This document shows, piece by piece, positions 1 to 39,748 of a stretch of DNA of 39,748 bases. The position numbers and the translations under genes are program-made. This DNA is from a virus (Duplodnaviria > Heunggongvirae > Uroviricota > Caudoviricetes), in IMG/VR virus record IMGVR_UViG_2563366998_000008; one strand, 5' to 3'. How positions within the stretch are numbered: the stretch's first letter is position 1; the number at the start of each line of letters is the position of its first letter. The notes beneath the pieces were generated by a model, which did not search any database, was not told the DNA's origin, and saw only the letters and a program-made list of their open reading frames with translations.

Positions 1-393
1 ATGGCAAAAGTATTTACACCAGAAGAGCGGGAAGAAGTGAAGGCGCGCATTGTGGAATTCGTGCGCCTGAGCGGACGAGAAACTTTTCGACAACTGGCAG
101 ATAAAACGGGTGTCAGTAAGACCGCTATTCGTCGTTTATCTGGTGCGCTTGCGGCCAGTGGTGATGTCTGGCTCTCTGGTTGCGGGGTATTTCCATCAGA
201 GCAGGCGTATCGCGTATGGCGTAAGACACCGGAGAAGGCTGCTGACCCGACACTGATTCGAAAGTTACCTGACGGAGAAATACGTCGTTACAACAGACGG
301 CAGAACATAATTTGTCGTGAGTGCCGCCAGAGCGAAGTCATGCAGCGTGTGCTGGCGTTCTATCGGGGAAACTTTCAGGAGGTGATGGAGTGA
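1..393 (+). CDS. hypothetical early-region protein with helix-turn-helix-like segment; may be 5'-truncated by the window edge
   Basis: Open frame from ATG at position 1 to TGA 391-393; HTH-like stretch ETFRQLADKTGVSKTAIRRL; tightly packed with co-directional downstream genes. Confidence 0.4.
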   Translation: MAKVFTPEEREEVKARIVEFVRLSGRETFRQLADKTGVSKTAIRRLSGALAASGDVWLSGCGVFPSEQAYRVWRKTPEKAADPTLIRKLPDGEIRRYNRRQNIICRECRQSEVMQRVLAFYRGNFQEVME

Positions 394-686
394 GGGTGAG
401 AGTTTATATTGCCGGTCCAATGACGGGATATGAAAATTTCAACCGTGAGGCGTTTCACAAGGCGGAAGAGGAACTGAAACGGGAAGGGCATACCGTCTTA
501 AACCCGGCAGTACTTCCGGACGGGCTGACACAGCCGCACTACATGGATATTTGCATGGCAATGATTCGTTGTGTGGATGCGATTTACATGCTGAATGGCT
601 GGCAGCGGTCAGCGGGCGCTAAGGCAGAGCTGGCACTGGCGGAGAAACTGGGGCATGCGGTGATTTATCAGGAGGTGGCTCAATGA
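390..686 (+). CDS. DUF4406-like (nucleoside 2-deoxyribosyltransferase-like) phage protein
   Basis: GTG 390 preceded by AGGAGG (377-382, 7-nt spacer); N-terminal VYIAGPMTG motif typical of this family; stop overlaps the next start (ATGA). Confidence 0.55.
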   Translation: MRVRVYIAGPMTGYENFNREAFHKAEEELKREGHTVLNPAVLPDGLTQPHYMDICMAMIRCVDAIYMLNGWQRSAGAKAELALAEKLGHAVIYQEVAQ

Positions 687-1144
687 GAGAGGTTAACTAT
701 GAGGCGCTTCGTGAGGCAGCACAAAACTATCAGTCGACGCTGGCGTGGTATCAGGCTATCCCGGACAGCCCAAATGCTGAACGGGATTGTGATGCGGCTC
801 TTGCTGCGTTTAAGCGTCACATCCGTCATCGGGAAGCGGATATTATCGCTGATTTGCTGGATGGACTGGAAGAAGCAAAATCACAACTCAACGAGCAGCG
901 TGAGTATTACGAAGGCGTTATCTCTGATGGGAGTAAGCGTATTGCTGAACTGGAAGCGCGGGAAGTTCAATTACCGACTCGCTACGACCTTCGATATGGA
1001 CATCCGATAAATGCAGATGAGCGACATGTCATGATACCTAAAGAAAATGGCAGTTGGCTTTACCTGATTGACCTAGAACACGCATTACGCGTCGCTGGCA
1101 TTCGCATCAAAGGAGAGGAGCATGGAAATAAAACCAGAGGATGA
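683..1144 (+). CDS. hypothetical phage protein
   Basis: ATG 683 with AGGAGG at 670-675; 153-aa ORF, translationally coupled to flanking genes. Confidence 0.5.
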   Translation: MREVNYEALREAAQNYQSTLAWYQAIPDSPNAERDCDAALAAFKRHIRHREADIIADLLDGLEEAKSQLNEQREYYEGVISDGSKRIAELEAREVQLPTRYDLRYGHPINADERHVMIPKENGSWLYLIDLEHALRVAGIRIKGEEHGNKTRG

Positions 1145-1478
1145 GTTAAGCAATATCGTTTTATTTCCGGTAAAAGAGGATGACCCTCGTAATCAGGTTA
1201 ATTTTCTTTATGAGTCATCGGAAAGACCATATTGTCATCACGCCTCTGTTCGGGTTGACGAAAAAGAGCGTCAGGTCCGCTGTAAAATCTGCGGTGCAGT
1301 TGTGGAGCCGTTTGACTGGATGCTCTCTGTGGCGAAAAGAGAAACCAGACTGGCAGATGATGTAAGGCTATTGCGCCAGGAGGAACAGGAAAGGCGGAAA
1401 AATATAGAAAAGTTAATTCAGATTGAGCGTAACGCGAAAGCGCGGATATGCAGGGCGACAAAATCCAGAACTGAATAA
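1122..1478 (+). CDS. hypothetical phage protein with Cys/His zinc-ribbon-like motifs
   Basis: ATG 1122 after AGGAGAGGAG; CHH...CKIC pattern in translation. Confidence 0.5.
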   Translation: MEIKPEDELSNIVLFPVKEDDPRNQVNFLYESSERPYCHHASVRVDEKERQVRCKICGAVVEPFDWMLSVAKRETRLADDVRLLRQEEQERRKNIEKLIQIERNAKARICRATKSRTE

Positions 1479-1573
1479 TTAAATTTAGCACTGTTAAAAA
1501 TTTTATCCTTAACCGGAGGGATTTCTGCACCCTCAGAACATCAGGAGGCCGCCCGAAAGGGCGGTAATGAAAA

Positions 1574-1981
1574 ATGACTGAATTAACAAAAGAGCAATTA
1601 ATCGAAGAAGCCAAATTAAAAATAGCGATTGCGAAATGCCACACGAATTCAGGGATGGCACGGGTAGAGGGTGAGTTATTCAAAATTGCACTGGCATCGC
1701 TAGAAGCGGAACCGATAGCGTGGAAATGCGGCGAAAACATAATCCTGTTTAATCCTGACACAGTTGAAGCATACGCAAAACGTGCGGAGATATCACCTAA
1801 ACCACTATTCGCAGCTCCACCTGTGCCGGTTGTGTCTGAAGAACTGGTTAAAGCCGTGCGCTTCTATGAAAAGGTTAAGCGTGAAAATCCGCCAGTCGAA
1901 ACCGGAGCATGGAAAGACGCTGTTGACTGGGTGCTCAAAGAGGCCTGCCAGGTTGTAAACACTGGCATCAAAGGAGACTGA
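1574..1981 (+). CDS. hypothetical phage protein (shares an AAPPVPVVSEE module with the 2345..3331 product)
   Basis: 135-aa ORF; motif LFAAPPVPVVSEE recurs in the second downstream gene. Confidence 0.5.
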   Translation: MTELTKEQLIEEAKLKIAIAKCHTNSGMARVEGELFKIALASLEAEPIAWKCGENIILFNPDTVEAYAKRAEISPKPLFAAPPVPVVSEELVKAVRFYEKVKRENPPVETGAWKDAVDWVLKEACQVVNTGIKGD

Positions 1982-1982
1982 T

Positions 1983-2348
1983 ATGGCACTGACGAAAAAA
2001 CAACGTGCAGAATTGCGCATGAAGTTTGGCGGTCGCTGTGCTTATTGCGGCTGTGAACTTGGCGAAAAGTGGCATGCAGACCATGTAAAACCGGTCATTC
2101 GTTTTAATGGAAATATGCTTCACCAGGAACGTGACGATATATCCAACATGGTTCCGGCATGCCACCCATGCAATCTGCACAAGCATTGCAGTAGCCTGGA
2201 AGACTATCGGCGAATTATCAGTGATGGTCGTCGTGAATTCCTTGCGTCCGGGAAAGGCAAAGCGCTGGTTCGTATGGGATTGGTTGAAATGAAATCTGAC
2301 CCGGTTGTGTTCTGGTTTGAAAAATATCAAGAAGGGGCTACAGCATGA
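1983..2348 (+). CDS. HNH endonuclease
   Basis: ATG 1983 after AAGGAG; CxxC ... HADHVKP ... N ... ACHPCN pattern characteristic of the HNH nuclease fold. Confidence 0.75.
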   Translation: MALTKKQRAELRMKFGGRCAYCGCELGEKWHADHVKPVIRFNGNMLHQERDDISNMVPACHPCNLHKHCSSLEDYRRIISDGRREFLASGKGKALVRMGLVEMKSDPVVFWFEKYQEGATA

Positions 2349-3331
2349 CCACTATTACCAATAAGAAACAGTATCCCAGCGAGCAATATCTTAATGAGCT
2401 TATCACCAACATAGAGTTTGCTGCAAGGGCACCAGTTGAAGTCGTGAGCGCAATGGCAGCAGAGCTACAGAAGCGGCGCGAAGCTGATAGCGCAGAACCA
2501 GTTGCTTATATTTTCAAACATCCGGCCGGGAAATTATTCTGGGCTTTAACGGATGAAAGCAATAAAGAGCAAGCGGACGTTATTCCTGTTTATGCCGCCC
2601 CTCCAGTGCCAGTAGTATCTGAAGAAAAACCAATGCCTAACCCTCTTAAAATGTACGCGGTCGATGATGTTGCCGCTATTGCAGAGGTGAGAGGCTGGAA
2701 TGCCTACCGCGCCGCCATGCTTCAGAGTCAGGGGGAAGGCAACCCTCATGTAACCCCGGCTCGCCTGCCTGGTGGTTTCACCATTGAGGATGCGAAGGTG
2801 TTACATGAAGACCTTGTACGTAGCCACATAAGCCAGGCTTTAAGTGGCGAAAAGATGAAAAAGAAAGATCGCGATGCTGATTTGCGCTGGATTCATGGCG
2901 TAATAGTTCAGGCCGCGTGGTTTGTAAAGGCATCACTGGAGCAGAATGCACTATCGGGCAACTCTCCGGTAATTCCTGGTGAGGTGTTGTCCGCAATCCG
3001 GGAGGTTGCCAGGATTCGCGCCGATTTCGATGATTTTGACGGTGACAGGCGAGGTATCGGTGATTGTCTGGATGAGGCCGAGCAAGAGCTTATCGTTACC
3101 ATTAACAAATATGCCAGTCAGTTGGCAGTAGAGCCGGTAGTACCTGATGACGTTCTGGAACAGACAGTAGCGTCGCCAGCGCTAGGTAACCAGGTTAGCG
3201 AATTAACAATGTGGGTTAAACGACTGGTCAGTCAACTGAAAAAAGCTCAGCCGGACTGCAAATTACCGGAGAAGGCGATGGATTACCTGAAACGAAATGG
3301 ACTGATAAGCGTGGAGGATGTTTTACGATGA
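2345..3331 (+). CDS. hypothetical phage protein (328 aa)
   Basis: ATG 2345 overlapping the HNH stop (ATGA); long ORF with no recognised domain; contains the AAPPVPVVSEE module. Confidence 0.55.
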   Translation: MTTITNKKQYPSEQYLNELITNIEFAARAPVEVVSAMAAELQKRREADSAEPVAYIFKHPAGKLFWALTDESNKEQADVIPVYAAPPVPVVSEEKPMPNPLKMYAVDDVAAIAEVRGWNAYRAAMLQSQGEGNPHVTPARLPGGFTIEDAKVLHEDLVRSHISQALSGEKMKKKDRDADLRWIHGVIVQAAWFVKASLEQNALSGNSPVIPGEVLSAIREVARIRADFDDFDGDRRGIGDCLDEAEQELIVTINKYASQLAVEPVVPDDVLEQTVASPALGNQVSELTMWVKRLVSQLKKAQPDCKLPEKAMDYLKRNGLISVEDVLR

Positions 3332-3451
3332 ATATTTAGACTAAAGAGTTTGTAACGCTATGTAAGTGATTTTTTCTGGTTTAGATATTTATATGTCCGG
3401 CCAAATTGAGGTGTGTTTAAATGTTATTGCACATTGATTGTAGGGGGAATA

Positions 3452-3631
3452 ATGAAAAACGCATTGCAGTTTTTGTTTGTTGCGTTCTGGTTGTTCGCAT
3501 CATGTATGCCCATCATCTTCACAGCAAGGTATATGGAAAAAATTGATGTTTTGATATTAATGTTTGGACATATAAATGCCCTTTTTTTAGGGGTGTTCAT
3601 GGCGGTCATGTGCATTGAATACTGGCGGTAA
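3452..3631 (+). CDS. possible small hydrophobic membrane protein
   Basis: Short ORF in an AT-rich intergenic region; translation is strongly hydrophobic; no clear RBS seen. Confidence 0.2.
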   Translation: MKNALQFLFVAFWLFASCMPIIFTARYMEKIDVLILMFGHINALFLGVFMAVMCIEYWR

Positions 3632-3833
3632 ATACAGCGAACGCCATTGGTTTAGTTGGATATTTACTGTGCCGGACAAAAACGGTTTGCGGGGAAATCT
3701 TAGTTAAGTAGAATAACTGCGGGTGCTTGAGGCTATCTGTCTCAGGCATGAACACCAAAAGGCAGATAGAGAAAAGCCCCAGTTAACATTACGCGTCCTG
3801 CAAGACGCTTAACATTAATCTGAGGCCATATCT

Positions 3834-3893
3834 ATGCGACACATAGAGATTAGCCTCTTACGGACCGAAAGGTCAAGGAGAAGCAGGCTATGA
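3834..3893 (+). CDS. mok-like leader uORF translationally coupled to hok
   Basis: 19-codon ORF whose TGA (3891-3893) overlaps the hok ATG (3890-3892) as ATGA. Confidence 0.3.
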   Translation: MRHIEISLLRTERSRRSRL

Positions 3894-4045
3894 AGCAGCA
3901 AAAGGCGATGTTAATCGCCCTGATCGTCATCTGTTTAACCGTCATAGTGACGGCACTGGTAACGAGGAAAGACCTCTGCGAGGTACGAATCCGAACCGGC
4001 CAGACGGAGGTCGCTGTCTTCACAGCTTACGAACCTGAGGAGTAA
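3890..4045 (+). CDS. hokD: Hok/Gef family type I toxin (HokD/RelF-like)
   Basis: 51-aa product MKQQKAMLIALIVICLTVIVTALVTRKDLCEVRIRTGQTEVAVFTAYEPEE matches the Hok family as I recall it, likely HokD/RelF; followed by hairpin and terminator. Confidence 0.85.
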   Translation: MKQQKAMLIALIVICLTVIVTALVTRKDLCEVRIRTGQTEVAVFTAYEPEE

Positions 4046-4113
4046 GAGACCAGGCGAGGGAGAAATCCCTCGCCACCTCTGATGTGGCAGGCATCCTCAA
4101 CGCACCCGCACTT

Positions 4114-4140
4114 AACCCGCTTCGGCGGGTTTTTGTTTTT
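4114..4140 (+). terminator. rho-independent terminator after hok
   Basis: Stem AACCCGC / GCGGGTT with TTCG loop followed by a T-run. Confidence 0.5.
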
Positions 4141-4261
4141 ATTTTCAACGCATTTGAAGTTCTGGACGGTGCCGGAATAGAATCAAAAATACTTAAGTAG
4201 CGCGCAGGGATAAGAGGGATGGTCCCTTAAAGGGGAGAGCTAATTATCCGGAAGGATTCTG

Positions 4262-4513
4262 ATGATGAACATCGAAGAACTGCGTAAAATTTTTTGTGAA
4301 GATGGCCTCTATGCTGTGTGCGTTGAAAATGGAAATATTGTTAGCCATTACCGCATTGTGTGTTTGCAAAAAAATGGGGCTGCGTTAATTAATTTTGTGG
4401 ATGCCCGAGTGACGGACGGATTTATCTTGCACGACGGTGAGTTTGTCACTTCATTACAGGCATTGAAAGAGATCGGAATAAAAGCTGGCTTTTCTGCTTT
4501 TTCAGAAGAATAA
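4262..4513 (+). CDS. small phage protein (83 aa), possibly Rem-like
   Basis: ATG 4262 after GGAAGGA; size and position next to hok resemble rem of the E. coli Qin prophage (from memory, unverified). Confidence 0.55.
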   Translation: MMNIEELRKIFCEDGLYAVCVENGNIVSHYRIVCLQKNGAALINFVDARVTDGFILHDGEFVTSLQALKEIGIKAGFSAFSEE

Positions 4514-4579
4514 ACTCATCTACAATCTTGCGCGGGGCTGAACTCCCGCTGAGTAACACCGTGCCACCGGAGAAAACCG

Positions 4580-4858
4580 ATGGCACGCAACGCAAAATAT
4601 TACAATCATGATAATTCGACCGTTCTTGCCCACACGCACGAGCGGTATTCTCATGCATTTAAGTCAGACTGGTACCAGCATCCCCCATGCACTGAAGAAC
4701 AGGCCGAGTGGCTAATTCAGTGCTACCGCAGACACGGATACGAGATTAAGAAAGCCCTCAGCCTCGATTATCGTCACTGGATAATCTCCGTCAGGCTCCC
4801 TTACTCCGAACGGCCACCGCGTCCGTCCCGCACATTCCAGCAACGCATCTGGAGGTAA
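4580..4858 (+). CDS. hypothetical phage protein (92 aa)
   Basis: ATG 4580 with GGAG upstream; stop immediately precedes the next GTG start. Confidence 0.5.
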   Translation: MARNAKYYNHDNSTVLAHTHERYSHAFKSDWYQHPPCTEEQAEWLIQCYRRHGYEIKKALSLDYRHWIISVRLPYSERPPRPSRTFQQRIWR

Positions 4859-4859
4859 C

Positions 4860-5147
4860 GTGCGGGTATTACTTCGACCTGTTCTGGTACCGGAACTTGG
4901 GCTGGTGGTGCTAAAACCGGGCCGTGAATCCATGCCGGTATTCCACAATACCCGGGTACTGGTGGAGCCGGAACCGAAAAGCATGCGTAATCTGTCGTCC
5001 GGGGAGGCGATGTTAATCGCCCTGATCGTCATCTGTTTAACCGTCATAGTGACGGCACTGGTAACGAGGAAAGACCTCTGCGAGGTACGAATCCGAACCG
5101 GCCAGACGGAGGTCGCTGTCTTCACAGCTTACGAACCTGAGGAGTAA
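4860..5147 (+). CDS. chimeric ORF at the duplication junction: DUF968 N-terminus fused in frame to Hok residues 7-51
   Basis: GTG 4860 with GGAGG RBS; first ~47 aa match the start of 5962..7017, remainder is ...MLIALIVICLTVIVTALVTRKDLCEVRIRTGQTEVAVFTAYEPEE. Confidence 0.5.
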   Translation: MRVLLRPVLVPELGLVVLKPGRESMPVFHNTRVLVEPEPKSMRNLSSGEAMLIALIVICLTVIVTALVTRKDLCEVRIRTGQTEVAVFTAYEPEE

Positions 5148-5363
5148 GAGACCAGGCGAGGGAGAAATCCCTCGCCACCTCAGATGTGGCAGGCATCCTC
5201 AACGCACCCGCACTTAACCCGCTTCGGCGGGTTTTTGTTTTTATTTTCAACGCATTTGAAGTTCTGGACGGTGCCGGAATAGAATCAAAAATACTTAAGT
5301 AGCGCGCAGGGATAAGAGGGATGGTCCCTTAAAGGGGAGAGCTAATTATCCGGAAGGATTCTG

Positions 5364-5615
5364 ATGATGAACATCGAAGAACTGCGTAAAATTTTTTGTG
5401 AAGATGGCCTCTATGCTGTGTGCGTTGAAAATGGAAATATTGTTAGCCATTACCGCATTGTGTGTTTGCAAAAAAATGGGGCTGCGTTAATTAATTTTGT
5501 GGATGCTCGAGTGACGGACGGATTTATCTTGCACGACGGTGAGTTTGTCACTTCATTACAGGCATTGAAAGAGATCGGAATAAAAGCTGGCTTTTCTGCT
5601 TTTTCAGAAGAATAA
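5364..5615 (+). CDS. duplicate copy of the 83-aa Rem-like protein
   Basis: Identical translation to 4262..4513. Confidence 0.55.
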   Translation: MMNIEELRKIFCEDGLYAVCVENGNIVSHYRIVCLQKNGAALINFVDARVTDGFILHDGEFVTSLQALKEIGIKAGFSAFSEE

Positions 5616-5681
5616 ACTCATCTACAATCTTGCGCGGGGCTGAACTCCCGCTGAGTAACACCGTGCCACCGGAGAAAACCG

Positions 5682-5960
5682 ATGGCACGCAACGCAAAAT
5701 ATTACAATCATGATAATTCGACCGTTCTTGCCCACACGCACGAGCGGTATTCTCATGCATTTAAGTCAGACTGGTACCAGCATCCCCCATGCACTGAAGA
5801 ACAGGCCGAGTGGCTAATTCAGTGCTACCGCAGACACGGATACGAGATTAAGAAAGCCCTCAGCCTCGATTATCGTCACTGGATAATCTCCGTCAGGCTC
5901 CCTTACTCCGAACGGCCACCGCGTCCGTCCCGCACATTCCAGCAACGCATCTGGAGGTAA
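5682..5960 (+). CDS. duplicate copy of the 92-aa hypothetical protein
   Basis: Identical translation to 4580..4858. Confidence 0.5.
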   Translation: MARNAKYYNHDNSTVLAHTHERYSHAFKSDWYQHPPCTEEQAEWLIQCYRRHGYEIKKALSLDYRHWIISVRLPYSERPPRPSRTFQQRIWR

Positions 5961-5961
5961 C

Positions 5962-7017
5962 GTGCGGGTATTACTTCGACCTGTTCTGGTACCGGAACTC
6001 GGGCTGGTGATCGTTAAACCGGGCCGTGAATCCATGCCGGTATTCCACAATACCCGGGTACTGGTGGAGCCGGAACCGAAAAGCATGCGTAATCTGTCGT
6101 CCGGGGTCGTTCCTGCCGTTCGCCAGCCGCTGGCGGAGGATAAATCATTACTGCCATTTTTCAGCGACGAACGAGTGATTCGTGCTGCTGGTGGCGCTGG
6201 CGCATTGTCTGACTGGTTACTGCGCCATGTTAAATCCTGCCAGTGGCCACACGGCGATTATCACCACAGTGAAACCGTCATTCACCGTTATGGTACCGGC
6301 GCAATGGTGTTGTGCTGGCACTGCGACAACCAGCTGCGCGACCAGACCTCCGAATCACTCGGGCAACTTGCTCACCAAAACCTGTCTGCATGGATGATTG
6401 ACGTCATACGCCATGCAATGAATGGCTCGCAGGAACGGGAATTATCGCTGGCTGAATTATCCTGGTGGGCGGTCCGCAATCAGGTGGCGGACGCGCTACC
6501 GGAAGCGGTATTACGTCGTTCGCTGGGGTTGCGTGCGGAAAAAATCCGCTCAATGTACCGTGAAAGCGACATCGTACCGGGAGAGCAGACCGCCACCAGC
6601 ATACTGAAACAGCGCACAAAAAATCTTGCGCCGCTGCCTCACGCCCACCAGCAAAACCCGCCACAGGAAAAGACGGTGGTCAGCATTGCCGTTGATCCGG
6701 AGTCACCGGCTCAGTATCTCCAGCGCCAGAAACCACAACGGGAAGAGATGCCTGTATACACGCGCTGGGTAAAAACGCAGAAATGCATGACGTGTGGCAA
6801 TCAGGCAGATGATCCGCATCACATCATTGGTCATGGACTGGGAGGGATGGGAACAAAGGCTGACGATTTGTTTGTTATTCCGCTGTGTCGTAAATGCCAT
6901 AACGAACTACACGCCGGGGTAAAAGATTTTGAAGAAAAACACGGTAGTCAGTTGTTGTTGCTGATTCGTTTTTTAATGCACGCGAGAAATTCGGGTGTTC
7001 TGAAGTGGAAAGCATAA
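5962..7017 (+). CDS. DUF968-family phage protein (YdfU-like) with C-terminal Cys/His cluster
   Basis: GTG 5962 after GGAGG; 351 aa; C-terminal CMTCGN...HHIIGHG...CRKCHNELH. Confidence 0.65.
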   Translation: MRVLLRPVLVPELGLVIVKPGRESMPVFHNTRVLVEPEPKSMRNLSSGVVPAVRQPLAEDKSLLPFFSDERVIRAAGGAGALSDWLLRHVKSCQWPHGDYHHSETVIHRYGTGAMVLCWHCDNQLRDQTSESLGQLAHQNLSAWMIDVIRHAMNGSQERELSLAELSWWAVRNQVADALPEAVLRRSLGLRAEKIRSMYRESDIVPGEQTATSILKQRTKNLAPLPHAHQQNPPQEKTVVSIAVDPESPAQYLQRQKPQREEMPVYTRWVKTQKCMTCGNQADDPHHIIGHGLGGMGTKADDLFVIPLCRKCHNELHAGVKDFEEKHGSQLLLLIRFLMHARNSGVLKWKA

Positions 7018-7386
7018 ATGACCGAACGCATAGAATTTGTTTTGCCTTACTCGCCGACGGTGAACACTTACTGGCGACGCCGTGGCAGCACATATTTTGT
7101 ATCAAAAGCCGGGGAGCGTTATCGCCGGGCAGTGGCGCTTATTGTTCGCCAGCAGCGACTGAAATTAAGCCTGTCCGGACGGCTGGCAATAAAAATTATT
7201 GCAGAGCCACCGGATAAGCGTCGTCGTGACCTGGACAATATTCTGAAAGCACCACTGGATGCGCTGACGCACGCGGGGTTGTTAATGGACGATGAGCAGT
7301 TTGATGAAATCAATATTGTACGTGGCCAGCCAGTATCTGGTGGACGGCTGGAGATAAGAATTACAGAGGTGGGTGTGCATGAATAA
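7018..7386 (+). CDS. rusA: RusA-family Holliday junction resolvase
   Basis: 122-aa product with RRRDLDN and GGRLEI motifs resembling E. coli RusA; ATG abuts the upstream stop. Confidence 0.85.
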   Translation: MTERIEFVLPYSPTVNTYWRRRGSTYFVSKAGERYRRAVALIVRQQRLKLSLSGRLAIKIIAEPPDKRRRDLDNILKAPLDALTHAGLLMDDEQFDEINIVRGQPVSGGRLEIRITEVGVHE

Positions 7387-8068
7387 CCAGTATTTACAGT
7401 TTGTTCGTGAGCAACTCATGATTGCCACTGCAGATCTCAGTGGGTCGACAAAATGCCAGCTGGAAGCCTGGCAGGAAAATGCCCTGTTCGATACAGGGCG
7501 TTACAGACGCAAAAAAATTCGTTACCGCGATGAGGTAACCGGAAAAATGATCACGCGGGATAATCCCCCGATCCAGGGTAAACAATCACTGGCGAAAGGC
7601 TCATCAATTGCGCTGGTCAGTCCTGTTGAGTTTGCAACATCATCGTGGCGGCGTGCTGTTCTGGAACTGGAAGAACATCAGAAGGCGTGGTTGTTGTGGT
7701 GTTATGGCGGAAACATTTGCTGGGAGCATCAGATCGCGATAACGCAGTGGGGGTGGAGTGAATTTAAAACTCAGTCCGGCTCCAGAAAAATTGCAGTGAA
7801 AACGCTGGAGCGTGTGAAGAAGTTGATCTGGCTGGCGGCACAGGATGTCAGAGGATGGGTTACCGGGTGTGAGGTCTACCAGAGACAGGAGCTTGCCAGA
7901 CTGTGTGGAGTTAAGCCTGATAACTGGAGCCATAATTATGCGAACTACTGGCGTGAGATGTGCGATATTTTTAAGCGCCTCGATAGAGAATCCTTGATTT
8001 GCTCCGTGAAAATAAGAGCGCAACAAAAAGCGACCTTTTCACGACGAGATATTGCAAAAGTCAATTAA
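7379..8068 (+). CDS. Q: late-gene antiterminator Q-like protein
   Basis: Position directly after rusA and before a promoter/terminator pair and the lysis genes; ATG 7379 with GAGGTGGG RBS; family assignment by context. Confidence 0.6.
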   Translation: MNNQYLQFVREQLMIATADLSGSTKCQLEAWQENALFDTGRYRRKKIRYRDEVTGKMITRDNPPIQGKQSLAKGSSIALVSPVEFATSSWRRAVLELEEHQKAWLLWCYGGNICWEHQIAITQWGWSEFKTQSGSRKIAVKTLERVKKLIWLAAQDVRGWVTGCEVYQRQELARLCGVKPDNWSHNYANYWREMCDIFKRLDRESLICSVKIRAQQKATFSRRDIAKVN

Positions 8069-8096
8069 ATCGCGTATGTTTCGTATAAATCTGATA
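8061..8096 (+). promoter_or_regulatory. candidate late promoter (PR'-like)
   Basis: TCAATT - 17 bp - TATAAA just downstream of Q and ~40 bp upstream of the terminator. Confidence 0.3.
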
Positions 8097-8133
8097 TTTT
8101 GCCGATTTTGTACGTGATGGCAAAGTAAGAAAA

Positions 8134-8158
8134 AACCACCGCCAGGTGGTTTTTTTTA
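8134..8158 (+). terminator. rho-independent terminator (tR'-like)
   Basis: AACCACC-GCCA-GGTGGTT hairpin followed by TTTTTTT. Confidence 0.6.
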
Positions 8159-8280
8159 TGTCCGAAAATCGCGTCAGTACAGTAAACGCGCTGGTGGTTG
8201 CGAATACGGGTCTTTCAGCTTGCCGGCTTTTTCGACAAGAGTTATTGGTATGTCACGTTAACCGGAAAAGGGAAAAAGAC

Positions 8281-8478
8281 ATGCTAAAACAGCAGGATAT
8301 GACAGAAGCCGCCAGAGTGGTGTTTAATGAATTAAGCGTTACCGACCCGGCGACAGTCAGGGAGATTGCACAGAATACTTACCTTTCACGCGAACGCTGC
8401 CAGTTAATACTGACCCAGCTTGTTATGGCGGGTCTGGCAGACTATCAGTTTGGTTGTTACAGACACCTTCAGTCCTGA
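8281..8478 (+). CDS. small hypothetical protein (65 aa)
   Basis: ATG 8281; alternative upstream ATG at 8158 lies inside the terminator T-run; weak hairpin plus T-run at its stop. Confidence 0.35.
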   Translation: MLKQQDMTEAARVVFNELSVTDPATVREIAQNTYLSRERCQLILTQLVMAGLADYQFGCYRHLQS

Positions 8479-8791
8479 AGGCTTTTTTATTTGTGGTAAA
8501 TGGGCGGCTGGTGGGTGTGGTGGTTGTTGCTTTCCCGTTGCTGAAAAAGAAAACGCCAGACTGTTAGCCGGGTATCAGTTAGCGGGAGAAATTTTTAAAT
8601 ACTTCACAATTCAGGCGGTTGACTGTTGTCTGGTTTGCGGGGAGTTTGTTAAAAGAAACTGGCATGGTGAATCCCCCTGTGCGGAGGGGCAATCAGCGAG
8701 TAGGTATATGGGATAATCGCGGATTCAGGTGCTGGTACTGAATTCACCGGGAGGCACCCGGCACCATGCAATGGCACATAGCGCCACTCTC

Positions 8792-8827
8792 CAGCCCCTC
8801 TCCGGAGGGGCTGTTTATATTGATTTT
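8792..8827 (+). terminator. hairpin with T-rich tail between convergent genes
   Basis: CAGCCCCTC-TCCG-GAGGGGCTG followed by TTTATATTGATTTT. Confidence 0.4.
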
Positions 8828-8847
8828 GTCAGATGTGAGTAAACTCC

Positions 8848-9183
8848 TTATGGACTTTGTTGTTTTAGCCCATAAGGACATATTTGCAGAGTGCAACGGT
8901 TATTAAAGCATTCATTCAATACGTTATCTGTATTTGTAGGGCATTCCTGGCTGTTTTTGATTAAATTCCAGAATGTTTTATTGAATGGTACTACGTTGTA
9001 AATGGTTACAGGTAGCACTTTGTTATTGAGCATGATACCTGTGTGAGTCAGTGTAAATATACTTTCAGGAGGTAAGAAAGCATCCGATTGATACCAGATT
9101 ATTAATTTTATTTTACTCCATATGACTGAAAAAGATATTCCGCATGATGGCTGGATAACTGTATCAATCACAATCCACTTCAT
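8848..9183 (-). CDS. hypothetical protein (111 aa) in an AT-rich island, opposite strand to the late operon
   Basis: Minus-strand ORF with AAGGA about 6 nt upstream of ATG; AT-rich flanks; no recognised domain. Confidence 0.45.
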
Positions 9184-9443
9184 TTAGTTTCCTTGTTTAT
9201 GCCTTGCTGGTGATGTTCTGAAAAGTATAAATGATATTTTTGATTGTAAACCATAGAGCAGAATTATTTTTCTGATGTTGTTTATTGTTTATTTAAATGC
9301 AGGGTGGTTTATATCTCGTCTTGTAGTTTATCCATGCATATCTGCTTGATGATGAGGTTTTTATTTAAGGTATGGTTTTGTGTTTTTTCTGTATTACATG
9401 TCAGGTATTTTAAAGAATCATTTTTCAGATGGTGGAAAGAACC

Positions 9444-9632
9444 ATGGCATTTAAACACTATGATGTTGTCAGGGCGGCGTCGCCGTCAGATCTTGCGGAA
9501 AAGCTGACACATAAACTGAAAGAGGGCTGGCAGCCGTTTGGTAGTCCGGTGGCCATAACCCCTTATACCCTGATGCAGGCGATTGCAGCAGAAGGTGATG
9601 TGGTGGTCAGTGGTGCAACTGAGCCGGAGTGA
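9444..9632 (+). CDS. DUF1737-like small phage protein
   Basis: MAFKHYDVVRAASPSDLAEKLTHKLKEGWQPFGSP... resembles small DUF1737 prophage proteins; alternative start at 9429. Confidence 0.55.
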   Translation: MAFKHYDVVRAASPSDLAEKLTHKLKEGWQPFGSPVAITPYTLMQAIAAEGDVVVSGATEPE

Positions 9633-9874
9633 TACTACGTCATCGTACTGGCCCGGCATTCCAGGCCATAAAAGACGGTCTGGCAGTGGGACTAAATGCA
9701 CTGACGCTGACGGATATTACCAAAAATGCAACGTATGGCGTTGAGATAGAAAGTCTGGTGCTGGAGATAAATGCACCGGCATCATCATAAAAAGTGAGCC
9801 AGTCAAATGGAAGGTATCGTTAAACTCACCGGTAGTGTCAGTGGGTCGTCTGAGACGCCTGCATGAGTTATCAG

Positions 9875-9905
9875 AGCCATCAGTACTTAACTGGTGGCTT
9901 TTTTA
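9875..9905 (+). terminator. rho-independent terminator-like hairpin upstream of the holin gene
   Basis: 9-bp stem (AGCCATCAG / CTGGTGGCT, one G-U) followed by a T-run. Confidence 0.4.
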
Positions 9906-9939
9906 TTGTTGTCAGCTTCCGGATAACGGGAGACGGGGT

Positions 9940-10155
9940 ATGTACCAGATGGAAAAAATCACAACAGGTGTGTCATACACCACGTCAGCGGTGGGAACGG
10001 GCTACTGGTTCCTGCAGTTGCTGGACAGGGTTTCCCCGTCTCAGTGGGCGGCAATAGGCGTGCTGGGGAGTCTGCTGTTTGGGCTGCTGACATATCTGAC
10101 TAACCTGTATTTCAAAATCAAAGAGGACCGGCGTAAGGCGGCGCGGGGAGAGTAA
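9940..10155 (+). CDS. S: class II holin, phage-21 S-type pinholin
   Basis: Dual-start MYQM...; translation closely resembles S21 as recalled (...[22 protein letters not shown]...[21 protein letters not shown]). Confidence 0.85.
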
Positions 10156-10156
10156 A

Positions 10157-11050
10157 GTGATGAATAAAAAATATGAACTGGTTGTTAAGGGGATAAATAA
10201 TTACGGGGATAAGGTTACTGTTACTGTGAAGTCGGAAGGTGACGGGCAAGCGTCGCTGTTGTTGCCAGATGTGGCGATTAGTCTTGACCGTACTGAAGGT
10301 GCCACGCTGGAGTTTTACGAAGCTGAGGCGAAAAAGCAGGCGAAGCAGTTTTTCATGGATGTTGCTGCCGGGTTATGTGAATGGAACGAACCGTTGCCGG
10401 AAAAGCGCCCCGTAATTTTAGAGGCGCAGGATGTGTTGATAACCTACAAAGGAAAGCTACCGGGAAGAATTACTTGTTCTCTGAAGATGCCGCCGTCAAC
10501 ACTGCGGTCAGAAAAAGATGATGTTGAATCACGTATTGAAAAACTGGAGAGCTACGTCGTTGAGCTGAATAAGAAATGGTCGATATTGGTGCCTTCTGGC
10601 GATGAAAAGCAGTTTGCTGCGTTTGACGATTATTGTCGGAAAGTGATGAGCAGAAATCTCGCAGAGTGTTTCAGTATTCATAATGATAATTTCAGTGACC
10701 CGGAATGGGAGTGTAACCGGCCATCCTTTGTTGTATCCGGTGATGCTGGGAAAATAACCATCTCAGAAAATGGGAAAGTAACACCTCCATCGCACCAGCA
10801 CAGTGAGGAGCTCATTGAATTTGCCATTGATTACCTGAAGAACAATAAAAAGCAGGGGCTGATGAAGCGCGTTGGCCGTTGCATGGGATATCTTCAGGTA
10901 GCCGCTGAGATTGAAGCGCTGGCCAGTGGTGCTGATAAGGATGCAATTGTGCGGGAGGCTCTTCTTCGTGATTTTAATACTCCACCCTTTAAAAAAGGGC
11001 CGGCTTACTGGCTTCATCCGGGGCTGACTTATCTTAAAGTGCGTATTTAG
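10157..11050 (+). CDS. hypothetical 297-aa protein inserted between holin and endolysin
   Basis: GTG 10157 / ATG 10160 directly after the holin stop; long clean ORF; no domain recognised; visibly more AT-rich than the structural genes. Confidence 0.6.
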   Translation: MMNKKYELVVKGINNYGDKVTVTVKSEGDGQASLLLPDVAISLDRTEGATLEFYEAEAKKQAKQFFMDVAAGLCEWNEPLPEKRPVILEAQDVLITYKGKLPGRITCSLKMPPSTLRSEKDDVESRIEKLESYVVELNKKWSILVPSGDEKQFAAFDDYCRKVMSRNLAECFSIHNDNFSDPEWECNRPSFVVSGDAGKITISENGKVTPPSHQHSEELIEFAIDYLKNNKKQGLMKRVGRCMGYLQVAAEIEALASGADKDAIVREALLRDFNTPPFKKGPAYWLHPGLTYLKVRI

Positions 11051-11086
11051 TGGGCCAGGGACAGCGGCTGAATATTTAATATATCC

Positions 11087-11620
11087 ATGAACACCAAAAT
11101 CAAATACGGCCTGTCGGCTGCCGTTCTGGCGCTGATTGCCGCTGGTGCGCCTGCGCCTGACATTCTCGACCAGTTTCTGGATGAAAAGGAAGGCAACCAC
11201 ACCACGGCATACCGTGATGGTGCAGGTATCTGGACCATCTGCCGTGGTGCCATCATGGTGGATGGCAAACCTGTCGTTCCGGGCATGAAGTTGTCGAAGG
11301 AAAAATGCGACCAGGTTAACGCCATTGAGCGTGATAAAGCGCTGGCGTGGGTGGAGAAAAACATCAGAGTGCCGCTGACCGAACCCCAGAAAGCGGGGAT
11401 CGCGTCATTCTGTCCGTACAACATTGGTCCCGGTAAGTGTTTCCCGTCGACGTTTTACAGACGAATTAATGCTGGTGATCGAAAAGGTGCCTGCGAAGCG
11501 ATTCGCTGGTGGATTAAGGACGGTGGCAGAGACTGCCGTATTCGTTCAAACAACTGTTACGGTCAGGTATCCCGTCGTGACCAGGAGAGCGCGCTGGCGT
11601 GCTGGGGTATCGACAGATAA
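11087..11620 (+). CDS. R: SAR endolysin (phage-21 R-type lysozyme)
   Basis: N-terminal Gly/Ala-rich signal-anchor-release segment (LSAAVLALIAAGA) plus lysozyme core resembling R21. Confidence 0.85.
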   Translation: MNTKIKYGLSAAVLALIAAGAPAPDILDQFLDEKEGNHTTAYRDGAGIWTICRGAIMVDGKPVVPGMKLSKEKCDQVNAIERDKALAWVEKNIRVPLTEPQKAGIASFCPYNIGPGKCFPSTFYRRINAGDRKGACEAIRWWIKDGGRDCRIRSNNCYGQVSRRDQESALACWGIDR

Positions 11621-11776
11621 GCAGAATATTTTGCTGAAAAATGAGGAATGGCCACGCGGGCGGATAACACGAAATCCTGCGAACTGGCGAAACGTAAGTG
11701 AATAAAAGTAAAAACCCCGTTTGTTGGCACCAAGCGAGGTTTTGTGTTTCTGACCTTGAGTAAGGCAAGGGAGAAC

Positions 11777-11959
11777 ATGGCGAAGTGTAAACGAATTCTG
11801 TTGAGGTTGACTATGAAAAATGGCCTTGAACTGAAAGCGCCTGTAACTGATGACATCAGCAGAGCACTGGCTTTTGCCATTAAGTGGGTGGCGGTCGGTG
11901 TTGCTGTGTCCCCGATGCTGTATGGGCTGGCAAAACTGGTCATTGCGTTGAAATCGTGA
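11777..11959 (+). CDS. small hypothetical protein with C-terminal hydrophobic segment
   Basis: ATG 11777 after GGGAGA; 60 aa. Confidence 0.3.
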
Positions 11960-11973
11960 AGGGAGGATTAAGC

Positions 11974-12105
11974 ATGTCAGACAAACTCATAACGCTGGCG
12001 AAGATCCTCTGTGTAATTGTCGGCATTTCATTTTCACTAATGCTGGTTGCTCTTTTTCTTTCCATGGCCTGGATGATGTTGTCTTCGTCGGGGTTGCTGG
12101 GGTGA
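11974..12105 (+). CDS. small hydrophobic membrane protein (43 aa)
   Basis: ATG 11974 after GGGAGGA; single predicted transmembrane helix; stop overlaps the Rz start. Confidence 0.35.
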
Positions 12106-12575
12106 ACATAAACCGAATGCTTTCCGCGTTTATCGTTATTCTGCTGGTGGCCTGTGGTGCGCTGTGGATGGCAACAGACCATTACCGTGATAACGCGATT
12201 ACCTACAAAGCGCAGCGCGATAACAAAGCCAGTGAACTGAAGCTGGCGAACGCAACCATTACTGATATGCAGGTGCGCCAGCGCGATGTTGCTGCGCTCG
12301 ATGCAAAATACTCGAGGGAATTAGCCGATGCGAGAGCTGAAAATGAAACTCTTCGCGCTGACGTTGCCGCTGGTCGTAAGCGCCTGCGGATCAACGCCAC
12401 CTGTCCAGGCTCCGTGCGTGAAGCCCCCACCACCTCCGGCGTGGATAATGCAACCGGCCCCCAACTGGCAGACACCGTTACACGGGATTATTTCACCCTC
12501 AGAGAGCGGCTGATGACGATGCACAAGCAACTGGAAGGGGCACAGGACTATATCCGCACTCAGTGCCTGAAATAA
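12102..12575 (+). CDS. Rz: Rz i-spanin
   Basis: N-terminal TM then ...[14 protein letters not shown]...VAAGRKRL...[10 protein letters not shown]..., matching lambda Rz; start GTG 12102 or ATG 12117. Confidence 0.85.
12328..12513 (+). CDS. Rz1: Rz1 o-spanin lipoprotein, embedded in Rz in the +1 frame
   Basis: Signal peptide with lipobox ending in Cys, then proline-rich [14 protein letters not shown]..., matching lambda Rz1. Confidence 0.8.
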
Positions 12576-12885
12576 GTTTTGTTGATGCGCCGTATCGTCG
12601 CTATATTCCCTCATTAACAGAGACCGCAGCCCGACAGGGAGACTCCTCTGCGCGAGTGTGCGGGGATAATTAAAAACGATGCACACCGGGTTTTTACCGC
12701 GTTAATGATTCGCGGGTTTATCCCGGTGCGATGGTGGAAGAAACAGGAAGCTGTATTACAGAAAGTGCTACTACTGTATCCCGATGCGATGTATGTAATG
12801 TGAGTCAGATAATGGCACAGGATGTGGTGATGTGGCAGTCTGGAACACAGGATATATTGTCAGAATAAGACCCGTAGGAATAAAA

Positions 12886-13212
12886 ATGAAAAGACGCCTT
12901 TTACTACTTTTTCTGTTATCTGTCCTGGCAGTGGGATGCTCGCAGCAAAAAGCTGATGAGCCCCGGCAATTAGTGACGGTGTATCCACGATATCCGGAAT
13001 ATGCTGCAGCAAATTATATCAAGGGGCTGGTTGAGGTTAAGTTCGATATTGGTGCTGATGGGACTGTGACACGGATCGTTTTTCTCCGCTCAGAGCCTCA
13101 TAATTTGTTTCGTGATGAAGTGGTGAAGGCCATGGCGAAATGGCGATTTGAAAAGAATCGCCCCTGTCAGGGAGTGAAGAGACAATTTATCTTTACGCCG
13201 TCACGTCCTTGA
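12886..13212 (+). CDS. lipoprotein with TonB C-terminal-like domain
   Basis: Signal peptide MKRRLLLLFLLSVLAVGC (lipobox LAVGC); mature region YPRYPEYAAANYIKGLVEVKFDIGADGTVTRIVFLRSEPHNLFRDEVVKAMAKWRFE aligns by eye to the E. coli TonB C-terminal domain. Confidence 0.7.
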   Translation: MKRRLLLLFLLSVLAVGCSQQKADEPRQLVTVYPRYPEYAAANYIKGLVEVKFDIGADGTVTRIVFLRSEPHNLFRDEVVKAMAKWRFEKNRPCQGVKRQFIFTPSRP

Positions 13213-13304
13213 TGCTTCCAGGTAGAGAGGGGCTGGACGCAGGAGAAAAATGAAAGAGCCAGCGGTTATATTTTTGTCATGGCTGACGAGGAATGATGGA
13301 AGAA

Positions 13305-13327
13305 GGCGTTGTATGCCACACAACGCC
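13305..13327. terminator. hairpin between convergent genes
   Basis: GGCGTTGT / ACAACGCC stem, T-rich downstream on the + strand. Confidence 0.35.
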
Positions 13328-13575
13328 TCACTGTTCATTTCTTCTTTTTCTCTGGTGGAACCCGATGAATAAGAGTTGCACTGGTTTCCGATGAGATGGC
13401 GATATACTCGGGCAAAGTATGCTGGCAGTTTTCCAACTGGTCAAAAATACCTGCTCTCGTCTGTTGCAATGCCTGCAGCATGCGGCGGCAATGCGCCTTG
13501 CTTTTACTAACCATCTTTCCTTCCTCTATCAGTCGCTGCGTGAACTCATCATGTAATACCAGGTAAATGCGGATG

Positions 13576-13827
13576 TTATCGGTTTTGGCTACGCAGCATA
13601 GTACAAAACGGACAGGTGCATCCCGGGACGGGGGAGGCGTCACATGTCCCTGTGATGGTTGTTCCGGGTAATGCACTGTGTGGGGCATAAAAATGTCCGA
13701 TAATTTTACTTTCTACCGCAGTTAGTTGATTCGTTGGTCCTGGTAGCACATTGGGCGAGGATTTAAATGCCAGGCAACTGAAGGATGATGTTGCAAGGGA
13801 GATAGCGAGAATATTTCTGATTTTCAT
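13576..13827 (-). CDS. possible small secreted cysteine-rich protein
   Basis: Minus-strand ATG (13825-13827) with GAGG ~9 nt upstream; N-terminal signal-peptide-like MKIRNILAISLATSSFSCLA; four Cys near the C-terminus; overlaps another minus-strand ORF (13335..13688). Confidence 0.3.
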   Translation of the reverse strand: MKIRNILAISLATSSFSCLAFKSSPNVLPGPTNQLTAVESKIIGHFYAPHSALPGTTITGTCDASPVPGCTCPFCTMLRSQNR

Positions 13828-13975
13828 TTGATGATGCCTCTGTGTGAAATGACGGTAAACGACGCACTTGTGCCGGCACATAATAGCAAGCACCATAATA
13901 GATCAGATTCGATTCTTGCTGTAAGTGATAATTATTCTCGTTTTCGGGTCCTTTCCGTCGATCCAACAGGTTACG

Positions 13976-13987
13976 GGGCGGCGACCT
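13976..13987 (+). other. cosN cohesive-end site (GGGCGGCGACCT)
   Basis: ...CGATCCAACAGGTTACG | GGGCGGCGACCTCGCGGGTTTTCGCTATTTATGAAAATTTTCCGG matches the lambda cos junction as recalled. Confidence 0.85.
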
Positions 13988-14130
13988 CGCGGGTTTTCGC
14001 TATTTATGAAAATTTTCCGGGAACCATGTCCGGTTTCTCTTCAAGTTAACTATATGAAAAATAAAAAAAGAGGTCTTCTGTGAACCGGACATGCACAAAA
14101 AATAGACATGTAAGCCGGACATGACCGGTT
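13988..14130 (+). promoter_or_regulatory. cosB region with three copies of a CCGGACATG motif
   Basis: Motif at 14023-14034 (inverted), 14083-14093 and 14114-14124, between cosN and the small terminase gene. Confidence 0.5.
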
Positions 14131-14170
14131 TTGTTGTGATTGTGAAGTGAGAGTTTTTGCGAGGTGAGGA

Positions 14171-14680
14171 GTGGCTACGCAGACTGAAGTTGCCAGGCAT
14201 TTAAGTCTGACCGATCGCCAGCTTCGCAGATTGCAGAAATTGCCGGGTGCCCCGATATCGAATAAGCGAGGGCAACTGGATCTGGATGCCTGGCGCGATT
14301 TTTACATATCGTATCTGAGAAGAAGTAAAAACGATGTGCCTGATGGCGATAGCGAAGACGACTATGAGGAGAAATTGCTTATTGCCAGATGGGAACTGAC
14401 AGCAGAACAGGCTGTTACACAGCAGTTAAAAAATGAGGTGTCAAAAGGAAAACTTATTGATACCGGGTTCTGTATTTTTGCCCTCAGCAAGCTGGCAATG
14501 GCGTTATCCAGTACGCTTGATTCCATCCCTTTATCCATGCAGCGACAGTTTCCTGATTTAACACCGCGCCATCTTGACCATCTGAAAACCCTTATTGCGA
14601 AGGGGGCAAATCAGTGTGCGCGGGCGGGGGATAAATTACCGGATTTACTCGATGAATATATCAGAGCAACAACTGAATAA
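14171..14680 (+). CDS. nu1: terminase small subunit (Nu1-like)
   Basis: GTG 14171 after GAGGTGAGGA; C-terminal ...FCIFALSKLA...LDSIPLSMQRQFPDL..RHLDHLK...LLDEYI resembles lambda Nu1. Confidence 0.85.
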   Translation: MATQTEVARHLSLTDRQLRRLQKLPGAPISNKRGQLDLDAWRDFYISYLRRSKNDVPDGDSEDDYEEKLLIARWELTAEQAVTQQLKNEVSKGKLIDTGFCIFALSKLAMALSSTLDSIPLSMQRQFPDLTPRHLDHLKTLIAKGANQCARAGDKLPDLLDEYIRATTE

Positions 14681-16580
14681 TATGATGAGTGCTGTCACAA
14701 CAGCATTACAGCCCCTGATAAGGGCATTGCCGGTGACGCCAGTTGAATGGGCTGATCAAAATTATTATCTGCCTAAAGAATCTTCATATGGTGAGGGAGA
14801 ATGGAAAACGCTGCCGTTCCAGATCGCCATCATGAACAGCATGGGGAATGATCAGATCCGGACTGTTAATCTGATTAAATCTGCCCGTGTTGGCTATACA
14901 AAGATGTTGCTGGGGGTGGTCGGGTATTTTATTGAGCATAAATCCCGAAACAGTCTGCTTTTTCAGCCCACGGATTCTGCCGCTGAAGATTTTATGAAGT
15001 CTCACGTGGAGGCGACGATTCGGGATGTGCCATGTCTGAAAGACCTTTTTCCATGGCTGGGGCGTAAACATCGTGACAATACCCTCACGCTGAAACGCTT
15101 TTCATCGGGTGTGGGTTTCTGGTGCCTGGGCGGCGCTGCCGCCAAAAACTACCGTGAAAAATCCGTGGACGTGGTCTGCTATGACGAACTTTCCTCGTTC
15201 GAACCGGATGTCGAAAAAGAGGGTTCGCCAACCCTGCTTGGGGATAAACGTATTGAGGGCTCTGTATGGCCCAAATCCATTCGCGGCTCGACGCCTAAAA
15301 TCAAAGGCACCTGCCAGATCGAAAAAGCGGCCAACGAGTCGGCGCATTTCATGCGTTTTTATGTGCCCTGCCCACACTGTGGGGAGGAGCAGTATCTGAA
15401 ATTTGGCGATGAATCCACGCCTTTTGGCCTTAAATGGGAGAAGGACAGCCCCGAAAGCGTTTTCTACCTCTGTGAACATCATGGCTGCGTGATCCATCAG
15501 TCTGAGCTTGACCAGAGCAACGGGCGGTGGATCTGTGAAAACACGGGGATGTGGACCCGTGACGGTCTGACGTTTTTCAGCGCCGCGGATAATGAAATTC
15601 CGCCGCCGCGCTCCATCACGTTCCATATCTGGACAGCGTACAGTCCGTTCACCACCTGGGTACAGATAGTCTATGACTGGCTGGATGCACTGAAAGATCC
15701 CAACGGCCTGAAAACCTTTGTGAACACCACGCTGGGCGAGACCTGGGAAGAGGCCGTGGGCGAAAAACTCGATCACCAGGTGCTGATGGATAAGGTTGTG
15801 CGTTACACGGCGGCGGTGCCTGCCCGGGTGGTTTATCTGACGGCGGGCATTGACTCGCAGCGAAACCGTTTTGAGATGTATGTCTGGGGATGGGCACCGG
15901 GAGAGGAAGCTTTTCTGGTGGATAAAATCATCATTATGGGGCGTCCTGATGAGGAAGAGACGCTGTTACGTGTGGATGCGGCGATCAACAAAAAATACCG
16001 CCATGCGGATGGCACCGAAATGACCATTTCCCGTGTCTGCTGGGACACCGGGGGGATCGATGGTGAAATCGTCTACCAGAGGTCAAAAAAACACGGTGTT
16101 TTCCGTGTGCTGCCGGTAAAAGGCGCGTCTGTCTATGGCAAGCCGGTGATCACCATGCCGAAAACCCGCAATCAGCGGGGCGTTTATCTGTGTGAAGTGG
16201 GGACGGACACCGCAAAAGAAATTCTCTATGCCCGTATGAAAGCCGAGCCCACGCCTGCGGATGAAGCCACGTCGTATGCCATCCGTTTTCCTGATGATCC
16301 GGAGATTTTTTCGCAGACAGAGGCGCAGCAACTGGTCGCGGAAGAGCTTGTGGAGAAGTGGGAAAAAGGAAAGATGCGTCTGCTGTGGGATAACAAAAAG
16401 CGGCGTAACGAAGCGCTGGACTGCCTGGTGTATGCCTACGCGGCATTACGTGTGTCCGTGCAACGCTGGCAGCTTGATCTGGCTGTACTGGCAAAATCCC
16501 GGGAAGAAGAGACGACCCGGCCAACCCTTAAAGAACTGGCAGCGAAGCTGTCCGGAGGAGTGAATGGTTACAGTCGCTGA
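14652..16580 (+). CDS. A: terminase large subunit (gpA-like)
   Basis: MNISEQQ... with VEWADQNYYLPKESSYGEGEWKTLPFQ, FWCLGGAAAKNYREKSVDV, CPHCGEEQYLKFGDE closely matching lambda gpA. Confidence 0.95.
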   Translation: MNISEQQLNNMMSAVTTALQPLIRALPVTPVEWADQNYYLPKESSYGEGEWKTLPFQIAIMNSMGNDQIRTVNLIKSARVGYTKMLLGVVGYFIEHKSRNSLLFQPTDSAAEDFMKSHVEATIRDVPCLKDLFPWLGRKHRDNTLTLKRFSSGVGFWCLGGAAAKNYREKSVDVVCYDELSSFEPDVEKEGSPTLLGDKRIEGSVWPKSIRGSTPKIKGTCQIEKAANESAHFMRFYVPCPHCGEEQYLKFGDESTPFGLKWEKDSPESVFYLCEHHGCVIHQSELDQSNGRWICENTGMWTRDGLTFFSAADNEIPPPRSITFHIWTAYSPFTTWVQIVYDWLDALKDPNGLKTFVNTTLGETWEEAVGEKLDHQVLMDKVVRYTAAVPARVVYLTAGIDSQRNRFEMYVWGWAPGEEAFLVDKIIIMGRPDEEETLLRVDAAINKKYRHADGTEMTISRVCWDTGGIDGEIVYQRSKKHGVFRVLPVKGASVYGKPVITMPKTRNQRGVYLCEVGTDTAKEILYARMKAEPTPADEATSYAIRFPDDPEIFSQTEAQQLVAEELVEKWEKGKMRLLWDNKKRRNEALDCLVYAYAALRVSVQRWQLDLAVLAKSREEETTRPTLKELAAKLSGGVNGYSR

Positions 16581-16770
16581 ACTGCAGGCGCTGCGTCAGG
16601 CGCGCCTTGATTTATTAACCGGTAAACGGGTGGTGTCTGTCCAGAAAGATGGACGAAGAATTGAATATACGGCGGCCTCTCTGGATGAGCTTAACCGTGC
16701 GATCAATGATGCTGAGTTGGTACTGGGGACAACCCGCCGTCGCCGTCGTCCGCTGGGAGTGAGGTTATGA
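16564..16770 (+). CDS. W: head-tail joining protein W
   Basis: 68 aa; ...LLTGKRVVSVQKDGRRIEYTAASL... matches lambda gpW. Confidence 0.85.
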   Translation: MVTVAELQALRQARLDLLTGKRVVSVQKDGRRIEYTAASLDELNRAINDAELVLGTTRRRRRPLGVRL

Positions 16771-18359
16771 AACGAACGCCTGTCCTGATTGATGTGAACG
16801 GCGTTCCGCTTCGGGAGAGCCTCAGCTACAACGGGGGCGGCGCAGGATTTGGCGGGCAAATGGCGGAGTGGTTGCCACCGGCGCAGAGTGCCGATGCGGC
16901 CCTGCTGCCCGCGTTGCGTCTGGGGAATGCCCGGGCAGATGATCTGGTGCGCAATAACGGGATAGCGGCCAATGCGGTGGCCCTGCATAAGGATCACATT
17001 GTCGGGCATATGTTTCTTATCAGCTACCGCCCGAACTGGCGCTGGTTGGGGATGCGGGAGACCGCGACAAAAAGTTTTGTCGATGAGGTGGAGGCGGCCT
17101 GGTCAGAATACGCAGAAGGGGTGTTTGGCGAGATCGACGTGGAAGGGAAACGCACGTTTACAGAATTTATTCGTGAAGGTGTGGGCGTTCATGCGTTTAA
17201 CGGCGAAATCTTTGTGCAGCCGGTCTGGGATCCGGAGAGCACGCAACTGTTTCGTACGCGTTTTAAAGCCGTGAGTCCGAAACGGGTGGACACGCCAGGA
17301 CATGGTATCGGGAACCGTTTTCTGCGGGCCGGGGTGGAGGTCGATCGATATGGTCGTGCCGTTGCGTACCATATCTGTGAGGATGATTTTCCGTTCTCCG
17401 GGAGTGGACGATGGGAACGGATCCCGCGTGAACTTCCCACCGGGCGTCCGGCCATGCTGCATATTTTCGAGCCGGTGGAGGACGGGCAGACCCGTGGGGC
17501 TAATCAGTTTTACAGCGTTATGGAACGGCTGAAGATGCTCGATTCCCTGCAGGCAACACAGCTTCAGTCGGCCATAGTGAAGGCGATGTATGCAGCGACG
17601 ATTGAAAGTGACCTTGATACCGAAAAGGCCTTTGAATATATCGCCGGTGCGCCGCAGGGGCAGAAGGATAATCCGCTTATTAATATTCTGGATAAGTTCT
17701 CCACCTGGTATGACACGAATAGCGTGACGCTGGGCGGTGTCAAAATTCCGCACCTTTTCCCCGGTGATGATCTGAAACTTCAGACCGCGCAGGATTCAGA
17801 CAATGGATTTTCGGCGCTTGAACAGGCGCTGCTGCGGTATATCGCCGCCGGTCTTGGCGTTTCCTACGAACAGTTGTCCCGTGATTACTCGAAGGTCAGT
17901 TATTCAAGTGCCCGCGCATCCGCCAATGAGTCGTGGCGCTATTTTATGGGGCGGCGAAAATTTATTGCGTCCCGGCTGGCCACGCAGATGTTTTCCTGCT
18001 GGCTGGAAGAGGCACTTCTTCGGGGGATTATTCGTCCGCCACGGGCACGTTTTGATTTTTATCAGGCGCGATCAGCCTGGTCACGGGCTGAGTGGATTGG
18101 AGCCGGAAGAATGGCCATTGACGGGCTCAAGGAGGTTCAGGAATCAGTGATGCGCATTGAGGCCGGACTGAGCACGTATGAGAAAGAGCTGGCGCTGATG
18201 GGCGAGGATTATCAGGACATTTTCCGCCAGCAGGTCAGGGAATCTGCAGAGCGGGAAAAAGCCGGACTCTCACGTCCGGTGTGGATAGCGCAGGCGTATC
18301 AGCAGCAGATAGCGGAGAGTCGCAGGCCGGAAGAGGAGACAACACCACGTGAGACGTAA
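16767..18359 (+). CDS. B: portal protein (gpB-like)
   Basis: 530-aa ORF in the lambda B position, overlapping W stop. Confidence 0.9.
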   Translation: MKRTPVLIDVNGVPLRESLSYNGGGAGFGGQMAEWLPPAQSADAALLPALRLGNARADDLVRNNGIAANAVALHKDHIVGHMFLISYRPNWRWLGMRETATKSFVDEVEAAWSEYAEGVFGEIDVEGKRTFTEFIREGVGVHAFNGEIFVQPVWDPESTQLFRTRFKAVSPKRVDTPGHGIGNRFLRAGVEVDRYGRAVAYHICEDDFPFSGSGRWERIPRELPTGRPAMLHIFEPVEDGQTRGANQFYSVMERLKMLDSLQATQLQSAIVKAMYAATIESDLDTEKAFEYIAGAPQGQKDNPLINILDKFSTWYDTNSVTLGGVKIPHLFPGDDLKLQTAQDSDNGFSALEQALLRYIAAGLGVSYEQLSRDYSKVSYSSARASANESWRYFMGRRKFIASRLATQMFSCWLEEALLRGIIRPPRARFDFYQARSAWSRAEWIGAGRMAIDGLKEVQESVMRIEAGLSTYEKELALMGEDYQDIFRQQVRESAEREKAGLSRPVWIAQAYQQQIAESRRPEEETTPRET

Positions 18360-19797
18360 TCTTTCACACATTATTGCCGCAGCATTCAATGAACCGCTGC
18401 TTCTGGAGCCCGCCTATGCGCGGGTTTTCTTTTGCGCGCTCGGGCGCGAGATAGGGGCAGCAAGTCTTTCGGTACCACAACAACAGGTACAGCTTGATGC
18501 TCCCGGAATGCTGGCTGAAACGGACGAGTACATGGCCGGAGGTAAACGACCGGCCCGTGTTTACCGGGTGGTGAACGGTATTGCTGTACTGCCGGTGACC
18601 GGCACGCTGGTGCACCGGCTGGGCGGTATGCGGCCATTTTCCGGAATGACAGGCTATGACGGCATTGTCGCCTGTCTTCAGCAGGCAATGGCGGATAGCC
18701 AGGTGCGGGGCGTACTGCTGGACATTGACAGTCCGGGCGGGCAGGCCGCCGGCGCGTTTGACTGCGCTGACATGATTTACCGCCTCCGTCAGCAGAAGCC
18801 GGTCTGGGCACTGTGCAATGACACTGCCTGTTCTGCAGCCATGCTGCTGGCGTCGGCCTGCTCCCGACGGCTGGTTACCCAGACATCCCGTATCGGCTCC
18901 ATTGGCGTGATGATGAGCCATGTCAGCTATGCCGGTCATCTGGCGCAGGCCGGTGTGGATATCACGCTGATTTATGCCGGGGCGCACAAGGTGGATGGCA
19001 ATCAGTTTGAAGCGTTGCCGGCAGAGGTTCGCCAGGACATGCAGCAGCGGATTGATGCGGCGCACCGGATGTTTGCCGAAAAAGTGGCGATGTATACCGG
19101 GTTGTCTGTGGATGCGGTCACGGGAACAGAGGCCGCCGTTTTTGAAGGTCAGTCCGGCATTGAGGCCGGGCTGGCGGATGAATTAATCAATGCGTCGGAT
19201 GCCATCAGTGTGATGGCCACGGCGCTGAACAGTAATGTCAGAGGAGGCACTATGCCGCAATTAACTGCAACGGAAGCCGCCGTGCAGGAGAACCAGCGAG
19301 TGATGGGGATCCTGACATGCCAGGAAGCGAAAGGACGTGAACAGCTTGCCACGATGCTGGCAGGGCAACAGGGCATGAGCGTTGAACAGGCCCGGGCGAT
19401 TCTGGCCGCGGCGGCACCGCAGCAGCCGGTGGCATCCGCGCAGAGTGAAGCCGATCGCATTATGGCGTGTGAAGAAGCGAACGGTCGTGAACAACTGGCG
19501 GCTGCACCACTGGCGGATGCCGGGCCCTCACTTCGTGATCAGATCATGGCCCTGGATGAGGCAAAAGGGGCAGAAGCGCAGGCTGAAAAACTGGCGGCCT
19601 GCCCGGGAATGACCGTGGAGAACGCCCGGGCTGTGCTGGCTGCGGGATCAGGTAAGGCCGAACCGGTCTCTGCATCCACAACCGCCCTGTTTGAACATTT
19701 CATGGCGAATCATTCACCGGCAGCGGTGCGGGGTGGCGTGTCACAGACGTCAGCAGACGGTGATGCGGACGTGAAAATGCTCATGGCCATGCCATGA
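18349..19797 (+). CDS. C: prohead protease / scaffold (gpC-like, S49/ClpP-like) with Nu3-like C-terminal scaffold region
   Basis: GTG 18349 overlapping the B stop; S49-like core (GVLLDIDSPGG...); C-terminal Ala/Gln-rich internal repeats. Confidence 0.8.
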   Translation: MRRNLSHIIAAAFNEPLLLEPAYARVFFCALGREIGAASLSVPQQQVQLDAPGMLAETDEYMAGGKRPARVYRVVNGIAVLPVTGTLVHRLGGMRPFSGMTGYDGIVACLQQAMADSQVRGVLLDIDSPGGQAAGAFDCADMIYRLRQQKPVWALCNDTACSAAMLLASACSRRLVTQTSRIGSIGVMMSHVSYAGHLAQAGVDITLIYAGAHKVDGNQFEALPAEVRQDMQQRIDAAHRMFAEKVAMYTGLSVDAVTGTEAAVFEGQSGIEAGLADELINASDAISVMATALNSNVRGGTMPQLTATEAAVQENQRVMGILTCQEAKGREQLATMLAGQQGMSVEQARAILAAAAPQQPVASAQSEADRIMACEEANGREQLAAAPLADAGPSLRDQIMALDEAKGAEAQAEKLAACPGMTVENARAVLAAGSGKAEPVSASTTALFEHFMANHSPAAVRGGVSQTSADGDADVKMLMAMP

Positions 19798-19833
19798 AGT
19801 CAGTGCTGACCATCAATATGAGGTTTTAACAAA

Positions 19834-20181
19834 ATGGTGACGAAAACCATCACTGAACAGCGTGCGGAAGTACGTATTTTTGCCGGTAATGATCCGGCTC
19901 ATACCGCCACAGGCAGCAGCGGGATTTCTTCCGCAACACCGGCTCTGACGCCCCTGATGCTGGATGAAGCCACCGGGAAACTGGTGGTCTGGGATGGACA
20001 GAAAGCCGGTAGTGCGGTTGGCATACTGGTACTGCCGCTTGAAGGCACAGAGACAGCGCTGACGTATTACAAGTCGGGAACCTTTGCGACGGAGGCAATC
20101 CACTGGCCTGAAAGTGTGGATGAACACAAAAAGGCAAATGCCTTTGCCGGCACAGCCCTGAGTCACGCGGCTCTGCCGTAA
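19834..20181 (+). CDS. D: head decoration protein (gpD-like)
   Basis: ...NDPAHTATG...TPLMLD...KLVVWDG...YYKSGTF...AFAGTA matches lambda gpD. Confidence 0.85.
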   Translation: MVTKTITEQRAEVRIFAGNDPAHTATGSSGISSATPALTPLMLDEATGKLVVWDGQKAGSAVGILVLPLEGTETALTYYKSGTFATEAIHWPESVDEHKKANAFAGTALSHAALP

Positions 20182-20204
20182 CACGTTATCAGGCCACCAT
20201 GGTG

Positions 20205-20930
20205 GCCTGACTGATTGTGCACAGAAAACCCCCAGCTAGGCTGGGGGTTCCGGAAAGCTTTCAGCTTTGAGCCAGTTATTAAAACCCCTTTTGATTTGTT
20301 AAAACACCTTGCGGTCTGGCAACTGCAAGTGTCAAACAAGAAATCAAAAGGGGGTCCCAATGGGGAACGAAAAGAGCTTAGCGCACACCCGATGGAACTG
20401 TAAATATCACATAGTTTTTGCGCCAAAATACCGAAGACAGGTGTTCTACAGAGAGAAGCGTAGAGCAATAGGCAGTATTTTGAGAAAGCTGTGTGAGTGG
20501 AAAAGCGTACGGATTCTGGAAGCTGAATGCTGTGCAGATCATATCCATATGCTTGTGGAGATCCCGCCTAAAATGAGCGTATCCGGGTTTATGGGATATC
20601 TGAAAGGGAAAAGCAGTCTGATGCTTTACGAGCAGTTTGGTGATTTGAAATTCAAATACAGGAACAGGGAGTTCTGGTGCAGAGGGTACTACGTCGATAC
20701 AGTGGGTAAGAACACGGCGAAGATACAGGATTACATAAAGCACCAGCTTGAAGAGGATAAAATGGGAGAGCAGTTATCGATTCCCTATCCGGGCAGCCCG
20801 TTTACGGGCCGTAAGTAACGAAGTTGGATGCAAATGTCAGATCGTGTGCGCCTGTTAGGGCGCGGCTGGTAAGAGAGCCTTATAGGCGCATTTGAAAAAC
20901 CTCCGGCTATGCCGGAGGATATTTATTTTC
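20205..20930 (+). mobile_element. IS200-family insertion sequence (boundaries approximate, +/- 30 bp)
   Basis: Y1 transposase gene flanked by subterminal perfect hairpins (CCCCCAGC-TAGG-CTGGGGG near the left end; CTCCGGC-TAT-GCCGGAG near the right); enlarges the D-E gap to 769 bp. Confidence 0.75.
20360..20818 (+). CDS. tnpA: IS200/IS605-family Y1 (HUH) transposase TnpA
   Basis: MGNEKSLAHTRWNCKYHIVFAPKYRR...HIHMLVEIPPK...YLKGKSS characteristic of IS200 TnpA. Confidence 0.9.
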   Translation: MGNEKSLAHTRWNCKYHIVFAPKYRRQVFYREKRRAIGSILRKLCEWKSVRILEAECCADHIHMLVEIPPKMSVSGFMGYLKGKSSLMLYEQFGDLKFKYRNREFWCRGYYVDTVGKNTAKIQDYIKHQLEEDKMGEQLSIPYPGSPFTGRK

Positions 20931-20950
20931 TGAATGAAAGGAACTGATTT

Positions 20951-21979
20951 ATGGGATTGTTTACGACCCGCCAGTTACTCGGTTATACCGAACAAAAAGT
21001 TAAATTCCGTGCGCTATTTCTGGAGCTGTTTTTCCGCCGTACGGTGAATTTCCACACCGAAGAGGTGATGCTGGACAAAATTACCGGAAAAACGCCGGTG
21101 GCGGCCTATGTCTCCCCGATCGTTGAAGGAAAAGTGCTGCGCCATCGTGGTGGTGAAACCCGCGTGTTGCGTCCGGGCTACGTCAAGCCGAAACACGAAT
21201 TTAATTACCAGCAGGCGGTTGAGCGCCTTCCTGGTGAAGATCCATCTCAACTGAATGATCCGGCTTACCGCCGTCTGCGTATCATTACCGATAACCTCAA
21301 ACAGGAAGAGCACGCCATTGTCCAGGTGGAAGAAATGCAGGCGGTAAATGCTGTGTTGTATGGCAAATACACCATGGAAGGAGACCAGTTCGAGAAAATT
21401 GAGGTCGATTTTGGCAGGTCGACGAAGAATAACATCACTCAGGGTAGTGGTAAGGAGTGGTCAAAACAGGATCGTGACACGTTCGATCCTACACATGATA
21501 TTGACCTCTACTGCGACCAGGCCAGCGGTCTTGTGAATATTGCCATTATGGACGGTACCGGCTGGCGTCTTCTGAATGGTTTTAAGCTGTTCCGCGAAAA
21601 ACTGGATACCCGTCGCGGTTCAAATTCTCAACTCGAAACGGCAGTGAAAGATCTGGGCGCAGTGGTGTCCTTCAAGGGGTATTACGGCGATCTGGCCATT
21701 GTGGTGGCGAAAACGTCTTATATAGCAGAAGACGGTATCGAAAAACGTTATCTTCCAGATGGCATGCTGGTTCTGGGGAATACTGCTGCAGATGGGATCC
21801 GTTGTTACGGTGCCATTCAGGATGCTCAGGCGTTGTCCGAAGGTGTGGTGGCCTCTTCCCGTTATCCGAAACACTGGCTGACGGTAGGGGATCCCGCCCG
21901 TGAATTTACCATGACGCAGTCCGCGCCGCTGATGGTGTTGCCGGACCCGGATGAGTTTGTGGTGGTACAGGTGAAATAA
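20951..21979 (+). CDS. E: major capsid protein (gpE-like)
   Basis: Extensive similarity to lambda gpE (YVSPIV.G.V...PGYVKPKHE, DTRRGSNS.LETAVKDLG, TMTQSAPLM). Confidence 0.95.
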   Translation: MGLFTTRQLLGYTEQKVKFRALFLELFFRRTVNFHTEEVMLDKITGKTPVAAYVSPIVEGKVLRHRGGETRVLRPGYVKPKHEFNYQQAVERLPGEDPSQLNDPAYRRLRIITDNLKQEEHAIVQVEEMQAVNAVLYGKYTMEGDQFEKIEVDFGRSTKNNITQGSGKEWSKQDRDTFDPTHDIDLYCDQASGLVNIAIMDGTGWRLLNGFKLFREKLDTRRGSNSQLETAVKDLGAVVSFKGYYGDLAIVVAKTSYIAEDGIEKRYLPDGMLVLGNTAADGIRCYGAIQDAQALSEGVVASSRYPKHWLTVGDPAREFTMTQSAPLMVLPDPDEFVVVQVK

Positions 21980-22030
21980 TCCGTGAGCGGGGGCGAAATG
22001 CCCCCGTGTCTTTTTTCACAGGGGGCTGAT

Positions 22031-22405
22031 ATGGCAACGAAAGAGCAAAATCTGAAACGGCTTGATGAACTGGCCCTGATTCTGGGGCGTGAGCCGGATA
22101 TATCCGGGAGTGCCGCAGAGATAGCGCAGCGGGTGGCAGAATGGGAAGAGGAAATGCAGTCATCCGGCGATGATGTACAGGTTATGAATATGGATATCCG
22201 GGAGCGGGAAACCGCGGCTCATGATGTTCGTGAGGAAACATCCGGCGCGTTAACGCGCATCAGAGTTCTGACCTGCCTCCATCTCTGTGGCGTTGATGGT
22301 GAAACGGGGGAATCCGTTGAGCTTGCGGATGTTGGTCGGGTGATTCTGATTATGTCCTCAGATGCAAAAACACACGTTGATGGTGGAATGGCTGTTTATG
22401 CGTGA
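22031..22405 (+). CDS. FI: DNA packaging protein FI-like
   Basis: Position between E and FII; acidic small protein; ATG 22031. Confidence 0.65.
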   Translation: MATKEQNLKRLDELALILGREPDISGSAAEIAQRVAEWEEEMQSSGDDVQVMNMDIRERETAAHDVREETSGALTRIRVLTCLHLCGVDGETGESVELADVGRVILIMSSDAKTHVDGGMAVYA

Positions 22406-22751
22406 TTTTCAGAATGCCTTTGATGCCGCCCTTGCCGGGGTGGACAGTACGATTGTTGAAGTGATGGGGATCCGTGCGCAGTTCACCTCCGGAGCACAAC
22501 GTGGCGGCGAAGTTCAGGGGGTTTTTGACGATCCGGAGTCGCTGGGTTTTGCCGGTGGCGGGGTCCGTATTGAAGGAAGCAGCCCGTCATTATTTGTGCG
22601 GACGGATACGGTGCGTGCCGTGCGGCGTGGTGACACGCTGACCATTAACGGCGAGATGTTCTGGGTGGATCGTGTTTCTCCGGATGACGGGGGAAGCTGT
22701 TATCTCTGGCTCAACCGTGGGCAACCACCCGCTGTTAACCGGCGACGATAA
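22398..22751 (+). CDS. FII: head-tail joining protein FII
   Basis: MRDFQNAFDAAL...VFDDPES...GVRIEGSSPSLFVRTD...FWVDRVSPDDGGSCYLWL matches lambda FII. Confidence 0.85.
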   Translation: MRDFQNAFDAALAGVDSTIVEVMGIRAQFTSGAQRGGEVQGVFDDPESLGFAGGGVRIEGSSPSLFVRTDTVRAVRRGDTLTINGEMFWVDRVSPDDGGSCYLWLNRGQPPAVNRRR

Positions 22752-22766
22752 ACGCAGGGGGAAATT

Positions 22767-23300
22767 ATGGCGATAAAAGGGCTTGATCAGGCGATTGATA
22801 ATCTGAGCCGGGTTCGTAAAAACGCCATTCCGGCGGCTTCAGCAATGACGATTAACCGCGTGGCCACAACGGCGATTAATCAGTCTTCATCACAGGTTGC
22901 CCGGGAGACAAAGGTACGCCGGAAACTGGTTAAGGAACGGTCCAGACTGAAACGGGCGACGGTCAGAAATCCGAACGCAAAAATTATCGTTAACCGCGGT
23001 GATCTTCCAGTGATTAAGCTGGGGATCAGGATGCTGGGCCGTCGTCCGAACAGCATACTTAAAGCCGGTCAGCATCGGTATCAGCGGGCATTCATTCAGC
23101 GATTAAAAAACGGTCGCTGGCATGTCATGCAGCGTGTGGCCGGGAAAAACCGTTACCCTATTGATGTGGTGAAAATCCCGATGGCGGCCCCACTGAAACA
23201 GGCGTTTGATGAGAATGTTGACCGTATCCGGCGTGAACGCCTGCCCGGAGAACTGGCATCCGCGCTGAAACAACAACTGAGGATTGCGATAAAACGATGA
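22767..23300 (+). CDS. Z: tail completion protein Z
   Basis: MAIKGLDQAIDNLSR...QVARETKVRRKLVKER.RLKRATV...NGRWHVMQRVAGKNRYPIDVVKIPMA matches lambda gpZ. Confidence 0.85.
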   Translation: MAIKGLDQAIDNLSRVRKNAIPAASAMTINRVATTAINQSSSQVARETKVRRKLVKERSRLKRATVRNPNAKIIVNRGDLPVIKLGIRMLGRRPNSILKAGQHRYQRAFIQRLKNGRWHVMQRVAGKNRYPIDVVKIPMAAPLKQAFDENVDRIRRERLPGELASALKQQLRIAIKR

Positions 23301-23692
23301 AACACACTGATATCCGTGCTGCAGTGCTGGATGCACTCGAGCAGCATGAACACGGGGCGACGCTGTTTGATGGTCGCCCCGTTGTTTTTGACGAAGAGGA
23401 TTTTCCTGCGATCGCGGTTTATCTGACGGATGCAGAGTATACCGGTGAAGAGCTGGATGCAGATACCTGGCGGGCCACACTGCATATTGAGGTGTTTTTA
23501 CCGGCACAGGTACCGGATTCAGAGCTTGATCAGTGGATGGAAAGCCGGATTTATCCGGCGATGACTGCGATCCCGGCACTGGCAGGACTGATTACCACGA
23601 TGGTTACGCAGGGCTATGAGTATCGTCGTGATGACGATATGGCGTTATGGAGCTCTGCGGATCTGACTTATTCCATTACATACGAGATGTGA
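23297..23692 (+). CDS. U: tail terminator protein U
   Basis: [15 protein letters not shown]...[24 protein letters not shown]...DLTY.ITYEM matches lambda gpU. Confidence 0.9.
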
Positions 23693-23699
23693 GGACGAT

Positions 23700-24449
23700 A
23701 TGGCAACACCAAATCCCCTGGAGCCGGTAAAAGGTGCCGGTACCACTCTGTGGGTTTACAACGGCAAGGGTGATGCTTATGCAAACCCGTTGTCAGACGC
23801 TGACTGGCAGCGACTGGCTAAGGTGAAGGATCTGACGCCGGGCGAGATGACGGCAGAATCCTACGATGATAACTACCTGGATGATGAAGACGCAGACTGG
23901 ACCGCGACCGGGCAGGGGCAGAAATCTGCAGGTGATACCAGTTTTACGCTGGCCTGGAAACCGGGAGAGGAAGGTCAGAAAGGGCTTATAGGCTGGTTTG
24001 AAAGCGGCGATGTCCGGGCCTATAAAATCCGTTTTCCGAATGGCACGGTGGATGTGTTTCGTGGCTGGGTCAGCAGTATCGGTAAGGCCGTGACGGCGAA
24101 AGAAGTGATCACCCGCACGGTGAAAGTCACTAACGTGGGTAAACCTTCTGTAGCGGAAGAACGCAGCAAAATTACGCCGGTCAGTGCGATTAAGGTGACG
24201 CCGACATCCGGTACGGTGGCAAAAGGGAAAACAACCACCCTGACCGTTACTGTGGAACCGGAAAATGCAACGGATAAGACATTCAGGGCGATTTCCGCCG
24301 ATCCATCAAAAGCCACCATTAGCGTGAAAGATATGACGATTACTGTGACGGGGGTTAAGGATGGAAAAGTCAGCATCCCTGTGATTTCCGGTAATGGTCA
24401 GTTTGCTGCGGTGGCTGAAATTACCGTTAATAATGTGCCGGGTAGCTAA
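23700..24449 (+). CDS. V: major tail protein V with C-terminal Ig-like domain
   Basis: Position and size; C-terminal Big_2-like repeat region typical of lambda gpV. Confidence 0.9.
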
Positions 24450-24467
24450 AGAGCTGAGAGATAAGCG

Positions 24468-24899
24468 ATGTTCCTGAAAACAGAACAATTTGAATATAAC
24501 GGTGTATCCGTCACGCTTTCTGAGCTGTCTGCGCTGCAGCGTATTGAGCATCTTGCCCTCCTGAAACGGCGGGCAGAAGAGGCTGAAGCCAGCGGCAACC
24601 TGCAGGTGAGTGTGGAAGATCTTGTCAGAACCGGCGCGTTTCTGGTGGCGATGTCCCTGTGGCATAACCATCCACAGAAAACGCAGTCACCGTCAATGAA
24701 TGAGGCCGTGATGAAGATAGAGCAGGAAGTGCTCACCACCTGGCCTGCTGATGCCATTGCCCGGGCGGAAGACGTGGTGTTGCGTCTGTCCGGGATGATC
24801 GAAGCTGTTCGTCCGGATACTGATATTACTGAAGTGGCGAAAAATAACACGCTGACTGATGATGATTTTTCTGCGGGAAAGTCTTCGACGGTGAGCTGA
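24468..24899 (+). CDS. G: tail assembly chaperone G
   Basis: Position after V; slippery heptamer G_GGA_AAG near the 3' end (24875-24881). Confidence 0.85.
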   Translation: MFLKTEQFEYNGVSVTLSELSALQRIEHLALLKRRAEEAEASGNLQVSVEDLVRTGAFLVAMSLWHNHPQKTQSPSMNEAVMKIEQEVLTTWPADAIARAEDVVLRLSGMIEAVRPDTDITEVAKNNTLTDDDFSAGKSSTVS

Positions 24900-25339
24900 A
24901 CTTTGCCCTCAGACTGGCGCGTGAGATGGGGAGACCCGACTGGCGCGCCATGCTTGCCGGGATGACATCCACCGAATATGCCGACTGGCACCGTTTTTAC
25001 CGCACGCATTATTTTCAGGATACCCAGCTGGATATGCATTTTTCCGGGCTGACGTACGCTGTACTCAGCCTGTTTTTTTGCGATCCGGATATGCATCCCT
25101 CTGATTTCAGTCTGCTTGTCCCCCGGCATGAGGAAGAGCAGGTGGAGAGGCCGGATGAGGACAAAATGCTGATGCAGAAAGCGGCAGGACTTGCCGGAGG
25201 CGTCCGGTTCGGTGGGGACGGAGGGGGCGATATTTTATCGTCTGCGGATGTGGCGGATGTCATGGTGGATGATGCCGCATTAATGATGGCTTCAGCGGGG
25301 ATTCCGGGAGGTGTGAGATATGTCCCAGCCGGTTGGTGA
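24468..25339 (+). CDS. T: G-T tail assembly chaperone produced by -1 programmed frameshift at 24875-24881
   Basis: GGGAAAG in the G frame; the -1 frame continues GKVFDGELNFAL.LAREMGRPDWRAMLAGM...HRFY..HYF to TGA 25337-25339, matching lambda G-T. Confidence 0.75.
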
Positions 25340-27881
25340 TCTTGTTATTGACCTGAGTCTGGATGCGGTCCGTTTCGATGAGCAGATGAGCCGGGTAAGG
25401 CGTCATTTTTCAGGTCTGGATACTGACGCCAGAAAAACCGCAACTGTCGTTGAGCAGGGGCTGAGCCACCAGGCGCTGGCTGCACAAAAAGCAGGGATTT
25501 CCGTCGGGCAGTATAAAGCGGCCATGCGAACCCTGCCCGCACAGTTTACGGATATCGCCACGCAGCTTGCCGGTGGTCAGAATCCCTGGCTGATCCTGCT
25601 GCAACAGGGCGGTCAGGTGAAGGACTCCTTCGGCGGGATGATCCCCATGTTCAGGGGGCTTGCCGGTGCGATCACCCTGCCGATGGTCGGGGTCACCTCG
25701 CTGGCGGTGGCGACAGGTGCGCTGGTGTACGCCTGGTACCAGGGAGATTCCACGCTTTCAGCGTTTAATAAAACCCTGGTTCTTTCCGGTAATCAGTCCG
25801 GACTGACTGCCGATCGCATGCTGACGCTCTCCAGAGCCGGACAGGCCGCAGGGCTGACGTTTAACCAGGCGAGTGAGTCACTGGCAGCCATGGTGAATGC
25901 CGGTGTGCGTGGTGGTGAACAGTTTGATGCCATCAACCAGAGTGTCGCGCGTTTTGCTTCTGCATCCGGTGTGGAGGTGGACAAGGTTGCAGAGGCTTTC
26001 GGAAAACTGACCACTGACCCGACGTCGGGGCTGATTGCGATGGCGAAGCAGTTCCATAACGTGACGGCGGAGCAGATTGCGTATGTTGCTCAGTTGCAGC
26101 GTTCCGGCGATGAAACCGGGGCATTGCAGGCGGCGAACGAGGCCGCAACGAAAGGGTTTGATGACCAGACCCGCCGCCTGAAAGAGAACATGGGCACGCT
26201 GGAGACCTGGGCAGACAGGACAGCGCGGGCATTCAAATCCATGTGGGATGCGGTGCTGGATATTGGTCGTCCTGATACCGCGCAGGAGATGCTGATTAAG
26301 GCAGAGGCTGCGTTTAAGAAAGCAGACGACATCTGGAATCTGCGCAAGGATGATTATTTTGTTAACGATGAAGCGCGGGCGCGTTACTGGGATGATCGTG
26401 AAAAGGCCCGTCTTGCGCTTGAAGCCGCCCGAAAGAAGGCTGAGCAGCAGACTCAACAGGACAAAAATGCGCAGCAGCAGAGCGATACCGAAGCGTCACG
26501 GCTGAAATATACCGAAGAGGCGCAGAAGGCTTACGAACGGCTGCAGACGCCGCTGGAGAAATATACCGCCCGTCAGGAAGAACTGAACAAGGCACTGAAA
26601 GACGGGAAAATCCTGCAGGCGGATTACAACACGCTGATGGCGGCGGCGAAAAAGGATTATGAAGCGACGCTGAAAAAGCCGAAACAGTCCGGCGTGAAGG
26701 TGTCTGCGGGCGATCGTCAGGAAGACAGTGCTCATGCTGCCCTGCTGACGCTTCAGGCAGAACTCCGGACGCTGGAGAAGCATGCCGGAGCGAATGAGAA
26801 AATCAGCCAGCAGCGCCGGGATTTGTGGAAGGCGGAGAGTCAGTTCGCGGTACTGGAGGAGGCGGCGCAACGTCGCCAGCTGTCTGCACAGGAGAAATCC
26901 CTGCTGGCGCATAAAGATGAGACGCTGGAGTACAAACGCCAGCTGGCTGCACTTGGCGACAAGGTTACGTATCAGGAGCGCCTGAACGCGCTGGCGCAGC
27001 AGGCGGATAAATTCGCACAGCAGCAACGGGCAAAACGGGCCGCCATTGATGCGAAAAGCCGGGGGCTGACTGACCGGCAGGCAGAACGGGAAGCCACGGA
27101 ACAGCGCCTGAAGGAACAGTATGGCGATAATCCGCTGGCGCTGAATAACGTCATGTCAGAGCAGAAAAAGACCTGGGCGGCTGAAGACCTGCTTCGCGGG
27201 AACTGGATGGCAGGCCTCAGGTCCGGCTGGAGTGAGTGGGAAGAGAGTGCCACGGACAGTATGTCGCAGGTAAAAAGTGCTGCCACGCAGACCTTTGATG
27301 GTATTGCACAGAATATGGCGGCGATGCTGACCGGCAGTGAGCAGAACTGGCGCAGCTTCACCCGCTCCGTGCTGTCCATGATGACAGAAATTCTGCTGAA
27401 GCAGGCAATGGTGGGGATTGTCGGGAGTATCGGCAGCGCTATTGGCGGGGCTGTTGGTGGTGGCGCATCCGCGTCAGGCGGTACAGCCATTCAGGCAGCT
27501 GCGGCGAAATTCCATTTTGCGACCGGAGGATTTACGGGAACCGGCGGCAAATATGAGCCAGCGGGGATTGTCCACCGCGGGGAGTTTGTCTTCACGAAGG
27601 AGGCAACCAGCCGGATTGGTGTCGGGAACCTGTACCGCCTGATGCGGGGCTATGCGGAAGGGGGGTATGTGGGTGCTGCCGGAAGTCCGGCGCAGATGCG
27701 GCGGGCCGAAGGCATTAATTTTAATCAGAACAATCACGTGGTGATTCAGAACGACGGTATCAACGGACAGGCCGGGCCGCAGCTGATGAAAGCGGTGTAT
27801 GAGATGGCCCGTAAAGGTGCGCAGGATGAGCTCCGGCTGCAGTTGCGTGATGGCGGTCTGTTATCGGGGAGCGGGCGATGA
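25320..27881 (+). CDS. H: tail tape measure protein (gpH-like)
   Basis: 853-aa ORF at the lambda H position, coiled-coil/Ala-rich, overlapping T stop and M start. Confidence 0.95.
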   Translation: MSQPVGDLVIDLSLDAVRFDEQMSRVRRHFSGLDTDARKTATVVEQGLSHQALAAQKAGISVGQYKAAMRTLPAQFTDIATQLAGGQNPWLILLQQGGQVKDSFGGMIPMFRGLAGAITLPMVGVTSLAVATGALVYAWYQGDSTLSAFNKTLVLSGNQSGLTADRMLTLSRAGQAAGLTFNQASESLAAMVNAGVRGGEQFDAINQSVARFASASGVEVDKVAEAFGKLTTDPTSGLIAMAKQFHNVTAEQIAYVAQLQRSGDETGALQAANEAATKGFDDQTRRLKENMGTLETWADRTARAFKSMWDAVLDIGRPDTAQEMLIKAEAAFKKADDIWNLRKDDYFVNDEARARYWDDREKARLALEAARKKAEQQTQQDKNAQQQSDTEASRLKYTEEAQKAYERLQTPLEKYTARQEELNKALKDGKILQADYNTLMAAAKKDYEATLKKPKQSGVKVSAGDRQEDSAHAALLTLQAELRTLEKHAGANEKISQQRRDLWKAESQFAVLEEAAQRRQLSAQEKSLLAHKDETLEYKRQLAALGDKVTYQERLNALAQQADKFAQQQRAKRAAIDAKSRGLTDRQAEREATEQRLKEQYGDNPLALNNVMSEQKKTWAAEDLLRGNWMAGLRSGWSEWEESATDSMSQVKSAATQTFDGIAQNMAAMLTGSEQNWRSFTRSVLSMMTEILLKQAMVGIVGSIGSAIGGAVGGGASASGGTAIQAAAAKFHFATGGFTGTGGKYEPAGIVHRGEFVFTKEATSRIGVGNLYRLMRGYAEGGYVGAAGSPAQMRRAEGINFNQNNHVVIQNDGINGQAGPQLMKAVYEMARKGAQDELRLQLRDGGLLSGSGR

Positions 27882-28207
27882 AAACATTTCGCTGGAAAGT
27901 GAAGCCGGATATGGAGGTGAACTCGCAGCCATCGGTGCGTGAAGTGCGTTTTGGTGACGGGTACTCACAGCGTATGGCGGCAGGGCTGAATGCTGACCTG
28001 AAAACATACAGGGTGACGCTTTCCGTGACCCGGGAGGAGGCCCGGCATCTGGAAGCGTTCCTGGCAGAGCACGGTGGCTGGAAGGCATTTTTGTGGAAGC
28101 CACCCTATGCATACCGGCAGATAAAGGTGATCTGTGCCGGGTGGTCTGCGCGGGTCGGGATGTTGCGCGTTGAGTTCAGCGCGGAGTTTAAGCAGGTGGT
28201 GAACTGA
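27878..28207 (+). CDS. M: tail tip protein M
   Basis: 109 aa at the lambda M position. Confidence 0.9.
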   Translation: MKTFRWKVKPDMEVNSQPSVREVRFGDGYSQRMAAGLNADLKTYRVTLSVTREEARHLEAFLAEHGGWKAFLWKPPYAYRQIKVICAGWSARVGMLRVEFSAEFKQVVN

Positions 28208-28905
28208 TGCAGGATATTCACGAAGAAAGTCTGAACGAGTCGGTTAAGTCAGAGCAGTCACCGCGGGTGGTACTCTGGGAAATCGACCTGACGGTGCAGG
28301 GCGGTGAGCGGTATTTTTTCTGCAATGAGCTGAATGAAAAAGGGGAGCCGGTGACCTGGCAGGGGCGTGAATATCAGGCGTACCCGATTGAGGGGAGTGG
28401 CTTTGAGATGAGCGGGAAGGGCAGCAGTGCCAGACCGTCGCTGACGGTGTCCAATCTGTTCGGTCTGGTCACCGGGATGGCGGAAGACCTGCAGAGTCTG
28501 GTGGGGGCCACGGTGGTCCGCCGCCGGGTGTATGCCCGTTTTCTGGATGCGGTGAATTTCGTTGCGGGCAATCCGGAGGCCGACCCGGAGCAGGAGCTGA
28601 CGGACCGGTGGGTGGTGGAGCAGATGTCAGCGCTGACAGCCATGACGGCCTCGTTTGTGCTGGCCACACCGACCGAGACGGACGGGGCGCTGTTTCCCGG
28701 TCGTATCATGCTGGCGAACACCTGTATGTGGACCTACCGCTCTGATGAGTGTGGTTACACGGGCGGGGCTGTGGCGGATGAGTTCGATAAACCCACCACG
28801 GATATCCGTAAGGACAGATGCAGCAAGTGCATGCGCGGGTGTGAACTGCGCAGGAATGTCGGCAATTTTGGCGGTTTCCTTTCCATTAATAAACTTTCGC
28901 AGTAA
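28207..28905 (+). CDS. L: tail tip protein L
   Basis: 232 aa with C-terminal Cys cluster typical of gpL. Confidence 0.9.
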   Translation: MQDIHEESLNESVKSEQSPRVVLWEIDLTVQGGERYFFCNELNEKGEPVTWQGREYQAYPIEGSGFEMSGKGSSARPSLTVSNLFGLVTGMAEDLQSLVGATVVRRRVYARFLDAVNFVAGNPEADPEQELTDRWVVEQMSALTAMTASFVLATPTETDGALFPGRIMLANTCMWTYRSDECGYTGGAVADEFDKPTTDIRKDRCSKCMRGCELRRNVGNFGGFLSINKLSQ

Positions 28906-28915
28906 ATCCCGGTTT

Positions 28916-29659
28916 ATGACACAGACTGAATCAGCGATTCTGGCACATGCCCGGCGGTGTGCGCCTGCGGAGTCGTGCGGCTTCGTGATAAGCACGCCGG
29001 AGGGGGAGTGGTATATCCCTTGTGTGAATATTTCCGCGGAGCCGGAGGCGTATTTTCGTATCGCACCGGAAGACTGGCTGCGGGCAGAGATGCAGGGGGA
29101 GATTGTGGCACTGGTCCACAGTCATCCCGGTGGGCTGCCCTGGCTGAGCGAGGCTGACCGGCGGCTGCAGATAAAAAGCGCACTGCCCTGGTGGCTGGTC
29201 TGCCGGGGTGACATTCACAAATTCCGCTGTGTGCCACATCTGACGGGACGGCGCTTTGAGCACGGGGTGACGGACTGTTACACGCTGTTCCGGGATGCTT
29301 ATCATCTGGCGGGGACTGAAATGCCGGATTTTCATCGCGAGGATGACTGGTGGCGCAACGGCCAGAACCTTTACCTGGACAATATGGCGGTCACCGGCTT
29401 TTACCGGGTGCCCCTGTCCTCTGCACAGGCGGGCGATATTCTGCTGTGCTGCTTTGGTGCTTCGGTACCGAACCATGCCGCCATTTACTGCGGTAACGGT
29501 GAGCTGCTTCACCATCTGCCTGAACAACTGAGTAAACGGGAGAGGTATTCCGAAAAATGGCAACGACGAACGCATTCTGTCTGGCGTCACCGCCACTGGC
29601 ACGCATCTGCCTTCACGGGGATTTACAACGATTTGGCCGCCGCCTCAGCCTGTATGTGA
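28916..29659 (+). CDS. K: tail tip assembly protein K (JAB/MPN + NlpC/P60 domains)
   Basis: ATG 28916 just after the L stop; HSHP JAMM-like motif and DCYTLF / NHAAIY NlpC/P60-like motifs; 3' end overlaps I by 103 nt. Confidence 0.85.
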   Translation: MTQTESAILAHARRCAPAESCGFVISTPEGEWYIPCVNISAEPEAYFRIAPEDWLRAEMQGEIVALVHSHPGGLPWLSEADRRLQIKSALPWWLVCRGDIHKFRCVPHLTGRRFEHGVTDCYTLFRDAYHLAGTEMPDFHREDDWWRNGQNLYLDNMAVTGFYRVPLSSAQAGDILLCCFGASVPNHAAIYCGNGELLHHLPEQLSKRERYSEKWQRRTHSVWRHRHWHASAFTGIYNDLAAASACM

Positions 29660-30237
29660 ACACGGCAGCGGAAGCCATTCGCGCCCTGTCGATGCAGATG
29701 CCGGGCTTTCGCCGTCAGATGAACGAAGGCTGGTACCAGATACGTATTGCCGGTGATGACACGGCACCGGAGGCGGTGTACGCCCGTCTTCACGAACAGC
29801 TGGGTGAGGGAACGGTCATCCACATTGTGCCGCGACTGGCCGGGGCCGGAAAGGGTGGACTGCAGATTGTGCTGGGGGCGGCAGCCATCGTGGGCTCTTT
29901 CTTCACGGCCGGTGCCTCGATGGCGTTATGGGGTACAGCCCTGAGTGCCGGCGGTTTTTCTGCCACCACAATGCTGTTTTCACTGGGTGCCAGCATGATA
30001 CTGGGCGGTGTGGCCCAGATGCTGGCCCCGAAGGCAAAAACACCGGATTACCGCGCAACGGATAACGGCAGACAGAACACGTACTTTTCCTCGCTGGATA
30101 ACATGATTGCCCAGGGGAACCCGATGCCGGTGCCTTACGGGGAAATGCTGGTTGGCTCCCGCCGTATATCCCAGGACATCAGCACCCGTGATGAAGGCGG
30201 GGGCGGAAAGGTCGTGGTTATCGGGCGGCAGGGGTAA
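29557..30237 (+). CDS. I: tail tip assembly protein I
   Basis: ATG 29557 after GGGAGAGG; N-terminus and Gly/Ala-rich hydrophobic middle match lambda gpI. Confidence 0.85.
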   Translation: MATTNAFCLASPPLARICLHGDLQRFGRRLSLYVNTAAEAIRALSMQMPGFRRQMNEGWYQIRIAGDDTAPEAVYARLHEQLGEGTVIHIVPRLAGAGKGGLQIVLGAAAIVGSFFTAGASMALWGTALSAGGFSATTMLFSLGASMILGGVAQMLAPKAKTPDYRATDNGRQNTYFSSLDNMIAQGNPMPVPYGEMLVGSRRISQDISTRDEGGGGKVVVIGRQG

Positions 30238-30243
30238 AAAGAA

Positions 30244-30283
30244 TAAAAAAATCCCGCAGTGATCGCGGACAGGAACTGCGGGA
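30244..30283 (-). terminator. rho-independent terminator oriented for the minus strand
   Basis: TCCCGCAG ... CTGCGGGA hairpin whose T-run is on the minus strand (A-run 30244-30250 on +). Confidence 0.5.
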
Positions 30284-30341
30284 GAGTTACGAAGATTAAG
30301 TGTAAGGAATTATTCTTATATCACGACAAAAAAATTAACGC
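30245..30341 (-). ncRNA. candidate small RNA (~95 nt), predicted from promoter and terminator only
   Basis: Minus-strand sigma70-like promoter (-35 TTCACA at 30370-30375, 16-bp spacer, -10 TATAAT at 30348-30353) followed ~60 nt downstream by the minus-strand terminator; no ORF in between. Confidence 0.3.
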
Positions 30342-30347
30342 AGAGAA

Positions 30348-30375
30348 ATTATACGCGCCACAGTCAGTTTGTGAA
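30348..30375 (-). promoter_or_regulatory. candidate sigma70 promoter on the minus strand
   Basis: TTCACA - 16 bp - TATAAT read on the minus strand. Confidence 0.4.
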
Positions 30376-30445
30376 AATGTGAAGATATTCAGAATTTTTA
30401 TGCCATTACCGGTTTTAACCAACAGGATTATCGGTGGGCATGAAA

Positions 30446-30482
30446 GAAAACCCCGGTATCTGCTGATACCGGGGTTTCTCTT
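30446..30482. terminator. bidirectional rho-independent terminator
   Basis: 13-bp perfect stem (30448-30460 / 30465-30477) with 4-nt loop, A-tract upstream and T-tract downstream. Confidence 0.6.
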
Positions 30483-30580
30483 TAGCATGGCAGAAATGTG
30501 TTTCATGCTTTTCGGGCGAAGGATATCCGACTTCTGTACGGAATGGCAAGTGGCGGTTAATTTATTCAGGGGAAGGCTGT

Positions 30581-33500
30581 ATGGGAAAAGGTGGCGGTAA
30601 GGCACACACGCCTCGTGAGGCGAAGGATAATCTCAAATCCACGCAGATGATGAGCGTGATTGATGCGATTGGTGAGGGACCGATAGAAGGTCCGGTGAAG
30701 GGACTGCAGAGTATCCTGGTGAACAAAACCCCGCTGACGGACACGGACGGTAATCCCGTGATACACGGTGTGACGGCGGTCTGGCGCGCCGGGGAGCAGG
30801 AGCAGACACCACCGGAAGGCTTTGAGTCCTCCGGTGCTGAAACCGGACTGGGCGTGGAAGTGACGAAGGCAAAACCGGTGACGCGCACCATTACGTCCGC
30901 GAACATTGACCGCCTGCGGGTTACCTTCGGGGTGCAGTCACTGGTGCAGACCACGTCAAAGGGCGACCGTAATCCTTCCTCTGTCCGGATTCTGATTCAG
31001 TTACAGCGTAATGGCCGCTGGGTGACGGAAAAGGATGTCACCATTAACGGCAAGACCACCTCGCAGTTCCTGGCCTCGGTGATTCTGGATAATCTGCCTC
31101 CCCGGCCCTTTAACATCCGGATGGTCAGGGAGACGGCGGACAGCACCACGGACCAGCTGCAGAATAAGACGCTGTGGTCGTCATACACCGAAATCATCGA
31201 TGTGAAACAGTGCTACCCGAACACGGCCATTGTGGGGCTGCAGGTGGATGCGGAGCAGTTCGGCGGCCAGCAGATGACGGTGAACTACCATATCCGCGGT
31301 CGCATCATCCAGGTGCCGTCAAACTATGACCCGGAAAAACGCACGTACAGTGGTATCTGGGACGGCAGTCTGAAACCGGCATACAGCAACAACCCGGCCT
31401 GGTGCCTGTGGGACATGCTGACTCACCCGCGCTACGGCATGGGAAAACGTCTGGGGGCGGCGGATGTGGACAAGTGGGCGCTGTATGCCATCGGGCAGTA
31501 CTGCGACCAGACGGTCCCGGATGGTTTCGGGGGGACCGAGCCGCGGATGACCTTTAATGCGTACCTGGCACAACAGCGTAAGGCGTGGGACGTTCTCAGT
31601 GATTTCTGCTCTGCGATGCGCTGTATGCCGGTATGGAACGGCCAGACGCTGACGTTCGTTCAGGACCGTCCGTCGGATGTGGTGTGGCCGTACACCAACA
31701 GCGATGTGGTGGTGGATGATAACGGCGTGGGTTTCCGCTACAGCTTCAGTGCCCTGAAGGACCGGCACACGGCAGTGGAGGTGAATTACACCGACCCGCA
31801 GAACGGCTGGCAGACCTCCACGGAACTGGTGGAAGACCCGGAAGCCATACTGCGCTACGGACGCAACCTGCTGAAGATGGACGCGTTCGGCTGTACCAGC
31901 CGCGGTCAGGCCCACCGTGCCGGGCTGTGGGTGATAAAGACCGAACTGCTGGAAACGCAGACGGTGGATTTCACGCTCGGGTCACAGGGGCTGCGTCACA
32001 CACCCGGTGACATCATTGAAATCTGTGATAACGACTATGCCGGGACCATGACCGGCGGACGTGTCCTGTCCATCGATGCCGCCAGCCGTACCCTGACGCT
32101 GGACCGGGAGGTGACACTGCCGGAGACCGGCACGGCCACTGTTAATCTGATTAACGGCAGCGGTAAGCCGGCGAGCGTGGCCATCACCGCACACCCCGCG
32201 CCTGACCGGATACAGGTCAGCACCCTGCCGGATGGTGTGGAGACATACGGTGTGTGGGGACTCTCCCTGCCGTCACTGCGTCGTCGCCTGTTCCGCTGTG
32301 TCTCCATCCGGGAAAACACGGACGGCACCTTTGCCATCACGGCGGTGCAGCACGTACCTGAAAAAGAAGCCATCGTGGATAACGGGGCCCGCTTTGAGCC
32401 GCAGTCAGACACCCTGAACAGCGTTATCCCACCGGCAGTGCAGCACCTGACGGTGGAGGTGAGCGCAGCTGACGGCCAGTATCTGGCGCAGGCTAAATGG
32501 GACACGCCGCGGGTGGTGAAGGGCGTGCGCTTCAGTCTGCGCCTGACCAGTGGTAAGGGAACGGATGCCAGACTGGTGACCACCGCCATCACCGCAGACA
32601 CGGAGCACCGTTTCAGCGGCCTGCCACTGGGGGAATACACCCTGACGGTGCGGGCCATTAACAGCTACGGCCAGCAGGGCGAACCTGCGACCACCACCTT
32701 CCGGATTGCCGCACCGGCAGCACCGTCGCGGATTGAGCTGACGCCGGGGTATTTTCAGATAACGGCGGTCCCGCGTCTTGCGGTGTATGACCCGACGGTA
32801 CAGTTTGAATTCTGGTTCTCAGAAAAACGCATCACGAACACGGCACAGGTGGAAAAATCTGCCCGTTATCTGGGGACCGGCAGTCAGTGGACTGTCCAGG
32901 GGAGCCGGATTAAGCCGGGGACGGATTTCTGGTTTTACGTGCGAAGCGTCAACCTGGTGGGAAAATCTGCTTTTGTGGAAGCCAGCGGGCAGCCCAGCAA
33001 TGATGGTGAAGGGTATCTGGAAATTTTCCGGGGGCTGATAGATGAGACGCTTCTGGGCCAGGCACTGAAAGAGCGCATTGATGCTTCAGCGCTGCGTACG
33101 GAGGTCACGCAACTGGAAGAAGACATCCGTCAGCGGATGGACACGGATATCGCAGAAGTGACCCGGAAAATCGGGAAGGCGGAAAACAGCCTCACGCAGC
33201 TGGTTGCGAAAAAGAATGAGGACCAGACACTGGCCATCGCGCAGGTGAGCCAGAAAGTGGACCGGGTGAGCAGTGAAATCTCACAGACTGTCAGCCAGGG
33301 GCAGTCAGAAAACGCCCGACAGATAGCACAGGTCCGCCAGTACGTGGATAAAAAAGGGAGTGAAATTACCTCGACCACGGATAAAAAGCTGGGTGACCAG
33401 GCCGTGACCATACAGCAAATCCAGCGGGTTCAGTCAGACACGCGCAATGAGCTGAATGCCATGTATATGCTGAAGGTGCAGAAAACAAAAAACGGTATTC

Positions 33501-34273
33501 CCTATGTGGCCGGGATTGGTGCGGGGATTGAGGATGTTGATGGTCAGACCCTGAGTAACATTCTGCTGCAGGCCGATCGCATTGCGATGATTACCCCGGA
33601 GAATGGCAACACCACGCCGCTGTTTGTGGCGCAGGGGAATCAGCTGTTCATGAACGACGTGTTCCTGAAGCGACTGTTTGCGGTGAGCATCACGTCATCC
33701 GGCAATCCTCCTACGTTTTCCCTGACGCCGGATGGCAGGCTGACAGCCCGCAATGCGGATATCAGTGGAGCCATCACGGCGAATACCGGCACGCTCAATA
33801 ATGTCACCATTAACGAGAACTGTGTCATCAGAGGGAAACTGTCTGCAAACCAGATTGAAGGCGATCTCGTTAAAACAGTGGGTAAGGCTTTCCCCCGTGA
33901 CTCCCGTGCACCGGAGCGTTGGCCATCAGGAACCATTACCGTCAGGGTTTATGACGATCAGCCGTTTAACCGGCAGATTGTTATTCCGGCGGTGGCTTTC
34001 AGCGGTGCCAGACATGAGCGGGAGAACAGCGATACTTATTCGTCATGCCGCCTGATAGTACGGAAAAACGGTGCTGAAATTTATAACCGTACCGCGCTGG
34101 ATAATACGCTGATTTACAGTGGTGTTATTGATATGCCTGCTGGTCGCGGCCACATGACGCTGGAGTTTTCTGTATCAGCATGGTGGGTAAATGGCTGGTA
34201 TCCCACAGCAAGTATCAGCGATTTGCTGGTTGTTGTGATGAAGAAAGCCACTGCAGGCATCACGATTAGCTGA
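30581..34273 (+). CDS. J: tail tip / host specificity protein J
   Basis: 1230-aa ORF with extensive similarity to lambda gpJ across N-terminal and central regions; ATG 30581 with GGGGAAGG RBS. Confidence 0.95.
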
Positions 34274-34291
34274 ATTTTATAACCCCAATAC

Positions 34292-34318
34292 GGGCGCCAG
34301 AAATGGCGCCTTTTTTAT
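34292..34318 (+). terminator. rho-independent terminator after J
   Basis: GGCGCC-AGAAAT-GGCGCC hairpin followed by TTTTTT. Confidence 0.7.
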
Positions 34319-34340
34319 TGCAGAAAAGCGAGAGGTAATT

Positions 34341-34940
34341 ATGCGTAAAGTTTGTGCAGCCATTTTGTCCGCAGCCATCTGTCTGTCCGTATCCGGTGCG
34401 CCTGCATGGGCGTCTGAACATCAGCCCACACTGAGCGCGGGGTATCTTCATGCCCGTACGAACGCTCCCGGCAGCGATAATCTGAACGGGATTAACGTGA
34501 AATACCGTTATGAGTTTACGGACGCGCTGGGGCTGATTACGTCCTTCAGTTATGCCAATGCTGAGGATGAGCAAAAAACGCACTACAGCGATACCCGCTG
34601 GCATGAAGATTCCGTGCGTAACCGCTGGTTCAGCGTGATGGCGGGGCCGTCTGTACGCGTGAATGAATGGTTCAGCGCGTATGCGATGGTGGGTGTGGCT
34701 TACAGCCGTGTGTCGACTTTCTCCGGGGATTATCTCCGCGTAACTGACAACAAGGGGAAAACGCACGATGTGCTGACCGGAAGTGATGACGGTCGCCACA
34801 GCAACACGTCTCTGGCGTGGGGGGCTGGCGTGCAGTTTAACCCGACCGAATCCGTAACCATTGACCTTGCTTATGAAGGTTCCGGTAGTGGCGACTGGCG
34901 AACGGATGCATTTATTGTTGGTATCGGATACCGTTTCTGA
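34341..34940 (+). CDS. lom: Lom-like outer membrane beta-barrel protein (Ail/Lom/OmpX family)
   Basis: Signal peptide, INVKYRYE, SVMAGP, AYAMVGVA and C-terminal DLAYEGSGSGDWRTDAFIVGIGYRF matching lambda Lom. Confidence 0.85.
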   Translation: MRKVCAAILSAAICLSVSGAPAWASEHQPTLSAGYLHARTNAPGSDNLNGINVKYRYEFTDALGLITSFSYANAEDEQKTHYSDTRWHEDSVRNRWFSVMAGPSVRVNEWFSAYAMVGVAYSRVSTFSGDYLRVTDNKGKTHDVLTGSDDGRHSNTSLAWGAGVQFNPTESVTIDLAYEGSGSGDWRTDAFIVGIGYRF

Positions 34941-35044
34941 CAACAGACGCCGATTTATCTTCTGTAAATATTGTTATGATACGCAGGTTCATCCACCTTA
35001 TGGGGTGAACTGCGTTTGAGGAAACGTAAAGTTACACTGTCCTG

Positions 35045-35078
35045 AAGCCCGTGGCGTCACTGCTGCGGGCTTTTTTTA
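35045..35078 (+). terminator. terminator-like hairpin after lom
   Basis: AAGCCCG ... CGGGCTT stem followed by TTTTTTT. Confidence 0.45.
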
Positions 35079-35091
35079 TTGGTGGAAAAGT

Positions 35092-38000
35092 ATGACAGTA
35101 AAAATTTCTGGCGTGCTTAAAGATGGCACAGGAAAACCAGTACAGAACTGCACCATTGTGCTGAAGGCCAGACGAACCAGCAGCACGGTGGTGGTGAACA
35201 CGGTGGCCTCTGAAAATCCGGATGAAGCCGGACGTTACAGCATGGATGTTGAGCATGGCCAGTACAGCGTCACCCTGCTGGTTGAAGGTTTTCCGCCTTC
35301 ACATGCCGGGACCATTACCGTCTATGAAGGTTCCAGACCAGGTACGCTGAATGATTTTCTCGGTGCCATGACGGAGGATGATGTCCGACCGGAGGCACTG
35401 CGCCGCTTTGAGCAGATGGTGGAAGAGGTGTCACGTAACGCCTCCGCGGTTGCACAGAATACGGCAGCCGCGAAAAAATCAGCCAGCGATGCCAGTGCAT
35501 CAGCCAGCGAGGCGGCAACTCATGCAACCGATGCTGCAGCCTCAGCACGTGCCGCCAGCACGTCAGCCGGACAGGCCGCGTCGTCGGCTCAGTCAGCGTC
35601 TTCCAGCGCAGGAACGGCATCGACAAAGGCCCGTGAAGCAGCAAAAAGTGCTGCTGCTGCAGAGTCATCAAAAAGCGCGGCAGCTACCAGCGCCAGTGCC
35701 GCGAAAACGTCAGAAACGAATGCCGCAGCATCACAAAAATCGGCAGCCACTTCTGCATCCACAGCGACCATGAAGGCGTCAGAAGCTGCCACCTCGGCAC
35801 GGGGTGCGGCGGCCTCAAAAGAGGCAGCGAAATCTTCAGAAACGAATGCATCATCAAGTGCCAGTAGTGCAGCTTCCTCGGCAACGGCGGCAGGAAATTC
35901 CGCGAAGGCGGCAAAAACGTCCGAGACGAACGCTAAGTCTTCTGAAACAGCAGCGGGACAGAGCGCCTCAGCTGCGGCAGGTTCAAAAACAGCGGCTGCA
36001 TTATCTGCCAGTGCCGCGTCAACAAGTGCCGGGCAGGCCTCAGCCAGTGCCACCGCCGCCGGAAAATCGGCAGAAAGCGCCGCATCATCCGCTTCAACAG
36101 CCACAACGAAGGCTGGCAAAGCCACTGAGCAAGCCACTGCAGCAGCGAGGTCTGCTTCTGCAGCAAAAACCTCTGAAACAAATGCAAAGACTTCAGCAGA
36201 CAATGCTGCTTCCTCTAAGGCGGCAGCCGCATCGTCAGCCAGTTCAGCGGCGTCATCGGCATCATCTGCGTCTGCTTCAAAAGATGAGGCGACCAGACAA
36301 GCGTCAGCAGCGAAAGGTAGTGCCACGACAGCAACAACGAAAGCATCAGAGGCGGCAGGCAGTGCGACGGCTGCATCTCAGAGCAAAGTTGCTGCTGAAT
36401 CCGCGGCAACGCGCGCCGAGACAGCAGCAAAACGGGCAGAGGATATTGCATCCGCCGTGGCGCTGGAGGATGCGAGCACGACGAAAAAGGGGATAGTACA
36501 GCTCAGCAGTGCAACAAACAGCACCAGTGAAAAGCTGGCGGCAACGCCAAAGGCAGTTAAAACTGTTAAAGATAGTTCAGTTCAAAAAACTGGCGACACA
36601 ATGGGAGGGCAGTTAAAAATCAGCACGATAAATGCTCTTCGAATATTCAACCAAGCCTTTGGCCTTATTTTTAGGCGTTCCGAAGATCATCTTCATCTTA
36701 TTCCGACTAATGAAGGGGAGGGGGAAAATGGAGACATCGGTTCATTAAGACCATTCTCTATAAACTTAAGATCAGGGTTGGTGTCCATCGGTAATGGACT
36801 AAAAGTTGGTGGTAGTGTTACTGGTAATTTGACCGGAAACGCAGATACTGCGACCAAGATCAAGACAGCACGTAAGATTGGGGGCGTGGCATTTGATGGA
36901 TCGGCAGATATCAACTTGCCTGGAGTCAACGCTACCGGTAATCAAAACACTACAGGTAATGCTGCGACCGCCACGAAACTTCAGGCAGCCAGAACGATTA
37001 ACGGTGTGTCATTTGATGGTAGTGCAAATATCACATTGACCCCTTCAAATATTGGGGCATTGGCATTAACTGGAGGGACTCTTTCAGGTGGTTTAACTGC
37101 TGCTGGTGAGGTTATTTCAAGGTCAGCAAATGGTCTGCGTATTGCCTATGGCAACTATGGATTCTTTATCCGAAATGATGGATCAAACACATATTTTATG
37201 TTGACAGATTCGGGTAACAGTCTTGGTACGCACAATAGCTTAAGGCCGTTTATAATTAGTAACCATACTGGCAATGTTACAATTGCAACTAAATTAAACG
37301 CGAGTGGTGGTATCACTGGATCTTTATCGGGTAATGCAAGCACAGCAACCAAATTGCAAACTGCAAGGACAATTAACGGCGTAAAATTTGACGGCTCGGC
37401 AAATATTGAAGCGTTTCCGCCAGGTGTTCCGCTGCCGTGGCCATCAGATACACCACCTGCAGGTTATGCGATCATGCAGGGGCAGACGTTTGATAAGGCA
37501 GCATATCCGAAACTGGCTATTGCCTATCCTTCAGGTGTTATTCCAGATATGCGCGGCTGGACAATCAAGGGCAAACCCGCCAGTGGCCGGGCCGTATTGT
37601 CTCAGGAACAGGACGGCATAAAATCGCACACCCACAGCGCCAGCGCATCCAGTACGGATTTGGGGACGAAAACCACATCGTCGTTTGATTACGGCACTAA
37701 ATCCACGAATAACACCGGGGCGCATACGCACAGTCTGAGTGGCTCTACGGGGTCTGCCGGTGTTCATACTCATGGTAATGGTATTCGTTGGCCAGGAGGC
37801 GGCGGTTCTGCGTTAGCATTTTATGATGGCGGTGGGTTCACTTATGTCCAGAATTCACAGTATCAAGTAAGCCCGGAGACTTCTTCCTATAGATCGTATT
37901 ATCAACGTATTCAGACACAGTCAGCAGGTGCTCATACCCACTCGCTGTCTGGTACTGCAGCAAGTTCTGGCGCACATGCACATACTGTAGGTATTGGTGC

Positions 38001-38118
38001 GCATACGCACTCCGTTGCGATTGGTTCACATGGACACACCATCACCGTTAACGCTGCGGGTAACGCGGAAAACACCGTCAAAAACATCGCATTTAACTAT
38101 ATTGTGAGGCTTGCATAA
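35092..38118 (+). CDS. stf: side tail fiber protein (Stf-like)
   Basis: N-terminus [22 protein letters not shown]... matches lambda Stf; long Ala/Ser/Thr-rich repeat region; C-terminal His-rich GAHTHS repeats. Confidence 0.9.
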
Positions 38119-38702
38119 TGGCATTCAGAATGAGTGAACAAGCACGGACCATAAAAATTTATAATCTGCTGGCCGGAACTAATGAATTTATTGGTGAAGG
38201 TGACGCATATATTCCGCCTCATACAGGTCTGCCAGCAAACAGTACCGATATTGCACCACCAGATATTCCTGCTGGCTTTGTGGCTGTTTTCAACAGTGAT
38301 GAGGCATCGTGGCATCTCGTTGAAGACCATCGGGGGAAAACGGTTTATGACGTAGCGTCAGGGGACGAGTTATTTATTTCTGAACTCGGTCCGTTACCGG
38401 AAAATGTTACCTGGTTATCGCCGGAAGGGGAGTTTCAGAAGTGGAACGGCACAGCCTGGGTGAAGGATACGGAAGCAGAAAAACTGTTCCGGATCCGGGA
38501 GGCGGAAGAAACAAAAAACAACCTGATGCAGGTAGCCAGTGAGCATATTGCGCCGCTTCAGGATGCTGCAGATCTGGAAATTGCAACGGAGGAAGAAACC
38601 TCATTGCTGGAAGCCTGGAAAAAGTATCGGGTGTTGCTGAACCGTGTTGATACATCAACTGCACCTGATATTGAGTGGCCTACGAACCCTGTCAGGGAGT
38701 AA
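38118..38702 (+). CDS. tfa: tail fiber assembly protein (Tfa)
   Basis: 194 aa; start overlaps stf stop (TAATG); typical Tfa C-terminus. Confidence 0.9.
38538..38702 (+). repeat. tfa 3' segment, direct repeat copy A
   Basis: ~165 bp, roughly 85-90% identical by eye to 39587..39748. Confidence 0.8.
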
Positions 38703-38756
38703 TCATTGGGATTATGCCGCAGCACGTCTTAAGCAAGAACGTGCTGCGGTTGGATG

Positions 38757-39413
38757 CTATTTTTTCCCTGAAGCGGAAAACATTACTACAGTACCTTGAA
38801 CCTTGGTTTTAACATTCTCGAAATGCTCTGAGAGTATATGTGTTAAGCCTTCTTCGGAATCTTTTGTGTTTGAAAAGATGCCTTTCTGATTGTAAATGCG
38901 CATCAGTTTTTGACCGAAGCTATTGTGCACAACTCCATCGCCAAGAATTGTGGCTCCGTATAGAGTTCCATCGTCAGTTAAGGCCTGCGCCGCATTGCGT
39001 ATTACACAGCTTTTTGTAGATATATTTCCAGGCAGGCAGTGAAGAAGGTAAAACATGGAAATGGAATCAAATTGACCATGTAACGCCGCGGGATAAGGTT
39101 CAAAAACATCATGGCTAATTTTATGTTTAATTTTTGATTCCCCAGCCCTTGTAGATGCCGCGTTCAGGCTAGCTTCGTTCAAATCCATTAAAGATATCAG
39201 ACTACTCTCAGGTACGTGAGTAAGGTAAAACCCAGTTCCAACACCAATATCCAGATGGTTGTTACCTACATGTTCCAGAAAGTGTGGAAGAAGGTGTTCC
39301 TTTGTAGGACATCCCCATGCAAGCCGATTTGATACTCCCAAAACCCACCAGTCATAAAGCTTTAGGGTAAGTGGTGTGTAAATTTTAGCCCCATCATCTG
39401 TGTTTTTTTTCAT
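38757..39413 (-). CDS. class I SAM-dependent methyltransferase
   Basis: Minus-strand ORF; HLDIGVGTGFY glycine-rich SAM-binding motif and downstream acidic motif LMDLNE; AT-rich relative to neighbours; likely start at the second ATG (39411-39413) with GGTGA upstream. Confidence 0.7.
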   Translation of the reverse strand: MKKNTDDGAKIYTPLTLKLYDWWVLGVSNRLAWGCPTKEHLLPHFLEHVGNNHLDIGVGTGFYLTHVPESSLISLMDLNEASLNAASTRAGESKIKHKISHDVFEPYPAALHGQFDSISMFYLLHCLPGNISTKSCVIRNAAQALTDDGTLYGATILGDGVVHNSFGQKLMRIYNQKGIFSNTKDSEEGLTHILSEHFENVKTKVQGTVVMFSASGKK

Positions 39414-39481
39414 TGATTTCACCATGTTATAGTTTTATTTGTGAATTAAATCAATTATGGCGATGAATTACAAGGGGTTAA

Positions 39482-39748
39482 ATGCTGCCGCAGCATAGCG
39501 ATATTGAAATAGCCTGGTATGCTTCGATACAGCAGGAGCCGAATGACTGGAAGACCGTCACCACACAGTTCCACATCCAGGAATTCAGTGAGTATATTGC
39601 GCCACTGCAGGATGCTGTAGATCTGGAAATCGCAACGGCGGAAGAAAGATCGTTGCTGGAGGCATGGAATAAATATCGGGTATTGTTGAATCGTGTTGAT
39701 ACATCAACTGCACCTGATATTGAGTGGCCGACTTCACCTGCAGAGTAA
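39482..39748 (+). CDS. short Tfa-like protein (C-terminal Tfa domain only, 88 aa)
   Basis: ATG 39482 after AAGGGG; C-terminal ~50 aa nearly identical to the C-terminus of the tfa product; stop at window end. Confidence 0.55.
39587..39748 (+). repeat. tfa 3' segment, direct repeat copy B
   Basis: Imperfect direct repeat of 38538..38702, flanking the methyltransferase gene. Confidence 0.8.

What the first reader, a model, noticed from the sequence alone, without database searches (positions are those of the whole stretch)
3700..4140. hok locus with a mok-like leader ORF coupled to hok by ATGA overlap
Seen in sequence: a 19-codon uORF (3834..3893) ends with TGA overlapping the hok ATG, an arrangement resembling mok-hok translational coupling. 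The region upstream (3660-3830) is AT-rich and could carry a sok-like antisense promoter on the minus strand, which I could not pinpoint. Two hairpins follow hok (4055-4076 and the terminator at 4114-4140). No relBE genes lie upstream in this window, unlike the K-12 relBE-hokD arrangement as I recall it.
Basis: partly seen in the sequence, partly recalled or inferred. Interest (0 to 1): 0.4.

Follow-up and report, generated by a model that had tools for sequence, protein, structure and literature searches.

The report
Intact prophage hokD/sok toxin-antitoxin locus
This is a complete, ordinary copy of the well-known hok/sok RNA-controlled killer-gene cassette sitting in a lambda-like prophage of E. 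coli; its only unusual detail is that the short leader reading frame stops exactly on the toxin's start codon.

Summary
A 19-codon ORF (ATG 3834 to TGA 3893) ends in ATGA on the start of a 51-aa Hok gene (3890-4045), and two hairpins follow. [quoted passage not shown] The leader matches Rfam RF01794 (106.7 bits, cut-off 59). Hok matches Pfam HOK_GEF. The 5' end (3721-3732) pairs with 4095-4107, the tac/fbi closure.

The uORF start aligns with mok of phage 933W, K-12 hokC and R1-type plasmids. K-12 hokD is this same locus cut 14 nt before the hok ATG by relBE. Its promoter lies inside mok on the minus strand (3877-3848), and Sok runs about 3840 to 3772.

The mok-to-hok distance is 56 nt here, 57 nt (in frame) in most relatives and 58 nt in R1. 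Published R1 genetics show that mok only needs to be translated up to the hok start, so this allele is a natural minimal mok. Its mok segment occurs in roughly 750-780 of 5,426 complete E. coli genomes.

Verdict: known system, low interest. A strain-specific 1,102-bp duplication also creates a DUF968-Hok fusion ORF.

The parts
3686..3714 (+). hok promoter: -35 TTTGCG (3686-3691), 17 nt, -10 TAGAAT (3709-3714); transcript start about 3721
   Evidence: Read. The -10 aligns with the R1-type TATGAT and is identical in 933W. It was not called by the consensus scan, which fits the known weak hok promoter. Position inferred by homology.
3721..4141 (+). full-length hok mRNA (about 420 nt), from the tac 5' end to the intrinsic terminator
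   Evidence: Rfam RF01794 covers 3721-3892 at 106.7 bits, cut-off 59. MFE -169.8 kcal/mol, z = -8.1 against shuffles.
3721..3733 (+). tac element (GGGUGCUUGAGGC). It pairs with fbi in the full-length RNA, or with 3739-3749 as a local 5' hairpin once the 3' end is removed.
   Evidence: 12 bp between 3721-3732 and 4095-4107, duplex -21.5 kcal/mol.
3776..3826 (+). long leader hairpin; its complement is the Sok stem-loop and terminator
   Evidence: Pairs kept in 66-68 of 68 variants.
3772..3840 (-). predicted Sok antisense RNA (about 69 nt): 13-nt 5' tail, long hairpin, UUUU
   Evidence: Coordinates transferred from the annotated 71-nt sokW of 933W through alignment. Folds like SokW. Expression not tested.
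3848..3877 (-). sok promoter: -35 TTGACC (3877-3872), 18 nt, -10 TAATCT (3853-3848)
   Evidence: Reverse complement read. Aligns with 933W TTGCCT-17-TAACCT and R1-type TTGCGC-17-TATCCT. The sokW -10 was mutated with loss of antitoxin activity in PMC8621323. Not called by the scan.
3822..3825 (+). mok Shine-Dalgarno GAGG, 8 nt before the mok ATG
   Evidence: Conserved against the R1-type locus.
3834..3893 (+). mok: 19 codons plus TGA; the stop overlaps the hok ATG (ATGA)
3831..3847 (+). small hairpin holding the mok AUG (UCUAUG-CGACA-CAUAGA); the Sok-target region and the most variable stretch among alleles
3851..3890 (+). hairpin that sequesters the hok SD (AAGGAG 3875-3880) and start codon. 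The 5' arm lies in mok codons 6-9. The inner stem GACC-GAAA-GGUC is 3863-3874.
   Evidence: The inner stem is UGCC/GGCA in 57-nt alleles and GCGC/GCGC in the R1 type, a compensatory pattern read by eye.
3890..4045 (+). hok (HokD), 51 aa
   Evidence: The CDS is identical to K-12 hokD.
4053..4074 (+). 9-bp GAAA-loop hairpin; inferred protective 3' end of the processed, translatable hok mRNA
   Evidence: Role inferred from the R1 model (PMC9841398).
4095..4107 (+). fbi element (CCUCAACGCACCC), complementary to tac
   Evidence: Invariant in 933W, HannyBb, Rac 442/2 and K-12.
4114..4141 (+). intrinsic terminator of hok mRNA
4860..5147 (+). side feature: chimeric ORF made of 48 codons of the DUF968 gene fused in frame to hok codons 6-51, created by a 1,102-bp direct duplication (3903-5004 and 5005-6106)

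Best explanation
The locus is an intact hok/sok-type type I toxin-antitoxin cassette of the hokD/hokW subfamily, carried in the early-right region of a lambdoid prophage, upstream of rem, a DUF968 gene, rusA and Q.

Inferred mechanism, by homology with R1 hok/sok and 933W hokW/sokW:
1. A weak promoter (-10 at 3709-3714) makes a stable hok mRNA of about 420 nt.
2. The 5' tac element (3721-3732) is clamped to fbi (4095-4107), so neither ribosomes nor Sok can act on the RNA.
3. Slow 3' trimming back to hairpin 4053-4074 removes fbi. The 5' end then refolds and the mok ribosome-binding site (GAGG 3822-3825, AUG 3834) opens.
4. Sok is a short-lived RNA of about 69 nt, made from a promoter inside mok on the other strand (3877-3848). 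It pairs with 3772-3840, blocks mok translation and marks the duplex for RNase III.
5. When Sok is lost, ribosomes translate the 19 mok codons. This melts hairpin 3851-3890, which hides the hok SD and AUG. The ribosomes terminate at UGA 3891-3893, on top of the hok AUG, so Hok is made by unfolding plus termination-reinitiation.
6. Hok, a 51-aa membrane peptide, then damages the inner membrane.

The short mok is a natural minimal version, not a defect.

What is shown here: sequence, homology, predicted pairings, conservation. What is inferred: transcription starts, 3' processing, coupling and toxicity in this context.
For: - Family matches: Rfam RF01794 at 106.7 bits against a cut-off of 59 over 3721-3892, + strand. 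Pfam HOK_GEF at E=1.2e-23.
- RNA folding: the 12-bp tac/fbi closure appears in the MFE fold, z = -8.1. The 5' end refolds when the 3' end is removed.
- Homologues: 91.4% nt identity to 933W hokW/mokW/sokW, where all three genes are annotated. hokW/sokW was shown to be a working TA in PMC8621323. The hok CDS is identical to K-12 hokD, and HokD peptide was reported toxic (bioRxiv 10.1101/2025.08.07.668861).
- Sok: the sok promoter and Sok hairpin align with sokW and R1.
- R1 genetics: stop codons in mok upstream of the hok start abolish Hok, stops after the hok start do not, and 19 mok codons precede hok (PMC9841398).
- Allele frequency: the allele-specific 58-mer 3827-3884 is in roughly 750-780 of 5,426 complete E. 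coli genomes, including EC958.
- hok integrity: all 15 complete 56-nt-type loci in an IMG/VR sample keep an intact hok.
Against: - No expression data exist for this allele.
- The consensus promoter scan called neither the hok nor the sok promoter. The sok -10 TAATCT matches only 3 of 6 consensus positions.
- The 2-nt deletion that shortens mok also shrinks the loop of the mok-AUG hairpin to CGACA. It removes the CUAG/CUGA (YUNR-like) sequence seen in 57-nt alleles, which might slow Sok binding.
- Chromosomal hok loci tested in the past (hokA, hokB, hokC) did not mediate post-segregational killing (cited).
- My sample of relatives was fetched with a pattern that fixes 3815-3826 and 3887-3906, so conservation there is by construction.
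Confidence: 0.78

Rival explanations
1. The locus is a silent, decaying hok copy. The 2-nt deletion just after the mok ATG is a frameshift that truncates Mok and uncouples hok translation, as other lesions silenced the K-12 chromosomal hok loci.
For: Relative to the 58-nt (R1, Rac 442/2) and 57-nt (933W, hokC) arrangements, the window lacks 2 nt at ATGC--GAC. Only 16 of 125 sampled loci have this form. Older work found chromosomal hok loci inactive in killing assays.
Against: The truncated frame still runs through the hok SD to the hok AUG. That is the only part of mok R1 needs. One identical mok module is kept in hundreds of genomes with hok, tac, fbi, the sok promoter and the terminator all intact. 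A random frameshift would more likely stop earlier.
Confidence: 0.12
2. hok is translated on its own from its strong SD (AAGGAG, 9 nt before the ATG). The 19-codon ORF is only the remnant Sok target, with no coupling role, and the ATGA overlap is incidental.
For: The hok SD is close to consensus. ATGA overlaps are common in compact genomes.
Against: The hok SD and AUG are paired in hairpin 3851-3890 in every fold. Sok does not reach the hok SD, so without mok coupling Sok could not repress hok. The mok ATG and SD are invariant in all variants. In R1 the mok start codon is required.
Confidence: 0.07
3. One reading: the sok-like antisense promoter lies in the AT-richer stretch upstream (3660-3830) on the minus strand.
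For: The region is somewhat AT-richer than the window, 44% against 52% GC.
Against: 3721-3833 is inside the hok transcript and holds the body and terminator of Sok, not its promoter. The homologous, annotated sokW starts 8 nt inside mokW and runs leftwards, and sokC has the same geometry. No minus-strand promoter-like site was found in 3600-4300.
Confidence: 0.02

Closest known systems
hokW/mokW/sokW of Stx2 phage 933W / Sakai prophage Sp5 (AF125520; Takada et al. 2021, PMC8621323)
   Same: 91.4% nt identity over the cassette. Same tac, leader hairpins, mok ATG position, sok promoter position, fbi and Hok length. It sits in a lambdoid phage and has been shown experimentally to be a type I TA that aids lysis and phage release after induction.
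   Different: mokW is 57 nt upstream and in frame with hokW, giving a 70-aa Mok-Hok product. Here the distance is 56 nt, so mok is 19 codons and stops on the hok ATG. The Sok 5' tail differs (GUUCAGCAUGGAUU against GUCGCAUAGAUAU). The sok -35 and spacer differ (TTGCCT-17 against TTGACC-18). The Hok C-terminus differs (VDYESEK against TAYEPEE). The position in the phage genome and the terminator are different.
hokD (relF) of E. coli K-12 Qin prophage, relB-relE-hokD
   Same: The hok CDS is identical, and the 3' UTR and downstream rem gene are nearly identical from window 3876 onward. PGAP names the window-type gene hokD.
   Different: K-12 lacks everything left of 3876 (tac, leader, mok start, Sok, part of the sok promoter) because relBE sits there. 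The window has the un-rearranged form. That relBE inserted into an ancestral, longer hokD was already stated by Ramisetty and co-workers (PMC6379469).
hok/sok (parB) of plasmid R1, the mechanistic paradigm
   Same: Same order of elements: hok -10, tac, ucb region, Sok hairpin, mok SD, mok ATG, sok promoter inside mok, hok SD hairpin, hok, 3' hairpin, fbi, terminator. 19 mok codons precede hok.
   Different: R1 mok is 58 nt upstream (A116 against A174 in PMC9841398), out of frame, and runs 70 codons across hok. Hok is only about 44% identical. R1 is plasmid-borne and acts in post-segregational killing. An IncFII plasmid with the identical R1 Hok protein has a 57-nt, in-frame mok, so the frame also varies in that subfamily.
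hokC/mokC/sokC (gef) of E. coli K-12
   Same: mokC starts 57 nt (19 codons) before hokC, and sokC starts 8 nt inside mokC on the other strand. It shares the GACC-loop-GGUC hairpin and the TTGACC sok -35 with the window.
   Different: It is in frame, a chromosomal non-prophage site, and flanked by IS186 in K-12.

Membership tests
[quoted passage not shown] | Small (about 50 aa) hydrophobic Hok/Gef toxin ORF | tested here: met
   3890-4045, 51 aa. Pfam PF01848 HOK_GEF E=1.2e-23, covering the whole profile. PHROG 251 E=2.8e-33.
[quoted passage not shown] | Long structured hok mRNA leader that fits the family covariance model | tested here: met
   Rfam RF01794 at 106.7 bits against a gathering score of 59, model positions 1-157, 3721-3892, + strand. 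Despite its name, the model is in the hok-sense orientation: it begins with tac and ends with the hok AUG.
[quoted passage not shown] | 5' tac / 3' fbi long-range pairing that closes the full-length mRNA | tested here: met
   12 bp between 3721-3732 and 4095-4107, -21.5 kcal/mol, present in the MFE and centroid folds. In silico only.
[quoted passage not shown] | mok leader ORF with its own SD, starting about 19 codons before hok and translated through the hok initiation region | tested here: met
   ATG 3834 aligns with mokW, mok of Rac 442/2 and R1-type mok. GAGG lies 8 nt upstream. The frame reaches the hok AUG. It differs in ending there rather than overlapping hok.
[quoted passage not shown] | cis-encoded antisense Sok gene with its promoter inside mok, covering the mok SD and AUG | tested here: inconclusive
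   Sequence and fold are homologous to annotated sokW. Promoter hexamers sit at the homologous site, but the consensus scan does not call them. Transcription cannot be tested here.
[quoted passage not shown] | 3' processing, RNase III cleavage of the duplex, and killing when Sok decays | not testable with these tools
   Needs Northern blots, rifampicin chase and genetics. Shown for R1 and partly for hokW (PMC9841398, PMC8621323).
K-12-type relBE-hokD (relBEF) operon | relB and relE immediately upstream, hokD lacking its own leader, mok and sok | tested here: not met
   No relBE in the window. Homology to K-12 begins only at 3876. The window is the un-rearranged allele.
hokW/sokW (933W/Sp5) subfamily | In-frame 70-codon mokW-hokW arrangement (57-nt offset) | tested here: not met
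   The offset is 56 nt in the window. 107 of 125 sampled relatives have 57, 16 have 56 and 2 have 58.

The most novel reading that the evidence does not exclude
The distance between the mok and hok starts takes all three reading-frame phases in near-identical cassettes: 56, 57 and 58 nt. The 56-nt allele is common. It carries a natural 'minimal mok' that ends on the hok AUG, avoids making any Mok-Hok overlap or fusion product, and has lost the YUNR-like loop sequence of the Sok target.

If this allele is fully active, it is a ready-made natural test that only ribosome transit to the hok start matters, and that termination-reinitiation can replace overlap coupling. It may also have altered Sok-binding kinetics.

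Separately, the strain-specific DUF968-Hok fusion ORF (4860-5147) could be a Sok-independent Hok expressed only with the prophage early genes.
Probability: 0.3. Interest if true: 0.3.

Novelty: already known. Interest (0 to 1): 0.15.

Why it matters
The practical value is correct annotation. Genome pipelines label only the 51-aa hokD CDS here, while the mok ORF, the Sok RNA and the mRNA elements go unmarked. The Rfam 'sok' hit is on the hok-sense strand and can mislead.

The comparison also shows that K-12 hokD is a truncated derivative of this cassette. It further shows that the mok frame is free to drift, which agrees with published R1 genetics: the act of translating mok matters, not the peptide.

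For people working on prophage-borne hok/sok (lysis timing, prophage retention, phage exclusion), the 56-nt allele offers a natural variant to test coupling. It is present in roughly one in seven complete E. coli genomes, including ST131 EC958. None of this changes what is known about the system.

Tried and rejected
- **Promoter scan.** The consensus promoter/terminator scan of 3600-4300 found only the hok terminator and a promoter-like site before rem. It called neither the hok nor the sok promoter. I kept those by homology, because the validated 933W sokW promoter would fail the same thresholds.
- **Sub-threshold Rfam hits.** isrK (25.7 bits against 50) and rsmX at 4049-4135 and 5151-5237, and a snoRNA hit at 3734-3833, were rejected as chance resemblance to a two-hairpin 3' end.
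- **Covariation count.** The alignment-based count on 68 leader variants found few compensatory pairs (3735:3767, 3833:3845) because the subfamily is too similar. It also mis-scored the GACC/GGUC hairpin because of the 1-nt indel, so that case rests on reading the sequences.
- **Census query.** The 120-nt query was not usable for counting the allele, because partial matches inflate the 99% band. I replaced it with the allele-specific 58-mer.
- **Duplication junction.** Searches found nothing in 5,426 E. coli genomes, IMG/VR, GTDB representatives or JGI metagenomes. Only one NCBI draft assembly has it.
- **Papers not held.** Steif & Meyer 2012 and Ramisetty & Santhosh 2016. Pedersen & Gerdes 1999 was not looked up; it is known to me only through citations.
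- **Wrong coordinates.** My remembered coordinates for hokB/mokB were wrong and returned only gapC.

Full report
**1. The observation**

Reading 3400-4400 confirms the leader ORF. It starts at ATG 3834 and has 19 sense codons (MRHIEISLLRTERSRRSRL). Its stop, TGA 3891-3893, shares three bases with the ATG (3890-3892) of a 51-codon ORF, 3890-4045. That ORF is a Hok toxin: Pfam HOK_GEF at E=1.2e-23 over the whole profile, and PHROG 251 'MokW-like host killing'.

Two hairpins follow hok. The first is a 9-bp stem with a GAAA loop at 4053-4074. The second is the terminator stem 4114-4131 plus a T run. 'AT-rich upstream' is a mild effect, 44% against 52% GC. There is no relBE in the window.

**2. Where the window comes from**

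The window is a lambdoid prophage of E. coli. At 99.9% identity, many complete genomes carry the same stretch. The gene order is: replication genes, HNH endonuclease, a hypothetical gene, hokD, rem, a 92-aa ORF, a DUF968 gene, rusA, Q, then the lysis genes. NCBI's pipeline annotates only the 51-aa CDS, as 'type I toxin-antitoxin system toxin HokD'.

**3. The RNA architecture is complete**

- **Leader model.** Rfam's 'sok' model RF01794 hits 3721-3892 on the + strand at 106.7 bits (gathering score 59). The consensus begins GGGUGCUUGAG and ends at the hok AUG. It therefore describes the hok mRNA leader in the sense orientation, with Sok encoded on the opposite strand.
- **tac/fbi closure.** Folding 3721-4141 gives -169.8 kcal/mol, with z = -8.1 against shuffles. 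The first 12 nt (3721-3732) pair with 4095-4107 in a duplex of -21.5 kcal/mol. This is the tac/fbi closure of the full-length, inert hok mRNA described for R1 (PMC9841398).
- **Refolding.** With the 3' end removed down to hairpin 4053-4074, the 5' end refolds locally. This is what the R1 model requires.
- **hok ribosome site hidden.** The hok SD (AAGGAG 3875-3880) and AUG sit in a hairpin spanning 3851-3890, whose 5' arm lies within mok codons 6-9.
- **Compensatory inner stem.** The inner stem is GACC-GAAA-GGUC here, UGCC-GAAA-GGCA in the commoner alleles, GACC-GUAA-GGUC in hokC and GCGC-UUU-GCGC in the R1 type. I read this compensatory pattern from the sequences. The automatic count was confounded by an indel.

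**4. mok and sok**

The uORF ATG aligns column for column with annotated mok genes. These are mokW of phage 933W, mok of phage 'Rac' 442/2, and the mok ATG of an R1-type plasmid locus. It is invariant in 68 distinct leader variants.

- In 933W, the annotated 71-nt sokW starts 8 nt inside mokW on the opposite strand and runs leftwards. K-12 sokC has the same geometry relative to mokC.
- Transferred through the alignment, Sok here is about 3840 to 3772 on the minus strand.
- The homologous promoter is TTGACC (3877-3872), 18 nt, TAATCT (3853-3848). This compares with TTGCCT-17-TAACCT in 933W and TTGCGC-17-TATCCT in the R1 type.
- Predicted Sok folds as a 13-nt 5' tail, a long hairpin and UUUU, just like SokW.
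- The consensus scan misses this promoter, but it would also miss the 933W one. Mutating the 933W -10 abolished antitoxin activity (PMC8621323).

**5. Relation to K-12 hokD**

From window position 3876, which is 14 nt before the hok ATG, through hok, fbi, the terminator and rem, K-12 is almost identical to the window. To the left, K-12 has relE and relB instead. K-12 hokD is therefore this cassette with its tac, leader, mok start and Sok replaced. That relBE inserted into a longer ancestral hokD is already in the literature (PMC6379469).

**6. The one unusual detail: the mok frame**

The distance from the mok ATG to the hok ATG takes three values.

| Distance | Found in | Consequence |
|---|---|---|
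| 56 nt | this window | 19-codon mok ending on the hok ATG |
| 57 nt | 933W, HannyBb, K-12 hokC, an IncFII plasmid carrying the R1 Hok protein | in frame, 70-71-aa Mok-Hok |
| 58 nt | Rac 442/2, R1 itself (A116 against A174 in PMC9841398) | out of frame |

Census figures:
- In 125 related loci pulled from IMG/VR with an anchored pattern, 107 are 57 nt, 16 are 56 nt and 2 are 58 nt.
- All 16 of the 56-nt loci carry one and the same mok module.
- All 15 of those that are complete keep an intact hok.
- The allele-specific 58-mer 3827-3884 is in roughly 750-780 of 5,426 complete E. coli genomes, including EC958.

R1 genetics bear directly on this. Stop codons in mok upstream of the hok start abolish Hok. 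Stops beyond the hok start do not. Exactly 19 mok codons precede hok (PMC9841398). The window's mok is thus the minimal form that still satisfies the known requirement.

I infer that coupling works in two ways. Ribosomes translating mok melt hairpin 3851-3890, and they then terminate on the hok AUG. The 2-nt deletion also removes a CUAG/CUGA sequence from the loop next to the mok AUG. Whether that changes Sok binding is untested.

Variation among alleles peaks at 3837-3845, at the predicted 5' end of Sok. This would fit allele-specific Sok recognition in genomes that carry up to 9 matching places. That reading is a conjecture.

**7. Function**

By homology, the cassette is a Sok-controlled membrane toxin. 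For the closest studied relative, hokW/sokW, the shown role is earlier lysis and about two-fold more phage released after mitomycin C induction (PMC8621323). Prophage retention and exclusion of other phages are the other roles proposed for the family. None of these was tested here.

**8. Verdict**

This is a known system and a known subfamily, and the exact allele is abundant in public genomes. The ATGA-terminated mok is a small natural variant that fits existing theory, so interest is low. The Hok survey I read did not analyse Mok coding sequences (bioRxiv 10.1101/2025.08.07.668861). I therefore cannot say whether the three-phase variation has been written up. Pedersen & Gerdes 1999 was not looked up, and Steif & Meyer 2012 could not be read.

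**9. Side finding: a strain-specific duplication**

- **Extent.** A 1,102-bp direct duplication (3903-5004 and 5005-6106) repeats hok codons 6-51, its 3' UTR, rem, the 92-aa ORF and the first 48 codons of the DUF968 gene.
- **Junction.** The junction (ccgggg|aggcgatg) shows no microhomology. It fuses the DUF968 start, with its own GGAGG ribosome site, in frame to Hok residues 6-51, giving ORF 4860-5147. This ORF contains a complete HOK_GEF domain and has no leader, mok or sok.
- **Copies.** The two copies differ at several positions, so this is not a simple assembler duplicate.
- **Rarity.** The junction is absent from 5,426 complete E. coli genomes, IMG/VR, GTDB representatives and JGI metagenomes. 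The fusion protein is on record in one NCBI draft assembly only, GCA_000351785.1.
- **Open question.** Whether it is expressed or toxic is unknown.

Noticed in passing
window 3903-5004 and 5005-6106; fusion ORF 4860-5147: A 1,102-bp direct duplication whose junction fuses the first 48 codons of the DUF968 gene in frame to hok codons 6-51. The resulting 95-aa ORF has a complete HOK_GEF domain, uses the DUF968 ribosome site, and has no mok/sok control. The copies differ at 4080, 4405, 4898 and other positions. The junction is absent from 5,426 complete E. coli genomes, IMG/VR, GTDB representatives and JGI metagenomes. The protein is on record only in assembly GCA_000351785.1.
   Followed up: yes
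window 3452-3631 (+): A 59-aa very hydrophobic ORF (MKNALQFLFVAFWLFASCMPIIF...) ends 55 nt before the hok promoter. It has no Pfam or PHROG match. It is called as a gene in the NCBI draft assembly but is not annotated in RefSeq strain 7/2.
   Followed up: partly
window 3837-3845 and homologous positions in L005-L124: The few bases right after the mok ATG, at the predicted 5' end of Sok, are the most variable part of the leader among 68 variants, while the flanks are nearly fixed. This may reflect allele-specific Sok recognition in genomes that hold several copies (up to 9 matching places per genome).
   Followed up: partly
window 4027-4033 (UUACGAA, Tyr47 codon UAC at 4028-4030) and 3984-3989: Two TACGAA motifs resemble the TadA A-to-I editing site reported for hok mRNAs. 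Editing A4029 would recode Tyr47 to Cys. The second motif would give a synonymous Val32 change. Only the motif was seen; no structure or data were checked.
   Followed up: no
window 8633-8822, 20227-20350, 38461-38659 (+): Rfam gathering-level hits to STnc100 (132 bits), STnc490 (146 bits) and IS009 (225 bits), all prophage-associated sRNA families, elsewhere in the prophage.
   Followed up: no
window 4154-4183 (+): A promoter-like site (TTGAAG-18-TAGAAT) lies just after the hok terminator and before rem. If active in lysogens, it would also drive the downstream DUF968-Hok fusion ORF.
   Followed up: no
L126 (NZ_CP128973.1, IncFII plasmid) 344-556: A plasmid hok locus whose Hok protein is 100% identical to R1 Hok has its mok ATG 57 nt upstream (in frame, 71-aa product). 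Published R1 coordinates give 58 nt. The mok phase therefore also varies within the R1 subfamily. PGAP annotates a shortened 33-aa CDS (458-559, stop included) there.
   Followed up: partly

What the first reader, a model, noticed from the sequence alone, without database searches (positions are those of the whole stretch)
3903..6106. 1102-bp tandem duplication creating a chimeric DUF968'-'Hok ORF
Seen in sequence: 3903..5004 and 5005..6106 are near-identical tandem copies; the 83-aa and 92-aa ORFs recur exactly. The unit runs from hok codon 6 to about codon 47 of the DUF968 gene, so the inter-copy junction makes an ORF (4860..5147) with the DUF968 GTG start and GGAGG RBS fused in frame to Hok residues 7-51 (transmembrane and periplasmic toxic region). 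This second Hok body lacks the mok-like leader of the intact copy and may escape normal hok translational control. Mismatches between copies cluster in ~20 bp near the 3' end (4898-4912 vs 6000-6014), hinting at gene conversion or recombination between diverged prophages rather than a simple recent duplication.
Basis: partly seen in the sequence, partly recalled or inferred. Interest (0 to 1): 0.65.

Follow-up and report, generated by a model that had tools for sequence, protein, structure and literature searches.

The report
Private tandem duplication fusing DUF968 to Hok
One E. coli draft genome (strain KTE83) carries a recent 1.1-kb head-to-tail duplication inside a lambda-like prophage that, by chance, joins the start of a phage gene in frame to the body of the Hok membrane toxin; it is an ordinary kind of mutation, seen in no other genome, with untested consequences.

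Summary
Window 3903-5004 and 5005-6106 are direct tandem copies, 1095/1102 identical, joined bluntly with no microhomology. The junction creates a 95-aa ORF (4860-5147). It consists of DUF968 residues 1-48, a junction Glu, and Hok residues 6-51, and it keeps the complete Pfam HOK_GEF domain. The hok promoter, leader, mok-like uORF and Sok region (3721-3892) lie outside the unit, so the second Hok body has none of the RNA-level control.

The structure is private. The window is scaffold KB733413.1 of E. coli KTE83. The junction is absent from 5,426 complete E. coli genomes, from GTDB representatives, from IMG/VR and from metagenome contigs. The fusion protein is a singleton among 5.8 billion protein clusters. 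At least 131 complete genomes carry the same prophage segment at ≥99% identity, all those inspected in single copy, and copy 1 is 100% identical to one of them (strain 7/2).

All seven differences sit in copy 2. Five of them form a short patch identical to DUF968 alleles of other lambdoid prophages, which points to short-tract gene conversion or an assembler path switch.

Best reading: a recent illegitimate tandem duplication with a by-product chimeric ORF. The ORF is probably silent in the lysogen and transcribed only on induction. Expression, toxicity and read support remain untested. Interest is low.

The parts
3721..3892 (+). hok mRNA leader (tac, ucb, mok translation-initiation region, Sok target). 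Present once only, outside the duplicated unit.
   Evidence: Rfam RF01794 full-length match, 106.7 bits, E 1.5e-24, ending at the hok ATG; no second match.
3834..3893 (+). mok-like upstream ORF (19 codons, SD GAGG at 3822-3825). Its TGA overlaps the hok ATG (ATGA), a translational-coupling arrangement.
   Evidence: Read directly from the sequence. Role inferred from the hok/mok model (PMC9841398).
3775..3876 (-). Putative Sok antisense gene with its promoter (-35 TTGACC at 3876-3871, -10 TAATCT at 3852-3847). It lies entirely left of the duplication boundary.
   Evidence: Read by eye on the minus strand. Inference only: the consensus scan did not flag it.
3890..4045 (+). Intact hok gene (HokD/HokW type, 51 aa).
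   Evidence: Pfam HOK_GEF 82.9 bits, residues 6-47. Annotated hokD in the 100%-identical reference locus.
4095..4140 (+). 3' fold-back element (fbi-like, 4095-4107, pairs with the 5' end 3721-3732) and the intrinsic terminator of hok mRNA (4114-4140).
   Evidence: MFE fold of 3721-4140, z = -8.4, pair table; terminator scan.
3903..5004 (+). Duplication copy 1 ('hok body, terminator, rem, orf92, DUF968 codons 1-48). 100% identical to the single-copy locus of E. coli 7/2.
5005..6106 (+). Duplication copy 2. It carries all 7 differences (5182, 5507, 6000, 6010, 6012, 6013, 6015).
4262..4513 (+). rem (83 aa), copy 1; second copy at 5364-5615 with identical protein.
   Evidence: annotated 'protein Rem'; PF27490.
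4580..4858 (+). orf92 (hypothetical, 92 aa), copy 1; second copy at 5682-5960. Its TAA stop lies 1 nt before the GTG of the next ORF.
4860..5147 (+). Chimeric ORF: DUF968 aa 1-48 + Glu + Hok aa 6-51 (95 aa). The junction lies between 5004 and 5005.
   Evidence: Pfam HOK_GEF 1-42/42 at residues 50-91, 80.7 bits; called as a gene, 'protein hokD [E. coli KTE83]'.
5197..5242 (+). Orphan fbi-like element and second copy of the hok terminator, downstream of the chimeric ORF.
   Evidence: copy-1 coordinates + 1102.
5962..7017 (+). Intact DUF968 (YdfU-like) gene, 351 aa. It has short patches (6000-6015 and 6655-6705) that match alleles of other prophages.
   Evidence: Pfam DUF968 at residues 160-343; patches.
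7018..8068 (+). rusA and antiterminator Q, the downstream end of the early operon that contains the duplication.

Best explanation
This is a recent, strain-private tandem segmental duplication produced by illegitimate (homology-free) joining. It lies in the hok-rem-orf92-DUF968-rusA-Q stretch of the early-right operon of a lambda-like prophage of E. coli KTE83.

Shown:
- There are two head-to-tail 1102-bp copies.
- The join happens to be in frame and yields DUF968(1-48)-Glu-Hok(6-51), with the whole conserved Hok domain and transmembrane segment.
- The ORF inherits the DUF968 ribosome-binding site and GTG, abutting the orf92 stop codon.
- It has none of the hok promoter, tac/ucb, mok or Sok-target elements.
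- rem and orf92 are doubled, and a second intrinsic terminator now lies upstream of Q.

Inferred:
- The chimeric ORF has no promoter of its own and sits behind the hok terminator, so it is essentially silent in the lysogen. That is why the strain is viable.
- It would be transcribed with the antiterminated early transcript after induction.
- At that stage an N-terminally extended Hok could insert in the inner membrane and add to host killing, or advance it.
- It is most likely a neutral or slightly deleterious by-product, not a selected device.
- The five clustered differences in copy 2 are a short-tract conversion from a DUF968 allele of another lambdoid prophage, laid on top of the duplication.
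For: Structure and frame.

Private status:
- A junction 50-mer has no hit in 5,426 complete E. coli genomes.
- A junction 28-mer is absent from GTDB representatives, IMG/VR and metagenome contigs.
- The fusion protein is found on one contig only.
- It is a singleton among 5.8 billion clusters, and the next hits cover at most 73% of it.

Recency:
- At least 131 complete genomes match this stretch at 99% identity or more (137 span at least 80% of the 5.8-kb query at 99.8%), and every listed hit is single copy.
- Copy 1 is 1102/1102 identical to strain 7/2.

Conversion patch:
- All 5 clustered variants equal the allele in L003, L006, L007 and L008.
- Copy 2 keeps the reference alleles immediately on either side.
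- A second patch, 6655-6705, is 100% identical to alleles in at least 791 records.

Loss of RNA control.

Complete Hok domain. Hydrophobic core unchanged.

Terminators and absence of a convincing promoter.

Plausibility of activity:
- mCherry fused to the N-terminus of HokB stays membrane-localised and functional (PMC6094483).
- 70-aa in-frame Mok-Hok ORFs and a RelE(1-44)-Hok ORF are called in other assemblies.
- Prophage hokW acts at induction and aids lysis (PMC8621323).
Against: - The source is a single draft scaffold. From my own knowledge, not checked here, the KTE series are Illumina-only assemblies. I could not examine reads, so copy number and even the junction rest on one assembly.
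- Two isolated differences (5182, 5507) were not found in the paralogues I sampled. They are more than expected from point mutation in a very young duplication.
- Weak promoter-like sites (9/12) lie after each hok terminator (4154-4183, 5256-5285), so some expression in the lysogen cannot be excluded.
- The fusion loses Lys2 and Lys5 of Hok and places Glu next to the helix. Net charge of the 15 residues before the helix is -1, against +2 after it. This could disturb the N-in/C-out topology needed for toxicity.
Confidence: 0.62

Rival explanations
1. Assembly artefact or heterogeneous culture. The true genome has one copy. The second copy comes from chimeric reads, from a sub-population carrying a transient duplication, or from mis-threading of reads from a paralogous prophage elsewhere in the genome. 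The 'conversion patch' would then be an assembler path switch between paralogues.
For: - The structure exists in one draft scaffold only.
- All listed complete genomes with this prophage are single copy.
- E. coli genomes usually hold several DUF968 and hok paralogues: median 2 and up to 13 places per genome.
- The variant patches in copy 2 are exactly paralogue alleles flanked by identical sequence. That is the situation in which graph assemblers switch paths.
Against: - A blunt junction with no shared bases cannot arise from k-mer overlap alone. Some DNA molecules with this join must have been sequenced.
- There are no Ns or gaps near it.
- The two copies differ at 7 sites that the assembler placed consistently. 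All variants fall in the copy linked to the right flank.
Confidence: 0.2
2. Unequal illegitimate recombination between two different, diverged prophage or phage genomes. Parent A would supply everything left of 5004 and parent B everything right of 5005, instead of an in-situ duplication followed by conversion.
For: - All seven differences, and the further 6655-6705 patch, lie to the right of the junction. Copy 1 equals the common reference type.
- The exact 351-aa DUF968 protein of the window also occurs in three other assemblies.
Against: - Those three assemblies differ from copy 2 at the DNA level directly beside the patch and have different upstream genes.
- No complete genome carries the copy-2 haplotype; the best match is 99.2% and is the reference type.
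- Copy 2 returns to the reference allele within about 20-65 bp of the patch on either side. This fits short-tract conversion, not a crossover.
- Differences from the reference are about as frequent to the left (2 in 5 kb) as to the right of the junction (about 5 events in 6 kb).
Confidence: 0.1
3. The duplication is maintained by selection. Either the selected feature is a double dose of rem and/or orf92, or the Sok-independent Hok fusion serves the prophage or the host (faster lysis, abortive infection, prophage retention).
For: - Tandem duplications are unstable unless selected (established knowledge: Roth-lab work on duplication and amplification).
- The copies have had time to acquire differences.
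- Prophage hokW increases phage release (PMC8621323).
- N-terminally tagged HokB is functional (PMC6094483).
Against: - It is found in one strain only, among thousands carrying related prophages.
- The in-frame outcome has a one-in-three chance.
- There is no dedicated promoter.
- The differences between the copies are explained by conversion or by assembly, not by age.
Confidence: 0.08

Closest known systems
[quoted passage not shown]
   Same: Copy 1 is a canonical locus. It has a leader matching Rfam RF01794, a mok-like uORF coupled to hok, a 5'-3' fold-back and terminator, and a 51-aa Hok with the complete HOK_GEF domain. It lies in the same hokD-rem-DUF968-Q gene order that is annotated in other E. 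coli.
   Different: The second Hok body has no promoter, leader, mok or Sok target. It is read as the C-terminal half of a foreign ORF.
hokD (relF) of E. coli K-12, a hok body without its own leader lying behind relBE (my recollection of Pedersen and Gerdes 1999; not checked here)
   Same: A Hok coding region separated from the mok/sok control elements, placed downstream of another gene, and tolerated by the host.
   Different: In K-12 the Hok ORF keeps its own start codon. Here it is fused in frame to 48 foreign residues. A RelE(1-44)-Hok ORF called in another assembly (P0074) is a closer analogue, but I did not follow it up.
Spontaneous tandem segmental duplications in bacterial chromosomes that create chimeric genes at the novel joint
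   Same: Head-to-tail copies, one novel junction, the intact genes at both ends preserved, and a fusion ORF at the joint.
   Different: Most described duplications form between repeats (IS, rrn, REP) or at microhomology. This one is blunt with zero shared bases, is only 1.1 kb long, and lies inside a prophage.
Engineered N-terminal fusions to Hok-family toxins (mCherry-HokB)
   Same: A cytoplasmic N-terminal extension in front of the Hok transmembrane helix. Those constructs remain membrane-localised and active (PMC6094483).
   Different: The engineered fusions keep the positively charged Hok N-terminus. The natural fusion here deletes residues 1-5 and puts Glu next to the helix.

Membership tests
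Hok/Gef toxin family (protein) | Match to Pfam HOK_GEF (PF01848) above the gathering score | tested here: met
   Fusion ORF: 80.7 bits (cut-off 22), profile 1-42/42 at residues 50-91. Intact Hok: 82.9 bits.
Hok/Gef toxin family (protein) | Single hydrophobic transmembrane segment followed by a charged C-terminal (periplasmic) tail | tested here: met
   The same 19-residue peak (KD 3.07, AMLIALIVICLTVIVTALV) appears in both proteins, and the C-terminal tail is identical.
Hok/Gef toxin family (protein) | Short, positively charged N-terminus that anchors the N-in topology | tested here: not met
   The fusion lacks MKQQK. The 15 residues before the helix have net charge -1, and a 49-residue extension replaces the 5-residue N-terminus. 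This feature is met by the intact copy.
Hok/Gef toxin family (protein) | Kills or depolarises cells when expressed | not testable with these tools
   Requires inducible expression of 4860-5147.
hok/sok type I TA locus (regulatory architecture) | hok mRNA leader with Sok target and cis-encoded Sok antisense RNA | tested here: not met
   This row is for the chimeric ORF. Rfam RF01794 hits once only, at 3721-3892, and no identity longer than 7 nt links the leader to 4780-5030. The feature is met by copy 1.
hok/sok type I TA locus (regulatory architecture) | mok reading frame whose translation is coupled to hok | tested here: not met
   This row is for the chimeric ORF, where Hok codons are read from the DUF968 GTG and there is no mok. 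Copy 1 has a 19-codon uORF ending in ATGA at the hok start.
hok/sok type I TA locus (regulatory architecture) | 5' tac / 3' fbi fold-back that closes the full-length mRNA | tested here: inconclusive
   In copy 1, 3721-3732 is predicted to pair with 4095-4107 (z -8.4). Copy 2 keeps only the 3' partner (5197-5209). These are predictions only.
Tandem segmental duplication | Two adjacent, same-orientation copies with one novel junction and unchanged outer flanks | tested here: met
   The flanks are collinear with the single-copy strain 7/2, and removing one unit restores the reference order.
Tandem segmental duplication | Junction supported by sequencing reads and about 2x read depth | not testable with these tools
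   No read data are available. Only one draft assembly contains it.

The most novel reading that the evidence does not exclude
The chimeric ORF is real, translated and membrane-active. A Hok toxin has then been cut loose from its antisense-RNA and mRNA-folding control and rewired to the prophage early operon, so it fires only on induction. The junction-created GGGGAGG might additionally allow an internal start at Hok Met7. That would be a natural example of a type I toxin being converted into an ordinary phage-timed killing or lysis-accessory protein by a single duplication event.
Probability: 0.12. Interest if true: 0.4.

Novelty: new member of a known kind. Interest (0 to 1): 0.2.

Why it matters
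As it stands, it matters little. It is a one-strain structural variant of a well-known prophage region, and nobody would be surprised that duplications occasionally make in-frame chimeras.

It has some value as a ready-made natural construct. It could be used to ask whether a Hok body tolerates replacement of its charged N-terminus by a 48-residue foreign segment. It could also be used to ask what happens when Hok is freed from Sok, mok and fold-back control but left under prophage transcriptional control.

It is also a caution for annotation. The ORF is deposited as 'protein hokD' and would be counted as an extra hok locus in surveys.

Tried and rejected
- The first junction search, with 301 bp, was uninformative. 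The tool joins the two halves from single-copy genomes into one 'place'. I replaced it with a 50-mer centred on the junction and with exact 28-mer scans.
- I looked for a single-copy genome with the copy-2 haplotype. None exists among complete genomes. Three assemblies share the DUF968 protein but not the DNA haplotype or the upstream genes. This argues against a two-parent origin.
- The weak Rfam isrK and rsmX matches at 4049-4135 and 5151-5237 are well below gathering score. They merely reflect the hok 3' hairpin plus terminator.
- The promoter scan gives no more sites than shuffled sequence: 7 against 4.5±1.8. I therefore do not claim a promoter for the fusion.
- Loci fetched from the annotated collections and from other assemblies were not available to the Python sandbox, so I made those comparisons with DNA alignment.
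- I did not run structure prediction. A model of a 95-aa chimera would not decide expression or toxicity.
Full report
**1. The observation**

A self-comparison at an offset of 1102 bases shows that identity begins exactly at 3903/5005 and ends exactly at 5004/6106. The sequence on either side of those limits is unrelated. The two copies differ at seven positions: 4080, 4405, 4898, 4908, 4910, 4911 and 4913. That is 1095/1102 identical. The repeat finder reports the same 1102 spacing. TRF is blind to it because of its period limit.

The junction is ...GTCCGGGG|AGGCGATG.... The bases flanking the two breakpoints share nothing, so the join is blunt and homology-free.

The 83-aa and 92-aa ORFs occur twice with identical products, and a 95-aa GTG-initiated ORF runs across the junction at 4860-5147.

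The details need small corrections. The unit runs from the second base of hok codon 5 to the first base of DUF968 codon 49. The product is therefore DUF968 1-48, then Glu (G|AG, in place of Hok Lys5), then Hok 6-51.

**2. What the region is**

The closest complete genomes annotate the single-copy version as hokD, rem, a 92-aa hypothetical protein, a DUF968 protein, RusA and antiterminator Q. All are on one strand.

The rest of the window is a lambda-like late region. It contains holin, lysozyme, Rz, gpA terminase, lambda-type portal, capsid protein E, tape measure, J, Lom, tail fibre and tail fibre assembly protein. The duplication therefore lies in the early-right operon of a lambdoid prophage, upstream of Q.

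The window is positions 50 onward of scaffold KB733413.1 of assembly GCA_000351785.1. A source names the fusion 'protein hokD [Escherichia coli KTE83]'.

**3. Anatomy of the hok locus and what was duplicated**

- The Rfam sok/hok-leader model matches once, full length, at 3721-3892. It scores 106.7 bits and ends at the hok ATG.
- Within the leader there is a 19-codon mok-like uORF (3834-3893). It is preceded by GAGG, and its TGA overlaps the hok ATG.
- On the opposite strand, a TTGACC-18-TAATCT promoter-like pair could drive Sok. I read this by eye only.
- Folding 3721-4140 pairs the 5' end (3721-3732) with 4095-4107, the classic tac/fbi closure, with z = -8.4.
- An intrinsic terminator follows at 4114-4140.

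All 5' control elements lie left of 3903. The duplicated unit carries only the Hok body, the 3' fold-back partner and the terminator.

No stretch longer than 7 nt is shared between the leader and the region around the start of the fusion. Sok therefore has no target there.

The fusion uses the DUF968 initiation region (GGAGG, 4 nt, GTG). Its start codon lies one base after the orf92 stop codon.

The complete Pfam HOK_GEF profile (1-42 of 42) is retained, at 80.7 bits against 82.9 for the intact gene. The 48 donated residues lie outside the DUF968 Pfam domain, which starts at residue 160.

**4. How widespread it is**

- A 50-mer centred on the junction has no match in 5,426 complete E. coli genomes.
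- An exact 28-mer is absent from GTDB species representatives, from IMG/VR and from the metagenome contigs.
- An exact-sequence look-up finds the fusion protein on one contig only.
- In the 5.8-billion-cluster protein search the fusion is a singleton. Every other hit covers at most 73% of it, and is either a Hok-family protein or a DUF968 N-terminal fragment.
- By contrast, at least 131 complete genomes match this stretch at ≥99% identity. Of these, 137 span at least 80% of the 5.8-kb query at 99.8%, and every listed hit spans about 1.1 kb less than the query, i.e. is single copy.

**5. Age and origin**

Copy 1 is 1102/1102 identical to the single-copy locus of strain 7/2. All seven differences are in copy 2.

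Downstream in DUF968 there is another cluster at 6655-6705: a 3-bp deletion plus three substitutions.

Both clusters are alleles that exist in DUF968 genes of other lambdoid prophages.
- The 6000-6015 patch matches L003, L006, L007 and L008 at all five positions.
- Copy 2 nevertheless keeps the reference bases at the next polymorphic sites on either side. This limits the tract to roughly 16-80 bp.
- The 6655-6705 patch is 100% identical to alleles in at least 791 records.

The two isolated substitutions (5182 in the hok 3' UTR, and 5507, which is synonymous in rem) were not seen in the paralogues I sampled.

No complete genome has the copy-2 haplotype. The three other assemblies that encode the identical DUF968 protein differ in DNA and in upstream gene content.

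Together this favours a recent in-situ duplication followed by short-tract conversion from a paralogue. Alternatively, since this is a draft assembly, an assembler switch between paralogous paths could explain the patches. A join between two diverged prophages is less likely.

**6. Likely consequences**

Shown:
- The second Hok body is outside all known RNA-level controls.
- It is embedded in an ORF with good initiation signals.

Inferred:
- It lies behind the hok terminator and has no convincing promoter. Promoter-like sites are no more frequent than in shuffled sequence. It should therefore be silent while the prophage is repressed, which would explain the viability of the strain.
- It would be transcribed with the antiterminated early message after induction.

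Whether the product is toxic is open.
- For toxicity: mCherry-HokB, a much larger N-terminal fusion, remains membrane-localised and functional (PMC6094483). In-frame 70-aa Mok-Hok ORFs and a RelE(1-44)-Hok ORF are called in other assemblies.
- Against toxicity: the conserved positive N-terminus is lost, and Glu now abuts the helix. The net charge is -1 before the helix and +2 after it. This could upset the N-in/C-out orientation on which activity depends; HokC is C-terminus-out (PMC8509063).

In Sp5, hokW-sokW assists lysis and doubles phage release after mitomycin C (PMC8621323). An extra Hok made at induction would therefore act in a context where Hok already acts.

Other effects of the duplication are a double dose of rem and orf92, and a second terminator upstream of Q.

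**7. Comparison with what is known, and verdict**

Copy 1 is an ordinary hokD/hokW-type locus. The duplication is an ordinary class of mutation. A hok body detached from its leader has a precedent in K-12 hokD behind relBE (my recollection, not checked here).

The chimeric ORF meets the protein-level definition of the Hok family except for the charged N-terminus. It fails every regulatory criterion of a hok/sok locus.

I rate it as a new member of a known kind. It is real in the deposited sequence, private to one draft genome, and probably a neutral by-product. Its authenticity needs read-level confirmation, and its effect is untested.

Interest: 0.2.

Noticed in passing
window 5001-5012: The junction itself creates GGGGAGG two bases upstream of the ATG of Hok Met7 (5010). 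The native copy has AAAAGG at that place. An internal start giving a 45-aa Hok(7-51) is conceivable, although the spacer to GGAGG is too short to be efficient.
   Followed up: partly
window 4028-4031 and 5130-5133: The Tyr47 codon of both Hok bodies is TAC followed by G (UACG). This is the context reported for TadA A-to-I editing, which recodes Tyr to Cys in hok mRNAs (introduction of bioRxiv 10.1101/2025.08.07.668861). If editing controls toxicity here, it would apply to the fusion as well.
   Followed up: no
window 6655-6705: A second mosaic patch lies in DUF968, outside the duplication. It is a 3-bp deletion plus three substitutions relative to the closest genomes, and it is 100% identical to DUF968 alleles of many other prophages.
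   Followed up: yes
protein P0074 (from; sequence): A 99-aa ORF in another NCBI assembly is RelE residues 1-44 joined in frame to the end of the hok leader and the whole Hok. It is an independent chimeric X'-Hok ORF, presumably from a deletion in a relBE-hokD locus.
   Followed up: no
window 3834-3893, compared with proteins P0002 and P0027: Many relatives have a 70-aa Mok that is in frame with Hok and contains all of it. In this window the mok-like ORF is in another frame, is 19 codons long, and stops at the hok ATG (ATGA).
   Followed up: partly
window 3413-3631: A small, very hydrophobic ORF (72 aa from GTG; called as 59 aa in the assembly) lies just upstream of the hok promoter region. It has no Pfam match and is not annotated in the RefSeq reference locus.
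   Followed up: no
window 8848-9183 (- strand): An IraM/PmrD-family anti-adaptor gene sits on the opposite strand between Q and the lysis cassette, a moron-like insertion.
   Followed up: no
window 38757-39425 (- strand): A 222-aa SAM-dependent methyltransferase-like ORF lies on the opposite strand directly after the tail fibre assembly gene, near the end of the prophage late region.
   Followed up: no
window 2345-3331: A 328-aa ORF with no Pfam match follows the HNH endonuclease gene. RefSeq annotates only its C-terminal 204 codons in the reference genome.
   Followed up: no

Follow-up and report, generated by a model that had tools for sequence, protein, structure and literature searches.

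The closest described system is iraL of Escherichia coli CFT073, a homologue of iraM with 58.9 % amino acid identity that lies on the potB island (Hryckowian et al., 2014, mBio; PMC4045071). In CFT073 this gene has a sigma-70-type promoter of its own, is expressed in log-phase lysogens and makes RpoS more stable; log-phase RpoS is lower in ΔiraL mutants of both CFT073 and Shigella sonnei, and without iraL the half-life of RpoS falls from about 5 to about 2.5 min (PMC4045071). [quoted passage not shown] Additionally, IraL levels are raised in a CFT073 fur mutant (PMC7157518). The core fold of IraM, comprising residues 1–78, is an antiparallel beta-barrel with a beta-hairpin and one helix, and 15 interface residues of IraM are given for the IraM–RssB crystal structure (PMC10844676). 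The IraM tail was removed for crystallography and is termed less conserved and flexible in that work, which does not mention cysteine or zinc (PMC10844676). PmrD, a connector protein that protects phospho-PmrA, is a further point of comparison, as is STnc100, a prophage-associated sRNA that lies just after stx2 in Stx2 phages and has been detected by qPCR in other strains (PMC12370729), which is related to the PasD sRNAs of EPEC (bioRxiv 10.64898/2026.05.13.724894).

The DNA analysed here (the window, 39,748 nt) is an E. coli lambdoid prophage, and a 1.9-kb query around the island of interest found 100 % matches in many E. coli chromosomes. In the window, the antiterminator and lysis genes flank a single opposite-strand ORF of 111 aa with an ATG start, which the ORF listing placed as the initial annotation had, and which we conclude is almost certainly a prophage copy of iraL, an RssB anti-adaptor gene that is already known and has been studied experimentally (Table 1). 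The encoded protein is RefSeq WP_000871291.1 ('anti-adapter protein IraM'), the same protein as CFT073 C_RS06710, and UniProt IRAM_ECO27 has exactly the ORF sequence. The CFT073 copy occupies 1343465–1343800, in a prophage integrated beside potC/potB, and the two coding sequences are identical at 334 of 336 nt (99.4 %), both differences being synonymous. No domain had been recognized in this protein by the initial annotation, yet it matched NCBIfam NF007393/PRK09919 'anti-adapter protein IraM' at 162 bits (cut-off 121; residues 1–110 on profile positions 1–113 of 114), the crystallized IraM of PDB 8TWD chain A by phmmer (E = 9e-32, residues 1–78) and phrog_4407 at 244 bits. Pfam scans of both IraL and K-12 IraM returned no match even at E ≤ 10, and as such the identification is based on NCBIfam, PDB and PHROGs. 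A precomputed table, unlike our Pfam scan, gives PF11183 for all homologues of the family; we take PF11183 to be PmrD. A word-indexed search for homologous proteins, with Salmonella RssC out of its reach, yielded 20 clusters, all from Escherichia.

Table 1. Features of the antiterminator-to-lysis region of the window (position 1 is the first nucleotide of the window)
Feature	Position	Strand	Remarks
Q antiterminator	7373–8068	+	PF06323
tR'-like terminator	about 8130–8158	+	
65-aa ORF	8281–8478	+	
DUF3927 gene 3' remnant, left edge of the module common with the CFT073 potB prophage	8514–8567	+	Only a 15-codon ORF (8520–8567) left
STnc100-family sRNA gene, convergent with iraL	8633–8822	+	Rfam RF02076, 132.4 bits (gathering 47), E = 4e-29, full model 1–206
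STnc100 intrinsic-terminator hairpin	8792–8813	+	Terminal stem of the Rfam model, U-tract
iraL CDS, 111 aa, RssB anti-adaptor of the IraM/IraL/RssC family	8848–9183	−	ATG start; same RefSeq protein as CFT073
iraL 5' UTR, 33 nt	9184–9216	−	AAGGA Shine–Dalgarno 9194–9190; transcription start 9216
AT-rich iraL upstream/regulatory region	9217–9443	.	GC about 0.30; reaches start of next + strand gene
iraL core promoter	9222–9250	−	Read upstream of mapped start
DUF1737 ORF	9444–9632	+	Pfam DUF1737, 62.5 bits; PGAP flags incomplete
53-aa ORF	9629–9790	+	
P21-type holin	9940–10155	+	
Lysozyme	11087–11620	+	
Rz	12102–12575	+	

As RefSeq, UniProt and NCBIfam all name this protein 'anti-adapter protein IraM', one might take the ORF for a K-12-type IraM, induced through PhoP on Mg2+ starvation, rather than for the log-phase IraL. 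We consider this extremely improbable, however, as the protein is identical to CFT073 IraL and shares only 62 % identity with K-12 IraM (over 107 aa), the promoters are unrelated, the DNA alignment with the K-12 iraM locus stopping just upstream of the start codon and leaving its promoter region unmatched, and K-12 iraM resides in a different genomic context, by icdC and just outside the annotated e14. Orthology to K-12 IraM was rejected, neither an identity of at least 95 % nor a common promoter region having been found. Every IraM-family and IraL-subfamily feature that could be tested was found in the ORF, whilst those of K-12-type IraM were absent. The RefSeq name is right at the level of the family but hides the IraL subfamily.

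The iraL gene sits in the most AT-rich DNA of the window. The block 8823–9443 has a GC content of 0.329, the lowest of the window (mean 0.523, sd 0.055), and is the sole 621-bp stretch with a GC content < 0.38 in the 39.7 kb (fraction of windows as low or lower, 0.001); GC is 0.30–0.33 across iraL and its upstream region, and 0.304 over 9184–9443. The initial annotation had described all of 8480–9430 as AT-rich, which holds for this block but not for 8480–8847, about 40 % of that range, where GC is 0.50; the STnc100 gene, at 0.55, lies in this part. The low GC presumably marks separately acquired DNA. Furthermore, the orientation of the ORF was correctly singled out as unlike that of every neighbour: the other complete annotated CDSs within about 9 kb on either side are all on the + strand, and the only other nearby minus-strand feature is a PGAP pseudo-CDS overlapping the sRNA. 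With a mapped promoter, the lowest GC of the window and a position between Q and the holin gene, the island constitutes a self-contained moron of a lambdoid E. coli prophage, set in the interval that separates the antiterminator from the lysis genes; a dedicated iraL terminator was not found at the locus.

The module has visible edges on either side. The window and CFT073 become near-identical within the 3' end of DUF3927 (about 8514), and their sequences upstream of this point are unrelated; RefSeq annotates a 48-nt CDS at this stub, whilst in CFT073 and four other genomes DUF3927 is intact and its CDS stops at the corresponding position. The left edge at about 8514 is a mosaic junction. To the right of iraL, the DUF1737 ORF and the 53-aa ORF match positions 1–58 and 582–632, respectively, of the 634-aa phrog_143; they are what remains of the N- and C-terminal ends of a large late gene with a DUF1737 domain. 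No tRNA genes were found in the window, unlike the CFT073 version of this slot. Sub-threshold Rfam matches at 8073–8199 (isrK, STnc370, Phe leader and RNAI) were taken as the hairpin of a short PR'–tR' leader and not as members of these families.

An AlphaFold2 model was built from a 16-sequence alignment. Its confidence was low (pLDDT 54.8; below 50 in the tail, residues 76–111), with strands followed by a helix at residues 69–77. A Foldseek search with this weak model nevertheless returned IraM 8TWD_A at the top (E = 1e-6), followed by PmrD (4HN7 and 2JSO); the model was sufficient to retrieve IraM and PmrD, but is uninformative on the tail. We infer that the IraL core (residues 1–78) would adopt the beta-barrel-plus-helix fold of IraM and PmrD, with most RssB-contacting residues of IraM kept. 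By alignment, 11 of the 15 contact residues are identical in IraL: cluster I is kept in full (5/5), cluster II carries T13S and L75I, and cluster III carries H63N and I64V, with P66 kept. The substitutions lie in clusters that touch the C-terminal domain and linker of RssB, which would fit the reported interaction of IraL with the N-terminal domain. As IraL binds only this domain in two-hybrid assays and IraM binds both, the details of the IraL–RssB complex may differ from those seen in the IraM co-crystal. The C-terminal tail has a motif of its own, CP-x9/10-C-x4/5-C-x4-CP-x-G, that is invariant in all 16 aligned Escherichia members; the cysteines are C81, C92, C97 and C102 in IraL, and all four are also present in a Salmonella fragment of 35 % identity.

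The promoter of iraL could be located from published mapping. The 5'-RACE sequence reported for CFT073, ACATCACCAGCAAGGCATAAACAAGGAAACCA (PMC4045071), matches the minus strand of the window at 31 of 32 bases from 9216. Upstream of this position, TTTACA (9250–9245) is paired either with TATACT (9229–9224; 15-nt spacer) or with an overlapping TACTTT (9227–9222; 17-nt spacer), so that the best −35/−10 pair has a short spacer of 15 nt. Sigma-70-like −10 and −35 elements are stated for iraL in PMC4045071. A consensus promoter scan, which allowed spacers of 16–18 nt, did not list the TTTACA/TATACT pair, its spacer being 15 nt, and TACTTT matches too few −10 positions; a minus-strand site that was listed, 9291–9263, lies upstream of the mapped start and was not adopted. 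Downstream of the start, the good ribosome-binding site that had been noted, AAGGA, is indeed present, followed by 6 nt and the ATG. Inspection of 9217–9300 by eye for PhoP-box-like or Fur-box-like sites gave poor partial matches only.

The fragment from −100 to +33 that sufficed for complementation in CFT073 (PMC4045071) corresponds to 9316–9184 of the window. Over this region the window and CFT073 are 97.7 % identical; TTTACA, TATACT and the start site are unchanged, and the three differences fall at 9244, 9217 (−1) and 9186, the first adjoining the −35 hexamer. It could be argued from these substitutions, together with the GC content of 0.30–0.33 across the gene and its upstream region, that iraL is intact but silent here, either as an AT-rich passenger silenced by H-NS or through an inactive promoter variant, and ordinarily contributes nothing to the lysogen. 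AT-rich DNA of such GC is of the kind bound by H-NS, and K-12 iraM is reportedly repressed by H-NS. PMC4045071 also notes a natural −35 variant of iraL and leaves the effect on expression open. Against this stand the unchanged hexamers and start site, the log-phase expression of the identical protein from a 97.7 %-identical promoter fragment in CFT073, the intact ORF, which differs from that of CFT073 at synonymous positions only, and the retention of iraL in 27 % of complete E. coli genomes. We therefore regard a silent gene as very unlikely, and favour an iraL that is active in the lysogen.

A hairpin had been noted at 8792–8813 within the island, and folding bore this out: it reads CAGCCCCTC-TCCG-GAGGGGCTG followed by TTTATATTGATTTT on the + strand, with a 9-bp stem (7 GC pairs; −18.4 kcal/mol), a 4-nt loop and a T-rich tail. 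Terminator-like sites were more frequent in the region than in shuffled sequence (8 vs 1.7 ± 1.3). The hairpin belongs to the convergent + strand STnc100 gene, and not evidently to the iraL ORF. STnc100 of the window is 100 % identical to the CFT073 copy, and the published STnc_100 qPCR primers (PMC12370729) match at 8665–8684 and 8737–8756. In a search for its own + strand promoter, no convincing one was found; a conserved TTGACT at 8619–8624 has no good −10 element. For iraL, no convincing intrinsic terminator was found on the minus strand, and on that side no U-tract follows the hairpin, the next bases being GGAGAGTGGCGC, so that the gene lacks an obvious one. As the hairpin lies 35 nt past the iraL stop codon, transcripts of iraL probably reach it from the opposite direction, and it probably also serves as the 3' boundary or a stabilizer of the iraL mRNA.

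This geometry raises the question of whether the two genes form a convergent sRNA/mRNA unit, in which STnc100 or late read-through controls iraL by transcriptional interference or by antisense pairing at its 3' end; were this so, the stabilization of RpoS would be linked to lysogeny. A distance of 25 nt separates the end of STnc100 from the stop codon of iraL, which lacks a U-tract terminator, the combined segment 8600–9300 is present in 1433 of the 1446 iraL-bearing genomes, and the order of STnc100 followed by an antisense iraM-like gene recurs in Stx2c phage 2851 with a protein of only 75 % identity. However, such linkage may just reflect one recently spread module, given identities of at least 95 % in most of these genomes, and STnc100 is also found at many further sites that lack iraL (2860 genomes, with as many as 12 sites in one genome). 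K-12 iraM, moreover, has no STnc100 neighbour, and iraL with only the −100 to +33 region upstream complements at attTn7 (PMC4045071). On balance we find a convergent regulatory unit quite unlikely. In a similar vein, the four-cysteine tail could act as a metal- or redox-sensitive knuckle that tunes the stability or activity of the anti-adaptor, or STnc100 and iraL could be one gated module; even taken jointly, these two ideas are unlikely to be right. The tail cysteines and the STnc100–iraL linkage are minor leads that leave the identification unchanged, and nothing that we found contradicts iraL.

Data on iraL expression and RssB binding come from CFT073 and Shigella sonnei, and the copy in the window is known from its sequence; we infer that the published steps (a promoter of its own, lysogen expression, binding to RssB and stabilization of RpoS) would apply to it unchanged. 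With its own sigma-70-type promoter, and reading leftward against the late operon, iraL would therefore be expressed in the lysogen during exponential growth. The transcript is predicted to start at 9216 and to carry a 33-nt leader with AAGGA ahead of the 111-aa reading frame. IraL would then bind the response-regulator adaptor RssB and keep it from handing RpoS to ClpXP, such that the half-life of RpoS would roughly double and the general stress regulon would be partly on in growing cells. In lytic growth, Q-modified polymerase would presumably read through the region antisense to iraL. The initial annotation had proposed a cargo gene expressed in the lysogen from the Q-to-lysis slot, and this reading is supported, as the ORF is IraL and the identical CFT073 protein has its own promoter and log-phase lysogen expression; the feature itself was already known.

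With regard to distribution, 1446 (27 %) of the 5426 complete E. coli genomes carry iraL and its promoter (8848–9300) at ≥ 90 % identity, in one to three copies each. In a synteny sample of CFT073 and four genomes from across the ranking, iraL lay between the antiterminator and the lysis genes in all five, in the order antiterminator, tRNA gene(s), DUF3927, STnc100, iraL (minus strand), DUF1737 remnant, small ORF, holin and lysis genes. The left junction of the window, in which a PF06323 Q is joined to the 65-aa ORF, is rarer, being present in 132 genomes versus the 1446 with iraL. Amongst phages, four Escherichia phage vB_EcoS-... records have a gene of 98 % identity at the corresponding position, and 41 records of Stx2- or Stx2c-converting phages carry a variant of 72–74 % identity (tblastn) that is unannotated in most. 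The convergent STnc100–iraL arrangement is seen even where the protein is only 75 % identical.

By means of IraL, RpoS can be held up during growth in roughly one in four sequenced E. coli strains, including many extraintestinal pathogens; iraL is a case of a prophage rewiring a core stress pathway of its host. The gene was published in 2014 and a structure for its family in 2023. To these, the present analysis adds the anatomy of the cassette in this prophage; it also attributes the hairpin to STnc100 and draws attention to an unannotated paralogue beside stx2c and to the conserved four-cysteine tail.

Comparison with the known systems places the locus as follows. The CFT073 iraL locus shares with the window an identical protein, the mapped start (31/32), a −100 to +33 region of 97.7 % identity and common flanks from about 8514 rightwards, namely STnc100, the DUF1737 remnant, the holin and the lysis genes. 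The left flanks differ: the window has the PF06323 Q, a tR'-like terminator, the 65-aa ORF and a DUF3927 stub, whereas CFT073 has an antiterminator of another family, IS200, three tRNA genes and an intact DUF3927. K-12 IraM resembles IraL in its family, fold and Cys-rich tail, in 62 % identity over 107 aa and in 11 of 15 contacts. In contrast, K-12 iraM has an unrelated promoter and is induced through PhoP/PhoQ on Mg2+ starvation, whilst the activity of iraL is in log phase. The K-12 gene is located next to icdC, just outside the annotated e14, rather than in the Q-to-lysis slot, and without STnc100 as a neighbour. Phage 2851 (NC_049943) contains an intact, unannotated 107-aa ORF with 75 % identity to IraL. 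It runs antisense to the late operon, is flanked by stx2cB and a DUF1737 gene, and has an STnc100-like element before it. Unlike iraL, this homologue is immediately downstream of stx2cB and its core promoter sequence is different; its position agrees with the earlier suggestion that the iraL interval is the slot in which stx sits. Finally, PmrD (4HN7/2JSO) shares with the IraM family a small beta-barrel-plus-helix fold and, as does IraM, binds the receiver domain of a response regulator, but it differs from IraL in having only about 15 % identity, PmrA as its target and no IraM-type four-Cys tail at its C-terminus.

The C-terminal tail of IraL, the RssB anti-adaptor encoded by the minus-strand gene, carries four cysteines that are invariant in alignments of IraM/IraL family members (A4 and A5), together with CP and CPxG motifs. 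These residues are conserved across 16 Escherichia homologues, at identities down to 53 %, and the tail cysteines and motifs are retained even in a Salmonella fragment (L010:3-260) that is 35 % identical. The corresponding tail is absent from the published IraM structure, where no cysteine motif is named for it (PMC10844676). The four-cysteine tail may represent a metal or redox site.

An intact homologue of 107 aa, with 75 % identity to IraL, is encoded by the Stx2c phage 2851, where it lies directly downstream of stx2cB. The RefSeq record of this phage (NC_049943.1) contains no annotation for the gene, and the matching position is likewise without an annotated feature in the majority of the further Stx2/Stx2c phage records listed.

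To the left of the iraL region, a strong bidirectional hairpin sits ∼60–90 nt past the Q stop codon, and Rfam returned sub-threshold matches to isrK and STnc370 across 8073-8199. This interval looks like the short PR′–tR′ leader RNA that is the target of Q. The 65-aa ORF that follows matches phrog_331 (124 bits), shows a weak, below cut-off Pfam match to a TrmB-like winged helix (E = 9e-4) and is closed by a terminator-like hairpin at 8466-8481. On the other side of iraL, the DUF1737 ORF matches residues 1–58 of phrog_143 (634 aa) and the 53-aa ORF after it residues 582–632, such that the pair (9444-9790) look, from these matches, like what is left of a large late gene with a DUF1737 domain, namely its N- and C-terminal ends after loss of the middle. 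Three further RNAs elsewhere in the window (sok, STnc490 and IS009) are typical of prophages.

Features identified in the window and in phage 2851
Feature	Position	Strand	Source or detail
Bidirectional hairpin	8130-8155	both	AAAAAACCACCGCCAGGTGGTTTTTT
65-aa ORF	8281-8478	+	immediately past tR′
Pseudo-CDS, 'incomplete hypothetical protein'	8652-8777	minus	PGAP
IraL tail, codons 81–111	8848-8943	minus	C81, P82, C92, C97, C102, P103, G105
sok antitoxin RNA	3721-3892		Rfam, above gathering score; adjoins hokD
STnc490	20227-20350		Rfam, above gathering score
IS009	38461-38659		Rfam, above gathering score
Phage 2851 homologue	L004:5001-5324 (NC_049943.1 24239-24562)	minus in record	ORF

Identity between the window and the CFT073 prophage begins at ∼8514, within the DUF3927 gene, and 8514-8567 is a mosaic recombination junction, at which DUF3927 has been reduced to a 15-codon stub that RefSeq still lists as a CDS. 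The nearby PGAP pseudo-CDS runs antisense to the STnc100 sRNA, wholly within its bounds, and is probably a spurious call. Whilst other prophages carry tRNA Ile/Arg genes in this antiterminator-to-lysis slot, the window has none. For K-12, iraM has been placed on e14 (PMC4045071); in the MG1655 record, however, the annotated e14 excludes iraM, which is found just past the icdC duplication (L003:8414-9004).

Follow-up and report, generated by a model that had tools for sequence, protein, structure and literature searches.

A predicted intrinsic terminator at the edge of an S21-type lysis cassette and an out-of-frame esterase remnant in a lambdoid prophage late region

Genes and RNA features of the late region

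We analyzed a 39,748-nucleotide stretch of a Caudoviricetes genome (IMG/VR record IMGVR_UViG_2563366998_000008), referred to below as the window. It corresponds to the late half of a lambdoid prophage, and the part that was compared with the E. coli strain 7/2 chromosome is 100% identical to it. The features are ordered as follows: Q, a leader RNA with its terminator, an iraM moron on the reverse strand, the remnant of an esterase gene, a hairpin followed by a T-run, the holin, the endolysin, the spanins and the structural genes (Table 1). In the identical locus PGAP names the first of these genes 'bacteriophage antitermination protein Q'. Downstream of the holin a DUF1327/YdfR-like ORF, a SAR-type lysozyme (PF00959) and the spanins all lie on the + strand, and the terminase, head and tail genes continue on that strand as large ORFs to ~38 kb. 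The region thus has the one-strand layout of a late operon, with Q upstream and the lysis and morphogenesis genes downstream, and because this + strand layout extends from Q through the structural genes, the hairpin and the 53-codon ORF that precedes it lie inside the late transcription unit. The ORF between holin and endolysin has 297 codons and resembles DUF1327/YdfR in its first ~100 residues only; PGAP treats it as a truncated YdfR pseudogene.

Table 1. Coordinates of features in the window (strand as +, − or both; positions count from the first letter of the window)
Feature	Position	Strand	Evidence and remarks
sok antitoxin RNA	3721-3892	+	Rfam gathering-level match
Q late antiterminator gene	7373..8068	+	PF06323 Phage_antiter_Q, E = 2e-82; defines the late operon
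A-run, stem, T-run hairpin	8130-8155	both	AAAAAACCACC-TGGC-GGTGGTTTTTT
STnc100-family RNA	8633..8822	+	Rfam RF02076, 132 bits (gathering score 47); terminator at 8792-8813
iraM (anti-adapter) homologue, moron	8848-9183	−	PGAP
Head fragment of nanS-p-type esterase gene (DUF1737)	9444..9632	+	PF08410, E = 3e-17; TGA at 9630-9632
53-codon ORF, GTG...TAA	9629..9790	+	codons 8-53 are the last 46 of the esterase; codons 1-7 are head sequence, out of frame
Deletion junction	9648..9663		single copy of an imperfect 16-bp direct repeat, CTGGCC(G/C)GGCA(G/T)TCCA
Esterase gene 3' UTR	9791..9872	+	contiguous with the tail in intact relatives (Stx2-86, OK1, Sakai Sp9)
Predicted terminator hairpin	9873..9901	+	consensus scan: 12-pair stem, 5-nt loop
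Hairpin core	9876-9884/9890-9898	+	9-bp stem with five G-C pairs; loop 9885-9889
T-run	9899..9912	+	TTTTTT at 9899-9904, then ATTGTTGT
Small stem-loop	9916..9932	+	CUUCCG-GAUAA-CGGGAG; overlaps the holin Shine-Dalgarno region
S21-type class II holin (pinholin)	9940..10155	+	PF04971 'Bacteriophage P21 holin S', E = 7e-33; PGAP class II holin
297-codon ORF	10157-11050	+	between holin and endolysin
STnc490 Hfq-binding RNA	20227-20350	+	Rfam gathering-level match
IS009	38461-38659	+	Rfam gathering-level match

The terminator of the STnc100-family RNA is the top-ranked terminator-like site of the region that we scanned (5000–14000). No promoter hexamers between 8069 and 8633 passed our promoter scan; an STnc100 RNA with a strong terminator at this place fits a leader, and we infer that the RNA is probably the pR' leader, that is, the leader of the constitutive late promoter with a tR'-type terminator, analogous to StxS. 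STnc100 is kin to PasD of enteropathogenic E. coli (EPEC) and adjoins Q genes (bioRxiv 10.64898/2026.05.13.724894). Some ~60 nt past the Q stop codon lies another hairpin, which is flanked by an A-run and a T-run and looks like a bidirectional terminator. The iraM homologue, which gave no Pfam match, is located between the leader terminator and the esterase remnant, and an identical copy of its protein is encoded beside an intact esterase gene in prophage PP5 of E2348/69 (locus L012).

The holin begins MYQMEK and has a dual start, with Met1 at 9940 and Met4 at 9949. In the small stem-loop just before it the pairs are kept in nearly all of 22 variants, which carry five different loop sequences, and we take this stem to be, probably, the start-choice structure described for the dual-start S21 holin. 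The PF04971 match, the Met1/Met4 dual start and the small stem over the Shine-Dalgarno sequence make the leader resemble that of the S21 pinholin of phage 21. It is unlike the classical S21-like leaders of DLP12 (K-12; L137 3754-3775) and phage 434 (L139), in which a different hairpin with a T-rich stretch, not homologous to that of the window, lies ~125 nt upstream of the holin. This hairpin and T-rich stretch are annotated in neither the DLP12 nor the phage 434 record, and the expert annotation of phage 434 marks no terminator before its S leader. K-12 DLP12 was considered as a proxy through which published 3'-end maps might be read, and was set aside for the non-homology of its S leader.

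The esterase remnant and its 53-codon ORF

The sequence-only reading had drawn attention to a GTG-initiated frame of 53 codons, ending in TAA, behind the DUF1737 gene. The frame is present, is listed mechanically among the ORFs and appears in the PGAP annotation of E. coli strain 7/2 as the hypothetical protein WP_001309421.1. It has no Pfam match, and by BLASTP its residues 8–53 are identical at 41 of 46 positions (89%) to the C-terminus of Stx2-86 gp03, a 631-aa esterase. The DUF1737 ORF upstream of it covers the N-terminal domain of the same family, matching the first ~60 residues, and PGAP records it as a pseudogene with its C-terminus missing. At the nucleotide level the head shares 99% identity with the 5' part of intact 617-aa genes (e.g. 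IMG/VR locus L016), and the tail, which is in frame with the parental C-terminus, is 97.8% identical to these genes, with three nucleotide differences from the closest of them, all nonsynonymous. By these alignments the two ORFs are the head and the tail of one 617-aa esterase gene with the domain order DUF1737-SASA-DUF6645.

The alignments of head and tail to full-length genes overlap at the 16-bp junction, for which the parent genes carry two imperfect copies, CTGGCCGGGCAGTCCA at the head and CTGGCCCGGCATTCCA at the tail. Head and tail are spaced by 7 nt in the window compared with 1514 nt in L016, so that 1507 bp are missing relative to L016 and L005; as 1507 is 3n+1, head and tail are read in different frames. 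In place of parental TGG the window has TGA, which closes the head frame, and the GTG 'start' is made of the G of parental GAG and the TG of the codon that follows (GAG-TGG). A 1507-bp deletion between the imperfect repeats took out the catalytic part of the gene and altered its frame, and the change of TGG to TGA then closed the frame of the head. The gene has the DUF1737 head, the 46-residue tail and the position between the Q region and S of the nanS-p/YjhS-type sialate O-acetylesterases (933W L0105, Stx2-86 gp03, Sakai ECs_1781). Unlike them it lacks SASA and DUF6645, both of which are found in a single intact frame in the 617-aa relatives; with these domains deleted and the frame broken, it is therefore a pseudogene and not an esterase.

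We sampled 18 alleles of the junction, of which 15 read GAGTGA and three GATTGG, the latter without a stop in the head frame. All eight variable sites in the tails of these deletion alleles are nonsynonymous, and none of the 18 tails contains a further stop or frameshift. The nonsynonymous excess points to relaxed constraint, although the numbers are small. Of 5426 complete E. coli genomes, 849 contain a nearly full-length match to a query that spans the junction, and the junction is also found in the sequenced phage vB_EcoS-640R1, which indicates that the dead allele rides on a successful prophage block carrying iraM. The prophage of O157:H7 SS52 (L004 3001-3820) shows an independent and different deletion in the same esterase gene, which leaves a 93-nt head and a frameshifted part of DUF6645, and the gene seems prone to decay in prophages.

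As a gene, the 53-codon ORF does not hold up. Every occurrence of its sequence was either the 3' terminus of a full-length gene or an allele with this one deletion junction, and we detected neither conservation as a unit of its own nor purifying selection. The frame is what a deletion has left, out of frame, of the 3' part of a nanS-p-type esterase gene.

Structure, conservation and linkage of the hairpin

Upstream of the holin the window reads atcAGAGCCATCAGTacttaACTGGTGGCTTTtttattgttgt (9870–9912), within which the hairpin is AGAGCCATCAGT-ACTTA-ACTGGTGGCTTT and the tail that follows is TTTATTGTTG. The core stem has an energy of −12.9 kcal/mol, and three additional A-U/G-U pairs reach into the T-run. 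Eight of the nine nucleotides after the last G/C of the stem are T, and the last T (9904) is followed by 35 nt before the holin ATG (9940). The T-run is confined to the + strand; on the − strand the tail past the stem is TGATAACTCA. Hence both parts of an intrinsic terminator, a stem-loop and a 3' U-tract, are present on the transcribed strand. The 53 nt from 9860 to 9912 fold with −18.3 kcal/mol (z = −3.5), and none of 200 shuffles folds as well. A rough terminator score comes to ~+30 and equals that of the STnc100 terminator of the window. Sequence, fold and gene layout all agree with the earlier proposal that a hairpin with a T-run stands 35 bp before the holin start within the late operon.

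The hairpin has the second longest stem of the 17 terminator-like sites that the consensus scan reported between 5000 and 14000. In shuffles of these 9 kb we expect 8.7 ± 3.4 such sites, and therefore one motif of this kind is not improbable by chance and proves little alone. It is conservation, and not the scan, that places the element beyond chance.

We assembled 132 copies of the 5' region of the holin gene. Some were retrieved from IMG/VR contigs with an exact pattern that spans the Shine-Dalgarno sequence and the start, others from records of phages and of E. coli. A hairpin is kept upstream of the S21-type holin in 131 of these phage and prophage copies, with its 3' end 38–45 nt before the ATG. 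The copies comprise 31 distinct 80-nt versions with clearly different arms, for example GCCATCAGT/ACTGGTGGC, GACCATCGG/CCGGTGGTC, GGCTGTCAGTG/CACTGGCGGCC and GCCGCCAGT/ACTGGTGGT. In an alignment of 22 distinct variants, 95% of the stem cells of the 12-pair helix are paired and five of the 12 pairs show two-sided changes, whereas pairing falls to 42–75% in slid controls in which the 3' partner is moved by 1–3 columns. The structure is thus maintained through compensatory changes.

The T-run is less uniform than the stem. About 100 of the 132 copies have 6–8 T within the nine bases past the stem, and ~20 copies keep the stem and its spacing with a poor T-run and a rough score near −29. This second class has a GGGGCTGTCGG-type hairpin and is found at IMG/VR loci (e.g. 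variants v7–v9 of alignment A2), the T-run being degraded to TCCTGTTGTTG. It represents either a decayed terminator or a stem that is kept for another reason, and with these ~20 copies in view, the stem may in some lineages be maintained by something other than termination.

To which of its neighbors the hairpin belongs can be read from where homology to other prophages breaks, namely at 9648, at 9870/9871 and at 9893. Where the esterase is intact and belongs to the allele group of the window (Stx2-86, O157 OK1 and Sakai Sp9), the match runs unbroken from 9648 across the holin, with 96–97% identity over 9648–9950. At loci of the 933W and BA92 types the match begins at 9870/9871, two to five bases before the stem, and the upstream gene differs, being L0106 in 933W and a gene on the reverse strand in BA92. 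At VT2-Sakai-type loci the match begins only at 9893, because the arms of the stem carry compensated changes. The same or a compensated hairpin is thus found before S in five upstream contexts, which are the esterase tail (Stx2-86, OK1, Sakai Sp9), L0106 (933W), orf43 (VT2-Sakai), DUF826 (WP3-W18) and the reverse-strand gene of BA92. Since the hairpin stays with the holin although the gene upstream changes, it marks the left edge of the lysis cassette; as far as sequence comparison goes, it is a part of the S21-type holin/lysis cassette and not the 3' end of the cargo gene.

Possible roles of the hairpin

We consider it probable that the hairpin is a Q-passable intrinsic terminator at the edge of the lysis cassette and that, at the same time, the 53-codon ORF is a functionless remnant of the esterase gene. 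In lambdoid and Stx phages transcription from the late promoter is constitutive, and in the lysogen these transcripts end at tR' (PMC7547250; PMC12078605). Polymerase that Q has modified passes terminators and transcribes cargo and lysis genes alike. In the lysogen, RNA polymerase that is not modified by Q would most likely stop at the hairpin and T-run (9873–9904), the proposed left edge of the S21-type cassette. Such polymerase may have leaked past the upstream leader terminator or may have started within the cargo region, and stopping it there would keep the gene of the lethal pinholin, 35 nt further on, silent. Upon induction, Q-modified polymerase coming from the late promoter would ignore the hairpin and transcribe the lysis genes. 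That the hairpin keeps its spacing before the pinholin whatever the cargo would be best explained if it acts as a second barrier to leak-through and cargo transcription.

Like the tR' terminators of lambda and of the Stx phages, the latter of which yields StxS, the hairpin is a late-strand stem-loop that is followed by a U-tract and placed between Q and the lysis genes. By analogy it would be expected to behave as they do, stopping unmodified polymerase and being ignored by polymerase that carries Q (for the principle, PMC7547250 and PMC12078605). Unlike tR' the hairpin is not promoter-proximal, a position that is probably taken by the STnc100 terminator; it is found ~1.1 kb further on, directly before the holin. 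It also differs from the tR' of Stx phages in that no RNA product is known for it. We found no published or annotated terminator before S in the records of H-19B, 933W, Stx2-86, VT2-Sakai and phage 434 or in the literature that we searched, and that literature contains no experiment on the hairpin before the holin and no transcript map of it.

The sequence-only reading had the hairpin block transcription that arrives from upstream cargo genes. The terminator part of that proposal is supported by the anatomy, the strand and the compensatory changes. The other part needs revision, as cargo is not the sole candidate source of the stopped transcripts and the element belongs to the holin cassette. 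With homology to 933W-type and BA92-type prophages beginning at 9870/9871, leak-through from the late promoter is as likely a source as cargo promoters. Our promoter scan found no sigma-70-like promoter on the + strand from iraM to the hairpin, and any source of the transcripts that it would stop is therefore a candidate only. In Stx2a strains nanS-p mRNA rises by 1–2.4 log after mitomycin C (PMC10462455), and hence late transcription crosses this interval in relatives.

The cargo gene has a claim of its own on the hairpin. A moron is a promoter-gene-terminator cassette in lambdoid late regions (Juhala et al. 2000, in the accounts given by PMC4104026 and PMC8065619), and morons with their own terminators have been described (PMC8065619). 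Like such terminators, the hairpin comes after cargo, here of the nanS-p type, that has been inserted downstream of the late promoter and ahead of the lysis genes; in the window type it lies 83 nt past the esterase stop, and in Stx2-86, OK1 and Sakai Sp9 the entire 3' UTR is contiguous with the gene. It might accordingly be the terminator of the esterase moron itself, acting in nanS-p 3' end formation and mRNA stability, with the holin nearby only by coincidence. We regard this as unlikely: unlike a moron terminator the hairpin segregates with the holin cassette, it keeps its 38–45 nt to the holin behind upstream genes that are unrelated or are read from the opposite strand, and the homology to loci with other upstream genes starts just before the stem. 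The role of a moron terminator and that of a lysis-cassette element are not mutually exclusive.

The stem could also be conserved for something other than termination. In one version the S21-type lysis cassette keeps it, as RNA or as DNA, mainly for processing or stability of the holin message or for the choice of start codon, and so for lysis timing, or else to provide homology for cassette swaps between lambdoid phages; we hold this to be quite improbable. Somewhat less probable again is the version in which it serves mainly late mRNA processing, stability, the timing of holin translation or a 'linker' function in module recombination, with termination secondary. The fixed spacing from the stem to the holin start would suit either version, as would the ~20 copies with a degraded T-run and the two independent homology breakpoints at the 5' edge of the stem. 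The otherwise unalignable spacer of the PasA type moreover has the arm ACTGG(T/C)GGCTTTTTT in common with the window. This likeness is marginal, with a local alignment score of 27 compared with a shuffle mean of 17.5 and maximum of 28, and we do not claim homology between the two types of hairpin. The T-rich tail of ~100 copies argues for termination, and decay in cryptic prophages would explain the degraded T-runs equally well. A terminator that belongs to the cassette remains the reading that we prefer.

A further candidate role is that of the 3' end of a small RNA, either an Hfq-binding RNA released from the esterase 3' UTR or an intergenic RNA like PasA and PasC. These two are validated Hfq-dependent sRNAs that are encoded between the sialate esterase and holin genes of EPEC E2348/69 (PMC8550237; bioRxiv 10.64898/2026.05.13.724894), and Hfq usually binds RNAs at a stem with a poly-U tail. 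PasA/PasC prophages also share the esterase-holin interval, and in them a hairpin with similar arms and a T-run stands on the + strand ~55 nt upstream of the holin. The RNAs themselves are transcribed from the opposite strand of a 447-bp spacer that is absent from the window, where the spacer is 149 bp; a search of the window that allowed up to three mismatches did not find the PasA core, and past the end of the esterase gene the window spacer does not align with PasA/PasC spacers. The spacer of Sakai Sp9 is of the window type, and the 63 orphan Hfq-binding peaks of Tree et al. 2014 include none in the interval from ECs_1781 to ECs_1782. Rfam gave no match for 9791–9907 at E ≤ 1 and nothing credible at the gathering threshold, and our scan returned no promoter-like site in the spacer. 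An sRNA end is thus a poor prospect. Three identities were considered and discarded: PasA/PasC, for strand, spacer length and absence from the window; the anti-sRNAs AsxR/AgvB, AsxR being located elsewhere, 3' of stx2B; and HnrS (EcOnc10-12), which lies elsewhere as well, downstream of Rz in Sakai Sp9.

Least probable of all is that the 53-codon ORF was co-opted after the deletion as a real, translationally coupled small gene: its GTGA overlap with the TGA of the head ORF could allow some reinitiation, none of the 18 deletion alleles sampled interrupts it, it is widespread with the junction, and PGAP calls it a CDS, but the GTG is already contained in the GAG-TGG of the intact parent, three alleles have GATTGG in place of GAGTGA, the only GGAG directly abuts the GTG with zero spacer, the variable sites of the tail are all nonsynonymous in a product that matches no domain, and its 46 homologous residues are merely the end of a larger C-terminal region.

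Both the predicted terminator and the pseudogene fragment are ordinary features of lambdoid late regions, and they raise no new question. The terminator is of a known kind, intrinsic, at a position that has not been described. For annotation, the 'hypothetical protein' WP_001309421.1 of hundreds of E. coli genomes can be recognized as an out-of-frame esterase tail, and the neighboring 'DUF1737 protein' as the head of the same deleted nanS-p-type gene. For the prophage, a second terminator at the cassette edge, shielding the lethal pinholin whatever cargo lies upstream, would be a sensible if unremarkable design. If confirmed by experiment, it would account for the survival of a lysogen whose late promoter leaks or whose cargo genes, placed between that promoter and S, are expressed.

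What the first reader, a model, noticed from the sequence alone, without database searches (positions are those of the whole stretch)
10157..11050. Unrecognised 297-aa gene splitting the lysis cassette between holin and endolysin
Seen in sequence: a clean 297-codon ORF starts 2 nt after the pinholin stop and ends 36 nt before the SAR endolysin start, on the same strand, and is visibly more AT-rich than the flanking lysis and structural genes. I recognise no domain and it has no transmembrane segment. Inference: it is co-transcribed with lysis genes late in infection, so it could be a lysis regulator, an abortive-infection or exclusion factor, or another horizontally acquired cargo gene. This is one of the best candidates in the window for an undescribed function.
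Basis: partly seen in the sequence, partly recalled or inferred. Interest (0 to 1): 0.6.

Follow-up and report, generated by a model that had tools for sequence, protein, structure and literature searches.

The report
YdfR-family gene inside a prophage lysis cassette
The ORF is real and intact, but it is a long form of the already catalogued YdfR/DUF1327 prophage family, which normally sits between this holin and endolysin in E. coli; it is an optional, heavily reshuffled accessory gene whose function is unknown, and the only experimental lead is that a K-12 relative binds RNase E.

Summary
An intact ORF lies between an S21-type pinholin and an R21-type SAR endolysin. It most likely starts at ATG 10160 (296 aa). 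It is 46% GC against 54% in its neighbours and has no membrane segment.

It is not unrecognised. Residues 2-101 are Pfam DUF1327 (E 1e-40), and PHROG 1085 covers the whole length. Identical DNA occurs in hundreds of E. coli chromosomes labelled "YdfR family protein". K-12 Qin has the same layout (essQ-ydfR-rrrQ).

Findings from this analysis:
- **Architecture:** the protein has a DUF1327 head, a linker, a predicted coiled coil and a conserved 114-aa C-terminal module that is in no Pfam family and has no fold match.
- **Salmonella relatives:** they share this architecture but lie upstream of the holin.
- **Variability:** among 71 viral contigs with a near-identical holin, the junction is empty in 12. 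The rest carry at least eight module combinations.
- **Selection:** the C-module is under purifying selection (dN/dS 0.15-0.36).

The gene is therefore an accessory late-operon gene, not core lysis machinery. The best lead on mechanism is published: residues 1-72 of K-12 YdfR bind the catalytic half of RNase E. This is weak evidence, so confidence in that mechanism is low. Interest is modest.

The parts
10145..10152 (+). GGGGAGAG Shine-Dalgarno-like run inside the last holin codons. It serves the start codon that follows the holin stop.
   Evidence: Sequence read. The same run and the same 4-nt spacing precede the endolysin ATG in cassettes whose junction is empty.
9940..10155 (+). S21-type class II pinholin, 71 codons, with the dual-start motif MYQM.
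   Evidence: Pfam PF04971, E 7.5e-33. PGAP calls it 'class II holin family protein' at the equivalent position.
10160..11050 (+). YdfR-family gene, long form: 296 codons plus stop. An alternative in-frame GTG lies at 10157.
   Evidence: PHROG 1085 matches 296/296 positions at E 7.6e-190. The DNA is 100% identical in many E. coli chromosomes.
10160..10384 (+). N-terminal DUF1327 head (aa 1-75): three strands plus a long helix.
   Evidence: Pfam PF07041, E 1.3e-40. AF2 pLDDT is 70-88. It is 47% identical to K-12 YdfR over 78 aa. Residues 1-72 of K-12 YdfR bind the RNase E N-terminal half (PMC13232886).
10385..10513 (+). Linker (aa 76-118, PEKRPVILEAQ...STLRSEKDD). It is predicted disordered and is conserved among E. 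coli alleles.
   Evidence: Alignment A1. pLDDT is 20-30.
10514..10609 (+). Predicted coiled-coil helix (aa 119-150, VESRIEKLESYVVELNKK...).
   Evidence: AF2 predicts a helix at 116-143. The matching LExRVxxLEKRL motif is kept in the Salmonella relatives, and it forms the N-terminus of the stand-alone forms that lack the head.
10610..10705 (+). Variable segment (aa 151-182). It is the most AT-rich part of the gene and is replaced or extended in other alleles.
   Evidence: Alignment A1. GC is 41% over codons 113-182.
10706..11047 (+). Conserved C-terminal module (aa 183-296): three short strands plus four helices, basic (pI 8.9). Invariant residues are H214, G239, R240, L245, Q246, A248, A249, P276, K278, W284, P287, G288, Y291 and L292.
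   Evidence: Alignments A3 and A7. The AF2 model has pLDDT 78.7 and pTM 0.70. dN/dS is 0.15-0.36. There is no Pfam hit and no significant fold match.
11051..11086 (+). 36-nt spacer before the endolysin ATG, with no Shine-Dalgarno-like run next to the ATG.
   Evidence: The same spacer type follows C-module-bearing genes in other loci.
11087..11620 (+). R21-type SAR endolysin of the MNTKIKYGLSAAVLALIAAG allele.
   Evidence: Pfam PF00959, E 2.4e-24. This allele group goes with occupied junctions. Cassettes with empty junctions carry an MSRK[LF]RYGL allele about 90% identical to it.

Best explanation
Identity (near certain): this is an intact long-form member of the YdfR/DUF1327 family of lambdoid prophages. 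It is transcribed with the lysis genes from the Q-dependent late operon. It is translated from the holin-coupled start site that the endolysin uses in cassettes lacking this gene.

Role (shown by comparison): it is an optional accessory gene, not part of the holin/endolysin/spanin machinery.

Mechanism (inferred, low confidence): it is a cytoplasmic, probably coiled-coil-dimerised, two-module adaptor.
- The DUF1327 head docks on the N-terminal catalytic half of host RNase E, as published for residues 1-72 of K-12 YdfR.
- The conserved basic C-terminal module binds a second partner, either RNA or a protein.
- The protein would thereby alter RNase E-dependent RNA decay late in infection, for example the stability of the long late transcript or of host RNAs.

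K-12 YdfR (103 aa) would then be a truncated head-only remnant. That would explain why overproducing it barely changed the transcriptome.
For: Identity:
- Pfam DUF1327, 137.9 bits against a cut-off of 25.
- PHROG 1085 over the full length.
- RefSeq label 'YdfR family protein' on identical DNA.
- K-12 Qin has essQ-ydfR-rrrQ in the same order.

Late expression:
- No terminator-like site lies between the holin, the ORF and the endolysin.
- A pR'-leader-like STnc100 RNA plus hairpin terminator sits at 8633-8822, just after Q.
- The start codon lies 4 nt after the holin stop, behind GGGGAGAG.

Accessory status:
- In 12 of 71 loci with a holin at least 97% identical, the holin and endolysin are adjacent.
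- Salmonella homologues lie upstream of the holin, where holin and lysozyme are adjacent, and occur with two different holin families.
- Viable Stx phages such as H-19B carry only a roughly 114-codon head form.

Real protein under selection: dN/dS is 0.15-0.36 for the C-module and 0.3-0.8 for the head.

Modules that work together:
- The head and the C-module are fused in many alleles. They are separate, adjacent genes in permuted order in others.
- The same head, coiled coil and C-module order is kept in Salmonella at 28-45% identity. hhalign gives 87% probability (E 4e-6) that the heads are homologous.

RNase E link (PMC13232886):
- YdfR residues 1-72 were recovered in a two-hybrid screen with RNase G as bait and gave a stronger signal with RNase E fusions; the full-length fusion was positive only with Rne 1-597.
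- Rne 1-598 co-eluted with Strep-YdfR.
- DNase-resistant nucleic acid co-purified.

The C-module is basic (pI 8.9), whereas the head is acidic (pI 5.5).
Against: - The RNase E evidence concerns a homologue only 47% identical in the head.
- That evidence rests on two-hybrid assays and co-purification from overproducing cells. The authors note that the full-length fusion was positive only with Rne 1-597, that overproduction changed few transcripts, and that a contaminant could account for the RNA.
- RNase E is highly conserved between E. coli and Salmonella (general knowledge). Yet the head evolves fast (dN/dS up to 0.8, and 21% identity over the aligned columns in the profile comparison with the Salmonella heads). 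This is unexpected for a domain that binds a conserved host enzyme.
- Forms with the C-module alone exist (185 aa), so the C-module does not need the head.
- Known phage modulators of RNase E act early or in the middle of infection, not from the late operon (general knowledge).
- Nothing here shows that either module binds RNA.
Confidence: 0.3

Rival explanations
1. It is a lysis-timing regulator. In this reading a soluble cytoplasmic factor is made together with the pinholin and modulates holin triggering or the amount or timing of SAR endolysin. It would play a role comparable to P1 LydB or T4 RIII, or act indirectly by uncoupling endolysin translation from the holin.
For: - The gene stays next to the lysis genes in both E. 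coli (downstream of the holin) and Salmonella (upstream of it).
- Its ATG occupies the holin-coupled start that belongs to the endolysin in empty cassettes. The endolysin is left with a 36-nt spacer lacking a Shine-Dalgarno run.
- The Keio ydfR deletion scored as an envelope-leakage hit in the CPRG screen (PMC3879167 supplement; cited in PMC13232886).
Against: - The gene is absent from 12 of 71 cassettes with an essentially identical holin.
- Many different module combinations occur with that same holin, so there is no sign of co-evolution.
- Salmonella relatives occur with a different holin family.
- The protein has no membrane segment.
- No PHROG hit is in the lysis category.
- The CPRG phenotype could be a polar effect: the resistance cassette may drive the downstream rrrQ lysozyme (inference).
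Confidence: 0.2
2. It is horizontally shuffled prophage cargo that acts against other phages or against host defences (exclusion, abortive infection or anti-defence). In this reading a variable sensor or targeting head is joined to a conserved effector module.
For: - The slot is hypervariable, with modules exchanged, permuted, fused and split.
- GC is lower than in neighbouring genes.
- The family has a narrow taxonomic range and is small: 74 representatives among 1.84 billion proteins, all named relatives being Escherichia, Shigella or Salmonella.
- The head evolves fast while the C-module is conserved.
Against: - PADLOC gave no significant hit (best E 0.018 at 11 bits, on the coiled-coil region).
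- No promoter-like or terminator-like sites flank the gene as they do for typical lysogen-expressed morons, and there is no room for a promoter after the holin stop.
- The late-operon position means expression only at the end of the lytic cycle.
- No enzymatic or toxin motif was recognisable.
Confidence: 0.15
3. It has no current function. In this reading it is a decaying or selfishly recombining filler sequence kept only by linkage to the lysis genes.
For: - Many junctions hold truncated or broken forms, for example 134+162, 62+68 and 110+140 aa fragments, or a 114-aa ORF followed by about 350 nt of non-coding sequence.
- Very close alleles differ mostly by non-synonymous changes, for example 4 non-synonymous against 0 synonymous.
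- PGAP flags this allele as a partial pseudogene.
Against: - The 296-codon frame is intact and identical in hundreds of genomes.
- The C-module has dN/dS of 0.15-0.36 over dS 0.19-2.2.
- The three-part architecture persists down to 28% identity in Salmonella.
- The C-module folds confidently in AF2.
Confidence: 0.1

Closest known systems
E. coli K-12 YdfR (b1555, Qin prophage; Pfam DUF1327 / PF07041)
   Same: The N-terminal fold family is the same (47% identity over 78 aa). The position between an S21-type holin (essQ) and an R21-type lysozyme (rrrQ) is the same. The RefSeq family name is the same.
   Different: K-12 YdfR has 103 aa: the head plus an unrelated 30-aa tail. It lacks the linker, the coiled coil and the conserved C-terminal module. 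Its stop codon overlaps the rrrQ start, whereas here a 36-nt spacer follows the gene.
PHROG 1085 and the long-form 'YdfR family proteins' of E. coli prophages and Stx phages (e.g. Stx2_95 BCI50300, phage 86 orf5)
   Same: The profile matches over the full length (296/296). The junction is the same.
   Different: The alleles differ by module swaps: a 329-aa form with an insertion after the coiled coil, a 268-aa form lacking the coiled coil, and two head types. None has an assigned function.
Salmonella enterica prophage hypothetical proteins of 250-340 aa (e.g. P0203, P0197)
   Same: The order head, coiled coil, C-module is the same. The C-module is 34-46% identical and keeps the invariant GRxMGxLQxAAEIE and PPxK...W..PG..YL motifs. 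They also lie in the late operon next to the lysis genes.
   Different: They are placed upstream of the holin rather than between holin and endolysin. Pfam detects the head weakly or not at all.
Phage-encoded RNase E modulators (T4 Srd, T7 gp0.7, phiKZ Dip) and the host adaptor RapZ
   Same: This is only a functional analogy. It rests on the published binding of the YdfR head to the RNase E N-terminal half (PMC13232886).
   Different: No sequence or fold relationship was detected. Those phage proteins are early or middle genes (general knowledge), whereas this gene is in the late operon. No effect on RNA decay has been shown.
Soluble lysis regulators encoded beside holins (P1 LydB, T4 RIII)
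   Same: A small-to-medium cytoplasmic protein is encoded next to a holin and made with it.
   Different: There is no homology: all PHROG hits are 'unknown function'. The gene is dispensable with the same holin. It is not tied to one holin family.

Membership tests
YdfR / DUF1327 (PF07041) | The sequence matches the Pfam model above its gathering score. | tested here: met
   137.9 bits against a cut-off of 25, E 1.3e-40, residues 2-101 on profile positions 1-88 of 93.
YdfR / DUF1327 (PF07041) | The gene sits in a lambdoid prophage between a class II (S21-type) holin and an R21-type lysozyme. | tested here: met
   Flanks are PF04971 and PF00959. K-12 essQ-ydfR-rrrQ has the same layout, as do all E. 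coli-type loci from IMG/VR.
PHROG 1085 (long-form YdfR-like, unknown function) | The profile matches over the full length. | tested here: met
   E 7.6e-190, residues 2-297 on profile positions 1-296 of 296.
Phage RNase E modulators / RNase E adaptors | The protein physically binds RNase E. | not testable with these tools
   Binding is published only for K-12 YdfR residues 1-72 (two-hybrid and co-purification; PMC13232886). The head here is 47% identical.
Phage RNase E modulators / RNase E adaptors | The protein is homologous to a known modulator (Srd, Dip, gp0.7, RraA/B, RapZ). | tested here: not met
   No such family appeared in the Pfam, PHROG, NCBIfam or PDB sequence searches, or in Foldseek against the PDB.
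Phage RNase E modulators / RNase E adaptors | The protein changes RNase E-dependent RNA decay. | not testable with these tools
   Overproducing the truncated K-12 YdfR changed only a few transcripts (PMC13232886).
Antiholins / lysis regulators (S21-71, S107, LydB, RI/RIII) | The protein is homologous to a known lysis regulator or has a membrane topology like a holin's. | tested here: not met
   All ten PHROG hits are 'unknown function'. There is no hydrophobic segment (maximum KD19 of 0.75).
Antiholins / lysis regulators (S21-71, S107, LydB, RI/RIII) | The protein always accompanies, and co-varies with, its cognate holin. | tested here: not met
   With a holin at least 97% identical, the junction is empty in 12 of 71 loci and otherwise holds many different forms. 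Salmonella relatives occur with another holin family.
Antiholins / lysis regulators (S21-71, S107, LydB, RI/RIII) | The protein alters lysis timing. | not testable with these tools
   The only hint is the CPRG leakage hit for the Keio ydfR deletion, which is confounded by possible polarity on rrrQ.
Known anti-phage defence systems (PADLOC-DB) | The sequence matches a defence-protein model. | tested here: not met
   The best hit is PbeC at E 0.018 and 11.3 bits, on the coiled-coil region only.
Lysogen-expressed moron (bor/lom type) | The gene has its own promoter and terminator. | tested here: inconclusive
   The consensus scan found no + strand promoter-like site in 8000-13500 and no convincing terminator after the gene. 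Only 1-4 nt separate it from the holin stop. Such scans cannot exclude a weak internal promoter.

The most novel reading that the evidence does not exclude
Long-form YdfR proteins could be a previously unrecognised class of late-expressed phage adaptors. [quoted passage not shown] A coiled coil would dimerise the protein. The conserved, basic, fold-orphan C-terminal module would deliver or shield specific RNAs. This would couple RNA decay to the timing of lysis or late gene expression in lambdoid and Stx prophages. K-12 YdfR would be a head-only relic of such a protein.
Probability: 0.15. Interest if true: 0.65.

Novelty: already known. Interest (0 to 1): 0.3.

Why it matters
About half of complete E. 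coli genomes carry at least part of this gene, sometimes up to eight copies. It sits in the lysis cassette of many Stx-converting phages, where late transcription and lysis control toxin release. Its function is nevertheless unknown.

Three points from this analysis are useful:
- The family's full form is head, coiled coil and a conserved, unannotated C-terminal module. K-12 YdfR, the only member studied experimentally, is a truncated form.
- RefSeq mislabels the intact long allele as a 112-codon partial pseudogene, which hides the conserved module.
- The junction is optional and constantly reshuffled, so the gene is accessory to lysis.

If the RNase E link holds for the long form, it would give a concrete experiment connecting phage late gene expression or lysis to host RNA decay.

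Tried and rejected
- **NCBIfam:** only noise (E about 0.2).
- **PADLOC:** only an 11-bit hit on the coiled coil.
- **PDB sequence search with the protein:** LSm3 at E above 1.
- **PDB profile searches with A4 and A7:** a PhoU homologue (1sum_B) reached E 0.014, but only as a sum of three stretches that are each non-significant. A 'pathogenicity island protein' (8tch_A) gave E 0.1-0.6 over 25-33 residues. I treated both as chance. A literature look-up of 8TCH found nothing relevant.
- **Full-length AF2 model:** poor (mean pLDDT 53). Foldseek against the PDB gave nothing below E 0.48.
- **afdb50 library:** not available.
- **Pfam scan of 45 family members:** nothing beyond DUF1327.
- **Rfam:** no RNA family inside the ORF.
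- **Literature:** 'DUF1327' occurs in one genomics paper only. 'ydfR' occurs in a handful of papers, and only PMC13232886 bears on function. A survey of Stx phage lysis cassettes (PMC8136144) does not mention the intervening gene.
- **Genome-contig scan:** only three loci, all Escherichia or Shigella, because it holds one genome per species.
- **Repeated insertion and loss at the junction:** I could not show this cleanly. Cassettes with empty junctions carry a distinct endolysin allele (about 90% identical), so empty and occupied cassettes may be two lineages that share a holin.
Full report
**1. The observation**

The ORF is present as described. The ORF listing reports 10157..11050 on the + strand, 297 aa, starting at GTG. 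The GTG is followed directly by an in-frame ATG at 10160. Every homologue starts MNKK, MKKK or MTQ, and PGAP places the start at the position equivalent to 10160 in identical genomes. The product is therefore most likely 296 aa.

The holin stop is TAA at 10153-10155. A GGGGAGAG run at 10145-10152 lies eight nucleotides upstream of the ATG. The gene stops at 11048-11050, and 36 nt separate it from the endolysin ATG at 11087.

- a P21-type class II holin with the MYQM dual start (PF04971, E 7.5e-33);
- a phage lysozyme with a SAR-like N-terminus (PF00959, E 2.4e-24);
- further downstream, Rz (PF03245) with an embedded Rz1 frame.

The ORF is 46.2% GC. The holin is 54.3%, the endolysin 54.5% and the window 52.2%. 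The protein has no hydrophobic segment; it is 33 kDa with pI 5.95.

**2. It is a known family in its usual place**

- Residues 2-101 match Pfam DUF1327 (PF07041) at 137.9 bits, E 1.3e-40.
- PHROG 1085 ('unknown function') matches over all 296 positions at E 7.6e-190. Shorter PHROGs match individual pieces.
- The 3.2-kb stretch 9400-12600 is 100% identical in many E. coli chromosomes. 480 of 5,426 complete genomes hold at least 80% of it.
- The ORF itself has at least a partial match in 2,703 genomes and at least 80% coverage in 496. There are up to eight places per genome, all labelled 'YdfR family protein' or 'DUF1327 domain-containing protein'.
- In E. coli K-12 the Qin prophage has essQ (holin), ydfR (103 aa), rrrQ (lysozyme) and rzpQ in the same order.
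- Phage H-19B has an unannotated 399-nt gap between S and R that carries a head-only form.
- Stx2_95 carries a 329-aa form and phage 86 a 268-aa form.

One annotation quirk is worth recording. In genomes identical to the window, PGAP annotates only codons 1-112 as a 'partial' YdfR pseudogene. It leaves the remaining 555 nt (10496-11050) unannotated, although the frame is open throughout.

**3. Anatomy of the protein**

Alignments of E. coli variants (A1) and of distant relatives (A3) resolve five segments:
- **aa 1-75:** the DUF1327 head, predicted as three strands plus a long helix, pLDDT 70-88.
- **aa 76-118:** a conserved but disordered linker.
- **aa 119-150:** a heptad-like helix (VESRIEKLESYVVELNKK), predicted to form a coiled coil.
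- **aa 151-182:** a variable, AT-rich segment.
- **aa 183-296:** a conserved module with invariant H214, G239, R240, L245, Q246, A248, A249, P276, K278, W284, P287, G288, Y291 and L292.

Modelled alone with a 45-sequence alignment, the C-module gives pLDDT 78.7 and pTM 0.70. It folds as three short strands followed by four helices. It is basic (pI 8.9), whereas the head is acidic (pI 5.5).

The C-module is in no Pfam family. It has no significant relative by fold or sequence:
- Foldseek against BFVD gave nothing below E 0.29.
- Foldseek of the full model against the PDB gave nothing below E 0.48.
- PDB sequence profiles gave only sub-threshold hits, to a PhoU homologue and to 8tch.

**4. Distribution and relatives**

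An exhaustive HMMER scan of 1.84 billion representative proteins found only 74 relatives. A profile search of the 5.8-billion-protein set showed that the distant full-length relatives (28-45% identity, 250-340 aa) are all Salmonella enterica 'hypothetical proteins'. Their heads are barely seen by Pfam. They do align to the E. coli heads by profile-profile comparison (hhalign probability 87%, E 4e-6).

The three-part architecture therefore predates the E. coli/Salmonella split of these prophage modules. K-12 YdfR is a head-only form with an unrelated tail.

**5. Context comparison**

In Salmonella the homologue is not between the holin and the endolysin. The order is Q, hicAB (opposite strand), small ORFs, the homologue, then holin, lysozyme and Rz. 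The holin and lysozyme are adjacent, and the holin is PF04971 in some loci and PF16080 in others.

In E. coli-type viral contigs retrieved with the family profile, every copy lies between the holin and the lysozyme, but the module content differs:
- head-linker-coil-variable-C (as in this window);
- head-linker-C (268 aa);
- coil-variable-C without a head (185 aa);
- a permuted pair, a 213-aa coil+C gene followed by a separate 75-aa DUF1327 gene.

A survey anchored on the holin is less biased. I retrieved 80 IMG/VR loci whose holin is at least 97% identical to the window's. Of these, 71 contain both holin and endolysin:

| Junction content | Loci |
|---|---|
| Empty (1-4 nt between holin stop and endolysin ATG) | 12 |
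| Head-only forms (ORFs of 86-176 aa) | 34 |
| Head and C-module together (296, 268 or 328 aa) | 14 |
| C-module without a head | 9 |
| Permuted pair | 1 |
| Only the coil and variable segment | 1 |

A few junction ORFs across these classes are visibly broken into fragments.

In the empty cassettes the endolysin ATG sits four nucleotides after the holin stop, behind the same GGGGAGAG run. In the window the ydfR-like ATG has that slot, and the endolysin starts after a 36-nt spacer with no adjacent Shine-Dalgarno run.

Empty cassettes carry a distinct endolysin allele (MSRK[LF]RYGL, about 90% identical). All occupied cassettes have MN[TA]KI[KR]YGL alleles (95-97% identical). Empty and occupied cassettes may therefore be two lineages sharing a holin, rather than the result of frequent gain and loss. 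The variation within the occupied lineage is nevertheless extensive.

**6. Is it a functional gene?**

Against diverged alleles the C-module has dN/dS of 0.15-0.36 over dS 0.19-2.2. The head has 0.3-0.8. Very close alleles differ mainly by non-synonymous changes, but the counts are tiny.

Three things argue for a functional protein: the intact frame in hundreds of genomes, the architecture conserved across genera, and the confident fold of the C-module. The abundance of truncated forms shows the long form is often lost without killing the phage, as in H-19B.

**7. Expression**

Q lies at 7379-8068. An Rfam STnc100 match at 8633-8822 ends in a strong hairpin with a T-run at 8792-8813. This looks like the pR' leader and tR' of a lambdoid late operon.

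No terminator-like site separates the holin, the ORF and the endolysin, and no + strand promoter-like site was found in 8000-13500. Late, Q-dependent co-transcription with the lysis genes is therefore the expected mode. This is an inference; no expression data were examined for this allele.

**8. What it may do**

The only functional data are on K-12 YdfR.
- Gopel et al. 2026 (PMC13232886) recovered YdfR residues 1-72 in a bacterial two-hybrid screen that used RNase G as bait, and that clone gave higher activities with RNase E fusions. They found signals for full-length YdfR with Rne 1-597. Rne 1-598 co-eluted with Strep-YdfR, and DNase-resistant nucleic acid co-purified.
- They also found that overproduction changed few transcripts and did not affect growth.
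- The Keio ydfR deletion was a hit in the CPRG envelope-leakage screen (PMC3879167 supplement). This could equally be a polar effect on the downstream lysozyme gene (my inference).

Combining this with the anatomy, my working model is a coiled-coil-dimerised adaptor. Its head docks on the RNase E catalytic half and its basic C-module binds a second partner, altering RNA decay late in infection. I give this about 0.3.

Arguments against it:
- The head is only 47% identical to K-12 YdfR.
- The head evolves fast, although RNase E is conserved.
- The C-module can exist alone.
- The published evidence is modest.

Rivals:
- a lysis-timing regulator (about 0.2);
- shuffled anti-phage or anti-defence cargo (about 0.15; PADLOC negative);
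- a functionless remnant (about 0.1).

The remaining probability is for something not yet imagined.

**9. Verdict**

However, it is a catalogued family (YdfR/DUF1327, PHROG 1085) in its canonical location and is present in a large share of E. coli genomes, so it is not a new kind of element.

This analysis adds:
- a definition of the long-form architecture, with an unannotated conserved C-terminal module;
- the Salmonella relatives, which are placed upstream of the holin;
- a quantified picture of the junction as optional and reshuffled;
- the RefSeq mis-annotation.

Interest is modest (0.3). It would rise if the RNase E link were confirmed for the long form.

Noticed in passing
window 8633-8822 (+): An Rfam STnc100 match (132 bits) ends in a strong GC hairpin with a T-run at 8792-8813. 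It lies about 560 nt downstream of the Q antiterminator gene (7379-8068). It looks like the pR' leader and tR' terminator of the late operon.
   Followed up: partly
window 8848-9183 (-), within the 30-37% GC island at about 8800-9400: An iraM (anti-adapter protein) gene lies on the opposite strand, inside a strongly AT-rich island between the putative tR' and the lysis genes. It looks like a moron-type insertion.
   Followed up: no
window 9444-9629 (+) and 9629-9790 (+): The DUF1737 ORF is a truncated remnant, which PGAP flags as partial. In Stx-type prophages a roughly 650-aa DUF1737-SASA (NanS-p-like esterase) gene occupies this position (L010-L012). A 53-aa ORF follows it here.
   Followed up: partly
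window 9873-9901 (+): A terminator-like hairpin (12 pairs) followed by TTTATTG lies about 40 nt upstream of the holin start at 9940, inside the late operon.
   Followed up: no
window 11621-12101 (+): The endolysin-Rz junction is also split, by 481 nt holding two small ORFs: 11777-11959 (contained in ORF 11744-11959, which matches phrog_1115, unknown function) and 11974-12105 (hydrophobic). In other loci this junction holds an Ant or a DNA methyltransferase gene (L010, L011).
   Followed up: partly
window 12886-13212 (+): A TonB-family (C-terminal domain) ORF with a lipoprotein-like signal sequence lies just after Rz/Rz1, at a typical moron position.
   Followed up: no
window 10496-11050; L001 11097-11651; L178 1397-1951: In genomes identical to the window, RefSeq/PGAP annotates the intact 296-codon ORF only as a 112-codon 'partial' YdfR pseudogene. 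The conserved C-terminal module is left unannotated.
   Followed up: yes
window 10145-10162 compared with L103, L105 and L109 (holin end): In cassettes with an empty junction the endolysin ATG lies 4 nt after the holin stop, behind the same GGGGAGAG run. Here the ydfR-like gene has taken that translationally coupled slot. Cassettes with empty junctions also carry a distinct endolysin allele (MSRK[LF]RYGL).
   Followed up: yes
window 10763-11200 (-): A 145-aa antisense ORF overlaps the 3' end of the gene and the endolysin start. Antisense ORF calls of 86-98 aa also overlap or follow the 3' end of the homologues in Salmonella loci and in phage 86 (orf6). It is probably spurious; I did not test it.
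   Followed up: no
window 3721-3892 (+), 20227-20350 (+), 38461-38659 (+): Other Rfam hits are the sok antitoxin RNA (next to hokD), STnc490 within the head-gene region, and the IS009 RNA near the tail-fibre end.
   Followed up: no

Follow-up and report, generated by a model that had tools for sequence, protein, structure and literature searches.

Several small phage membrane proteins come close to the pair of open reading frames considered here. The lambda S105/S107 and phage 21 S68/S71 genes are dual-start holin/antiholin genes. In phage P2, LysA is a multi-TMD protein encoded between the endolysin gene K and the spanin genes lysB/lysC, and it affects lysis timing. HK97 gp15 belongs to another class, being a phage moron that encodes a small inner-membrane exclusion protein. 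The 'releasin' gp25 of Mu (DUF2730) is a small, membrane-tethered and mostly cytoplasmic non-holin of the lysis cluster, and its family also occurs with cytoplasmic endolysins (PMC9239132). In a study of E. coli O157:H7 Sakai, XECs191 was reported as a novel small gene, transcribed and translated according to RNAseq plus RIBOseq, with a translatome RPKM of 12.6 in the first listed condition; the cultures were uninduced, and a single transmembrane helix and an inner-membrane location were predicted for the product (PMC5597208).

In this study, a stretch of 39,748 nucleotides (hereafter the window; IMG/VR record IMGVR_UViG_2563366998_000008), which represents a lambdoid E. coli prophage, was analysed around the interval between its endolysin gene R and its i-spanin gene Rz. 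The original prediction placed two short ORFs in this interval and took them for accessory lysis regulators or membrane-acting exclusion factors. We tentatively favor the first of these readings, which we hold at somewhat less than an even chance: ORF1 and ORF2 would be optional accessory inner-membrane lysis proteins, expressed late in the Q-dependent late (lysis) operon.

The lysis cassette of the window

The lysis region was read from the sequence, the ORF list and profile matches. A phage-21-type class II holin (pinholin) gene is located at 9940-10155 on the + strand (ORF translation; PGAP, 'class II holin family protein') and has a dual start of its own (MYQMEK...); we take this holin to be S21-like from its resemblance to the S21 sequence. 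An ORF of 297 aa, DUF1327/YdfR-like, is inserted between S and R (10157-11050). The SAR endolysin gene R (11087-11620, + strand; PGAP, 'lysozyme'), recognized from its ORF and sequence, has the N-terminal hydrophobic segment LSAAVLALIAAGAPAP and is the upstream neighbour of the module. A spacer of 156 nt separates R from ORF1, which is followed by ORF2 and then by Rz (12102-12575, + strand), which has a GTG start and matches Pfam Phage_lysis at 2e-47. Rz1 is embedded within Rz (12328-12513), and a TonB_C lipoprotein gene lies at 12886-13212. A simple consensus scan, which weak promoters may escape, found no σ70-like promoter on the + strand in the region 9700-13400.

The sequence and the ORF list agreed with the original prediction in the sizes (60 aa and 43 aa) and coordinates of the two ORFs. 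The predicted ribosome-binding sites were found as well, GGGAG before ORF1 and AGGGAGGA before ORF2, and so were the hydrophobic segments, with one strong stretch in each ORF by hydropathy and long helices by AlphaFold2. The adjacency of R and Rz in 21-type cassettes, given in the original prediction for phage 21, holds for DLP12; there, essD, rrrD and rzpD follow one another directly, with a 4-nt overlap between the last two, and the small ORFs are absent.

ORF1 and ORF2 are protein-coding genes

Since small ORFs arise by chance, conservation is what counts. The coding tests were performed on approximately 290 related loci gathered from phage records, IMG/VR contigs and assemblies. The pooled Nei-Gojobori dN/dS of ORF1 was 0.15-0.18 in frame, compared with approximately 0.9-1.0 and 4.7-6.8 off frame. 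That of ORF2 was 0.43 in frame, and 0.88 and 1.09 off frame. As controls, R and Rz from the same loci gave 0.10 and 0.50, respectively. When ORF2 was divided into halves, the N-terminal half gave 0.31 and the C-terminal half 0.53. The selection on ORF2 is thus moderate, and the Rz initiation region may constrain its 3' end. A 33-aa ORF in another frame within ORF1 (11850-11951) was rejected as a further gene; it had no coding signal, with an off-frame dN/dS of around 1 or higher.

All 31 distinct ORF2 alleles were exactly 132 nt in length, free of frameshifts and premature stops, and each kept the hydrophobic helix. Alleles with ATA as codon 1 of ORF2 start instead from an ATG located five codons upstream (MEWWLMISDKL...). 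Both ORFs had good Shine-Dalgarno (SD) sequences in every architecture. In the window, the GGGAG of ORF1 lies 3-4 nt upstream of ATG 11777, and the AGGGAGGA of ORF2 (11960-11967, + strand) lies 6 nt before its ATG; the latter motif was kept in 194 loci, and other architectures had other SD variants. Furthermore, XECs191 proved to be an ORF2 homologue, in a 49-aa MMGWLMISDKLI... form (supplement of PMC5597208).

The in-frame purifying selection, the retention of the frame, the SD sequences and the RIBOseq listing of XECs191 establish ORF1 and ORF2 as real protein-coding genes. The same evidence, together with the remote ORF1 homologues in other genera, contradicts the idea that they are chance ORFs in a non-coding spacer, an idea suggested by their short length, by the lack of Pfam and NCBIfam families and by the missing annotation of ORF2 in most phage records; we regard it as hardly credible.

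Both genes had been catalogued before. In PGAP, ORF1 is WP_001446668.1 and ORF2 is WP_001280932.1, each a 'hypothetical protein'. ORF1 matched PHROG 1115 at 3.7e-42, PHROG 4493 at 1.9e-28 and PHROG 3246 at 4.3e-19, and ORF2 matched PHROG 4906 at 2.1e-23, all of them of 'unknown function'. Searches of Pfam, NCBIfam and PADLOC (the last at E ≤ 1) gave no informative match for either ORF, and Rfam gave none for the interval at E ≤ 1. The bare observation of the genes is not new, given their catalogue entries as hypothetical proteins and the report of translation for one of them. A published function was found in the literature for neither, and their peptide strings did not occur in the main texts of papers; only the supplement of PMC5597208 lists the ORF2 homologue. 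In the available parts of that study (Hücker et al. 2017), XECs191 is catalogued without lysis-cassette context, Rz coupling or function. Publications dealing with spanins or with the lysis cassettes of Stx phages, as far as their available parts go, do not mention ORF1 or ORF2.

ORF1 and its two candidate starts

ORF1 (11777-11959, + strand; ATG 11777, stop 11957-11959) encodes 60 aa in its long form. A basic N-terminal extension comes first, the conserved segment MKNGLE..AP..IS.A.AFAIK is next, and the transmembrane helix is C-terminal. The best 19-aa hydrophobic window covers residues 38-56 (mean KD 1.88), and the AlphaFold2 model has a low-confidence helix at residues 2-15, joined by a linker to a confident one at residues 23-59. 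The N-flank of the long form has a net charge of +5, and the predicted topology is N-in, tail-anchored.

Family comparison drew attention to an internal SD-like GAGG (11803-11806, + strand) followed by an invariant in-frame ATG (11813-11815). ATG 11813, 12 codons after ATG 11777, is a putative second start, and the candidate products are thus of 60 aa and 48 aa, the short form being without the four basic residues of the long one. In 29/29 unique upstream regions, the invariant Met was preceded by a basic in-frame extension of the form (N/K)Y(K/R)(K/R)(I/F)(L/F)xR(L/F)(T/S), which had its own start codon and SD-like sequence in the copies inspected. Since this extension is spelled by different codons (YKR, YRK, YRR), it appears to be conserved as protein. 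An SD-like motif was located 4-14 nt before the internal ATG in 29/29 unique loci, compared with 13% of all ATGs there, although these loci are mutually related and the counts are descriptive rather than independent. In 27 loci, the Arg three codons before the Met was AGG or AGA, and GAGG or GAGA results from this; in the two 'VEAN'-type loci GGAG serves instead; the share of AGR among the Arg codons of the window's long ORFs is 14%. The dual-start signature, namely two starts whose products differ in N-terminal positive charge, was seen at the sequence level in ORF1 and in 29/29 family loci, and was absent from ORF2.

Like the dual-start holin/antiholin genes, ORF1 encodes a small lysis-cassette membrane protein with two in-frame candidate starts, of which the longer product has the extra N-terminal positive charge, and its expression would likewise be late. 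It differs from them in having a single C-terminal transmembrane helix, a distance of 12 codons between the starts and a charge difference of +4. Moreover, ORF1 lies downstream of the endolysin gene and next to the spanin gene, alongside a bona fide holin. Each of the two ORFs has at least one transmembrane domain and a lysis-cassette location, as holins do (hydropathy, AlphaFold2, R-Rz position). The charged C-terminal cytoplasmic domain of holins is absent: the ORF1 family ends 2-5 residues past the helix (ALKS/AIRWW), and the C-terminus of ORF2 is the uncharged SSSGLLG. No holin family profile in Pfam or NCBIfam matched either ORF. Because the charged C-terminal domain is missing and a true holin is present, we did not file ORF1 as a holin.

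The other described systems resemble ORF1 less closely in build. The gene for LysA is also a non-essential membrane protein gene between endolysin and spanin genes with a timing role proposed, but LysA is much larger, with approximately four transmembrane domains. In Mu gp25, the transmembrane domain is N-terminal and the cytoplasmic domain is longer, whereas the helix of ORF1 is C-terminal; besides, a pinholin is encoded in the window itself, the ORF1 family is linked most tightly to the i-spanin and not to SAR endolysins, and DUF2730 in Pfam matched neither ORF1 nor ORF2. The hallmarks of spanins were absent from both ORFs, with no soluble domain of more than ~30 aa and no lipobox, and Rz and Rz1 are separately present.

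Hairpin upstream of ORF1

A terminator-like hairpin, composed of AAAACCCCG, a 15-nt loop and CGAGGTTTT, lies upstream of ORF1 at 11711-11743 on the + strand, flanked by an A-tract and a T-rich tail that reaches ~11752. The pattern scan called it terminator-like at 11718-11736. This copy is weak (-12 to -13 kcal/mol, with one C:A mismatch and z = -0.84 against shuffles); it is not significantly stable when taken alone, and only the comparison with relatives reveals it as a conserved element. A homologous hairpin (A-tract, GC stem, T-tract) preceded 21/21 of the diverse ORF1-family copies examined, in every genomic context, at 48-92 nt before the internal ATG. The best 50-nt windows in 20 relatives ranged from -12.8 to -30 kcal/mol, mostly -15 or lower, and RNAalifold gave 10 pairs for the family hairpin, 6 of them with compensatory double changes. 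The copy in the window is a degraded one. A terminator-like hairpin precedes the ORF1-family gene even inside baseplate operons.

Since the hairpin precedes diverse copies in all contexts, the mobile unit comprises the hairpin plus the ORF1-family gene. A consensus scan and the inspection of the upstream regions of relatives revealed no σ70 promoter between the hairpin and ORF1. The hairpin could be an attenuator that lowers the expression of the downstream genes, with the Q-modified polymerase reading through it in lambdoids. It could also be an RNA-stability element, or an insulator for an undetected promoter.

ORF2 and its junction with Rz

ORF2 (11974-12105, + strand; ATG 11974, stop 12103-12105) encodes a 43-aa membrane protein with a single helix. 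The best 19-aa hydrophobic window covers residues 11-29 (mean KD 2.89) within a transmembrane segment of approximately residues 11-36, and AlphaFold2 modelled a single helix at residues 2-38 (pLDDT 87.5). We considered whether ORF2 is a duplicate of the N-terminal transmembrane domain of Rz and found no support for it, as the shuffle z was 0-3.6 and inconsistent between Rz types; a relationship to ORF1 had no support either (shuffle z ~1).

As predicted, the end of ORF2 overlaps the start of Rz: the GTG start at 12102 and the TGA stop at 12103-12105 share the GTGA at 12102-12105. The ...GGGGTGA junction was nearly invariant among alleles. PGAP places the Rz start at a downstream ATG (12117 in the window). 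In several alleles this ATG is ATT (VSINRIISAF...), and the overlapping GTG is the sole start that keeps the Rz transmembrane domain. Since these alleles leave only the ORF2-overlapping GTG, Rz is probably made by termination-reinitiation after ORF2. The ORF2/Rz overlap mirrors the R/Rz overlap of cassettes without an insert.

Coupling from R to Rz occurs in lambda. ORF2 might thus be mainly a translational-coupling leader whose peptide is incidental, a GTGA-ending ORF having taken over R-to-Rz coupling after the insertion of cargo. The GTGA overlap itself, the alleles without any other Rz start and the direct overlap of R by Rz in DLP12 agree with such a leader, and the restriction of ORF2 matches to Escherichia and Shigella records does so too. 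The pattern of constraint can be read in two ways, for the C-terminal half is looser (0.53) while the 3' end is nearly invariant, as a leader would have it, but the selection is frame-specific and strongest in the N-terminal half (0.31, versus 0.88-1.09 for the whole ORF off frame). In addition, a leader does not account for the invariant length of 43 codons or for the hydrophobic helix in 31/31 alleles. ORF2 is also retained beside a different Rz allele, whose start has an SD of its own and lies 8-9 nt downstream, and in loci where it is separated from Rz by a 28-aa ORF together with a methyltransferase gene. Given the frame-specific selection on the peptide and the retention of ORF2 beside an own-SD Rz or apart from Rz, coupling alone is insufficient to explain ORF2, and we consider the leader explanation improbable.

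The R-Rz interval is a mosaic hot spot

The layouts between R and Rz were compared over 96 distinct intervals. Besides the order of the window itself (R, ORF1, ORF2, Rz), we observed R, antirepressor, a 37-45-aa 'altORF1', ORF2 and Rz, the usual order in Stx phages; R, a Bro-N/P22_AR_N-like gene, ORF2 (49 aa) and Rz, and the same set with a 28-aa transmembrane ORF and a DNA methyltransferase gene in addition; R, ORF1, a 28-aa ORF and Rz; and R, ORF2 and Rz. In Salmonella, the layout was R, an optional antirepressor, ORF1 and Rz, and ORF2 was absent. The 28-aa ORF and altORF1 appear to be related to ORF1 (shuffle z 4.5-6.1). The interval is thus a mosaic hot spot.

ORF1 DNA was found in 1598 of the 5426 complete E. 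coli genomes, at 1913 places, and ORF1 occurs also in E. marmotae and Salmonella. ORF2 DNA was found in 1750 of the same 5426 genomes (32%), at 4657 places, with up to 11 per genome. By tblastn, ORF2 was present in 276 phage records, always at full length. Most of these belong to Stx-converting phages (among them the EDL933 Stx phage, phi24B, Min27 and Stx2 phage 86), usually with ORF2 left unannotated. The module of ORF1 and ORF2 is also carried by PhiR5_2/PhiR12 (PV340546, PV340549). No ORF2 match lay outside Escherichia and Shigella records. In E. coli genomes, 18326 places belong to the Rz family, and the ORF2 places amount to about a quarter as many. Together with DLP12, which is without both ORFs, this proportion shows that ORF1 and ORF2 are dispensable for a working cassette.

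Breadth and genomic position of the ORF1 family

An ORF1-family profile was searched against 1.8 billion representative proteins at a threshold of E ≤ 0.001. The search yielded 23 ORF1 relatives of 20-87 aa and one protein of 4413 aa. The informative relatives share MKNGLE(V/L)DAP(V)T.E(I)S.A.AFAI(K/R), and the hydrophobic helix at the C-terminal side of it ends in ...ALKS, ...AIRWW or similar. Family members are typically ~40-65 aa, their N-terminal segment being short and their transmembrane helix C-terminal, and they span Escherichia, Salmonella, Yersinia and metagenomic phages. A one-genome-per-species scan gave no ORF1 relatives.

The contigs of the relatives and two further IMG/VR scans provided 34 distinct ORF1-family loci, a sample that is biased by retrieval and includes close relatives, and 23 of the 34 had a lysis-cassette setting. 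The endolysins upstream belong to five unrelated types (SAR lysozymes, GH19, GH108+PG_binding_3, the 'NNPGNIR' type and the PG_binding_1 type). Downstream, the ORF1-family gene ends 1-11 nt before the gene for an Rz-type (Phage_lysis), a DUF2514-type or a 199-aa TM protein. P2-like phages have it between the endolysin gene and those of small lipoproteins, and in a Yersinia prophage remnant without holin and endolysin, an ORF1-like gene still abuts Rz/Rz1. The tightest linkage of the family is to the i-spanin. The endolysin-X-i-spanin slot of the ORF1 family is kept even where cassettes have no holin, endolysin or spanin type in common. The family is widespread and enriched at the endolysin/i-spanin junction.

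In one lineage, the ORF1 relative overlaps the start of a lysozyme gene whose product has a hydrophobic N-terminal segment, which is the position of a holin, and other holin candidates are absent nearby. This lineage, the size of the proteins, their single hydrophobic helix and the membrane targeting would suit auxiliary holins that depolarize the membrane, or hydrophobic toxins like those of type I toxin-antitoxin systems. However, a recognisable holin is already present in most cassettes, the window included, and the holin-like charged C-terminal domain is lacking. For a type I system, an antisense RNA is the hallmark, but no promoter-like site on the - strand overlaps 11777-12105 and no RNA family in Rfam matched at E ≤ 1. 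Toxins or auxiliary holins are thus very improbable.

The remaining 11 of the 34 loci lie outside lysis cassettes, six in myovirus baseplate clusters, one between tail-tube and chaperone genes, three after tail-fibre genes and one after a capsid gene, and all of these positions fall within late operons. The capsid-distal locus carries an array of small transmembrane ORFs.

These positions bear on the main rival of the lysis reading, namely that ORF1 and ORF2 are moron-type cargo, which serves the lysogen or the infected cell (for example by superinfection exclusion or envelope modification) and simply occupies a site of the late operon where recombination is frequent. The relatives in baseplate, tail-tube, tail-fibre and capsid clusters fit the membrane-acting exclusion factors of the original prediction. 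Cargo is also known from the interval itself, which elsewhere carries antirepressor, Bro-N/P22_AR_N-like and DNA methyltransferase genes, and both ORFs are optional. As in morons, presence is patchy and the contexts are several (DLP12 without both ORFs; multiple architectures). The mosaic distribution and the encoding of small membrane proteins in late operons are features shared with morons of the HK97 gp15 type. On the other hand, a moron is marked by a promoter upstream and a terminator downstream; here, the hairpin is upstream and the next gene follows 1-15 nt after each ORF. The terminator-like hairpin could insulate a self-promoted unit, but the scan of the + strand gave no σ70-like promoter upstream, and the next late gene directly follows the ORF1-family gene. 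Nor does gp15-type cargo have the conserved i-spanin-adjacent position of ORF1/ORF2: the endolysin-X-i-spanin slot recurs with unrelated partners and is far commoner than any other context of the ORF1 family. PADLOC gave no matches. The XECs191 reads came from uninduced cultures, as expected of a gene serving the lysogen, but the low RIBOseq signal is compatible with spontaneous induction. Taken together, the cargo explanation appears rather unlikely, and of the two functions first proposed, lysis is the better supported.

Proposed role in lysis

The proposal of accessory lysis regulators is favored by the gene neighbourhood, namely the endolysin-X-i-spanin slot, the coupling of ORF2 to Rz and the absence of a + strand promoter. 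As accessory lysis proteins, ORF1 and ORF2 would be expressed late, within the Q-dependent late (lysis) operon, a setting for which the close gene spacing and the overlap of the ORF2 stop with the Rz start speak as well. In the inner membrane, both proteins would tune the timing or efficiency of the sequence of pinholin, SAR endolysin and spanin, and they would not be essential effectors of lysis. The two ORF1 isoforms would differ by the +4 N-terminal extension, which may fix or invert the topology, and the isoform pair would be comparable to the dual-start holin/antiholin pairs. ORF2 would additionally set the translation of Rz. A generic membrane step is likelier than a specific enzyme partner, since the ORF1 family holds its position beside holins, endolysins and spanins that are unrelated between cassettes. 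Against the lysis-accessory reading stand the optional nature of ORF1 and ORF2 and the 11/34 ORF1-family loci outside lysis cassettes, as well as the upstream terminator-like hairpin, which could mean an insulated, self-promoted moron.

A wider form of the proposal is more doubtful. In this form, the ORF1 family would be an unrecognised, widespread component of the lysis cassettes of Gram-negative phages, a two-isoform tail-anchored micro-protein whose forms have opposite charge bias and possibly opposite topology. It would regulate membrane steps, be it holin triggering, SAR-endolysin release or spanin activation, always with an upstream attenuator hairpin that sets the expression of this protein and of the spanins, and ORF2 would be an Escherichia-specific partner co-translated with Rz.

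We found no prior description of the family-wide endolysin/i-spanin position, the dual start and the co-travelling hairpin. The same is true for the GTGA coupling of ORF2 and Rz and for the presence of ORF2 in Stx phages. The original prediction did not have the breadth of the ORF1 family, its dual start, its hairpin, or the occurrence of ORF2 in Stx phages and its earlier listing as translated. Taken with the position, the dual start, the hairpin, the coupling and the Stx-phage presence, the genes are a concrete candidate for a further component of the lysis cassette that can be tested. For such tests, the ORF1 family is a simple system of ~50-60 aa, two starts and one helix.

Lysis timing determines the burst size and the release of Shiga toxin from induced cells. 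Since it does so, an extra conserved membrane protein in the cassette would be relevant to pathogenesis. A lysis role, if true, would add to the holin-endolysin-spanin scheme, which releasins and disruptins have recently joined. Should ORF1 and ORF2 prove to be exclusion morons, they would even so rank with the commonest prophage membrane proteins of E. coli that have yet to be characterised.

Insertion sites and flanks of the lysis cassette

As in the interval between the endolysin gene R and Rz, additional coding sequence was found between the pinholin gene S and R. An ORF of 297 aa (10157-11050), whose start lies immediately 3' of the S stop, carries an N-terminal DUF1327 (YdfR-family) domain and, along its whole length, matches PHROG 1085, a group of unknown function. 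In the PGAP annotation of an identical genome, only the first third of this ORF is covered, as an incomplete YdfR-family pseudogene. The presence of the 297-aa ORF between S and R therefore marks S|R as a second insertion hot spot of the cassette, besides R|Rz.

The R-Rz hot spot itself carries further cargo. In some Stx-type prophages, a DNA-methyltransferase-like gene, encoding either 255 aa or 311 aa, is located between ORF2 and Rz, and in the 255-aa version the 28-aa transmembrane ORF sits between ORF2 and this gene. The R-Rz intervals with such methyltransferase-like cargo reach about 1.9 kb (loci L189-L191 and L215) or about 2.1 kb (L206).

On the holin side, a strong terminator-like hairpin (9873-9901; 12 pairs and a T-run) is present just 5' of the holin gene, a location consistent with a tR'-type terminator in the late-promoter leader. 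Downstream of Rz/Rz1, the window encodes a lipoprotein (12886-13212; lipobox LAVGC) whose C-terminal domain is of the TonB type and which PGAP names 'TonB family protein'; in lambda, this place is occupied by bor.

ORF1 family and the overlapping ORF

In ORF1-family copies of the Salmonella type, the gene is preceded by a mini-ORF of 8 codons, MCREACSL*, which has a strong SD (L160, 2966-3010; the same sequence in L313, L321, and L322). Its terminal GTGA overlaps the GTG at which the long isoform starts, and this overlap would be a second termination-reinitiation junction. In the window, the mini-ORF stretch is deleted and the ORF1 long form starts with ATG.

A 33-aa ORF (11850-11951) shares sequence with ORF1 in a different reading frame, and most related loci have it too. 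The dN/dS analysis revealed no coding signal for it, the off-frame value being about 1 or higher, and the 33-aa ORF most likely exists as a side effect of the conservation of ORF1.

ORF1-family genes also occurred outside lysis cassettes. In a JGI metagenome contig (3300007140; L293, 2500-3410), five small transmembrane ORFs form an array immediately 3' of a lambda-type major capsid gene. The array includes an ORF1-family member and its paralogue, a holin-like protein with a highly charged C-terminus, and a 32-aa protein (...WRFLLLWL...AVRWW) similar to altORF1, the ORF preceding ORF2 in Stx phages. In myovirus contigs (L299-L302 and L330-L334), the insertion site of ORF1-family genes lies within baseplate clusters, with the central-spike/hub gene on one side and the gp25-like sheath-initiator gene on the other. 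The upstream hairpin of the ORF1 family accompanied each baseplate copy examined (L299, L300, and L330); in a baseplate cluster, a terminator-like element is oddly placed, as is a membrane protein.

Start codon of Rz

PGAP places the Rz start of the window at the ATG at 12117. Since ATT replaces this ATG in several Rz alleles of other prophages, the allele comparison points to the GTG at 12102, which overlaps the ORF2 stop, as the real Rz start. Many of the database Rz proteins of the window type may carry an annotation that is five residues short.

What the first reader, a model, noticed from the sequence alone, without database searches (positions are those of the whole stretch)
12886..13212. 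Prophage lipoprotein carrying a TonB C-terminal domain in the Rz-to-cos accessory slot
Seen in sequence: a 108-aa ORF with a lipoprotein signal peptide (MKRRLLLLFLLSVLAVGC, Ser at +2 so predicted outer-membrane sorting) whose mature part aligns by eye to the E. coli TonB C-terminal domain (YP.YP..A......G.V.VKFD...DG.V......L.S.P...F..EV..AM..WRFE). It sits where lambda carries bor. Inference: a membrane-tethered TonB C-terminal domain could bind TonB boxes of TonB-dependent receptors and act as a decoy, which would give exclusion of TonB-dependent phages (T1, phi80) or colicins. I do not know this as a described mechanism.
Basis: partly seen in the sequence, partly recalled or inferred. Interest (0 to 1): 0.7.

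Follow-up and report, generated by a model that had tools for sequence, protein, structure and literature searches.

The report
Prophage lipoprotein made of TonB's tip
A small gene carried by the classic phage 21 and by prophages in roughly a quarter of complete E. coli genomes encodes a predicted outer-membrane-tethered copy of the receptor-binding tip of the iron-uptake protein TonB; it most likely jams TonB-dependent uptake, but nobody appears to have tested this.

Summary
Window 12886-13212 (+) encodes a 108-aa protein with a canonical lipoprotein signal (LAVGC, Ser at +2). Its mature part is a complete TonB C-terminal domain: Pfam TonB_C E=7e-13, and 41% identical without gaps to E. coli TonB 150-230. 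The AlphaFold model superposes on TonB from the BtuB complex at 1.1 A.

The protein is 100% identical to gene CPT_21_73 of phage 21. The gene occurs in 1225 of 5426 complete E. coli genomes, and a 70%-identical allele occurs in 415 more. It is routinely annotated "TonB family protein" or "partial TonB". It is not a remnant: dN/dS between the alleles is about 0.12 and the lipobox is conserved. A 41% homologue sits in the same lysis-to-terminase slot of a Klebsiella phage. Its nearest relatives may be short chromosomal TonB_C lipoproteins of Klebsiella, Raoultella, Serratia and Erwinia (weak tree support).

The decoy idea is plausible and has an artificial precedent: periplasmic TonB fragments inhibit FhuA and FecA transport. 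It is untested here. Expression timing is unknown, TonB Q160 and R166 are not conserved, and the gene is common in siderophore-dependent ExPEC. No paper describing its function was found. This is a well-defined, testable lead of moderate interest.

The parts
12886..13212 (+). Gene for the 108-aa TonB_C lipoprotein (stop codon included). The protein is 100% identical to phage 21 CPT_21_73.
12876..12879 (+). Shine-Dalgarno-like AGGA, 6 nt before the ATG
   Evidence: Read from the sequence. Conserved as GGAAT in the allele-2 locus.
12886..12939 (+). Lipoprotein signal peptide, codons 1-18, ending in the lipobox L-A-V-G-C. Cys18 codon is 12937-12939. The next residue is Ser, so there is no Asp inner-membrane retention signal.
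   Evidence: regex for the PROSITE-type lipobox. The lipobox is conserved in all E. coli alleles and in the Klebsiella phage homologue.
12961..13194 (+). TonB C-terminal domain, residues 26-103, equal to E. coli TonB 153-230 (alpha1-beta1-beta2-alpha2-beta3)
13304..13328 (.). 9-bp GC-rich hairpin (GGCGTTGT...ACAACGCC core) between the gene and the convergent downstream gene. Possible bidirectional terminator.
   Evidence: minimum free energy -19.5 kcal/mol for 13290-13350, z = -3.1. The strict terminator scan did not call it.
13335..13511 (-). Convergent 58-aa conserved phage gene of unknown function (phrog_4843). It travels in the same cassette.
   Evidence: E=5.5e-46, full length
12586..14020 (.). 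About 1.44-kb mosaic 'Rz-to-cos' cassette that carries the gene. It is 98-99% identical in most of 80 viral contigs whose lysis and terminase flanks differ.
   Evidence: The phage 21 genome end and cosQ map inside it.
12102..12575 (+). Context: Rz i-spanin, with the embedded Rz1 o-spanin at 12328-12513. This shows that the lysis cassette is complete without the TonB_C gene.
   Evidence: phrog_13 E=1.6e-73; phrog_3198 E=1.3e-29
14171..14680 (+). Context: terminase small subunit, which bounds the accessory slot on the right
   Evidence: phrog_1790, phrog_57

Best explanation
The gene encodes a free-standing TonB C-terminal domain. It is exported, lipidated at Cys18 and sorted by Lol to the periplasmic face of the outer membrane. 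That places it next to the periplasmic openings of TonB-dependent transporters.

The protein has the beta3 edge strand and core of TonB. It has no transmembrane anchor, no proline-rich spacer and no link to ExbB/ExbD. It is therefore predicted to pair with TonB boxes of transporters (FhuA, FepA, CirA, BtuB and others), and perhaps with those of group B colicins, without delivering energy. In doing so it would compete with TonB.

The expected outcome is reduced TonB-dependent uptake. This would give partial protection against agents that need energised TonB: phages T1 and phi80, group B colicins, and catecholate or other TonB-dependent microcins. The cost would be some loss of siderophore and B12 import.

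Shown: the ORF, the lipobox, the TonB_C homology and fold, purifying selection, and the conserved phage slot.

Inferred: OM localisation and periplasmic orientation, TonB-box binding, the phenotype, and when the gene is expressed.
For: **Domain and fold**
- TonB_C HMM above the curated cut-off.
- 41% identical and ungapped against TonB 150-230.
- The model superposes on receptor-bound TonB over the whole chain: 2gsk_B 81/81 columns, rmsd 1.1 A; 2grx_C rmsd 0.9 A.
- By my mapping of the ungapped alignment onto TonB numbering, the residues matching TonB Y163, P164, F180, G186, F202, W213, Y215 and F230 are Y36, P37, F53, G59, F75, W86, F88 and F103.

**Membrane targeting**
- The lipobox never has Asp at +2 in any lipidated family member.
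- Only about 8 residues separate Cys18 from the fold, so the domain is held at the outer membrane.

**Not a TonB**
- It scores 69 bits against a 315-bit cut-off for the full TonB equivalog. There is no TM helix and no Pro-rich region.

**The gene is functional**
- dN=0.19 and dS=1.54 between the two E. coli alleles.
- 1225 + 415 of 5426 genomes carry one of the alleles.
- A 41% homologue with a lipobox occupies the same holin-lysozyme...terminase slot in Klebsiella phage ST13-OXA48phi12.4.

**Precedent and context**
- Periplasmic TonB domain overexpression inhibits TonB-dependent import. A TonB-box peptide reduces phi80 infection and colicin killing (PMC9841981).
- Phage OM lipoproteins acting on the periplasmic face of a TonB-dependent transporter are known: Llp and Cor.
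- Phage 21 itself uses LamB. A block of TonB-dependent routes would therefore not hinder its own spread.
Against: - There is no direct evidence of binding or of any phenotype.
- TonB Q160 and R166, which are implicated in TonB-box and FhuA contacts, are Tyr33 and Tyr39 here. The beta3 outer residues are basic (K98, R99) instead of Val-Val. The partner could therefore differ from a canonical TonB box.
- No sigma-70 promoter or Fur box above background lies upstream. The gene has the late-operon orientation. It may be made only during lytic growth, when exclusion gives little benefit.
- It is very common in ExPEC and AIEC strains that depend on siderophores, so a strong general TonB block in lysogens seems costly.
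- Chromosomal homologues sit in unrelated, non-iron contexts, which gives no hint of function.
- The PADLOC defence library has no match.
Confidence: 0.45

Rival explanations
1. The protein poisons TonB rather than the receptors. The lipoprotein heterodimerises with the C-terminal domain of the host TonB, which itself forms dimers in crystals and in vivo. This traps TonB at the outer membrane. The net phenotype is similar to the decoy model but the target differs.
For: - The residues matching the aromatic positions of TonB's domain core are all present, by my mapping of the alignment.
- The best structural match is the dimeric crystal form 1u07.
- In vivo TonB dimerisation is documented (Sauter, Howard & Braun 2003, listed in PMC9249621).
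Against: - The protein ends right after beta3 (residue 108 = TonB 235). It therefore lacks the extreme C-terminus, which as I recall takes part in some of the crystallographic dimers.
Confidence: 0.12
2. A late-expressed envelope accessory protein with a different partner. The TonB_C fold is used as a beta-strand-capturing or peptidoglycan/periplasm-binding module during lytic growth. It might, for example, modulate the envelope around lysis, or bind another periplasmic protein. It would not be an exclusion factor.
For: - It has the same orientation as the late operon and no recognisable promoter of its own.
- It lies directly after the lysis cassette in three different phage backgrounds.
- TonB_C domains can bind other ligands: the FusB C-terminal domain binds ferredoxin (9hi3).
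- The contact residues Q160 and R166 are not conserved.
Against: - The Rz-to-cos slot is a general moron hot-spot; bor lies there too. Position is therefore weak evidence.
- The lysis cassette is complete without it.
- Chromosomal homologues exist without any phage genes nearby.
Confidence: 0.18
3. A lysogenic-conversion or virulence lipoprotein analogous to Bor/Iss or Lom. It would be exposed at, or act on, the cell surface (serum resistance, adhesion, host iron-protein interaction) and would not act on TonB-dependent transport.
For: - It neighbours bor in phage 21 and shares the prophage with lom (34341-34940) in the window.
- It is enriched in human and animal pathogenic lineages among the listed hits.
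Against: - The domain is a periplasmic one in every characterised case.
- There is no similarity to Bor/Iss.
- There is nothing to suggest surface exposure.
Confidence: 0.1
4. A non-functional fragment of a captured tonB gene, as the annotations 'partial tonB-like' and 'TonB fragment' imply, or a spanin, as PHROG 1267 is labelled.
For: - Database labels only.
Against: - dN/dS is about 0.12 between alleles, and a purpose-built lipoprotein signal replaces the TonB N-terminus.
- The gene is intact in over 1200 genomes at 99% identity or more.
- The closest relatives in the tree are full-length 108-130-aa lipoproteins, not TonB (modest support).
- Against the spanin reading: there is no C-terminal TM segment and no embedding in an i-spanin gene. 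Separate Rz and Rz1 genes are present.
Confidence: 0.03

Closest known systems
E. coli TonB C-terminal domain (Pfam PF03544; PDB 1u07, 1xx3, 2gsk_B, 2grx_C)
   Same: Same fold: alpha-beta-beta-alpha-beta. It is 41% identical without gaps over TonB 150-230. The YP motif is retained, and by my mapping so are the core Gly and aromatic residues. The whole receptor-bound TonB chain (2gsk_B) is matched.
   Different: - No N-terminal TM helix, no proline-rich spacer and no ExbB/ExbD coupling.
- Anchored by lipid to the outer membrane instead of by a helix to the inner membrane.
- Ends at the equivalent of TonB 235.
- Q160 and R166 are replaced by Tyr.
- Fails the full-length TonB equivalog models.
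Engineered periplasmic TonB fragments (Howard, Herrmann, Stratilo & Braun 2001) and TonB-box peptides (Tuckman & Osburne 1992)
   Same: A TonB C-terminal domain, or its ligand, released from the energy-transducing context acts as a competitive inhibitor of TonB-dependent transport, phi80 infection and colicin killing (as summarised in PMC9841981). This is the activity predicted here.
   Different: Those are laboratory constructs, soluble and overexpressed. This is a natural, phage-borne, lipid-anchored version under purifying selection. Its activity has not been measured.
Phage T5 Llp and phi80/N15 Cor (superinfection-exclusion lipoproteins acting on FhuA)
   Same: Small phage-encoded outer-membrane lipoproteins that act on a TonB-dependent transporter. 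Llp acts from the periplasmic side.
   Different: - Unrelated sequence and fold. The PDB fold search lists only TonB and TolA-type domains as meaningful matches, and BFVD has no match at E<=0.001.
- Llp and Cor are specific to FhuA, and Llp acts allosterically. A TonB-domain decoy would target the element shared by all TonB-dependent transporters.
- Llp and Cor protect against phages that use the carrier phage's own receptor, whereas phage 21 uses LamB.
Short chromosomal TonB_C lipoproteins and periplasmic proteins of Klebsiella, Raoultella, Serratia, Erwinia and Rahnella (annotated 'TonB family protein')
   Same: - Same size (107-133 aa) and same architecture: signal or lipobox, short linker, TonB_C.
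- 35-49% identical over the domain.
- They cluster with the phage alleles in a neighbour-joining tree, 59% bootstrap for the nearest group.
   Different: - Located in unrelated, non-prophage chromosomal sites.
- Some have a plain Sec signal instead of a lipobox.
- They are also uncharacterised.
Lambda Bor (outer-membrane lipoprotein moron between Rz and cos)
   Same: A small lipoprotein gene in the same accessory region of lambdoid phages.
   Different: Unrelated sequence and opposite strand. It coexists with the TonB_C gene in phage 21. Its function is annotated as serum or complement resistance.

Membership tests
TonB_C domain (Pfam PF03544 / TIGR01352) | Profile HMM score above the curated cut-off | tested here: met
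   PF03544 49.2 bits against 24.6. TIGR01352 47.4 bits against 27.1.
TonB_C domain (Pfam PF03544 / TIGR01352) | Alpha-beta-beta-alpha-beta fold that superposes on solved TonB C-terminal domains | tested here: met
   The model has pLDDT above 95 over the domain. Foldseek: 2gsk_B TM 0.93, rmsd 1.1 A; 1u07_A TM 0.91; 2grx_C rmsd 0.9 A.
TonB_C domain (Pfam PF03544 / TIGR01352) | Conserved YP motif and aromatic/Gly core (TonB Y163, P164, F180, G186, F202, W213, Y215, F230) | tested here: met
   The ungapped alignment gives Y36, P37, F53, G59, F75, W86, F88 and F103. TonB numbering and the choice of residues come from my own knowledge of TonB.
TonB energy transducer (full-length TonB, NCBIfam NF008081-NF008084) | N-terminal inner-membrane anchor, proline-rich spacer and C-terminal domain, with a whole-protein score above the equivalog cut-off | tested here: not met
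   Best score is 69.2 bits against a 315-bit cut-off. Only profile positions 156-240 are matched. The N-terminus is a cleavable lipoprotein signal.
TonB function: binding of TonB boxes | Beta-strand pairing of a transporter's TonB box with beta3, and contacts around Q160 and R166 | not testable with these tools
   The beta3 strand is present in the model (E94-103). Q160 and R166 are Tyr. No complex prediction or binding assay was available.
Bacterial lipoprotein (signal peptidase II substrate) | Basic N-terminus, hydrophobic core, and a lipobox [LVI..][ASTVI..][GAS]C within the first 15-35 residues | tested here: met
   MKRR, then a hydrophobic run, then LAVGC with Cys18. Conserved in all alleles. 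Lipidation itself was not tested.
Outer-membrane sorting (Lol, '+2 rule') | No Asp at position +2 after the lipidated Cys | tested here: met
   +2 is Ser here, and Ser, Thr or Ala in every lipidated family member examined. Localisation itself was not tested.
Spanin (the label of PHROG 1267) | o-spanin: a small lipoprotein gene embedded in or adjacent to an i-spanin gene. u-spanin: a lipobox plus a C-terminal TM helix. | tested here: not met
   There is no C-terminal hydrophobic segment (sequence). The gene is separated from Rz by 310 bp. Separate Rz (phrog_13) and Rz1 (phrog_3198) genes are present.
Moron (autonomous promoter-gene-terminator unit) | Own promoter upstream and terminator downstream, with expression from the repressed prophage | tested here: inconclusive
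   No sigma-70 match better than 8/12 on the + strand upstream, and none conserved between alleles. A stable hairpin lies downstream. The gene does move as a discrete 1.44-kb cassette. Expression could not be tested.
Cor / Llp superinfection-exclusion lipoproteins | Sequence or fold similarity to Cor or Llp | tested here: not met
   Pfam and PHROG give only TonB_C and PHROG 1267/34172. PDB fold matches are TonB and TolA domains only. BFVD has no match at E<=0.001.
Known anti-phage defence systems (PADLOC) | Match to any PADLOC-DB model | tested here: not met
   0 families at E<=1.

The most novel reading that the evidence does not exclude
Temperate phages of E. coli and Klebsiella carry a natural dominant-negative TonB. 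This would be an outer-membrane-tethered TonB C-terminal domain that caps the TonB boxes of all TonB-dependent transporters. In one step it would shield the lysogen, or the infected cell, from TonB-dependent phages, group B colicins and siderophore-microcins.

The related chromosomal lipoproteins and periplasmic proteins of Klebsiella, Serratia and Erwinia would then be endogenous brakes on TonB-dependent uptake. That would be a previously unrecognised layer of regulation of the Ton system.
Probability: 0.3. Interest if true: 0.75.

Novelty: new variant of a known kind. Interest (0 to 1): 0.5.

Why it matters
TonB-dependent transporters are the entry route for siderophores, vitamin B12, many colicins and microcins, several phages and 'Trojan-horse' antibiotics such as siderophore-drug conjugates.

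If this gene damps TonB coupling, it would be a widespread source of strain-to-strain variation. It sits in up to about 30% of complete E. coli genomes, including ST131 EC958, LF82, and strains labelled ST1193, APEC and Shiga-toxin-phage carriers. The traits affected would be iron uptake, bacteriocin and phage sensitivity, and possibly susceptibility to siderophore antibiotics.

It would also give the TonB field a natural, evolution-tuned inhibitor of the TonB-to-TonB-box interaction. It sits in phage 21, which is easy to manipulate genetically. Finally, it would correct misleading annotations: 'partial TonB', 'TonB fragment' and 'Rz-like spanin'.

Tried and rejected
- **Truncated or pseudogenised tonB.** Rejected. 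The protein has a dedicated lipoprotein signal, dN/dS is about 0.12, and it is intact in more than 1200 genomes.
- **Spanin (the PHROG 1267 label).** Rejected. Separate Rz and Rz1 genes are present and there is no C-terminal TM segment.
- **Self-exclusion at the phage's own receptor, as for Llp and Cor.** Rejected for phage 21, which uses LamB. The gene also occurs with different J tail-tip types: the best matches to the window's J C-terminus are phages that lack the gene.
- **Iron regulation through a Fur box.** The best match is 11-13 of 19 positions, no better than random 325-nt windows.
- **Own sigma-70 promoter.** None at 9/12 or better on the + strand upstream. The weak 8/12 candidates are not conserved between alleles.
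- **Conserved upstream small ORF (12731-12868) as a coupled gene.** It is truncated to 21 codons in the allele-2 locus and matches no family.
- **Structured leader RNA.** There is no Rfam hit, and the fold z-score is -1.2.
- **Conserved gene neighbours of the chromosomal homologues that might reveal a partner.** None found. The contexts are lacZ/lacI, ycgN-dsbB-nhaB-fadR, an EAL/GNAT region and araA.
- **First AlphaFold run with a 6-sequence alignment.** pLDDT was 61 and the model was discarded.
- **Searching loci with the 16-sequence alignment.** It failed for lack of a conserved stretch.
- **Reading Howard et al. 2001 directly.** The paper is not held, so the precedent is cited second-hand.
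- **Tree to decide the origin: from tonB, or from a chromosomal lipoprotein.** Only weakly resolved, with bootstrap 59% and 23%.
Full report
**1. The observation**

The ORF exists exactly as described. It runs from ATG 12886 to the stop ending at 13212 and encodes 108 aa. AGGA lies 6 nt upstream. RefSeq's pipeline calls the same 327-nt CDS in E. coli genomes.

The N-terminus MKRRLLLLFLLSVLAVGC|S satisfies the PROSITE-type lipobox rule. The lipidated Cys is residue 18 and Ser follows at +2.

The rest of the protein is a TonB C-terminal domain by every measure:
- Pfam TonB_C E=7.3e-13, 49 bits against a 24.6-bit cut-off.
- TIGR01352 E=1.8e-12.
- phmmer against PDB sequences: E=1.4e-14 to E. coli TonB chains 1u07, 1xx3, 2gsk_B and 2grx_C.
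- BLASTP against TonB: 33/81 identities with no gaps, query 23-103 = TonB 150-230.

A first AlphaFold model from six near-identical sequences was poor, with pLDDT 61. A 30-sequence family alignment gave pLDDT 86 overall and above 95 across residues 31-100. Foldseek places that model on TonB from the BtuB complex over all 81 residues of the chain (TM 0.93, rmsd 1.1 A). It also places it on 1u07 (TM 0.91) and on TonB from the FhuA complex (rmsd 0.9 A).

**2. What it is and where it occurs**

The window is a lambdoid prophage. Around the gene lie:
- the endolysin at 11087-11620;
- Rz at 12102-12575, with Rz1 embedded at 12328-12513;
- the terminase subunits from 14171;
- the tail-tip protein J, Lom, and side tail fibre genes further on.

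The protein is 100% identical to CPT_21_73 of the classic phage 21. The curators there named it 'TonB C-terminal domain protein'. The genome announcement does not discuss it. It is also identical in phages ev017, Perceval and three PhiR prophage isolates. Their labels range from 'hypothetical' to 'TonB fragment' and 'partial tonB-like membrane protein encoded within prophage CP-933N'.

Phage 21 has bor and this gene side by side. The gene is therefore a neighbour of the bor slot, not its occupant. The window lacks bor.

Prevalence:
- The gene is present in 1225 of 5426 complete E. coli genomes, at 99% identity or more in 1203 of them. These include ST131 EC958, LF82, and strains labelled ST1193 and APEC.
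- A second allele, 70% identical at the protein level, occurs in 415 genomes. It is carried by Stx1a-converting phages and by phage JLK-2012. There too it lies after Rz/Rz1, but ahead of an HNH/terminase module of a different type.
- A 41%-identical homologue with a lipobox (LLGC|S) sits between the lysis genes and HNH/terminase of Klebsiella phage ST13-OXA48phi12.4.

Across 80 IMG/VR contigs, the segment 12586 to about 14020 behaves as a cassette. It holds this gene, a hairpin, a convergent 58-aa gene (phrog_4843) and cos-proximal DNA. It stays 98-99% identical while the flanking Rz (84%) and terminase (68% or 93-96%) vary.

**3. It is a working gene, not a TonB remnant**

Between the two E. 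coli alleles, dN=0.19 and dS=1.54, a ratio of about 0.12. The lipobox and domain core are intact.

An exhaustive profile search found a family of 107-133-aa proteins with the same plan: signal, short linker, TonB_C. Genome loci show them in the chromosomes of Klebsiella, Raoultella, Serratia and Erwinia. A further family member is labelled Rahnella by its source.

None of this window's ORFs other than the TonB_C gene matches those loci, and the neighbours examined are not iron-related. The contexts are lacZ/lacI, ycgN-dsbB-nhaB-fadR, an EAL/GNAT region and araA.

Most members have a lipobox without Asp at +2. The Erwinia and Serratia subgroups have a plain Sec signal, so they would be soluble periplasmic TonB_C domains.

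A neighbour-joining tree places the phage alleles with the group P0037/P0039/P0040/P0042. This group includes the Klebsiella phage protein and, by similarity, the Klebsiella/Raoultella-type chromosomal lipoproteins. Support is 59% bootstrap. The group lies apart from true TonBs, but the deeper nodes are weak at 23%. The phage gene was thus probably recruited from such a lipoprotein rather than cut from tonB. That conclusion is tentative.

The PHROG containing this family (1267, E=5e-43) is labelled 'Rz-like spanin'. That label does not fit. The window has its own Rz and Rz1, and the protein has no C-terminal membrane segment.

**4. How it most likely works**

The protein keeps the part of TonB that meets receptors and discards the part that delivers energy. 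It matches only the last third of full-length TonB models, scoring 69 bits against a 315-bit cut-off.

It retains beta3, the strand that pairs with the TonB box in the FhuA and BtuB co-crystals (described in PMC9249621). By my mapping it also retains the YP motif and the residues matching the Gly and aromatic core positions of TonB.

Only about eight residues separate the lipid anchor from the fold. [quoted passage not shown]

The simplest reading is a non-productive competitor of TonB. There is an experimental precedent:
- Overexpressed periplasmic TonB domain inhibits TonB-dependent iron import.
- A TonB-box pentapeptide reduces TonB-dependent uptake, colicin killing and phi80 infection (Howard et al. 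2001; Tuckman & Osburne 1992; both as summarised in PMC9841981).

Phage lipoproteins that disable a TonB-dependent transporter, Llp from the periplasmic side, are also known: T5 Llp and phi80/N15 Cor. They are unrelated in fold.

Phage 21 enters through LamB. Blocking TonB-dependent routes would therefore harm competitors and toxins, not its own kin.

Two details come from my memory of the TonB literature and were not testable here:
- The free TonB domain's extreme C-terminus occupies or neighbours the TonB-box site.
- This protein, which ends at the equivalent of TonB 235, would then have a permanently open beta3 edge.

**5. Reasons for caution**

- TonB Q160 and R166, which are implicated in TonB-box and FhuA contacts, are Tyr33 and Tyr39 here. 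Two beta3 positions are basic (K98, R99) rather than Val. The partner could be a subset of receptors or something else. TonB-type domains can bind other ligands, for example FusB with ferredoxin (9hi3).
- No sigma-70 promoter or Fur box above background lies upstream, and none is conserved between alleles. The gene points the same way as the late operon, so it may be made only late in infection.
- A stable hairpin (13304-13328, -19.5 kcal/mol for the folded segment, z=-3.1) separates it from the convergent gene. This is compatible with a moron-like unit but proves nothing.
- The gene's abundance in siderophore-dependent ExPEC lineages argues against a strong general TonB block in lysogens.
- No defence-system model matches.

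I therefore give the decoy model 0.45. The TonB-heterodimer variant gets 0.12. A late envelope role or other partner gets 0.18, a Bor-like conversion role 0.10, and a remnant or spanin 0.03.

**6. Known or new**

The gene and its domain are already visible in public annotation. That part is not new.

Ten full-text searches turned up no functional study of this protein and no natural phage-encoded TonB-domain inhibitor. The searches led to a 2024 review of superinfection exclusion, a 2026 Llp preprint and the phage 21 genome announcement. The BFVD library of viral structure predictions contains no TonB_C-fold match.

The finding is best classed as a new variant of a known kind: phage outer-membrane lipoproteins that target TonB-dependent transport. 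It uses a captured copy of the host machine's own tip. It is a clean hypothesis that could be tested in phage 21 with simple plating, colicin and uptake assays.

Noticed in passing
window 12586-14020: A roughly 1.44-kb 'Rz-to-cos' cassette holds the TonB_C gene, a hairpin, a convergent small gene and cos-proximal DNA. It stays 98-99% identical in most of 80 viral contigs, while the adjacent Rz (84%) and terminase (68% or 93-96%) differ. It is a sharply bounded mosaic module.
   Followed up: partly
window 12586-12800 vs L015 2140-2330: The roughly 215 nt just after the Rz stop is nearly identical between the two allele backgrounds, although the TonB_C genes downstream are only about 71% identical in nucleotides. 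It could be a recombination joint or a regulatory leader. There is no Rfam match and no significant RNA fold.
   Followed up: partly
window 13335-13511 (-): A 58-aa gene convergent with the TonB_C gene matches phrog_4843 over its full length (E=5.5e-46). Its function is unknown. The phage 21 record instead annotates small + strand ORFs in this stretch.
   Followed up: partly
PHROG 1267 (database label): The PHROG family that contains this protein is labelled 'Rz-like spanin'. This looks like an annotation error that spread from gene position.
   Followed up: yes
window 11744-12105: Two overlapping small conserved genes of unknown function (phrog_1115, 71 aa; phrog_4906, 73 aa) lie between the endolysin and Rz. 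A 297-aa DUF1327 protein (10157-11050) precedes the endolysin.
   Followed up: no
P0182, P0153, P0184-P0186 (Erwinia-type); P0100, P0187-P0189 (Serratia-type): These chromosomal relatives carry an ordinary Sec signal (…ASA|Q, …ALA|L) instead of a lipobox. They are predicted natural soluble periplasmic TonB_C domains, the exact analogue of the engineered inhibitory TonB fragments.
   Followed up: partly
L002 (NZ_SJEX01000172.1, 'Modestobacter excelsi', 418-bp contig): A 418-bp contig in an actinobacterial assembly encodes residues 1-67 of this E. coli prophage protein at 100% identity. This is almost certainly contamination of that assembly.
   Followed up: no
window 38757-39425 (-): A 222-aa methyltransferase-domain ORF lies on the minus strand just after the tail fibre assembly gene. 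It is probably another accessory (moron) gene of this prophage.
   Followed up: no
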